DNA of 33,508 bases. Origin: Candidatus Omnitrophota bacterium (lineage in GTDB: Bacteria > Omnitrophota > Gorgyraeia > Gygaellales > Profunditerraquicolaceae). Of the stretch, positions 1-33,508 are shown piece by piece. The notes under the pieces are model-generated. The model had not been told where the DNA came from and searched no databases. It worked only from the letters and a program-made list of their open reading frames with translations. Every line of letters starts with the position of its first letter. Position 1 is the first letter of the stretch. Location of the stretch: the NCBI GenBank assembly GCA_029563245.1, contig JAKQSG010000009.1, forward strand, positions 1-33,508, given 5' to 3'. The translations under genes were made by a program, and so were the position numbers.

Positions 1-1
1 G

Positions 2-808
2 AATAAGGATTTTAGCATTGAAAAGTTACATAAGGTATTATGCCCAAGGCCCGGGCATGCGGATCTTGCGGGCCTCTTGAAGTATGGCTTTAATGATATC
101 CGTGAAGTTTTAGAGCGTGCCTCAGCCAGGGGTACGGTTGCTACCGTAGGTATAGGTGCTTTATGCAAGATTTTTCTAAGAGAGTTCAATATTGCCATAT
201 CCAGCAGGGTTTTATCTGTTGCCGGAGATAATTCTCCTGTAGGCATGAAGGCGGCAATAAGCGAGGCTATAAAGTTTAAGGATACTGTCGGGGGGATATT
301 CGAGGTCAGGGCCTGCGGGGTTCCCGTAGGATTAGGCAGTTATGTCCAGCCTGACAAAAGACTTGATGGCCGCCTGGCTCAGGCAATAATCTCTATCCCG
401 GGTATTAAGGCTTTAGAATTCGGTTTAGGTTTTGGTTATGCTGTAAGCTTTGGGTCAGAAGTGCATGACCCGATATATAAGAATAAGGGGCGGGGTTTTT
501 TCCGCAAGAGCAATAATTCAGGCGGTATTGAAGGCGGCATATCAAACGGTGAAGATATAATCTTGCGTGCCTGCATGAAGCCGATCTGCACATTGATGAA
601 CCCGCTCGATTCAGTTAATATCAAAACTAAAAAGGCATCCAAAGCAGCTGTTGAGCGTACAGATACCTGCGTGGTAAGTGCTGCCGGAGTTGTGGCAGAA
701 TCTGCCTGCGCCTATGTCCTGGCAGAACTTTTCTTGGAAAAATTTGGTTCGGATTCCCTAACGGATATAAAAAGTAATTATAGGAATTACTTGAAAAGAA
801 TTAGTTAG
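2..808 (+). CDS. aroC: Chorismate synthase, 5'-truncated by the window edge
   Basis: Frame is open from base 2 (NKDFSIEKLHKVLCPRPGHADLAG, containing the RPGHAD signature). Also ERASAR, NNSGGIEGGISNG, MKPI and ERTD motifs. The track's TTG start at 77 is internal. Confidence 0.95.
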   Translation, partial: NKDFSIEKLHKVLCPRPGHADLAGLLKYGFNDIREVLERASARGTVATVGIGALCKIFLREFNIAISSRVLSVAGDNSPVGMKAAISEAIKFKDTVGGIFEVRACGVPVGLGSYVQPDKRLDGRLAQAIISIPGIKALEFGLGFGYAVSFGSEVHDPIYKNKGRGFFRKSNNSGGIEGGISNGEDIILRACMKPICTLMNPLDSVNIKTKKASKAAVERTDTCVVSAAGVVAESACAYVLAELFLEKFGSDSLTDIKSNYRNYLKRIS

Positions 809-811
809 ATT

Positions 812-855
812 TTGCTGCCTCCTTCGTCTATTGGTGTAGAAGGAGGTGATAGCAA
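812..855 (+). promoter_or_regulatory. Hairpin sequestering the spoVG Shine-Dalgarno sequence and the first base of the start codon
   Basis: GCCTCCTTC (817-825) pairs with GAAGGAGGT (839-847), and TTGCT (812-816) pairs with AGCAA (851-855). The SD AGGAGG is at 841-846 and the ATG at 855. Confidence 0.55.
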
Positions 856-1112
856 TGTCTGAGGGGTTAGGTTTAAAGGTAGTCAGGCTTTACAGGCTAG
901 AGGGAGGCTCAAAGACTAAGGCCTTTTTGGATATAGCCTTAGGAGATTTTATCGTTAAGGGGCTGAAGATTATCCAGGGGCAAAAGGGCCTATTCCTTAG
1001 TATGCCTCAGGATAAAGCTAAAGATGGTAAGTGGTACAATGCCTTTTATCCTGTAACTAAAGAGGCGCGTCAAGCCTTGACGGATATAGTCTTGGCTGCC
1101 TACCAAGAGTAA
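855..1112 (+). CDS. spoVG: SpoVG family nucleic-acid-binding protein
   Basis: 85 aa with KAFLDI...FIVKGLKII.GQKGLFLSMP..K..DGKWY..FYP.TKEAR..L...VL.AY. Strong SD AGGAGGT upstream of ATG 855. Confidence 0.9.
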   Translation: MSEGLGLKVVRLYRLEGGSKTKAFLDIALGDFIVKGLKIIQGQKGLFLSMPQDKAKDGKWYNAFYPVTKEARQALTDIVLAAYQE

Positions 1113-1122
1113 AATACGTTAT

Positions 1123-1163
1123 GGTATAGGCAAGGGCCTTAGTCTTTGCCTATACTTTAATTT
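1123..1163 (+). terminator. Probable intrinsic terminator or stabilising hairpin after spoVG
   Basis: GTATAGGCAA (1124-1133) and TTGCCTATAC (1146-1155) form a perfect 10 bp stem extendable by GU/GC pairs, followed by TTTAATTT. Confidence 0.65.
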
Positions 1164-1183
1164 AATAAGAGGATATTACAGCA

Positions 1184-1690
1184 ATGAGCAATATTTATTT
1201 GGTCGGTTTTATGGGGACCGGAAAGAGTGCGGTAGGCCGCGAATTGGCTAAGAAAAAGAAATGGCGTTTTGTGGATTTAGATGAATTAATTGAGTTAAGG
1301 GAAGGTAGATGCATAGCCGATATTTTCAGCAAGAAAGGGGAGCCGTACTTCAGGCGCCTCGAGAAAAAGATATTGGCAGAGGTGGCTGGCGAGGATAAAT
1401 TTATAGTCTCTTGCGGAGGCGGGGTTGTTACCAGCGAAGATAATATAAAGATGATGAAGAAGACCGGCCTCATTGTTTGCCTTAAGGCTACGCCTGGCGT
1501 TATCCTCAGGAGAACAAAACAGCTGGCAGGGTGCCGGCCGTTGCTTAATGTCAATAATCCCAAGGAAAGAATAGAGTTTTTACTTAAATTACGGGCTCCT
1601 TATTATGCCAAAGCGCATAAATCAATAAATACATCCAGGCTTTCTGTTAGCCAGGTTGCGGCAGGAATTATAAAATTGCTTAAAAGATGA
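1184..1690 (+). CDS. aroK: Shikimate kinase
   Basis: Walker A GFMGTGKS, DLD, GE.YFR, GGG and RPLL motifs; near aroC. Confidence 0.95.
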   Translation: MSNIYLVGFMGTGKSAVGRELAKKKKWRFVDLDELIELREGRCIADIFSKKGEPYFRRLEKKILAEVAGEDKFIVSCGGGVVTSEDNIKMMKKTGLIVCLKATPGVILRRTKQLAGCRPLLNVNNPKERIEFLLKLRAPYYAKAHKSINTSRLSVSQVAAGIIKLLKR

Positions 1691-2775
1691 ACAAGCTTGA
1701 AGCTTTGGTCGCCTTGAATAAGGTCGGCGGGATAGGTAGCGTTAAACTTAATAAGCTGATTGAGTATTTTCGTAGCCCCGAAGGTATCCTGCGCGCCCCT
1801 TATGAAAGGCTTTCGTCGGTTCTTGGCATAAAAGATCGAACCGCCGAGAGGATTGTTGCTTTAGGGAAAGAGGGCGTGAAAGAAGAACTGCTCTTTGCCG
1901 AGAAAATGGGGCTTAAGATATTAACGATTGAGGATAAAGGTTTTCCCCTCAATCTTAAAAGTATACCTTCCTGCCCTCTGGTGCTTTATGTAAAAGGTGA
2001 ATTAAGGCCTGAGGATAATTTTTCTATCGGTATTGTAGGATCACGCAGGGCTTCCTTTTACGGATTAAGCCAGGCTCAGGAATTTGCCTTTGGTTTAGCC
2101 GGTCAGGGATTTACGGTTGTTTCGGGCATGGCCCGCGGGATAGATACCTATAGCCATAAGGGGGCGTTAAAAGCAGGTAAGCGCACTATTGCTGTAATCG
2201 GAAGCGGTTTTAATCATTTATATCCCGAAGAGAATAGAGGTTTAGCTCAGGAGATATCTGAAAATGGGGCGGTAATCTCCGAGTTCCCTCTGGATGCCAA
2301 GCCTCTGCCTCAGAATTTTCCCAGGCGTAACCGCTTAATAAGCGGGATGAGCCTGGGGGTTTTGGTGGTCGAGGCAGCTAAGAACAGCGGGGCTCTTATT
2401 ACTGCTGATTTTGCACTGGAACAGGGCAGGGAAGTTTTTGCCATACCGGGTAAAATTGATACGGCAAACTCTTTTGGTACAAACGAGCTGATAAAGCAGG
2501 GGGCTAAGTTAGTTACTAATCTTAATGACGTATTGGAGGAATTTAATCTACCATCTTTATCCTTAGATAAGAAGCCGGCTGAAGTTAAGCTTATTCCTAA
2601 GGCAGTAGAAGAGGATAAGGTGTATGGCTTAATATCTAATCAGGCTCTCCAATTGGACGACCTTGTTGAACTTACGGGGATGGATATCCCAAGTATCTCC
2701 GGTATACTTTTTAGGCTTATGGTAAGAAAGCTGATTAGGGAACTTCCGGGCAAACATTATACGAGGTATTCTTAA
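1687..2775 (+). CDS. dprA: DNA-processing protein DprA/Smf
   Basis: IVGSR, VSGMARGID, NFPRRNRLISG and VVEA..SGALITA motifs, C-terminal winged helix; ATGA overlap with aroK. Confidence 0.95.
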   Translation: MNKLEALVALNKVGGIGSVKLNKLIEYFRSPEGILRAPYERLSSVLGIKDRTAERIVALGKEGVKEELLFAEKMGLKILTIEDKGFPLNLKSIPSCPLVLYVKGELRPEDNFSIGIVGSRRASFYGLSQAQEFAFGLAGQGFTVVSGMARGIDTYSHKGALKAGKRTIAVIGSGFNHLYPEENRGLAQEISENGAVISEFPLDAKPLPQNFPRRNRLISGMSLGVLVVEAAKNSGALITADFALEQGREVFAIPGKIDTANSFGTNELIKQGAKLVTNLNDVLEEFNLPSLSLDKKPAEVKLIPKAVEEDKVYGLISNQALQLDDLVELTGMDIPSISGILFRLMVRKLIRELPGKHYTRYS

Positions 2776-4754
2776 TGAAGAAAAAGAATTTAGTGGTCGT
2801 AGAGTCTCCGACAAAAGCAAAGACTATCGCAAAGATACTGGGGGATGGTTTTGTTATAGTATCTTCAATGGGGCATATTATTGATCTGCCTTTAAAGAAG
2901 CTGGGCGTAGATGTTGAAAATGGGTTCGAGGCTGAGTACGTAACTATACCTGGCAGACAGAAGGTTTTAGCGGCGCTTAAGAAGGGGGCCAAGGGGAAAG
3001 AAGCTATTTATATTGCTACCGACCCTGACCGTGAGGGCGAGGCTATCGGCTGGCAGTTAAAGCAAAGGGTTTTTAAGAAGGGCGATAATGTCTTAAGGGT
3101 TACTTTTCATGAAATAACCCCGGCGGCGGTTAAAGAGGCATTTACCCATCCGCGCGAATTTGACATTAATATGGTTGAGGCCCAGGTGGGAAGGCGGGTC
3201 CTGGATAGGGTGGTAGGTTATTTCTTAAGTCCCTTGCTTTGGAAAAAGATCGCCCGGGGCTTAAGCGCAGGAAGAGTGCAGTCGGTAGCCTTAAGGTTAA
3301 TTATTGAAAGGGAGAGGCAGATTCAGAAGTTTATCTCTAAAGAATACTGGGAAGTTGAGGCAGAGCTTTCAAGGGACGAAAGTAAATTTTTGGCTAAGCT
3401 TGATAAAAAAGATAAGGCAAAGATTGAAATAAAAAATAATATAGAAGCAGAGAATATCTGTAATGATTTAAAGGATAGGGAATTCAGGGTATCTGAAGTT
3501 AAGGGGTCTGAGAAAAAACGTTACCCCAGCCCTCCCTTTATCACCAGTACTATGCAGCAGGAGGCCTTTAATAAATTAAGATTTAACGCCAATAAGACTA
3601 TGTCTGTGGCGCAGGGGCTCTATGAGGGTATTGATATAGGGCAGGATAATCCGGTAGGTTTAATTACCTATATGCGTACTGATTCTCCGCGCGTGGCTCC
3701 TGAGGCAATTTCCGAGGTGCGTGATTATATAGCTATGAATTTTGGAAAGGAGCATCTTCCGGAGAAGCCGAATTACTATAAGGTAAAGAAATTAGCGCAG
3801 GAAGCGCATGAGGCAATCAGGCCTACTTTTGTATCGCGCCATCCCGAAAGCCTGAAAAATTTCTTAACTCCTGATCAGGTTAAATTATATACGCTTATTT
3901 ATAATCGTTTTGTAGCTAGTCAGATGAAGCCGGCAATTTATAAAGTTACGGCTGTAAGCATAGAGGCAGGTGAATATCAATTAAGCGCCTCTGGAAGTAT
4001 CCTTGATTTTGCGGGATTTACAGCTGCCTATAACGATAATGTTGAGGATGATGAGAATGGTAGGGATAAACCCGTTAAAAATACAGTCCCTTTTTTATCC
4101 AAGGGTGATATCTTAGAATTGTTAAAGGTTTTGCCTTCGCAGCACTTTACCAAGCCTCCGGGAAGATATTCTGATAGTTCTTTAATAAAGGCGCTGGAAG
4201 AAGACGGTATCGGCAGGCCTTCTACTTATGCCCCGATAATTTATACTTTGATAATGCGCGATTATGTACGCAGGGTTAAGGGTTATTTTAACCCTACAGA
4301 ATTAGGTTTTAAAGTCTGCGATTTATTGGTTGAGTATTTTCCAAAGATTGTGGATGTCGGGTTTACCGCGCTTATGGAGGAGGAGCTGGATGAAGTTGAG
4401 GAGGGCCGGCTTGATAAGCTTAAGGTCTTACAAGATTTTTATTCGCCATTCAAAGTCAGCCTTGACTTTGCGCAGGCAAATGTAAAAAAAGAAATTATTA
4501 CTACGGATAAGGTTTGCCAGCTTTGCGGAAAACCGATGATTGTTAAATGGGGCAGAAGGGGCAAATTCTTAAGTTGTTCGGGTTTTCCGGAGTGCAAAAG
4601 CTCCCAGTCAATTACTTCCGGAGTGAAATGCCCGGAGGCCGGCTGCGGCGGAGAGTTGATTGAGCGTCGTTCAAAGCGGGGATTCTTCTACGGATGTTCA
4701 AATTTTCCCAAATGCAGGTTTGTTTCCCGTACGTTACCGGAGGATAAAGAATAA
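2775..4754 (+). CDS. topA: Type IA DNA topoisomerase I
   Basis: VVESPTKAKTI, ATDPDREGE, SAGRVQS, catalytic LITYMRTDS, AHEAIRPT, GIGRPSTY, and two C-terminal Cys4 zinc ribbons. Confidence 0.97.
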   Translation: MKKKNLVVVESPTKAKTIAKILGDGFVIVSSMGHIIDLPLKKLGVDVENGFEAEYVTIPGRQKVLAALKKGAKGKEAIYIATDPDREGEAIGWQLKQRVFKKGDNVLRVTFHEITPAAVKEAFTHPREFDINMVEAQVGRRVLDRVVGYFLSPLLWKKIARGLSAGRVQSVALRLIIERERQIQKFISKEYWEVEAELSRDESKFLAKLDKKDKAKIEIKNNIEAENICNDLKDREFRVSEVKGSEKKRYPSPPFITSTMQQEAFNKLRFNANKTMSVAQGLYEGIDIGQDNPVGLITYMRTDSPRVAPEAISEVRDYIAMNFGKEHLPEKPNYYKVKKLAQEAHEAIRPTFVSRHPESLKNFLTPDQVKLYTLIYNRFVASQMKPAIYKVTAVSIEAGEYQLSASGSILDFAGFTAAYNDNVEDDENGRDKPVKNTVPFLSKGDILELLKVLPSQHFTKPPGRYSDSSLIKALEEDGIGRPSTYAPIIYTLIMRDYVRRVKGYFNPTELGFKVCDLLVEYFPKIVDVGFTALMEEELDEVEEGRLDKLKVLQDFYSPFKVSLDFAQANVKKEIITTDKVCQLCGKPMIVKWGRRGKFLSCSGFPECKSSQSITSGVKCPEAGCGGELIERRSKRGFFYGCSNFPKCRFVSRTLPEDKE

Positions 4755-4772
4755 GTCAGGTTATAACTGTTT

Positions 4773-5642
4773 ATGGATAAATATATCGAGAAATTCATCC
4801 GCTATCTGGAGATCGAAAAGAATTATTCTCCCCATACTATTTTAAATTATAAATTAGACCTGGATGATTTTAAGAAATTCTGCGGAGGGGTTGAGCTAGA
4901 GAAGATAGATTACCTGTATTTAAGAAAGTACCTGGCAGTTTTAAAAGAAAAAAACTTAGGTAACAGGAGCGTAGGAAGGCATCTCTCTGCGCTGCGTAGC
5001 TTTTTCAGGTTCTTAACCCGCGAAAATTACCTAAAAACCAATCCTATCCTTATGCTTTCAAGCCCTAAGCTGGATAAGCACCTGCCGCTTTTTATGACCG
5101 AGGCTGAGGTAGCGCAGCTTATAGAGTCAGCGTTCGCTAAAGACGATAAAGATGAAAGGACGCTGCGTGACCGGGCCATTCTGGAAACTTTCTATTCGAG
5201 CGGATTACGTATCTCCGAGCTGGTAGCCATGGATTCAAGCAATGTGGATTTTATAAGCGGCATAATCAAGGTTATGGGAAAAGGAAAGAAGGAGAGAATT
5301 GTCCCTTTGGGCGATATTGCCACAAGGGCCTTAAGGAGATATCTTGAGGGAAGGAAGAAAAAAAGCGATATTATTTTCTTGAATAAAAACGGCAAGCGGA
5401 TTACTACCCGCGGGGTCAGGGATATCGTCTGTAAGTATTTAAAGATAGCCGGAATGAACCGGGGGATTTCTCCCCATACCCTAAGGCATTCTTTTGCTAC
5501 CCATCTGTTAAACCGGGGAGCAGATTTACGAACGGTGCAGGAATTGTTGGGTCATGCTAACCTATCTACTACGCAGATTTATACGCATCTAACTACGGAT
5601 AAATTAAAAAGTGTTTATAATAAAGCGCATCCGCATGCTTAA
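4773..5642 (+). CDS. xerC: Chromosomal tyrosine recombinase XerC (XerC/D family)
   Basis: Catalytic residues present: GLRISE, GKGKKER, HTLRHSFATHLL, LLGH and TQIYT. dprA-topA-xerC synteny. Confidence 0.85.
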   Translation: MDKYIEKFIRYLEIEKNYSPHTILNYKLDLDDFKKFCGGVELEKIDYLYLRKYLAVLKEKNLGNRSVGRHLSALRSFFRFLTRENYLKTNPILMLSSPKLDKHLPLFMTEAEVAQLIESAFAKDDKDERTLRDRAILETFYSSGLRISELVAMDSSNVDFISGIIKVMGKGKKERIVPLGDIATRALRRYLEGRKKKSDIIFLNKNGKRITTRGVRDIVCKYLKIAGMNRGISPHTLRHSFATHLLNRGADLRTVQELLGHANLSTTQIYTHLTTDKLKSVYNKAHPHA

Positions 5643-5668
5643 GGATAGTCCGAGTTTGTATATCTAAA

Positions 5669-6925
5669 ATGAAAATATTATATGATTTTGTATTTTTAAT
5701 TTTTATCTTAATAAGCTTACCGGTTTATTTATTAAAGGGCAAATTCCACCGCGGTTTCTCAAGGAGACTAGGGTTTCTGCCTAATGATCTTCCCTCTGAC
5801 CGCCCCATCTGGATTCATGCAGTAAGCGTAGGTGAGGTTGTATTAATGCGGGGTTTAATTTCACGATTGCGCTCCTCTTATCCTTCCAAAAGTTTTGTAA
5901 TTTCTACTGTTACCCCTACGGGGAATAAAATTGCCCGTTCCCTGGCAGAAAACTCAGATTTTATTACCTATCTTCCTTTTGATTTAAGTTTTATTACAGA
6001 CAGGGTGATGAGAAAGGTCAGGCCCTGCATATTTATTATTGCTGAGACTGAAATCTGGCCTAATCTTATAAGCTCTCTTTACAGCATCAAGGTCCCTATT
6101 GCCGTGCTTAATGCACGTATATCAGATAAATCTTTCAAAGGGTATTCCGCTATAAAATATTTAATTAAACCGGTTTTAAATAAAATTCATGTCTTTTGTG
6201 CCCAGTCTAAAAACGACAGGGATAGGTTGATTTCTTTAGGGGTTGATCCTGAAAGAATAGAAGTTACCGCAAGCATGAAGTTTGATCAGGCCCGGAAATT
6301 ATCAGAGGGGGTAAATAGTTCTAAGGACAAATTATCGCTGAAGGAGGGAGAGGTTCTTTTAGTAGCAGGTTCAACCCACCCGGGTGAAGAGAGAATTTTA
6401 TTAAACATCTATCGTAAACTTCTGGGGGCTTTCCCTTATCTTCGTCTTCTGCTTGCCCCGCGTCATCCGGATAGGGCGGATAAAATCGCAGCCCTGGTAA
6501 GGCATTTTGGATTTAAACCCTCTCGGATAAGTTTATTCCAGCCTAAAGAGGCTTTGAAGGATACGGTTTTCATTTTGGATACGGTAGGAGAGTTAATTTC
6601 ATTTTATGCGGCCGCAGATATAGTTTTTGTAGGGGGAAGCTTGGTGAAAAAAGGAGGGCAGAATATTCTGGAGCCTGCTTCTTTGGGAAAGCCGGTAATC
6701 TTTGGCCCGCATATGTTTAATTTTCGCGATATTGCCGCGGAGTTTTTAGGGAGCAAGGCGGCGTTGCAGGCCTTAACCCCAAAAGACCTGCTATTGATAA
6801 TAAAGGATCTTTTAGAGAATAAGGGCAGAACAATTGAACTTGCCAGGAATTCAAAAGAGGTAATATTGAAGAATCAAGGCGCTACCGAGAAAAGCCTTGG
6901 TTTAGTAAGAAAACTCATTGTTTAG
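5669..6925 (+). CDS. waaA: 3-deoxy-D-manno-octulosonic acid (Kdo) transferase
   Basis: IWIHAVSVGE, ETEIWPN, NARIS, AGSTHPGEE, APRHP, FVGGSL..GGQNILEP motifs. Confidence 0.95.
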   Translation: MKILYDFVFLIFILISLPVYLLKGKFHRGFSRRLGFLPNDLPSDRPIWIHAVSVGEVVLMRGLISRLRSSYPSKSFVISTVTPTGNKIARSLAENSDFITYLPFDLSFITDRVMRKVRPCIFIIAETEIWPNLISSLYSIKVPIAVLNARISDKSFKGYSAIKYLIKPVLNKIHVFCAQSKNDRDRLISLGVDPERIEVTASMKFDQARKLSEGVNSSKDKLSLKEGEVLLVAGSTHPGEERILLNIYRKLLGAFPYLRLLLAPRHPDRADKIAALVRHFGFKPSRISLFQPKEALKDTVFILDTVGELISFYAAADIVFVGGSLVKKGGQNILEPASLGKPVIFGPHMFNFRDIAAEFLGSKAALQALTPKDLLLIIKDLLENKGRTIELARNSKEVILKNQGATEKSLGLVRKLIV

Positions 6926-6956
6926 AATCGGCGATCATGTTACTATTTATCAAATT

Positions 6957-7676
6957 ATGGATATAAGGGCACGGCAGAAAGATAGTGTGGTTATCTTGGA
7001 TTTATCCGGTAGGATTGACGTAAATTCCGCCAATCTGGTTGAGGCTATCGGCCAGTGCCTGCGGGATGGCTATTGCGATATTTTATGCAATCTTGAAGAA
7101 GTGGAGTTTATTGACTATATGGGTATCTCGGTTGTGGTAATTGCCTATAAGGAGGTTATTAATTCCCAGGGGAGGATTAAGTTTGCCAATGTACCGGCGC
7201 ATATCCGTAACATTTTCTGTATTGCAGGTCTGGAAAAGGTTGTAGAGGTATACCCCGATGAAGAATCCGCGCTAAAAAGTTTCAGCGAGGATAGAATTAT
7301 CGAGGATATAAAAAAGCTGCAGCTTAGGCGCAGGTTTAAGCGTCTGCCTATAGATATTAAGATAGAGCTTAAAGCTAAGGGCCAGAGGAGCCCTCAATGC
7401 CTGCATCTGGACCTGATTAATTTAAGCGCAGTAGGCGCTTTTATATTTGGTTGCGACCAATTTAAGCTGGGGGATGAGGTAATCTTGAGGATGAAATTAC
7501 CCCCGCATCAAAAAGAGATAGAATTGGATGCTAGGGTTGTCTGGATTCCCGATAAGCAAATTCAGCCACACGCTTATCCCGGCATGGGGTTAGAATTCAC
7601 CAATACTCCTACGGATATCCAGCAGAGGCTGGTGGAGTTTATTGAAAGGAACCTTTCTTTTATGTCATCGGATTAA
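6957..7676 (+). CDS. STAS (anti-anti-sigma-like) plus PilZ domain fusion protein
   Basis: N-terminal VVILDLSGRID...V.FIDYMG.....KFANV..HIRNIF..AGL..V..VY STAS pattern. C-terminal PilZ with RRRFKR and NLSAVG, plus ARVVW and GMGLEF. ATG 6957 preferred over TTG 6918. Confidence 0.85.
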   Translation: MDIRARQKDSVVILDLSGRIDVNSANLVEAIGQCLRDGYCDILCNLEEVEFIDYMGISVVVIAYKEVINSQGRIKFANVPAHIRNIFCIAGLEKVVEVYPDEESALKSFSEDRIIEDIKKLQLRRRFKRLPIDIKIELKAKGQRSPQCLHLDLINLSAVGAFIFGCDQFKLGDEVILRMKLPPHQKEIELDARVVWIPDKQIQPHAYPGMGLEFTNTPTDIQQRLVEFIERNLSFMSSD

Positions 7677-7678
7677 TT

Positions 7679-8353
7679 ATGAAAATGCACAGACTGAAAG
7701 TCAAGCCTAGGGCGGTTATTTTTGACATGGATGGAGTTATTATCGACTCCATGCCTTATCATTTCCTGGCTTGGTATGAAGCCTTAAGGCCATATGGAGT
7801 GCGGGTGAGCTGTTTTGATGTGTATTCTAAGGAAGGGGAGAAATGGGAGAAAACCTTAAAAGATTTATTAGGTAGGGCTAAAATAAAATATTCGGCAAGG
7901 ATGTTGAGGGAAATCTTCCTAAAGCGGCAAGTTATATTCAAAAAAAACTTTAAACGTTTTATCTTCCAGGGAGTAGAAGATTTTCTGATCTGCCTAAAGG
8001 GGCAGGGGTATATCCTGGGCTTGGTTACGGGTAGCCCTATAGATGAGGTTGAGAAGATACTCCCGGCCAAGGTCCGGTTATTATTTGATTCTATAGTTGC
8101 TGGTAACCAGGTTAAAAGAGGCAAGCCTCATCCTGAACCGTATCTTAAGTGCGCTCAATCAATGGGCTTAAAGCCCAGGCAGTGCCTGGTTGTTGAGAAT
8201 GCCCCTTTTGGTATAGCATCGGCTAAAAAAGCAGGTATGTTTTGTGTTGCTTTGACTACCAGCCTTCCCAAGGAATACCTTAGCAAAGCGGATATTGTAG
8301 CCGATAAGTTAAGCGATATTTTTGGATTCGTTGAAAGCTCCTGCGGGGTTTAA
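7679..8353 (+). CDS. HAD-superfamily hydrolase (beta-phosphoglucomutase-like, subfamily IA)
   Basis: Motif I FDMDGVIIDS, motif II VTGS, motif III KPHPEPY, motif IV VENAPFGI. Confidence 0.88.
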   Translation: MKMHRLKVKPRAVIFDMDGVIIDSMPYHFLAWYEALRPYGVRVSCFDVYSKEGEKWEKTLKDLLGRAKIKYSARMLREIFLKRQVIFKKNFKRFIFQGVEDFLICLKGQGYILGLVTGSPIDEVEKILPAKVRLLFDSIVAGNQVKRGKPHPEPYLKCAQSMGLKPRQCLVVENAPFGIASAKKAGMFCVALTTSLPKEYLSKADIVADKLSDIFGFVESSCGV

Positions 8354-8414
8354 TTTCCAAAGAAAATTTATACATCTCCTTGTCTTTTATAGGCTTCTCT
8401 CTCTGACAAAAACA

Positions 8415-8446
8415 TTGTTTATTACATAAGGCTGTGTTATTATAAT
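8415..8446 (+). promoter_or_regulatory. Putative sigma70-type promoter for the UPF0016-lpxK-glycosyltransferase block
   Basis: TTGTTT (8415-8420), 17 nt spacer, TG-n-TATTAT (8438-8443), overlapped by TATAAT (8441-8446), in an AT-rich intergenic gap. SD AGGAGG at 8458-8463. Confidence 0.45.
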
Positions 8447-8467
8447 AAAATAATCTTAGGAGGAGAA

Positions 8468-8740
8468 ATGGACTGGAGAGTATTTTTAGGGACCTTCGGA
8501 GCTGTTTTTTTTGCGGAATTAGCTGATAAAACGCAGATGGTGGGGATTACTATGGCTGCTAAGACAGGCAAGCCACTTTTGGTCTGGCTTGGTTCGGTTT
8601 GTGCGTATATTATCGTTACGATTATATCGGTTATAATCGGAGCAGCTATGGCTAAGTTTATTAATCCTCAGGCAATACGTTATTTTAGTGCGGGTACTTT
8701 TATTCTCTTGGGAATACTTATGCTGATGAGGGTTGTTTAA
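8468..8740 (+). CDS. Single-repeat UPF0016 / TMEM165-GDT1 family putative Mn2+/Ca2+ transporter
   Basis: 90 aa, three hydrophobic helices, FFAELADKTQ variant of the E-x-G-D-K-T motif, strong SD. Confidence 0.85.
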   Translation: MDWRVFLGTFGAVFFAELADKTQMVGITMAAKTGKPLLVWLGSVCAYIIVTIISVIIGAAMAKFINPQAIRYFSAGTFILLGILMLMRVV

Positions 8741-8747
8741 TATTGAT

Positions 8748-9803
8748 ATGAAAGGGTATTTTTATAGTATAGTAACAGACAGGCAGAAAGGGGCCTTGGC
8801 GGAATTGATAAAGCCTTTCCTTTTTATTCTCTCCCTGATTTACGGTATTATCATACGCGTTTTAATCTCCTGTTCTTCTTTTGATCAAAAGCGTTTTAAT
8901 TTAAGGATAATCAGTGTAGGTAATATTACCGTAGGCGGCACAGGTAAGACCTCCCTGGTTGAATTAATTTCCAGGTATCTTAAGGGACGTGGTAATTCCC
9001 TGGCCATTCTTACTCGCGGGTATAAGCGTAAAGGTCTTGACTACGCAGGAGATGAACCCAGGATGCTTGCTAAGAATCTGGAAGATACCCCGGTTATTAT
9101 TGACAAAAATAGAGCCCGTTCGGCAAGAAGGGCTGTAAGGGAATATAATTGTGATACAGCTATATTAGATGACGGTTTCCAGCAATGGCACATAAAGAAA
9201 GATTTAGATATAGTGGTGATCGATTCCCTTAACCCTTTTGGCAACAGGCATATGCTGCCGCGAGGTTTATTGCGTGAACCTTTAAGTTCCCTGAAGAGAG
9301 GGGATATTTTTGTCTTGAGCAAAACTAATTTTGTCAGCAGGGGGGATTTAGATAAAATCAGGCTTTCTTTGGTTAAATATAACCCCAGGGGATTAATCGT
9401 TGAATCTATCCACAAACCGGTCGGTTTTTATAATATAAAAGAGCCGGGTAAATTACTCAGCTTAGTCTGCCTTAAGAAAGAGAAAGTTGTCCTTTTGTCT
9501 GGCATTGGCGACCCAGTATCTTTTCTAAAGACGATCTCCGGCCTAGGGGTGGGGGTAGGGTTGGAATTGGTTTTTTCCGACCATCATTATTATACCGTTA
9601 GGGAGATAGAGGTAATTGCCGATAGGGCTAGAAGGAGCGGTTTAAAATTTATTGTTACTACGGAAAAAGATGCGGCAAGGATTTCTGAAGAGGCCATATC
9701 TATCCTGGGAGATCTTGAGATTCTTATCTTACGCATAGAATTGAAGATCGTAAAGAATGAAGAACCCTTTTTTAATCGATTACTTGGGCTGTATTCTCTT
9801 TAA
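8748..9803 (+). CDS. lpxK: Tetraacyldisaccharide 4'-kinase
   Basis: ISVGNITVGGTGKT, LTRGY, GDEP, LDDGFQ, LPRGLLREP, FSDHH and TTEKD motifs. Confidence 0.95.
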   Translation: MKGYFYSIVTDRQKGALAELIKPFLFILSLIYGIIIRVLISCSSFDQKRFNLRIISVGNITVGGTGKTSLVELISRYLKGRGNSLAILTRGYKRKGLDYAGDEPRMLAKNLEDTPVIIDKNRARSARRAVREYNCDTAILDDGFQQWHIKKDLDIVVIDSLNPFGNRHMLPRGLLREPLSSLKRGDIFVLSKTNFVSRGDLDKIRLSLVKYNPRGLIVESIHKPVGFYNIKEPGKLLSLVCLKKEKVVLLSGIGDPVSFLKTISGLGVGVGLELVFSDHHYYTVREIEVIADRARRSGLKFIVTTEKDAARISEEAISILGDLEILILRIELKIVKNEEPFFNRLLGLYSL

Positions 9804-11664
9804 GGTATTTGGTCCGTTTCTCAGGGCAATGCCTTTAAATTTAAGCTTCTTTTTAGGGAGGCGTCTAGGCGATTTCTTCTATTATTTTGATTCTAAACAT
9901 AAGGCAATAGCATATGCCAATATTAAGAAGGTTTTTGGTTCTATCGCTTCTCCTGCCGGGCTCTCCCGTTTGACGCGAGATTTTTACCAATCTTTCGGGC
10001 AAAGTATCATCGAGGTATTTTTAATCCCCTTAATCGACCAAGATTACATAGATAAGTATATTACTATTGAAGGCAAGGAGAGGGTATTAGAGGCTTTTAA
10101 GAAGAAAAAAGGGGTAATACTTGTTTCTGTCCATGCCGGTAGCTGGGAGCTGGCCAATATTATCAGTTCTAATCTTGGTTTCCCTTTTTCTATGTTTATA
10201 AGACAGCAGGGTTTGCCCAGGCTTAATAAGCTGCTTAATGGCTATCGTAAGCAGAGGGGCTGCCGTATTATAAGCCGCGAAGGAGGCCTGAAAGAGGCTA
10301 TCGAGGCCTTGAATAATAACGAGGCAATTGGCATGACCGTTGACCAGGGCGGGAGTACAGGTTTATTAATTGATTTCTTTGGGTTTCCAGCCTCTATCCC
10401 TAAGGGAGCAGTGAAGCTGGCCTTAAGGCATAAGGCTGTTTTAATCCCCATATTTTTTGCGCGTATTAACGGGCCTAAAATCAAGGTTTGGTCAGGCGAA
10501 GAGATCTCATTATCGGGAAGCCAGGATGAAAGCGTTGATATAAGGAGTATTTTGCGTAAGGCCATCGCTATATTCGAAAACTTTATTTTTAATAATCCGA
10601 AAGAATACCTGTGGACTTATAAAATATGGAAACATTCAAATAAAAAAAAGATACTCATCTTAAACGACGGCAGGACAGGGCATTTGCGCCAGTCAGAGGC
10701 AGTAGCAAGGTTAGCGCAGGAGGTATTATCCAGGCAAGATATAGAATCAGAAGTTGAAATGGTAGAAGTAAGCTTTAAGAATAACTTTCGCAGAATTTTG
10801 TTAAATTTATTCCCTGTTTCTCTTGAAAAATCGCTTTCTCCCGATTCATTTAATAAAGTCTTTGGCATTTCCGCGGATATAATTATATCCGCCGGCTCTT
10901 CTCTCTCTGGTGTAAATTTTCTTCTTTCGCGGGATAATTTGAGCAAATCGATTGTTGTTATGCGCCCCGCTCTTTTAGGCCTAAATAAATTTAACCTTGT
11001 GATTGTCCCCCGTCATGACCTTCCGGCAAGAGGCAAGAATGTGGTTGTTACAGATGCTGCGCTTAATTTAATTGATGAAGAATCCATTGGTTTAGAGTCA
11101 AAGAAACTTTCCGCTAGTAAGGGTTTAAATAAAGGTCGCCTTTATATGGCAGTGCTAGTCGGAGGTAATAGTAAGCGCTTTAACCTCTCTCCAGTCTTAA
11201 TTCTCAGGCTTATGGAAGAATTAAAGTCCTTGAGCCGTAGTTTAAATGCTGATATCCTTCTTACTACCTCAAGGCGTACCCCCAAAGAGGCGGAAGAAAT
11301 TATTAAGAGGGAGCTAAAAGGTTTTGATGCCGTGAAACTAATGGTTATTGCCAATGAGGCAAATATTCCGGAGGCGGTAGGCGGCATGTTGGGCTTAAGC
11401 GATATTATTATTTCTACCCCCGAGAGCATCTCTATGATTTCAGAGGCAGTAAGCAGTAGGAAATATGTATTTGTTTTTAATGCCCCGGGATTAAGCTTAA
11501 AACATGAGCGTTTTTTGAAATATCTTGCGGAAAGAAAATATATCTATAGGGATGAAATTGGCAATCTGGGTAATATGATTAAAGGCGTTTGGGCGGCTAA
11601 GCCTGTTTTACCTTCTCTAAGGGATAGCCAGTTGGTTAGCCAGGCCTTAAATAAAATATTGTAG
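9757..11664 (+). CDS. Lipid A late acyltransferase (LpxL/HtrB family) fused to an ELM1/GtrOC1-like GT-B domain
   Basis: N-terminal ~290 aa has HAGSWE, VDQ, FFG and P.EYLW.YK.WK. C-terminal ~340 aa has NDGRTGHLRQS, LVGG, TTSRRTP and TPESISMISEA (ELM1 family pattern). Confidence 0.8.
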   Translation: MKNPFLIDYLGCILFKVFGPFLRAMPLNLSFFLGRRLGDFFYYFDSKHKAIAYANIKKVFGSIASPAGLSRLTRDFYQSFGQSIIEVFLIPLIDQDYIDKYITIEGKERVLEAFKKKKGVILVSVHAGSWELANIISSNLGFPFSMFIRQQGLPRLNKLLNGYRKQRGCRIISREGGLKEAIEALNNNEAIGMTVDQGGSTGLLIDFFGFPASIPKGAVKLALRHKAVLIPIFFARINGPKIKVWSGEEISLSGSQDESVDIRSILRKAIAIFENFIFNNPKEYLWTYKIWKHSNKKKILILNDGRTGHLRQSEAVARLAQEVLSRQDIESEVEMVEVSFKNNFRRILLNLFPVSLEKSLSPDSFNKVFGISADIIISAGSSLSGVNFLLSRDNLSKSIVVMRPALLGLNKFNLVIVPRHDLPARGKNVVVTDAALNLIDEESIGLESKKLSASKGLNKGRLYMAVLVGGNSKRFNLSPVLILRLMEELKSLSRSLNADILLTTSRRTPKEAEEIIKRELKGFDAVKLMVIANEANIPEAVGGMLGLSDIIISTPESISMISEAVSSRKYVFVFNAPGLSLKHERFLKYLAERKYIYRDEIGNLGNMIKGVWAAKPVLPSLRDSQLVSQALNKIL

Positions 11665-11682
11665 TAGTAAAGGAGATTTGGG

Positions 11683-13770
11683 TTGAATATACTTCAAATT
11701 CTACCGGAATTAAATGTTGGGGGGGTTGAAACTGGCACTTTAGATTTAGCCAGGCACCTTATCCGCCTAAATCATAAAGCGGTTGTAGTATCTGCCGGAG
11801 GGGTTTTGGTTAAAGACTTGGAGGAGTCCGGCGCCAAGCATTACCAGCTTTCGGTTAATAAGAAGTCGATATTATCAATGGCCAGGCTAGTCCCGCTTCT
11901 GCTCGATATTATTAAAAAAGAAAATATAGATATAGTGCATGCGCGCTCAAGGGTCCCTGCCTGGATAGCTTATTTTGCCTGTCGAAAAAGCCGGGCTATA
12001 TTTATTACTACCTGCCACGGTTATTATACAAAACATCCATTTAGTTATGTGATGGGATGGGGGAAGAGGGTGATTGTATTAAGCAATATTATAGCCCGTC
12101 ACATGATAGAAGATTTTTCTGTTCCTCACGAGAGGATACGTTTAATCCCGCGTAGCGTGGATCTGGATAAGTTTAAATATTTAAGCCCTGATAAAAAAAG
12201 AGGGAGAGAGTTTAATGTAGGGATTATCGGGAGGATAACTCCTCTTAAGGGGCACCTCTACTTTGTTAAGGCGATGGCAAAGGTTGCCAGGGCGATACCC
12301 TATCTAAAGATTTGGATTGTTGGGGATGCTTCTGCATCCCGCCAGGCATATAAAGAAGAAATACAGGTCTTGGTAAAAAGGCTTGGGTTGACCCATTGCA
12401 CCGAGTTTTTAGGTACGCAAAAAAATATCCCTGAAATTCTCTCTCATTTAGACCTCCTGGTTTTGGCTACTACTACCCATGAAGCATTCGGCAGGGTAAT
12501 TATTGAGGCCCAGGCAGCGGGAGTCCCGGTTGTGGCTACAGAAGTAGGCGGAGTCGTAGATATTATCGAAAATAATAAAAACGGGCTTCTTGTCCCTCCT
12601 GCTGACCCTGATACTATGGCTGAAGCAGCCATAAGGATATTCAAAGATCCTCAACTGGCTCTTTCTTTGTCCCAAGCAGCTATAGACACGGTAAAGGAGA
12701 AGTACAATATCTCTCTGATGGTTGAGAATACACTTAAGGTTTATGAGGAGGCTTCCAGTAAATTCAGCCTTTTAATTATCAAATTAAGTTCCCTGGGAGA
12801 TATTATCTTGTCTACCCCAGCCTTAAGGGAGATACGAAGAAAATTCCCCCATCATAAAATCAGTTTATTAGTGGGGGAAGAGTCTAAAGACTTGCTCTTT
12901 AAATGTCCGTATATAGACGAGCTACTGGTAGCGGATTTTAAAAACAGGGACAAAGGTCTAAGTGGGCTCTTGGGTATCGCTAGGGGGTTAAGAAGGAAGG
13001 GCTTTGATTTGGTTATTGATCTTCAGAATAACCGTATAAGCCACATACTTTCTTTTCTCTCCCTAAGCCTCAATAGGTATGGTTATGATAATAAGAAGCT
13101 GGGTTTTTTGCTTAACCACCGGATTAAAGATAATAAACCAAAGATAGGCCCGATTGAACATCAGTTTAAGGTGCTTAAACTTTTAGGGATAGACTTAAAG
13201 GATAACCGCTTGGAGCTATGGCCCTCAAAAAGCGACGAGGAGTATGTAGAAAAACTATTAAATACCCAATGGTTAAGCCAGGAACAGATAATTATCGGGA
13301 TAAATATCAGTGCAAGCAAGCGGTGGGCCACTAAATGTTGGCCTAAGGAATACATAGTTAAGCTTTGCGATGAGCTGGGTTTAAGGAATATGCGGGTGGT
13401 AATGACCGGTACCGAAGATGACCTGCCCGCGGCAAGTATGCTTGTCAATACTGCCAAAAATACCAAGATAATTAATGCCTGCGGTAAGACTACTATTAAT
13501 CAGTTGGCTGCTTTAATTAAGCGCTGCGCAGTCTTTATATCTGCTGATTCTTCGCCATTGCATATTGCTGCTGCGGTAAATACTCCGGTAATCGCATTTT
13601 TCGGTCCGACGGATCCGTTAAGGCATATGCCTCCGGCTAAAGATTATGTTCTTATCCGCAAGGAATTATCCTGCAGCCCTTGTTATAAGGCAAAATGTAA
13701 ACATGGTAAATGTATGAATTCAATAACCGTAGAAGAGGTTATTCGGGGAATAGAGAAGCTTTTAAAATGA
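11683..13770 (+). CDS. GT4 glycosyltransferase fused to a GT9 heptosyltransferase (WaaF-like)
   Basis: N half: GGVE, HARSR, TCHG, EAFGRVIIE (EX7E). C half: IIKLSSLGDIIL, DLQ, ADSSPLHIAAA, FFGPT and a Cys4 tail. TTG start preceded by SD AAGGAG. Confidence 0.88.
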   Translation: MNILQILPELNVGGVETGTLDLARHLIRLNHKAVVVSAGGVLVKDLEESGAKHYQLSVNKKSILSMARLVPLLLDIIKKENIDIVHARSRVPAWIAYFACRKSRAIFITTCHGYYTKHPFSYVMGWGKRVIVLSNIIARHMIEDFSVPHERIRLIPRSVDLDKFKYLSPDKKRGREFNVGIIGRITPLKGHLYFVKAMAKVARAIPYLKIWIVGDASASRQAYKEEIQVLVKRLGLTHCTEFLGTQKNIPEILSHLDLLVLATTTHEAFGRVIIEAQAAGVPVVATEVGGVVDIIENNKNGLLVPPADPDTMAEAAIRIFKDPQLALSLSQAAIDTVKEKYNISLMVENTLKVYEEASSKFSLLIIKLSSLGDIILSTPALREIRRKFPHHKISLLVGEESKDLLFKCPYIDELLVADFKNRDKGLSGLLGIARGLRRKGFDLVIDLQNNRISHILSFLSLSLNRYGYDNKKLGFLLNHRIKDNKPKIGPIEHQFKVLKLLGIDLKDNRLELWPSKSDEEYVEKLLNTQWLSQEQIIIGINISASKRWATKCWPKEYIVKLCDELGLRNMRVVMTGTEDDLPAASMLVNTAKNTKIINACGKTTINQLAALIKRCAVFISADSSPLHIAAAVNTPVIAFFGPTDPLRHMPPAKDYVLIRKELSCSPCYKAKCKHGKCMNSITVEEVIRGIEKLLK

Positions 13771-14867
13771 AGATAATGCACTTGATAAATCATCTTAATA
13801 TAGGCGGTATCGGAAGCTATGCCTTGAATTTATCAGCAGGTTTAATAAAGAAAGGCCACCGGTTATTTATCGCTTCTTCCGGAGGAGAATTGCTGGGAGA
13901 ATTTAACAGGCTTGGCGTAGAGCCCATTCGGGTTTCCTTAAATACAAAGAATGAGTTAAGCCCGAAGATCGTATTAAGCCTAATTAAATTATATAAAGCA
14001 GTAAGGGAGAATAAGATTGATATACTGCATTCCCATAGCCGGACTACACAGGTATTGGGTTGTCTATTGCAGAGGTTTACAGGCGTAAAGCATGTTTTTA
14101 CCTGCCATGGTTTCTTCAAAAGGCGTTTTTCACGCAGGGTTTTTCCCTGTTGGCCGGATAAGATTATTGCTATAAGCGACCAAGTCAGAGAACATCTAAT
14201 TAATGATTTTAAATTAAGTCCGCAGAGGATAGATTTAGTCTATAATGGTATTGATATGGATAAGTTTAGCCCGCCATCTTTTGAAAACAGGCAAAAGGCC
14301 AAACTGAAAATAGGGCTGGGGTCTGGGCCAGTAGTGGGAATTTTAGCGCGTCTATCCGATGTAAAAGGGCACAGGTATCTTATCGAAGCAATGAAGGATA
14401 TCCTGCCGATTTATCCTCAGGCTCGATTGCTTATTGCAGGAGAGGGGAAGATGGAGAAAGAGTTAAGAAAACTCACCGAAGATTTCGGCATCAAAGCGAA
14501 TGTTATATTCGTAACCAATACCATAGATACCAGAGAGGTTCTTTCTGCCATAGACTTTTTTGTGATGCCTTCACTCAATGAGGGGTTAGGAATGGCGTTG
14601 ATGGAGGCGATGAGTATGGGGCTTACGGTTATAGGCTCTAGCGTAGGAGGGATAAAGACTTTAATCAAGGATAAAGAAAATGGTTTGTTGGTTAATCCGA
14701 AAGATCCCCGCGGCATTTCTCAGGCTATTATTAGTTTAATCTCTGATTCCAAGAAGGCCCTTGACCTGGGGAGGAATGCGCATAAGTATATGGTGAATAA
14801 TTTCTCTCGAGATAAGATGGTTTTTAACACAGAGCAAATATACTTGCGATGCCTGCAGGGTAACTAA
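13767..14867 (+). CDS. GT4 family glycosyltransferase
   Basis: MKIMHL...GGI, HSHSR, TCHG, YNGID, KGH and EGLGMALME (EX7E). ATG 13767 overlaps the upstream TGA (ATGA). Confidence 0.9.
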   Translation: MKIMHLINHLNIGGIGSYALNLSAGLIKKGHRLFIASSGGELLGEFNRLGVEPIRVSLNTKNELSPKIVLSLIKLYKAVRENKIDILHSHSRTTQVLGCLLQRFTGVKHVFTCHGFFKRRFSRRVFPCWPDKIIAISDQVREHLINDFKLSPQRIDLVYNGIDMDKFSPPSFENRQKAKLKIGLGSGPVVGILARLSDVKGHRYLIEAMKDILPIYPQARLLIAGEGKMEKELRKLTEDFGIKANVIFVTNTIDTREVLSAIDFFVMPSLNEGLGMALMEAMSMGLTVIGSSVGGIKTLIKDKENGLLVNPKDPRGISQAIISLISDSKKALDLGRNAHKYMVNNFSRDKMVFNTEQIYLRCLQGN

Positions 14868-14883
14868 AGGACTAAATTTACCA

Positions 14884-15906
14884 ATGAAGGATTCAGGGAA
14901 CAAGAGAGTATTGATTTTCAATGTTAACTGGTTAGGGGACGTTTTGTTTTCTACCGCCGCCATCAGGAATATCCGGCGTAATTTCCCGCATAGCTTTATC
15001 TCCTGTATCGTACCTAGCAGATGTTACCCTATATTAAAGGGTAATCCTAATTTAGACGAGATTCTTATCTTCGACGAAAAGGACAGGCATAAGGGGATAT
15101 TCCAGCGTTTTGAATTTGTCCGTACCTTAAGAATGAGAGATTTTGATATTGTTTTTCTTTTGCACCGGTCTTTCAGCCGGGCGCTTATGTGCCGGTTAGC
15201 CGGTATCCCCGAGAGGATAGGCCATTACACCAGGAAAAGAGGGTTTTTATTAACTAAGAAGATTATCCCCCCGCACAGGGATTCTCTTCACCGCATAGAT
15301 TATTATCTGGATATTATTGAAAGGGCAGGTTTTAAAGTAGAAGACAGATATACGGAATTCTTTTATAGCGATAGCGATGAAAAGCGCGTGAAGGAGTATT
15401 TAAAGGCCAATCTGGTAAAAGAAGATGATTCTATAGTTGTTATAAACCCTGGTGGCAACTGGCTCTCTAAGCGTTGGCCCAAAGAGTTTTGGTCTCATGT
15501 ATGCGATAGGTTGGCAGAAGAGCTTGAGGCAAAGATTGTCATAACAGGCGGGCATAATGATTTATCACTGGCAGGACAGATTAAAGATAGGATGAAGGCT
15601 AAGCCTATAATTGCCTGCGGAGTATTTAACATAAAGCAACTTGCGGCTTTATCTAAGCAGTCCAGTGTTTTTATTACGGCTGATACCGGCCCTCTTCATA
15701 TAGCAAACAGCGTAGGCGCGAAAAGAATAATTGCTATTTTCGGTCCGACCTCCCCCCAGATTACCGGTCCGTACCCGTCAAAGAATGTGGTAATATTACA
15801 AAAGGATGTAGGATGTAAGATCCCCTGCTACGAATTAAAGTGCAGGGATAACCGCTGTATGAAGGCGGTTACTCCGGATGATGTAGTTAGGGCAGTAGTC
15901 TCCTAG
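14884..15906 (+). CDS. waaF: LPS heptosyltransferase II-like (GT9)
   Basis: NWLGDVLF, NPGG.W.SKRWP, TADTGPLHIA, IFGPT and a Cys4 tail. GT9 family is secure; WaaF specificity is less so. Confidence 0.75.
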   Translation: MKDSGNKRVLIFNVNWLGDVLFSTAAIRNIRRNFPHSFISCIVPSRCYPILKGNPNLDEILIFDEKDRHKGIFQRFEFVRTLRMRDFDIVFLLHRSFSRALMCRLAGIPERIGHYTRKRGFLLTKKIIPPHRDSLHRIDYYLDIIERAGFKVEDRYTEFFYSDSDEKRVKEYLKANLVKEDDSIVVINPGGNWLSKRWPKEFWSHVCDRLAEELEAKIVITGGHNDLSLAGQIKDRMKAKPIIACGVFNIKQLAALSKQSSVFITADTGPLHIANSVGAKRIIAIFGPTSPQITGPYPSKNVVILQKDVGCKIPCYELKCRDNRCMKAVTPDDVVRAVVS

Positions 15907-15909
15907 GAG

Positions 15910-16064
15910 ATGATGGGAGAAAAGATACTTTTTACCAACTTTAGGAATATCGGCGATTGTATTTTTTGCTGTCTTTAGGCGCCTTCAGGTGTGTTTTTCC
16001 TATAGGAGAGAAAATAGATCAGTCCGCAAGGCTAGAAATCAGCAACGATAGCGAGGTTATACGT
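15910..16064 (+). pseudogene. Frameshifted, internally deleted remnant of a GT9 N-terminus
   Basis: ATG 15910/15913 after AGGAG reads MMGEKILFTNFRNIGDCIFCCL* (stop 15976-15978). It continues in the -1 frame as LLSLGAFRCVFP across a T6 run at 15962-15967. Confidence 0.5.
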
Positions 16065-17189
16065 ATGGCCAACCATCTGGAGAGTTTTTTAAGCGCGGCA
16101 AGAAGAGTCCTGCGTCCTGGAGAAAGTCGGGGATTAGGTTTTGTTTTACCCCATGAATACAAAAGAATACTGGTTGTGCGCACGGACAGAATTGGGGATG
16201 TGGTTTTGTCTACCCCAGTCATTAAAGTTCTGCGGGATAATTATCCGCATGCCTTTATCGCGATGATGGTTTCCCCTCATTCTAAAGAGATTGTGGAAGG
16301 GAATCCTTATCTTGATGAAGTAGTGCTTTATGATAAAGACGCTAAAGAAAAGGGGTGGCTTTCTTCTATTAAGTTCTCACGGAAATTGAATAAAAGCAAG
16401 TTCGATATAGCAATAATCCTGCATCCGACTAACCGGGTTCATCTGATATCGTATTTAGCCGGCATCCCTAAAAGGATAGGTTATGATAGAAAGATGGGCT
16501 TTCTTTTAACCGATAAATTCAGCCATACAAAGCAGTTAGGCCAGAAACATGAATTAGAATATAACCTAGATTTATTGGAGAATTTAGGGCTGAGGATAGA
16601 TGATAAGAAGCTTTTTATGCCTATAAGGTCTGCCTCTGAAGAATGGGCGGAAGATTTTTTTAAATCGCAGGGGATTAATAATGCCGATAAGCTCCTACTT
16701 ATTAATCCTGCGGCAAGTTGTCCTTCAAAGATTTGGCCTTCAGATCGTTTTGCGCAGGTAGCAGAGAGGTTGGCCCAAAGATACGGCCTAAAGGTTATAA
16801 TCGTCTGTGGGCCTAAGGATGTTTTTATTGCTGAGAAGGTTATTGCTCAGATGAAGATTCCTGCCTATTCCTTGGCGGGTAAGGTTTCGCTTTCTCAACT
16901 GGCCAGCCTGTTGAAGAGGTCCGCTTTATTTATCTCGAATGATTCCGGGCCAGTGCATATCGCTTCGGCTTTGGGGGTTGCGGTAATCTCTATTTTCGGT
17001 AGAAAACAGAAAGGTTTAAGCCCTAAGCGCTGGGGGCCGATAGGTATTAGGGGCAAGGCATTGCATAAAGATGTGGGTTGTATTAATTGCCTGGCCCATA
17101 ATTGCAAGAAGGAGTTTGCCTGCCTTAAGGCAATTACCGTAGAAGATGTATTAGGGGCTGCGGACAACTTATTGAGATGCGGGGTTTAA
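16065..17189 (+). CDS. GT9 family LPS heptosyltransferase (start uncertain; frame open from 15957)
   Basis: KRILVVRTDRIGDVVLSTP, NPYLDEV, SKIWP, SNDSGPVHIA and a Cys4 tail. GAGG lies 8 nt before ATG 16065. Confidence 0.85.
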   Translation: MANHLESFLSAARRVLRPGESRGLGFVLPHEYKRILVVRTDRIGDVVLSTPVIKVLRDNYPHAFIAMMVSPHSKEIVEGNPYLDEVVLYDKDAKEKGWLSSIKFSRKLNKSKFDIAIILHPTNRVHLISYLAGIPKRIGYDRKMGFLLTDKFSHTKQLGQKHELEYNLDLLENLGLRIDDKKLFMPIRSASEEWAEDFFKSQGINNADKLLLINPAASCPSKIWPSDRFAQVAERLAQRYGLKVIIVCGPKDVFIAEKVIAQMKIPAYSLAGKVSLSQLASLLKRSALFISNDSGPVHIASALGVAVISIFGRKQKGLSPKRWGPIGIRGKALHKDVGCINCLAHNCKKEFACLKAITVEDVLGAADNLLRCGV

Positions 17190-17220
17190 GAACGCCGTAT
17201 TTCTTTTGCCCTTTTTATAG

Positions 17221-17248
17221 TTGATTTAGTTTATAATTATGCTAAAAT
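17221..17248 (+). promoter_or_regulatory. Putative sigma70-type promoter for the hldE-kds-lpt block
   Basis: TTGATT (17221-17226), 16 nt spacer, TG-c-TAAAAT (17243-17248). An additional TATAAT lies at 17232-17237. Confidence 0.45.
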
Positions 17249-17296
17249 TATTACTTCAAAGTGCTTAAGGCGGTTAAATAAAATTTCCCATAAAAT

Positions 17297-18310
17297 ATGA
17301 AAAGACTTAAGGATATAGTAAAAAAGTTTAAGCGCGCGCGCATTTTAGTTATTGGCGACTTAATTTTAGATGAGTATATCTGGGGGAAAGTCGAGCGGAT
17401 CTCCCCGGAGGCTCCGGTTCCGGTAGTGTGGGCAAATAAAGAGACTCACCTCCCGGGAGGGGCGGCTAATGTGGCAAATAATATCAGTTCCTACGGGGCT
17501 TGTGTTTCTTTAGCCGGAGTTATAGGAGAGGACAAAAACGCAGGCATACTCAAAGGTGTATTAAAAAAAGCAAACATTGATACAAAAGGAGTTTTTGTTT
17601 CTCCTGGCAGATGCACGACGGTAAAAACCCGCATTATCTGTGGGCATCAGCAGATAGTAAGGGTTGATTGGGAGCATACCGAAACATTGCCCAAGAAGAC
17701 AATCTGCAGGATTTTCAATTTTATCAGGAGAAATATTAACGCCTTTGATGCCATTATCATAGAGGATTACGGTAAGGGGGTAATTAACCCTCAGCTTCTT
17801 GAGGGCTTAATCCTTCTTGCCCAGTCGAATAAGAAAATAATTTTGGTTGACCCTAAAGAGGATCATTTTCAGTATTACCGCGGAGTTACCTCTATTACTC
17901 CTAACCGCAAGGAGCTAGAGAATGCCGTAAGAAATCTGAAAATTAATGATAAGGGAAATAAGCTAAAGCTGGAGAGCGACAAGCTTTTTGATGATTCCGA
18001 TATTGAGGCAGCCGGTAAGCAAATATTGGAATATCTGGGGCTTGATTCTTTACTGGTTACATTAGGGGAACAGGGGGTTAAGTTATTTGAATATAATGGG
18101 AGGGTAACAAATATCCCTACGGTAGCTCAGGAGGTCTTTGATGTTTCCGGTGCCGGAGATACGGTGATTGCCACTTTTGCCTTGAGCCTGGCTGTAGGTG
18201 CCAGCAAAGTAGAGGCAGCTCATATCGCTAATTATGCCGCCGGGATTGTTGTAGGTAAAATAGGTACGGCTACCTTAACTTCAGATGAGTTGATAAGGGG
18301 GTTAGGTTAA
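17297..18310 (+). CDS. rfaE1: D-glycero-beta-D-manno-heptose-7-phosphate kinase (stand-alone HldE/RfaE domain I, PfkB fold)
   Basis: GD.ILDEY.WG.VERISPEAPVPVV, GGAANVA, DYGKG, VDPK, TPN and DVSGAGDTV. No adenylyltransferase domain. Confidence 0.92.
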   Translation: MKRLKDIVKKFKRARILVIGDLILDEYIWGKVERISPEAPVPVVWANKETHLPGGAANVANNISSYGACVSLAGVIGEDKNAGILKGVLKKANIDTKGVFVSPGRCTTVKTRIICGHQQIVRVDWEHTETLPKKTICRIFNFIRRNINAFDAIIIEDYGKGVINPQLLEGLILLAQSNKKIILVDPKEDHFQYYRGVTSITPNRKELENAVRNLKINDKGNKLKLESDKLFDDSDIEAAGKQILEYLGLDSLLVTLGEQGVKLFEYNGRVTNIPTVAQEVFDVSGAGDTVIATFALSLAVGASKVEAAHIANYAAGIVVGKIGTATLTSDELIRGLG

Positions 18311-19053
18311 TGATGGATGTGATAGGGGTTATACCGGCAAGATATTCTTCAACCCGTTTTCACGGCAAGGTCCTGGCGGATATAATGGGCAAGCCCATGA
18401 TTCAACATGTCTGGGAGAGGGTAAAACAGGCAAGGATGCTGGATGATATTATCGTTGCCTGCGACCATGAAGAGGTTGCAGAGGTTGCTTTAGGGTTCGG
18501 TGCAAAGGTAGTAATGACTTCCAAGTCGCATGTTTGCGGTACCGATAGAATTGCCGAGGTAATTAACCCTTTGGATGTAAAGATAGTGGTTAACATCCAG
18601 GCAGATGAACCCTTAATCCATCCGACCATGATTGATAGCCTCGCACGCGCCTTACTGGAAGATAACTCTGTTTCCATGGCTACAATTATGAAGAGGATAG
18701 TTGATCCAGCTTTAATAAACGATTCTAATGTTGTTAAGGTGGTAACAGATAAGAATAATTTCGCTTTATATTTCTCGCGTAGCGTTATTCCCTATGCAGC
18801 AGCTAATTCGGATGTAAAGGATCCGCAATATTTTAAGCATATCGGGCTTTACGGTTATACCAAGGACTTCCTTTTTATCTACAAGAACCTTCCGGTTTCG
18901 GATTTAGAGAGAAGCGAAAAACTGGAACAATTAAGGGTGTTGGAGGAAGGGTTTAAGATTAAGGTTATTGAGACAATGTTTGATACTATCGGCATTGATA
19001 CCCCTGATGATTTGCTTAAGGTTGAGGAGTATCTTAAGAAAGAGGCGATATGA
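18310..19053 (+). CDS. kdsB: Kdo cytidylyltransferase (CMP-Kdo synthetase)
   Basis: IPARYSSTRF.GK.L, GTDR, NIQADEP, ALYFSR, HIGLY and EKLEQLR. Confidence 0.96.
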   Translation: MMDVIGVIPARYSSTRFHGKVLADIMGKPMIQHVWERVKQARMLDDIIVACDHEEVAEVALGFGAKVVMTSKSHVCGTDRIAEVINPLDVKIVVNIQADEPLIHPTMIDSLARALLEDNSVSMATIMKRIVDPALINDSNVVKVVTDKNNFALYFSRSVIPYAAANSDVKDPQYFKHIGLYGYTKDFLFIYKNLPVSDLERSEKLEQLRVLEEGFKIKVIETMFDTIGIDTPDDLLKVEEYLKKEAI

Positions 19054-19880
19054 TGCGGCAGGTGAGCCTAGGCAATATTAAGATCGGCCAGGGGAGTAAG
19101 TTAATTCTTATTGCCGGGCCGTGCGTGATTGAATCGGAGGGCTCCTGTTTGAATATTGCCAAAAGGATTAAGGATATTACCTCAGGTTTAGGGGTTCCTT
19201 TTATATTCAAGTCGAGTTTTGATAAGGCTAACCGGCTTTCCCTGGAATCTTTCAGAGGGCCGGGTATAAAAAAAGGGCTGGATATATTAAGAAATATTAA
19301 GAAGAAAATAAAGGTCCCCATATTAAGCGACGTACATTGCGTAAAGGATATCTTTGAGGCTGCAAAGGTGTTGGATATTATCCAAATTCCCGCTTTCTTA
19401 AGCCGCCAAACCGATATCGTTGTTTCTGCAGCCAAGACCGGTAAGATAGTGAATATAAAGAAGGGGCAATTCTTGGCGCCTTGGGATATTCTGCCGATAA
19501 TTAAGAAAGTAGAATCTACGGGCAATAGGAATATTATTATTACTGAGCGCGGGGTATCTTTCGGGTATAACAATCTAGTTACTGATTTCAGGGCTTTAGA
19601 AATTATGCGTCAATTCGGCTATCCGGTAATTTATGATGCTACCCATAGTATCCAGATACCCGGGGGCAAGGGGAATTGTTCTTCGGGACAGCGCCAGTTT
19701 GTAGAAGGTTTATCCCGAGCAGCAGTTGCCTTTGGATGCGATGGGTTGTTTCTGGAGGTCCATTCTGATCCGGATAAGGCGCTTTGCGATGGATCAAATA
19801 TGATCGATCTTAAGGGGTTAGAGAAATTGCTTAAACAGGTAGTTAAAATAAGGCGTTCTTTAGGAGAAGAGGAGAGTTAA
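19050..19880 (+). CDS. kdsA: Kdo 8-phosphate synthase (metal-dependent type)
   Basis: IAGPCVIE (Cys metal ligand), KSSFDKANR, QIPAFL.RQT, KKGQF, ERG, DATHS, EVH and CDG. Confidence 0.96.
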   Translation: MMRQVSLGNIKIGQGSKLILIAGPCVIESEGSCLNIAKRIKDITSGLGVPFIFKSSFDKANRLSLESFRGPGIKKGLDILRNIKKKIKVPILSDVHCVKDIFEAAKVLDIIQIPAFLSRQTDIVVSAAKTGKIVNIKKGQFLAPWDILPIIKKVESTGNRNIIITERGVSFGYNNLVTDFRALEIMRQFGYPVIYDATHSIQIPGGKGNCSSGQRQFVEGLSRAAVAFGCDGLFLEVHSDPDKALCDGSNMIDLKGLEKLLKQVVKIRRSLGEEES

Positions 19881-20849
19881 GTGAAGATAAATGTTTTAAG
19901 GAGGGGCAGAGAGGTTCTGGAGACCGAGGCTTCGGCTATAAGGGACCTTAAGAGCCGTATCAACGGTAATTTTAAGCAGGCAATAAACCTAATTCTAAAG
20001 ACTAAGGGTAGGGTTGTTGTAAGCGGTATGGGAAAGACCGGGATAATTGCCCAGAAGTTTTCCGCCACCCTGGCTTCAACCGGAACTCCCAGTTTATTTT
20101 TACATACTGCCGAGGCTATACACGGAGATTTAGGAAAGGTTACCTCTTCTGACGTGGTGGTTATTCTTTCTAATAGCGGTTCAACTGAGGAGATGAGGAA
20201 GCTACTGCCTCTTTTAAAAAAAATAGGTTGTAAGGTAATTGCCCTGACCGGTAATACTAAGTCAATCCTGGGCAAATACAGCGATGTGGTTTTAGATGTA
20301 TCAGTAAGAAAAGAGGCCTGTCCCTTAGGTTTAGCTCCTACTGCGTCTACTACGGCATCTTTAGCAATGAGCGATGCCTTGGCAGTATGTTTATTGGAAT
20401 TAAAAGGTTTTAAGGAGAAAGATTTTGCCTTTTTCCATCCCGGCGGCGCATTAGGGAGGCGGTTGCTTTTAACCGTGGCAGATATTATGCGTACCGGAAA
20501 GGATAACCCGATAGTTAAGGAGAGGGAAAAAGTTTCCGAAGTACTTCTTAAAATTACTCAGTCCCGCGCAGGTTCGGCTACGGTAGTGGATAAGTCCGGA
20601 AAGTTAACGGGGATATTTACAGACGGGGATTTGCGCCGTAACCTCAAAACAGATGCGCGTATGCCCTTTCGCAATATAAGCGAAGTGATGACTAAGAATC
20701 CTTCGGTAATAACCGAGGATATGCTGGCGGCTGAGGCAATGCGGATTATGCAGGATAGGCGTATTGATGAGCTTCCGGTAATTGATAAGAAGAGGCGCCC
20801 GGTGGGGTTATTGGATGTTCAGGATTTACTTAAAGCAGGCTTAGTTTAG
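19881..20849 (+). CDS. kdsD: Arabinose 5-phosphate isomerase (KpsF/GutQ family, SIS plus CBS pair)
   Basis: GMGKTG, STGTP, EAIHGDLG, EACPLGLAPTASTT, HPGGALG and GIFTDGDLRR. GTG start. Confidence 0.95.
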   Translation: MKINVLRRGREVLETEASAIRDLKSRINGNFKQAINLILKTKGRVVVSGMGKTGIIAQKFSATLASTGTPSLFLHTAEAIHGDLGKVTSSDVVVILSNSGSTEEMRKLLPLLKKIGCKVIALTGNTKSILGKYSDVVLDVSVRKEACPLGLAPTASTTASLAMSDALAVCLLELKGFKEKDFAFFHPGGALGRRLLLTVADIMRTGKDNPIVKEREKVSEVLLKITQSRAGSATVVDKSGKLTGIFTDGDLRRNLKTDARMPFRNISEVMTKNPSVITEDMLAAEAMRIMQDRRIDELPVIDKKRRPVGLLDVQDLLKAGLV

Positions 20850-20859
20850 CTATTTTTAT

Positions 20860-21393
20860 ATGGAAGACAACAAAAAAATAAAAGAATTTGCGAGTAAGAT
20901 AAAATTGCTGCTTTTGGATGTTGACGGAGTGCTTACCGACGGGCGTATCATTTATGACTCCCGGGGCAGGGATTCTAAGTTTTTCGATGTGCACGACGGG
21001 CTGGGGGTATATCTCTTAAGCAAGGCAGGGGTAAAGACTGTCCTTATCACTGCCAAGAGTTCCGCTACTATTAAGCCTCGGGCAAGGGATATGCGTGTGG
21101 AAGAGGTCTTTGGCGATGTCTCACCTAAAAGCGCTATACTGGGCAAGCTTCTTAAGAAGTATAACGTCAGCGAAGAAGAGGTTTGTTTTGTCGGGGATGA
21201 TCTTGTAGACCTAGGCTTAATGAGGCTGGTTGGGTTTGGAGTTGCCGTGGTCAATGCCTGTTCGGAGATAAAAAACGCAGCTTCTTATGTAACTATAAAA
21301 CATGGCGGTCGGGGGGCAGTAAGAGAGATAGCGGAATTGATTCTTAAGTCCCAAGGGAAGTGGGATGCCATTATAAGGAATTATGAATTATAA
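20860..21393 (+). CDS. kdsC: Kdo 8-phosphate phosphatase
   Basis: LDVDGVLTDG, F.VHDG.G, GDDLVD and GGRGAVRE. Confidence 0.95.
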   Translation: MEDNKKIKEFASKIKLLLLDVDGVLTDGRIIYDSRGRDSKFFDVHDGLGVYLLSKAGVKTVLITAKSSATIKPRARDMRVEEVFGDVSPKSAILGKLLKKYNVSEEEVCFVGDDLVDLGLMRLVGFGVAVVNACSEIKNAASYVTIKHGGRGAVREIAELILKSQGKWDAIIRNYEL

Positions 21394-22279
21394 AAGTATA
21401 TATCTACTTTTATTTTTGTGTTTTTTCTTTCCCTCTTTTGTATTTGCGAATGTTATTCCTGATCAATCCGCTCAGCAGATAAGTGATTTTTCTTTAGTGG
21501 GCTATGAGGAAAAAGGCAAAAAGAGCTGGGATATATCCGGGCGTTCAGCGGATATCTTTACGGAGGTGGTTAAGCTAAAAGACGTAAACGGGAATTTATA
21601 CGGCAAAGATGAAGACGTTAACCTTACCGCTAAAAAAGGTGATTTTAATAAGGAGGACGGCAAGGTTTCCTTAAAAGAGGATGTGGTTATTACTACATCT
21701 CAAGGCGCAAGGCTTACTACTGATTCCATGGATTGGGACAGGAAGAATCAGGTGGTTACAACTAAGGATAGGGTTAACATAGATAAGGATAATATAAATA
21801 TCGTAGGAATCGGGGCGCATGGGGAGCCGGGGTTAAACAGGATGGCTTTAAATAAAGATGTACGTGTTGACATTAATCCGCTTGGCCCCGAGGATAGTAT
21901 TGATGATTTAGTGATTAAGGACAGGGTCATAATAACCTGCGACGGGCCGATGGAGGTGGATTACGCCAAGAATATCGCCTCTTTTAATATTAATGTCAGG
22001 GTGGAAAGGCCAGATATCATTATCTATAGCGATAAGATGGATATTTATTTTACAGCCCAAGATAAAGGTTCTAAGTCTATTAAGACGGCCGAATCAATGG
22101 CCGGGAGTATAGACAGGATCGTAGCCAGTGGTAACGTGAGGATAGTGCGCGGGGACAATGTCTCCTACAGTCAGGAGGCTGTATATACTGCGCAGGATAA
22201 GAGGATTGTCTTGAACGGCCGTCCAAAATTAGTTTTTTATTCTATGGAAGAGTTTAAAAATGCATCTTTTGGAGATTAA
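21383..22279 (+). CDS. lptC: LPS export protein, LptC-like domain fused to an LptA/OstA-like domain
   Basis: N-terminal hydrophobic helix. LptC-like segment (W.I.G..A, LTA.KG, V.L..DV.IT, L.TDS..W). Second jellyroll (IITCD..MEVD, NV.V, I.SD.M.IY, I.ASGNV.I, A.Y, I.L.G.P). Lies between kdsC and lptB. Confidence 0.75.
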
Positions 22280-22982
22280 AGATTTAAGCAAGTCTTACGG
22301 TGAGAGAGAGGTCGTGCGCGGAGTCGATATTCTGGTTAAACGCGGCGAGATCGTTGGCCTCTTGGGTCCTAACGGGGCCGGGAAGACTACAACCTTTTAT
22401 ATGATCGTAGGTATTATCCCCCCTAACCGCGGTAGGATAGTATTTGATAATTATGATATTACTAATCTTCCTATCCATGAGCGCTGTCGTTTCGGCATAA
22501 GCTATCTCTCTCAAGAGGCCTCGATATTCAGAAAGCTTACCGTTGAAGAAAATATCCTGGCCATCCTGGAGACGCTGCCGATAGGAAGGGGTGAGAGGAA
22601 AAGAAGGCTGGATAGTTTGCTCAATGAGTTAAATATTGCACACTTAAGGAAGAATAAATCTTATACTTTATCGGGAGGAGAAAGAAGAAGGCTGGAGATT
22701 ACAAGGGCCTTGGTTACTAATCCCTCCTTTATATTATTGGATGAACCATTCTCCGGGATTGACCCGATCGTGGTTAACGAAGCCCAGGAAATTATTAAAG
22801 AGTTGAGAGAGAAGGGGCTGGGGATTTTGCTGACGGATCATAATGTAAGGGAAACATTATCCATAACTGACCGCGCATACCTTATAGCTGATGGCAAGAT
22901 TCTTATTTCTGGTACAGCCAGCGATCTCATCAGCAATACTAAGGCGCGGCAGGTTTATTTGGGAGAAAAATTCAAGATGTAG
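22260..22982 (+). CDS. lptB: LPS export ABC transporter ATPase
   Basis: [49 protein letters not shown] and YLGE. Confidence 0.97.
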
Positions 22983-23006
22983 GTTTTTGCCTTCAGAAAG
23001 GAAAAT

Positions 23007-23885
23007 ATGAAAACGGAAGTAAAAAGGATCGATAATAACACAAGGGAGATTAATGTTGAGGTGAGCGGGGAGGTAGTCAAGAATAAGTTTGAAGAAGTCT
23101 TTAAGCGGATATCTTCAGAGGCTAAGGTTCCGGGGTTTAGGCCCGGGCATGCACCCAGGGATATCCTTGAAAAACAGTTTGGTGCCGCGGCCCATGAACA
23201 GGTCTTAAAAGAATTAATTCCGGATATTTATAATCAGGCGGTAAATAACGAGAAGCTTGATGTTATTGAGTTGCCACAGATATCAGAGGTAAAGCTCGAT
23301 AATGATACCCTCTCTTTTAAAGCCAAGGTAGAGATAAGCCCGGAGATTGATATTAAAGATTACAGGAACATTCCCCTCAACTACAAGAATGTAAGCGTTG
23401 CAGAAGATGAGGTGAAACGCAGCATAGATTCTTTTAAGGAATCGCGTAAGCTGGATAAATTAGATGATAGTCTGGCTAGATCATTGGGGTATCCTTCTTT
23501 AGCGGAGTTAGAGAAGGTATTAGAGAAACAGATTTTTCTCCAAAAGGAGAATAACCAGAGGCAAAAACTTGAAAGCGAGATTATCGATAATCTGCTGAAG
23601 GGGCTGGATTTTAAATTGCCCCAATCCTTAGTGAAGCGTCAATCGGAGGATATGCTTCGTCAGGCTAAGATTGATTTAGCCTTAAAAGGCGTCCCTCGCG
23701 AAAAGATAGACGCGCAGGAAAGCAAGATGCGCGAAGAATTAGAGCCTGAGGCAAGAAATCAGGTTAAGGTATACCTAGTTTTATCAGCAATAGCCAAGAA
23801 AGAGGCTATCACACTCGATGACCATATGCCGCGTAAGGTTATGGAGTTTTTGCTAAGGGAGGCCAATTGGAAGATAACAGATTAG
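23007..23885 (+). CDS. tig: Trigger factor lacking the FKBP PPIase domain
   Basis: Ribosome-binding signature PGFRPGHAP and C-domain LDD.LA..LG..SL.EL, P.SLV, IA.KE.I. Only 292 aa; directly upstream of clpP. Confidence 0.85.
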
Positions 23886-23902
23886 TTATTAAGGAGGTGG
23901 GT

Positions 23903-24511
23903 ATGGGTATAAGAAATCAGACTTTGGTGCCTATGGTCATTGAGCAGACCGCAAGGGGATATGAAAGGGCGTATGATATATATTCCCGTCTTTTAAAAGA
24001 CCGTATTGTCTTTATCGGTACCCCTATTGATGATTATATAGCTAACCTAATTATTGCCCAGATCCTATTTTTACAGATGGAGGATTTCAGTAAAGATATA
24101 AATGTTTATATTAATTCTCCGGGAGGATCTGTTACCGCGGGTTTGGCCATATACGATACAATGCAGTTTGTGAAATGCGATATAGCTACTTACTGCCTGG
24201 GACAGGCCTCTAGTATGGGTGCGCTATTGCTAGCTGCCGGCACCAGGGGGAAGCGTCAGTCTCTGCCTAATTCAAGGGTTATGATCCATCAGCCCTGGGG
24301 AGGGGTTCAGGGCCAAGCCGAGGATATTTCGCGCCATGCTAAAGAAATTTTAAATATGCGCGATAAAATTAACCAGATACTGGCTCAACACACGGGCCAG
24401 CCTTTAGAGAAGGTACAAAAGGATACCGACAGGGATTATTTTATGTCTGCCCAAGAAGCCAAGGAATACGGGTTGGTTGATGAAGTAATCATACCGGGTA
24501 AGAAAAAATAA
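23903..24511 (+). CDS. clpP: ATP-dependent Clp protease proteolytic subunit
   Basis: DIYSRLL, YINSPGG, catalytic ASSMG, MIHQP and DRD. SD AAGGAGGT precedes ATG 23903. Confidence 0.97.
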
Positions 24512-24548
24512 TATTTTTTAAATATATTTTTAGAGAAAGGAAAATACG

Positions 24549-25688
24549 ATGAGAAAGAACTATCTTTTAACGCCGGGGCCTACACCTCTCCCTCCTGAAG
24601 TCTTAGAGGCAATGAGCAGGCCTATTATTCACCACCGCACCCCGCAATTTCAGGCAATATTAAAAGAGGCTACCCAGGGCTTGCAGTATGTATATCAGAC
24701 CAAGAATGACGTTTTTATTTTAGCTTCTTCCGGGACCGGGGCAATGGAGGCTGCGGTGGTTAATCTTTTATCCTGCAAAGATACGGCCTTGGTTATAGAG
24801 GGAGGTAAATTCGGAGAAAGATGGACGGAGATCTGCAAGGCCTACGGAATAAATACTGAAGTTATTTCCGTAGAGTGGGGCAGGGCGGTAAATCCTTTAG
24901 ATATCCAGGAGAAGATTAAGAATAACCCTGCGATTAAAGTCGTTTTTACTACGCTTTGCGAAACATCCACCGGCGTAGTCAATGATATCGCTGCGATAGG
25001 GAAGATAATTAAAGATACAAACGCGGTCTTGGCAGTAGATGCCATAAGCGGTTTAGGGGCTATTGATTTAAAGACCGATGATTGGTTCTGCGATATTGTA
25101 GTATCTGGTTCTCAGAAGGGTTTAATGTTGCCTCCGGGTCTAGGATTTATTTCCGTAAGCCCTAAGGCCTTTAAGTTCATCGATTCTTCCAACGCACCCA
25201 GGTATTATCTAGACTTGAAGAAGGCCAAAAAAGCTTTAGACAAAACTGACACGCCGTTTACTCCGGCAATCACTCTTATCATTGCCTTAAATGAGGTGCT
25301 TAAGATGATGAAAGAGGATGGCCTGGAGAATATTTTTGCCAGGCATAGAAAGATGGCAGATGCGGTTAGAAACGCAGTTTTAGCTTTAGGGCTTAAATTA
25401 TTCGCACCTGAGGCAGGCTCGGATGTGGTGACCGCGATTTGCCTGCCCGAAGGGCTGGACGGAGAGAAGTTAGTTAAGACCATGCGTGATACTTATGGTG
25501 TTACTATTGCCGGAGGCCAGGACTCGCTTAAGGGCAAGGTTTGTAGGATTGCGCATATGGGTTTTATCGAGGAGTTTGATATTATTACCGGCATATCTTG
25601 CTTAGAGAAAGTATTAACGCAGATGGGTTATAAATTTACCCTGGGATCAGGGGTAAAGGCCGCAGAAGAGACTTTTTTAAAAAAATAA
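24549..25688 (+). CDS. Class V PLP aminotransferase (AGT/serine-pyruvate family; probable phosphoserine aminotransferase)
   Basis: TPGPT, SGTGAMEA, ETSTGV, VDAIS, GSQKG (PLP lysine) and RIAHMG. Directly upstream of serA. Confidence 0.88.
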   Translation: MRKNYLLTPGPTPLPPEVLEAMSRPIIHHRTPQFQAILKEATQGLQYVYQTKNDVFILASSGTGAMEAAVVNLLSCKDTALVIEGGKFGERWTEICKAYGINTEVISVEWGRAVNPLDIQEKIKNNPAIKVVFTTLCETSTGVVNDIAAIGKIIKDTNAVLAVDAISGLGAIDLKTDDWFCDIVVSGSQKGLMLPPGLGFISVSPKAFKFIDSSNAPRYYLDLKKAKKALDKTDTPFTPAITLIIALNEVLKMMKEDGLENIFARHRKMADAVRNAVLALGLKLFAPEAGSDVVTAICLPEGLDGEKLVKTMRDTYGVTIAGGQDSLKGKVCRIAHMGFIEEFDIITGISCLEKVLTQMGYKFTLGSGVKAAEETFLKK

Positions 25689-25702
25689 CAGGAGGGTTTT
25701 AG

Positions 25703-27289
25703 ATGTTTAAGATCTTGGTAAGCGATGCGCTTTCTGAAGAAGGCCTAAAAATATTAAAAGAGGTGAAGGAATTTGAGGTTGATGTAAAGACCGGCCTTGC
25801 CCCCGAAGAGTTGAAAAGTATCATCAAAGATTATGATGCGCTTTTAGTTAGAAGTGCTACAAAGGCAAATAAGGATCTTATTAATGCCGCTTCCAGGCTT
25901 AAGGTTATAGGCCGCGCAGGTGTAGGCCTCGATAATGTTGACCTTGATGCAGCTACCTCCAAAGGGATAATTGTTATGAATACTCCGGGAGGCAATACTA
26001 TATCGACCGCTGAACACGCAGTAAGTATGATTCTATCTCTTTCCAGGAGTATCCCGCAGGCAAACGCATCTACTAAGAAAGGCGAGTGGAAACGCTCTAA
26101 ATTCATGGGAGTGGAACTTTATGCTAAGGTTTTAGGGATAATCGGTTTTGGCAGAATAGGTAAAGAAGTGGCAAGGCGTGCCCTTTCTTTCGGTATGCGG
26201 GTATTAGCCTATGACCCCTTTTTATCTAAGAATGTAGCGGAAGCTTTGGGGGTTGAAGTAGTAGAACTTAAGGAATTATTCCAACAGTCCGATTATATTA
26301 CGGTGCATACGCCTATGACCGAAGAGACCAATCATTTGATCTCAACCGAAGAATTTGCTTTGATGAAAAAAGGTGTGCGTATTATTAACTGCGCAAGGGG
26401 GGGCATCATTGATGAAAAGGCCTTAGTTGCAGCTGTTAGCCAGGGTAAGGTTGCCGGAGCGGCTTTAGACGTATTTGAGAAAGAGCCTATCTCCCCTGAC
26501 CATGAGCTTTTGAAATTTGACAATGTTATAGTAACCCCTCATCTGGGGGCCTCAACTGAAGAGGCCCAGGTAAATGTGGCTATAGAAGTAGCCGAGATTG
26601 TGCGGGATGCCTTATTAGGGAAAGGAATCCGTAATGCCGCAAATTATCCTTGCCTGGAAGCTGAGGTTTGCAAGAAATTGGATCCCTATATTAATTTAAC
26701 CGAGAAATTAGGCGGTTTTGCGGGGCAGCTGGTAGAGGGGGGATTTAAAGAGCTTGATATAAGTTATAGCGGAGAGATCGCTGCTTATGATTTAAGCCCT
26801 TTGACTATGTCTTTATGCAAGGGATTGCTCTCTCCTATATTAAAAGAGAACATAAATTTCATTAATGCCGTATCTATAGCCAAGGATAGAGGAATTAAAA
26901 TTAAGGAGGCTAAGACTTCTAAGGAAGATGAGTTTGTTAATCTTATACAGCTTGAGATAAAGACTGATAAGGAGACTAGGGTAGTATCGGGCACTTTATC
27001 CGGTAATAAGCAGCCCAGGATTGTTAAGATTGATGAATATTACATAGAGCTTGCCCCTTCGCAGGAGATGATCTATATTGAAAACTGGGATAAGCGCGGG
27101 CTGATCGGAAACTTAGGAACATTTCTGGCTAAAGAGGGTATAAACATAGCCGCTATGACCATAGGGCGCGATAAACCAGGCGGTAAGGCAATCAGCGTTT
27201 GGAATGTGGATAGCCCGGTTTCATTGGAGCTAACCCAGAAGATAAAGAAACTTGAGAATATACTGACTGCCAAGGGCATAAAAATATAA
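25703..27289 (+). CDS. serA: D-3-phosphoglycerate dehydrogenase (long type with ASB and ACT domains)
   Basis: VRSATK, RAGVGLDNVD, GFGRIG, NCARGG, LDVF and TPHLGAST; 528 aa. Confidence 0.96.
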   Translation: MFKILVSDALSEEGLKILKEVKEFEVDVKTGLAPEELKSIIKDYDALLVRSATKANKDLINAASRLKVIGRAGVGLDNVDLDAATSKGIIVMNTPGGNTISTAEHAVSMILSLSRSIPQANASTKKGEWKRSKFMGVELYAKVLGIIGFGRIGKEVARRALSFGMRVLAYDPFLSKNVAEALGVEVVELKELFQQSDYITVHTPMTEETNHLISTEEFALMKKGVRIINCARGGIIDEKALVAAVSQGKVAGAALDVFEKEPISPDHELLKFDNVIVTPHLGASTEEAQVNVAIEVAEIVRDALLGKGIRNAANYPCLEAEVCKKLDPYINLTEKLGGFAGQLVEGGFKELDISYSGEIAAYDLSPLTMSLCKGLLSPILKENINFINAVSIAKDRGIKIKEAKTSKEDEFVNLIQLEIKTDKETRVVSGTLSGNKQPRIVKIDEYYIELAPSQEMIYIENWDKRGLIGNLGTFLAKEGINIAAMTIGRDKPGGKAISVWNVDSPVSLELTQKIKKLENILTAKGIKI

Positions 27290-27300
27290 AGAGAGAGGAT

Positions 27301-29034
27301 ATGAGTAAAAAAATACCAATTCTACTTCTGGCCGTAATTTCCATATTTTTAGTCGGCGAAGCTGCTTTTGCTCAAGAGATCACCTTGCTTTATACCGGCC
27401 AAACACACGCTATGCTCTATCCCTGCGATTGTCCGGTTGAGGCTGATGGCGGCGTAGCCAGGAGGGCGGCTTTAATTAAGCAGTTAAGAAAAAGCAATCC
27501 TAACACATTGCTTTTGGATTCCGGTAATTATTTCGCCGGCGGATTATTGGATCAGGTTACGCAGAATACCCAATTAGATATGCAAAGGACCATTGTTAAC
27601 TTGCGCGCGATGGAGCTAATGCAATATGATGCATTAAATCTCAGTAATGATGAATTTAATTTTGGGGAAAGGTTCTTTGAGGATAGCGCAGCCAAACTTA
27701 AGTTGAATTTTGTATCTTCGAACATTCAATCCGAGAGGATATCCTACTATATAATTAAGGAAATAGCAGGGATAAAGATAGGTATCGTTGGTTTGGCTAA
27801 CCATAAGGCTAAGGAAAAGTTATCTGTCTTAAGTTTTTCAGAGCCTCTTGCGGCTTTGAAAGATTCGGTAGCAAAGCTTAAGGAGAGAGGCGTAGATATT
27901 GTTATCCTCTTAAGCAATATAGGTTCGGAAGAATGCCAGAGGTTGGTTAAGGAGGTGCCTGGTATTGATTTGGTTTTAGAGGGAGGCGGTTCTTTTAAGG
28001 AGGACATTTCGTATAAGAAAGGCGAGACGATATTCTTAAGGCCCGTATGGCAGGCGCGTAAGCTTGGCAAGGCGGTCTTAAAGATTAAGAATAAAAAGAT
28101 AGTTGATTCAAAGACAGAAGAGATCAGGGTTTCTGATAAAATAACCGATGACCCACAGGTACTTTCAATATTGCCCCGCTGTTTTTCTGATAATAACTGC
28201 AAGAAAGACGGCCTTGTCGGTTCCTGCCTGGATGCTGGCAGCGATAGTTCCCGCTGCATTTTTAGCGAGGCAGCTAAAGTAAGGTTAACAGTGGTTACTT
28301 CTAAGGATTGCGCCGTTTGTAATACTGAGGTTGCGGTTAATTCACTCAGGCAAAAATTACCCGGTTTAGAGGTAGCAAGCCTTTATCACCCTGAGAAAAA
28401 TGCGCTAGCCCTCGTAGAAAAATTGGGTATATCAGGTCTTCCGGCCTATGTTTTAGATAAGGGGATAGAGAAGGCGCAGGCTTTCGATAGCTTAAGGGAC
28501 AGCCTTAATAAGATCGGTGATTACTATGTTTTGAAACCCGAGGTTGCAGGAGTAGCATATCTTTTAGATCGGGAACGTTTTAAGGGTAGGTTAGACGTAT
28601 TTATAAGCTTATACGATAAAGATTCTTTTGAGGTTTTAGGGTTAGTAGGCGATTTTAACCCTAAAATACATTTTCTTGCCATTGCCTTGGATGATGGGTT
28701 TGACGCCCCTAAGGGGATGATGGAGGTTGAAGAAATATTGCGCTGTGTATGCGTGAATAAATATTACCCCGAGCTTTTCTTTGATTATATATCCTGCAGG
28801 GCAAAAAATATTAATAGTTCATGGTGGGAGGATTGTGCAAAGGGTTTAGATACGGATAAGATTAGAGAATGCGCCAGGCAAGGAGAGGGGGGTTCTTTAC
28901 TCAGGGAGAATATCCAGCTAAGTAAGGAGCTAAAGATTATGTTTGGTCCCGTCTATCTGCTGGATAACAAAGAAATCTTTGGCTCTAAGGGTGTTCCTAA
29001 AAAGGAAGATTTCAAGAAAATAATAAAGAGGTGA
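27301..29034 (+). CDS. Secreted multidomain protein: degenerate UshA/5'-nucleotidase-like N-domain, Cys-rich module, thioredoxin-like (CAVC) and GILT/DsbA-like domains
   Basis: Signal peptide ending AFA; LYPCDC...GGVARR; LLLDSGN; SNDEF; four-Cys segment; CAVC; C-terminal G..EVEE.LR..C..KYYP..F.DY..CR pattern. Confidence 0.6.
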   Translation: MSKKIPILLLAVISIFLVGEAAFAQEITLLYTGQTHAMLYPCDCPVEADGGVARRAALIKQLRKSNPNTLLLDSGNYFAGGLLDQVTQNTQLDMQRTIVNLRAMELMQYDALNLSNDEFNFGERFFEDSAAKLKLNFVSSNIQSERISYYIIKEIAGIKIGIVGLANHKAKEKLSVLSFSEPLAALKDSVAKLKERGVDIVILLSNIGSEECQRLVKEVPGIDLVLEGGGSFKEDISYKKGETIFLRPVWQARKLGKAVLKIKNKKIVDSKTEEIRVSDKITDDPQVLSILPRCFSDNNCKKDGLVGSCLDAGSDSSRCIFSEAAKVRLTVVTSKDCAVCNTEVAVNSLRQKLPGLEVASLYHPEKNALALVEKLGISGLPAYVLDKGIEKAQAFDSLRDSLNKIGDYYVLKPEVAGVAYLLDRERFKGRLDVFISLYDKDSFEVLGLVGDFNPKIHFLAIALDDGFDAPKGMMEVEEILRCVCVNKYYPELFFDYISCRAKNINSSWWEDCAKGLDTDKIRECARQGEGGSLLRENIQLSKELKIMFGPVYLLDNKEIFGSKGVPKKEDFKKIIKR

Positions 29035-29037
29035 GAG

Positions 29038-30276
29038 ATGAATAAGAAACCAAAGATATCGTTAATTGATGTAACTAACCGTGACGGAGTGCAGACTTCG
29101 CGGATATGCCTCTCCAAGCTCCAAAAGACTATGCTTAATCTTTACCTGGATGAAATGGGGGTATTTCAGTCGGAGTTTGGCTTTCCATTAACGCGCCACG
29201 AAACTAATTATCTTAATGCAAATTTAGATCTGGTTAAAAAAGGGGTCATTGCTTCTATCAGGCTGGGAGGCTGGCTAAGGGCGACCAGCGATGATGTTAA
29301 GAAGGCATTTAAGCTAATTCCCAATTTAAAACATCTTAATCTATCAATATCTACATCAGATCAGATGATCGTAAATAAATTTAAAGGAAAGCTGGATCAT
29401 GCTTCGGTAATAAAGGAAATGACTGAGGCGGTTCATGAAGCCCGTAGCCTGGGCGCCAATTCAATAGGGGTTAATGCCGAGGACGCTTCGCGTACAAAGA
29501 TTGACTATCTGATTGAGTTTGCTCAAAACGCAAAGAAGGCCGGGGCAGAAAGAATTCGTTATTGCGATACATTAGGCTATGACACGCCATTTAGCATTTA
29601 CGAGAGGATAAAAACTTTAGCCGAATCAGTAAAGATCCCGATAGAGATACACTGTCATAATGATTTGGGGTTGGTGGTGGCTAATTCTATCGCCGGTGCT
29701 CGCGCAGCTAATGATGCCGGGGTAGATACCTATATTAATACTTGCGTAAACGGTATGGGGGAGCGCGCGGGCAATGCGGATTTAGTTTCGGTTATCCTGG
29801 CGATAAAGTACGGTAGCGGGATGGAGGGGTATGTCCTTGATGAAAAGATTGACCTAAAGAAGTCTTGGAAGGTATGCAAGTATGCCTCCTATGCTTTCGG
29901 GGTGCCCATACCGATAAATCAACCGGGGATTGGGGCTAATGCCTTTGCGCATGAGTCAGGTATTCATGCTGACGGCGCCTTAAAGGATAGGCGTAATTAC
30001 GAACTCTATGATTTCGAAGAGCTTGGCAGGGGGGAACCGGAGATTATTGAGACCGGGCGTAAGATTACCGCCGGTGAATACTCGGGGATTAAGGGCTTCA
30101 GGAATGTTTACGAGAAGATAGAGGTTGCTTTTGCTAGCGATGCTGAGGCTACTCAAGTGTTGGAATTGGTCAGGTATGCCAATGTGCATAACCAGAAGCC
30201 TTTGGTTGATGACGAGCTTAAATTTATCGCCAAATACCCCGATATCGCACGTAAAATATTTACCATGACGCCGTAA
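29038..30276 (+). CDS. DRE-TIM metallolyase (homocitrate synthase/LeuA family); probable Re-citrate synthase
   Basis: DVTNRDGVQT, AEDASRT, YCDTLG, HCHNDLG, GMGERAGNA and HESGIHADG. No LeuA regulatory domain. Confidence 0.8.
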   Translation: MNKKPKISLIDVTNRDGVQTSRICLSKLQKTMLNLYLDEMGVFQSEFGFPLTRHETNYLNANLDLVKKGVIASIRLGGWLRATSDDVKKAFKLIPNLKHLNLSISTSDQMIVNKFKGKLDHASVIKEMTEAVHEARSLGANSIGVNAEDASRTKIDYLIEFAQNAKKAGAERIRYCDTLGYDTPFSIYERIKTLAESVKIPIEIHCHNDLGLVVANSIAGARAANDAGVDTYINTCVNGMGERAGNADLVSVILAIKYGSGMEGYVLDEKIDLKKSWKVCKYASYAFGVPIPINQPGIGANAFAHESGIHADGALKDRRNYELYDFEELGRGEPEIIETGRKITAGEYSGIKGFRNVYEKIEVAFASDAEATQVLELVRYANVHNQKPLVDDELKFIAKYPDIARKIFTMTP

Positions 30277-30329
30277 ATTTATAAACAAGGCAGCATAAGA
30301 ATGCAAACAAAATGAAAAGGGTAAAATAA

Positions 30330-31625
<1,296 letters not shown>

Positions 31626-31656
31626 TAACTTTCAAAAGAAGAAGGAGAGGTATAAT

Positions 31657-32283
31657 ATGAAAAACTATTTAAAGATCTTATTGGTGTTTGTGGTAAGCTG
31701 TGCTTTAACCGGATGTACTTTTATTATCCAGAAAGGTAAAAGATCGGATGCCTTAAAGATTGAAGAGCTTTCTAATCAATTAGATGAGTTATCCCAGGCG
31801 AAAAAGCTTTTGGAAGAGAGATTAGGTAAGGAGATATCCGATAAGCAGATTAAGCTGCAGATGATGGAGAAGGGGCTGGTTATTACGGTAGTCGGGGATC
31901 TTTTGTTTGATTCGGGAAAAGCGCAAATAAGACAAGAGGCTTATTCTTTGTTGGATAAGGTTTCTAGGGTCTTAAAAGATAATATGGGTAGCTTTAATAT
32001 AGGCATAGAAGGCTATACGGACAACGTTGCGATAAAGCATTCCAGCTGGAAGTCTAACTGGGAACTATCTACTGCCCGTTCTTTAAGCGTTTTACATTTC
32101 TTAGTTAATGAAAAAGGTATTTCTCCAGAGCGTCTCTCAGCGATTGGTTTTGGCGAATACCGACCGGTTGCCACTAATGATACAAGAGAGGGCAGGAAAT
32201 TAAACCGCCGGGTTGAAATTGTTATACAGCCAAAGATATCCAAGGTAAAAGATGGCGGCAGCCTCGGGGAGAATCTAAAATAA
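31657..32283 (+). CDS. OmpA/MotB-family peptidoglycan-binding lipoprotein
   Basis: Signal peptide with lipobox LTGC, a short coiled coil, then LLFDSGKA, IEGYTD, NWELSTARS, G.GEYRPVA.N and NRRVEI. True start is ATG 31657, not 31504. Confidence 0.88.
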   Translation: MKNYLKILLVFVVSCALTGCTFIIQKGKRSDALKIEELSNQLDELSQAKKLLEERLGKEISDKQIKLQMMEKGLVITVVGDLLFDSGKAQIRQEAYSLLDKVSRVLKDNMGSFNIGIEGYTDNVAIKHSSWKSNWELSTARSLSVLHFLVNEKGISPERLSAIGFGEYRPVATNDTREGRKLNRRVEIVIQPKISKVKDGGSLGENLK

Positions 32284-32298
32284 GGCAAGGCCGGTTCA

Positions 32299-32682
32299 AT
32301 GGAAGTTTTATCGAAAAATAAACCAGTATTAATCTTATCGGTTTTATGCGTATTGCTCTTTGTTCTTAATATAGGCTCTTGCATAAATTCACAGGGTAAG
32401 GCATCTGCGTACAGAAAAGAGATGGCGCAGAGGTTTGATGTCGAGGAGAAAATAGCTAAGCTTTCCCAGGAAAAGGCCCTGCTTGTGGAGACATTGAAGG
32501 CACAAGAAAAAGAATCTCAAGAGGATAAGGCTGCTTTAGAGGTGGCTAAAAAAGCCCTGCTTCAGGAGCAGCTTGTTTGCCAGACGATTAAGGATGATCT
32601 GCAGAAATTAACTAAGATTAATGAATCGTTAGAATTGAAATTAAAGGAATCTTTAAAAACCGTGAAAAGGGTTAAAAAATGA
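32299..32682 (+). CDS. Hypothetical membrane-anchored coiled-coil protein
   Basis: N-terminal hydrophobic helix ending IGSC, then ~90 aa of E/K/L/Q-rich heptad sequence. Confidence 0.7.
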   Translation: MEVLSKNKPVLILSVLCVLLFVLNIGSCINSQGKASAYRKEMAQRFDVEEKIAKLSQEKALLVETLKAQEKESQEDKAALEVAKKALLQEQLVCQTIKDDLQKLTKINESLELKLKESLKTVKRVKK

Positions 32683-32724
32683 TATAGGGGGGCGATAAAA
32701 GAACAGTGCTTTTCAAGGTTCTTT

Positions 32725-32749
32725 AAAGGGGATGGATTTCCCCTTTTTT
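32725..32749 (+). terminator. Rho-independent terminator
   Basis: AAAGGGGA-TGGATT-TCCCCTTT stem-loop ending in a T6 run. Confidence 0.75.
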
Positions 32750-32773
32750 ATTGCCAAGAAAGCGGAGGGATAT

Positions 32774-33508
32774 ATGGCTAAAATAAAGAAGGTTAAGCCG
32801 AAAACAAAGTCTAAAATAAAATTAAAGAAGTCAATGCCTAAGGCCAAATCAGCTAGTAAGATTAAGAAGGTAAGGCATGCTAAGGCTAGCCTTGTGCCTA
32901 AGGAGAAAAAGGATGATTTAAGCAAGCAGGAAGTAGTTATAGGCGCGGTAAAGTTTTCGCATGCCAAGTCAATGCTTATGCAGGATTATTCTCAGCGCGA
33001 GTTACCTTCCAGGTATGGCAGGGATATGATGGTTTTAGCAGTAAGGGACCCCTGGTGGCTGTATACTTATTGGGAAGTTAAAGATTCTACCTGGAATAAA
33101 TTCAGGGAAGAACTTAGGGAAGAATTCAACAAGGCTAAGAGGGTGTTGCGTGTTTATGATGTCAGCAGTATTCTCTTTAACGGTTTTAACGCAAATAAAT
33201 TCTTCGATATAGAGGTGCGCGAAGATGCCTTAAGCTGGTATATAGATATTGCCGTCCCGGGTAGGTCTTGGTGCGTAGACTTCGGGCTTCTATTGGCCGA
33301 CGGAAGGTTCATTACCATATTACGTTCTAATGTTGTGGAGACGCCTCTTGACGGTCCTTCTTGGATTACGGATGAAGAATGGATGGTACCGGAGGAGATG
33401 TTTATGCGTCTTTACGGAATGGGGTTTGGTTTGGGGAAGACTTCTCCGGCGGGAGGGGTTTGGCGTAAGGGCGCTGTAAGTTCTCCGGGTATTGCTTCAA
33501 TGGCAAGC
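32774..33508 (+). CDS. DUF4912 domain protein with Lys-rich N-terminus, 3'-truncated by the window edge (absent from the ORF track)
   Basis: SD GGAGG then ATG 32774. Reads MAKIKKVKPKTKSKIKLKK...ELPSRYGRDMMVLAVRDPWWLYTYWEV...LRVYDV...WYI...RSNVVETP and stays open to the window end. Confidence 0.85.
   Translation, partial: MAKIKKVKPKTKSKIKLKKSMPKAKSASKIKKVRHAKASLVPKEKKDDLSKQEVVIGAVKFSHAKSMLMQDYSQRELPSRYGRDMMVLAVRDPWWLYTYWEVKDSTWNKFREELREEFNKAKRVLRVYDVSSILFNGFNANKFFDIEVREDALSWYIDIAVPGRSWCVDFGLLLADGRFITILRSNVVETPLDGPSWITDEEWMVPEEMFMRLYGMGFGLGKTSPAGGVWRKGAVSSPGIASMAS

Follow-up and report, generated by a model that had tools for sequence, protein, structure and literature searches.

The protein encoded at positions 27301 to 29034 of the window (the whole stretch of 33,508 nucleotides from Candidatus Omnitrophota that was analysed here) has, in our judgment, an even chance of being an exported thiol-disulfide redox enzyme and not a nucleotidase, acting as an effector or client within a DsbD-like relay whose parts are split. 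Rather than cleaving nucleotides, it probably forms part of a thiol relay of the cell envelope that is fed from the membrane and has so far not been described. The observations are the fold of its domains, the loss of its metal site, the conservation of its cysteines and its links to a CcdA-like membrane domain, here called M, in the form of fusion, adjacency and co-occurrence. No functional study of this architecture was found in full-text literature searches.

The open reading frame lies on the forward strand, starts with ATG, encodes 577 amino acids and ends with TGA at 29032-29034. The stop codon of serA (2-Hacid_dh, PGDH_inter and ACT domains in the Pfam profile search) is located at 27287-27289, 11 nt upstream of the start, and a gap of 3 nt separates the stop codon from the ATG at 29038 of a gene identified by profile search as an HMGL-like synthase. 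Both gaps are as the original prediction gave them. The adjacency to serA is conserved synteny across relatives, and the close packing reflects this rather than a demonstrated functional link. In two congeners the gene is cleanly absent from the slot between serA and the synthase gene. A promoter and terminator scan gave numbers close to chance (22 found versus 19.4 expected, and 8 versus 8.6). In each of three metatranscriptome runs, which come from two studies, there is one contig of 157-232 nt that is identical to sequence within 27357-27588; these contigs come from RNA libraries, are no proof of transcription and leave the remainder of the gene uncovered. In a run that is only guessed to be RNA, contigs span both gene junctions. 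The features of the locus are as follows.

27290-27300, forward strand: 11-nt gap after the serA stop codon with the Shine-Dalgarno-like AGAGAGAGGAT (sequence, ORF ends)
27301-27372, forward strand: putative signal peptide (residues 1-24); the likely cleavage site follows AFA (translation)
27373-28170, forward strand: degenerate 5'-nucleotidase N-domain (metallophosphoesterase fold), residues 25-290 (profiles, structure comparison)
27424-27432, forward strand: CxC pair C42-D43-C44 (PCDCP; TGC GAT TGT), in the loop that directly follows the former DxH motif (sequence)
28171-28278, forward strand: four-Cys module C294/C300/C309/C319, modelled as a beta-hairpin mini-domain (conservation, predicted models)
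28279-28572, forward strand: small thioredoxin/glutaredoxin-like domain, residues 327-424, with CAVC at 28309-28320 and the cis-Pro P381 at 28441-28443 (conservation, model)
28573-29034, forward strand: thioredoxin-fold domain resembling GILT and DsbA, with an inserted helical segment; residues 425-577 and the stop codon (structure comparison)

A nucleotidase fold without its metal site, followed by thioredoxin-like domains

The sequence MSKKIPILLLAVISIFLVGEAAFA/QE at the N-terminus suggests a Sec-type export signal, in line with the signal peptide of the original prediction, and A24 is invariant in an alignment of 25 sequences. The following N-domain has the calcineurin-like phosphoesterase fold. 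Its structural match to 2z1a is extensive (Z 30.3, rmsd 2.8, 268 residues aligned), and the PDB profile search finds the same entry with an E-value of 1.7e-25. SoxB is structurally close as well (2wdd, Z 28.6; 4uwq, the SoxB-SoxYZ complex, Z 28.1), and the NCBIfam SoxB profile scores 73.1 bits on the protein (E 1.4e-20).

The positions of the metal-binding and catalytic motifs were assigned from the HMM alignment to 2z1a and the residues were counted over 80 orthologous loci. The aspartate of the DxH motif is present in 10/80 loci and its histidine, H36, in 79/80. The GD motif retains its aspartate in 2/80, and the GNHE motif its asparagine in 6/80 and its histidine in 0/80, an aspartate standing there in 80/80. 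The aspartate of the catalytic dyad is found in 0/80 loci and replaced by asparagine in all 80. The histidines of the SH and GH motifs are kept in 13/80 and 30/80 loci. H36 is consequently the sole retained residue among the metal and catalytic positions counted, while the same tally finds D73, D84, D110, D117 and E118 conserved. The altered motifs described in the original prediction are thereby confirmed, and neither an intact dimetal site nor a full-length match to a characterised family was found, nothing reaching the Pfam or NCBIfam cut-offs. PF02872, the substrate-binding domain 5_nucleotid_C, gave no Pfam match at E-values up to 1; residues 291-577 fold in its place as the four-Cys, thioredoxin-like and GILT-like domains.

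The cysteines are conserved far beyond chance. C42, C44, C294, C300, C309, C319 and C337 are each present in all 80 orthologous loci and C340 in 79 of them, whereas C484, C499 and C512 reach 77/80 each and C524 reaches 76/80; the misses at these last four positions are mostly gaps (2 to 3 per column), apart from one serine at C484 and one valine at C524. The four cysteines of the module, which span 28180-28257, are found in 81/87 sequences of the wider family, the rest being mostly gaps. In the predicted model the loop around the CxC pair has a pLDDT below 50 at residues 42-45. Among the 77 loci checked, both CxC positions are encoded only by TGC or TGT. An in-frame stop codon was found neither in the family-profile matches nor in any NF041198 match within the 151 genomes of the phylum. 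The CxC pair and the four-Cys module, both read in the original prediction from this one sequence, hold across the 80 loci, as do the two cysteine codons in the 77 loci checked, and the search for an in-frame TGA proposed there came back empty within this phylum.

Either cysteine motif may be lost in distant relatives. A motif survey of 86 relatives found both motifs in 58. The N-domain pair is present and the CxxC of the thioredoxin-like domain missing in nine; eight were scored as having no N-domain pair, at least two of these by a fault of the pattern (P0016, P0137). Two possess neither motif, and nine are fragments or have no N-domain. Some relatives carry a CxxC, e.g. CGHC, on the same loop of the N-domain. 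Fibrobacterota, Verrucomicrobiota and Nitrospinota are named in Atlas entries among the other phyla with relatives.

The prediction of a thioredoxin-like domain around CAVC is likewise supported. Next to the conservation of C337 and C340, P381 in the cis-Pro loop is found in 87/87 sequences of the wider family, and in the predicted model the CxxC starts the first helix, which follows CAVC at residues 343-352. The C-terminal model has a pLDDT of 96.1; within it, the best match of residues 327-424 is 2k8s, and this match is middling (Z 7.2, 72 residues aligned). A Pfam match to CoA_binding_2 at residues 327-401 (21.4 bits, below cut-off) was deemed spurious, because these residues belong to the thioredoxin-like domain.

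For the last domain, structure comparison bears out a GILT/DsbA-like segment devoid of CxxC. Residues 425-577 match mouse GILT (6nwx_B) with Z 16.0, an rmsd of 3.1 and 147 aligned residues, and S. aureus DsbA with Z 14.6; the Foldseek comparison suggested at the outset gave an E-value of 7.4e-07, and the best structural neighbours include DsbA, DsbL and ScsC. The site of the CxxC is occupied by SLYDKD, and cysteine is absent among the commonest residues at positions 436-441 in 87 sequences. The helical insert holds C484, C499, C512 and C524; D432 and N556 are present in 87/87 sequences of the wider family.

Genomic links to a CcdA-like membrane domain and to DUF1573

In this genome the genes for M and for a DUF1573 protein are located away from the studied gene, on another contig (G000 contig C135). 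The M protein has 390 amino acids, with a signal peptide and a thioredoxin-like domain (CSRC) ahead of the six-helix CcdA-like domain M itself. Of the six hydrophobic segments of M, the first contains a cysteine (C159, NPC) and the fourth has another at its end (C307, VCTGQ); all of 18 M sequences have C159, and at least 90% of them have C307. The gene directly downstream encodes an Ig-like lipoprotein whose SCGC motif is invariant and which a profile match assigns to the DUF1573/HYDIN-type Ig-like domains.

A thioredoxin-type Pfam match was obtained for 11/18 M proteins, and in 18/18 no Pfam family covers the membrane part. The PDB sequence search of M matched the thioredoxin part only, and the Atlas holds no structure for M. 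Comparison of M with the CcdA of this genome gave a weak alignment (hhalign probability 4%, E 0.0096) in which an M cysteine is aligned with a CcdA cysteine. The NCBIfam profile of ArsG matches M weakly (E 4.3e-06). The JGI annotation of M is CcdA, and its Atlas neighbours at 0.95-0.97 include clusters with DsbD_TM or DsbD_2 in 11-65% of their members. From these comparisons a homology of M and CcdA may be suspected. The ORFs scanned around M encode UbiA, Pyr_redox_2, M, DUF1573 and an M48 peptidase. The upstream Pyr_redox_2 and UbiA proteins were considered as electron donor or quinone link and rejected, since a close homologue of the flavoprotein adjoins M only in G095 (five genomes).

The present analysis newly connects each half of the protein with M, through fusions, gene adjacency and co-occurrence. 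On domain maps drawn with our own HMMs, a nucleotidase-like domain with CHC is fused to M in G025 (709 aa, E 8e-91) and G037 (692 aa, E 8e-89). The C-terminal half is represented by fusions of the thioredoxin-like and GILT-like domains to M in G143 (645 aa) and G031 (1113 aa), and by P0227, which combines DUF1573, M, the thioredoxin-like and the GILT-like domain. The order of genes in G147 is serA, DUF1573-M, full-length homologue and synthase, while G091 shows serA, M, a protein with four-Cys, thioredoxin-like and GILT-like domains, and purA. A thioredoxin-M protein adjoins a GILT-like protein in G005 and G019.

In one sample of 151 genomes of the phylum, the protein was found in 27, M in 32 and both in 23. 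The 27 include one match (G018) that was later identified as a true 5'-nucleotidase with NDIHGH and DSGD motifs and was rejected. Grouping by GTDB family gives a table of 11/3/5/20 (Fisher p 6e-4), kin not being independent of each other. M occurs without the protein in nine genomes; G079, G141 and G028 possess relatives of the protein, and M was not found in them by the M query.

DUF1573 with CGC adjoins or is fused to M in 12 of the 24 genomes having DUF1573. Within the window's own family it stands beside M in 8/8 genomes possessing the protein; a search of the two family genomes without the protein, the congeners mentioned above, did not find DUF1573. The joint loss of the protein and DUF1573 in these congeners may be a single event. 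M is retained in both, which implies that M has other clients and that these two can do without the protein. A link between DUF1573 and the nucleotidase-like domain also exists where M was not found: in G028 a DUF1573 gene (TSCGC) overlaps by 4 nt a gene encoding a PCGC-domain-tetrahaem protein.

Proposed role and alternative explanations

By analogy with DsbD, a putative electron flow can be proposed. Cytoplasmic thioredoxin would reduce the cysteine pair of M, which would pass electrons to the fused thioredoxin domain and this to the CGC of DUF1573. From there they would reach the CxxC and/or the CxC of the protein and finally a substrate. The GILT/DsbA-like domain, having no CxxC, may bind the substrate or a partner like the non-catalytic domains of PDI, and the last reactive site of the chain would be the CxC loop above the dead pocket of the phosphoesterase fold. 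The original prediction had assumed a non-hydrolytic scaffold coupled to thiol chemistry. Loss of the metal site and invariance of the cysteines agree with the non-hydrolytic part, but direct fusion of the N-domain to redox modules speaks against a passive scaffold, and the nucleotidase-like domain is probably more than that. Since relatives fuse the N-domain to the CcdA-like membrane domain or to a tetrahaem cytochrome, or carry CxU or CxxU, the N-domain is suggested as the working end.

It is conceivable, at a slim chance, that the dead nucleotidase domain has become a new thiol/selenol enzyme acting on a sulfur or selenium species, or on some other small oxidised substrate, that is bound to the CGC of DUF1573. 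If so, the two would mirror the SoxB-SoxYZ pair in redox chemistry, the enzyme drawing electrons from whichever module the lineage possesses: the CcdA-like relay, thioredoxin/GILT domains or multihaem cytochromes. Closely related is the notion that the protein handles small sulfur or selenium species on the DUF1573 cysteines as SoxB does on SoxYZ, by thiol chemistry instead of dimetal hydrolysis. The structural closeness of the N-domain to SoxB, the existence of selenoprotein versions of both domains and the link of DUF1573 to the nucleotidase-like domain even without M in G028 would fit; nevertheless we regard it as very unlikely, as the resemblance is one of fold and analogy only, the N-domain is nearer to 5'-nucleotidases than to SoxB, and the genomes are small (about 1-1.7 Mb). 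That the protein is still a phosphoesterase or nucleotidase with a non-canonical site is hardly credible. Its fold is intact, and H36 is conserved together with the five acidic residues D73 to E118. However, H36 is all that is kept among the positions counted, the catalytic His-Asp pair has become Asp-Asn in 80/80 loci, the C-terminal substrate-binding domain is absent, and the true 5'-nucleotidase of the phylum in G018 shows its motifs intact.

Two further explanations concern the cysteines themselves. CxC peptides mimic PDI, and the protein could be a catalyst that forms or shuffles disulfides in the envelope of bacteria without DsbA, DsbB or VKOR, an oxidase or isomerase in which a strained CxC disulfide is the oxidant and the CxxC domain a relay. 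Matches to the DSBA, DsbB and VKOR families were indeed not found in the window's genome (73% complete) or in five genomes of the family that are 95-96% complete, and oxidases and isomerases are among the closest structural matches of the last domain. The eight conserved cysteines outside the two motifs would need oxidising; as they are apparently structural, disulfides should form in this envelope, and this would suit an oxidase no less than a reductase. On the other hand, the linked membrane domain resembles CcdA, a superfamily described only as reductive in the passages of PMC3322552 consulted. The two congeners without the gene also have no DSBA-family match at the slot, and its absence there means that the protein is not indispensable. 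We consider this explanation unlikely. Quite unlikely, too, is the handling of a thiophilic metal or metalloid (Cu(I), Zn, Hg, As), with CxC, CGC and CxxC as ligands and M as a transporter of the LysE-superfamily type. The weak match of M to ArsG, an arsenical permease, and the copper-tolerance protein ScsC among the structural neighbours could be taken this way. But no metal-resistance families were found among the five ORFs around M in this genome or in the window, the selenocysteine versions of both CxC domains point to redox catalysis, and the thioredoxin-like domain retains the cis-Pro typical of redox-active members.

To our knowledge, what is understood of envelope thiol-redox systems (DsbA/B, DsbC/D, CcdA, ScsB/C) comes nearly all from Proteobacteria and Firmicutes. 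The locus and its partners suggest an additional class of relay in the DsbD superfamily. It would combine a very divergent membrane core with an orphan Ig-like domain (DUF1573) and with a repurposed nucleotidase fold that bears a redox cysteine pair. If true, this would provide a pathway for two "orphan selenoprotein" families, UshA-like and OS_HP2/DUF1573, and a clear example of a metalloenzyme scaffold turned to thiol chemistry. The polymorphism of presence and absence within one genus offers a ready comparison for finding the substrate.

Comparison with known systems

The N-domain is homologous to NF041198 (UshA_like_PCGU; E 2.3e-37) and NF049981 (E 6.8e-19). The selenoprotein tables consulted list CxU for the former (PMC13188914, PMC9312934) and CxxU for the latter, and give no function for either family; the selenoprotein preprint 10.1101/2022.07.06.499078 makes no mention of UshA. 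The Cys/Sec pair of NF041198 lies on the same loop, as the PCGC of a cysteine-bearing NF041198-like Omnitrophota protein aligns with C42 and C44, but both residues are cysteine in the present protein where the family tables give CxU. The protein scores 128.7 bits against a cut-off of 275 and covers profile positions 14-281 of 519; none of the 151 genomes of the phylum has a match above this cut-off. Positions 355-519 of the profile match the region of a relative with four CXXCH and Cytochrome_C554 and are, by our own reading of the sequences, probably a multihaem cytochrome c part. The present protein (P0001, identical to the window's) has no CXXCH and possesses the four-Cys, thioredoxin-like and GILT-like domains instead, in contrast to the relative in G028 with four such motifs and Cytochrome_C554. 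Relatives couple the same nucleotidase-like domain to multihaem cytochromes.

With PDI the protein shares, by architecture, the combination of a putatively catalytic, thioredoxin-like domain with CxxC and a thioredoxin-fold domain without the motif, and the CGHC of some relatives lies on the N-domain loop; the order of the domains and the nucleotidase-like domain have no counterpart in PDI. With the GILT/DsbA family it shares the fold of residues 425-577 but not the CxxC. Some wider relatives pass the Pfam GILT profile (P0224, E 1.7e-21; P0256, E 4.8e-23), whereas this protein does not match it and scores 18.5 with Pfam DSBA, below the cut-off of 25.6. SoxB is a dimanganese hydrolase. The protein has the 5'-nucleotidase-family fold in common with it, together with a genomic link to an Ig-like protein with a reactive cysteine (DUF1573, as SoxYZ for SoxB), but has lost the metal site and gained the CxC.

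A further likeness is to the hubs DsbD, ScsB and CcdA with their clients DsbC, DsbG, CcmG and ScsC. A membrane domain with two cysteines, periplasmic thioredoxin-like and Ig-like domains with cysteine pairs, and thioredoxin-fold clients are common to both. M differs in that it matches no Pfam DsbD family and has its thioredoxin domain at the N-terminus, the Ig-like part is a DUF1573 domain with CGC that is likened to DsbD-alpha by its role, and the client carries a dead nucleotidase domain, to which electrons would be transferred by analogy. In the DsbD-type hubs, whose architecture, electron flow and split forms we take from passages of PMC3322552, the components occur either fused or as separate genes, and the same is seen in the M system.

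The gene, its block and its distribution

All genes of the window lie on a single strand in a 33.5-kb block of housekeeping and envelope functions, the GC skew is positive over its entire length, and a scan for promoters and terminators gave no more than chance-level results. The gene order is aroC, aroK, dprA, topA, xerC-like, waaA, lpxK, glycosyltransferases, kdsB/A/D/C, lptC/A, lptB, tig, clpP, class-V aminotransferase, serA, the gene studied, HMGL-like synthase, purA and OmpA-like. The coordinates and motifs originally predicted for the gene studied proved correct throughout, as judged from the ORF listing, an HMM alignment to 2z1a and the DNA itself.

Features of the window, all on the + strand
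9757-11664: lipid A acyltransferase fused to an ELM1-like domain, 635 aa
11683-13770: GT4 glycosyltransferase fused to a GT9 heptosyltransferase, 695 aa
21383-22279: LptC-like and LptA-like parts fused in a single 298-aa ORF
23007-23885: short trigger factor (292 aa) with Trigger_N and Trigger_C, no PPIase domain match at E <= 1e-05
27301-29034: gene studied, ORF of 577 aa
29038-30276: HMGL-like synthase, 71-97% identity across loci, under all NCBIfam cut-offs (top match nifV homocitrate synthase, 275.9 vs 462.9 bits)
31504-32283: ORF listed with 259 aa, which runs over the purA end; the ATG at 31654 (MKNYLKILLVF...) is the more likely start of the OmpA-like lipoprotein, this portion being matched in other loci
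32732-33508: DUF4912 protein with Lys-rich N-terminus, cut by the window end

The gene studied starts 11 nt after the serA stop, with a Shine-Dalgarno-like AGAGAGAGGAT in the gap, and 3 nt separate its end from the next ATG. Across 80 loci, the succession clpP, aminotransferase, serA, gene studied, synthase, purA, OmpA-like is kept (serA present in 75, the synthase in 76, the rest largely lost to contig ends), and the gene studied is the least conserved of its block, with 46-82% identity as against 61-98% for its neighbours. A word-index search returned 482 proteins at E <= 0.001 among 8000 scored candidates; the best 120 of these have 567-618 aa and 51-100% identity, and come from Omnitrophota in every case where the source names an organism. 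An exhaustive search of representatives gave 8379 proteins at E <= 0.001, 2228 at <= 1e-10 and 260 at <= 1e-30.

The family is not phylum-wide: its profile matched (E <= 1e-10) in 27 of 151 sampled Omnitrophota genomes, of which 13, besides the window's own, have full-length matches. Two genomes of the window's genus, G097 and G075 (each 95% complete), gave no family-profile match and have serA followed directly by the synthase at gaps of 13 and 11 nt, respectively, which implies that the gene is dispensable there. In the class as a whole, this slot is occupied by a full-length gene with CxC (G103) or CGHC (G059), the four-Cys, Trx-like and GILT-like part alone (G079, G141, G091), or the Trx-like and GILT-like domains alone (G135).

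Metagenomes of wastewater, activated sludge and digesters (11 studies) contain DNA of the stretch. Three metatranscriptome runs (two studies) each contain one contig of 157-232 nt that is identical to sequence within 27357-27588 and nothing further within 25000-31000, which is at most a weak hint at transcription of the gene studied.

Loss of the metal site and fixation of the cysteines

The protein has no Pfam family above its cut-off, and its NCBIfam scores are 128.7 bits for NF041198 (cut-off 275), 73.1 for SoxB and 68.3 for NF049981. Residues 1-24 look like a Sec-type signal peptide (AFA|Q), and the stretch that follows (25-290) is a 5'-nucleotidase N-domain, as found by PDB profile search (2z1a, E 1.7e-25) and by structure comparison (2z1a, Z 30.3, rmsd 2.8, 268 aligned; SoxB 2wdd, Z 28.6). 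The full-length model has a mean pLDDT of 85.4, with the CxC loop (residues 42-45) under 50, and a second model, covering residues 285-577 and based on 87 sequences, reached pLDDT 96.1 and pTM 0.87. In this second model, residues 327-424 resemble the small thioredoxin-like protein 2k8s (Z 7.2, 72 aligned), and residues 425-577 are closest to mouse GILT (Z 16.0, rmsd 3.1, 147 aligned), followed by S. aureus DsbA (Z 14.6) and numerous proteins of the Dsb and Scs types.

Alignment with homologues from 80 GTDB species loci demonstrates that the metal site of the N-domain is lost and that the cysteines are fixed.

Residues retained in the 80 aligned loci
DxH Asp: 10/80
DxH His (H36): 79/80
GD Asp: 2/80
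GNHE Asn: 6/80
GNHE His: 0/80 (Asp in 80/80)
Dyad Asp: 0/80 (Asn in 80/80)
SH His: 13/80
GH His: 30/80
C42, C44, C294, C300, C309, C319, C337: 80/80 each
C340: 79/80
P381 (cis-Pro position): 79/80
C484, C499, C512: 77/80 each
C524: 76/80

Most misses at C484, C499, C512 and C524 are gaps (2-3 per column), with C484 replaced by Ser in one locus and C524 by Val in one. Both cysteines of the CxC are encoded by TGC or TGT in the 77 loci found by pattern, and the remaining three likewise have CxC. For comparison, a true 5'-nucleotidase with intact motifs occurs in the Omnitrophota genome G018.

The loop motif is CxC in the gene's own clade, CxxC (CGHC, CGRC, others) in less closely related proteins about 580 aa long, and absent in some relatives. 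Excerpts of PMC13188914 and PMC9312934 tabulate CxU for UshA-like NF041198 and CxxU for family 2, NF049981, and the GOS study, in the part consulted (PMC2398784), tallies 76 Sec and 92 Cys forms. Multihaem domains (Cytochrome_C554, C7 or MtrC-like) were found in 6 of 20 scanned odd-length relatives and are carried by the longer forms. In the 461-aa protein of the Omnitrophota genome G028, PCGC aligns to C42/C44. Since this protein has four CXXCH motifs and a Cytochrome_C554 match, and matches both halves of NF041198 (116.7 and 104.8 bits), the second half of that model may be read as the multihaem part. The wider family points to electron transfer. As either the N-domain pair or the CxxC of the Trx-like domain can be missing in distant relatives, not all members need be redox-active.

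A membrane domain and a DUF1573 protein as candidate partners

In G091, a 231-aa polytopic protein (P0271) is encoded between serA and the gene for the four-Cys, Trx-like and GILT-like part. It belongs to a family, here called M, whose 18 aligned members have an invariant GL-DG-NPCA and a nearly invariant AVCTGQ-YLP. In the M protein of the window's genome (390 aa, contig C135), a signal peptide and a CSRC-containing thioredoxin-like domain are joined to six hydrophobic segments; the first of these includes C159, and C307 lies where the fourth ends. Pfam leaves the membrane part uncovered in 18 of 18 members. In JGI, relatives are annotated as "cytochrome c biogenesis protein CcdA" or "thiol-disulfide isomerase/thioredoxin", and CcdA clusters are among the Atlas feature neighbours at 0.95-0.97. 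NCBIfam gave a weak ArsG match (E 4.3e-06), and hhalign against the genome's canonical CcdA was weak (E 0.0096, probability 4%), with Cys aligned on Cys.

Domain maps with HMMs built from our alignments A1 and A3 revealed M in fusions and in adjacent genes. A nucleotidase-like domain with CHC is fused to M in G025 and G037, and M is fused to Trx-like and GILT-like domains in G143 and G031; the single protein P0227 reads DUF1573-M-Trx-GILT-like, and P0238 an M tail, then Trx and GILT-like. DUF1573-M lies immediately upstream of a full-length homologue in G147, and Trx-M adjoins GILT-like proteins in G005 and G019. With P0271 as query, M was detected in 32 of 151 genomes and in 23 of the 27 with the protein, the four exceptions including G018 with its true nucleotidase. 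This co-occurrence has a Fisher p of 4e-16 by genome, where kin are not independent, and of 6e-4 by GTDB family (11/3/5/20).

Some M loci contain further genes. On C135 (L096 1896-3922), Trx-M is directly preceded by the genes of a UbiA prenyltransferase and of a Pyr_redox_2 flavoprotein; both are missing from the M locus of the congener G097, and among five genomes searched, only G095 has a close homologue of the flavoprotein beside M. In G005, the next gene after the Trx-M and GILT-like pair is of the DJ-1/PfpI family (L091 6770-7387), and a 175-aa ORF takes the corresponding place in G019 (L099 4438-4965).

Directly downstream of M, the window's genome encodes a lipoprotein of 141 aa that contains a DUF1573 (Ig-like) domain and whose SCGC motif is invariant in eight genomes (the window's and seven of its family). 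Of the 24 genomes with DUF1573 (151 sampled), 12 encode it beside M or in one reading frame with M. Within the GTDB family of the window, all eight genomes that have the protein also have DUF1573, which was not found in the two that lack the protein; both of these retain M, and the joint absence may be one loss event. In G028, the gene of a DUF1573 protein with TSCGC overlaps the PCGC-tetrahaem gene by 4 nt. A selenoprotein form of DUF1573, OS_HP2 with the motif UGC, is listed in the excerpt of PMC9312934, and the NCBIfam search gave a match to NF041425.

Proposed electron flow and comparison with DsbD

The original prediction of a non-hydrolytic scaffold coupled to thiol-disulfide chemistry is supported by the fold, the lost metal site and the conserved cysteines, and the ties to M and DUF1573 extend it to a system. 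The protein is real, strongly conserved and uncharacterised and is probably an exported redox protein; it looks like a client or effector of a relay of M, Trx and DUF1573. That electrons flow along this relay, as well as their direction and substrate, we infer.

A purely reductive reading has to be weighed against a possible oxidase or isomerase role, because the eight further conserved cysteines of the protein suggest that disulfides form in the envelope. No match to the DsbA, DsbB or VKOR families turned up in the window's own genome, which is 73% complete, or in five others of its family (95-96% complete), which favours such a role. A canonical CcdA with an adjoining AhpC/TSA-type lipoprotein is present and also counts against a purely reductive reading, as does the lack of either motif in some distant relatives.

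The system would be a variant of known envelope thiol-relay systems. DsbD, as described in the consulted part of PMC3322552, consists of an Ig-like alpha, a two-Cys membrane beta and a thioredoxin-like gamma part, which can be separate polypeptides, and passes electrons from cytoplasmic thioredoxin via beta, gamma and alpha to thioredoxin-fold clients. Taken as a set, M, Trx and DUF1573 have the same parts as DsbD, arranged differently and belonging to families that are unrelated or very divergent.
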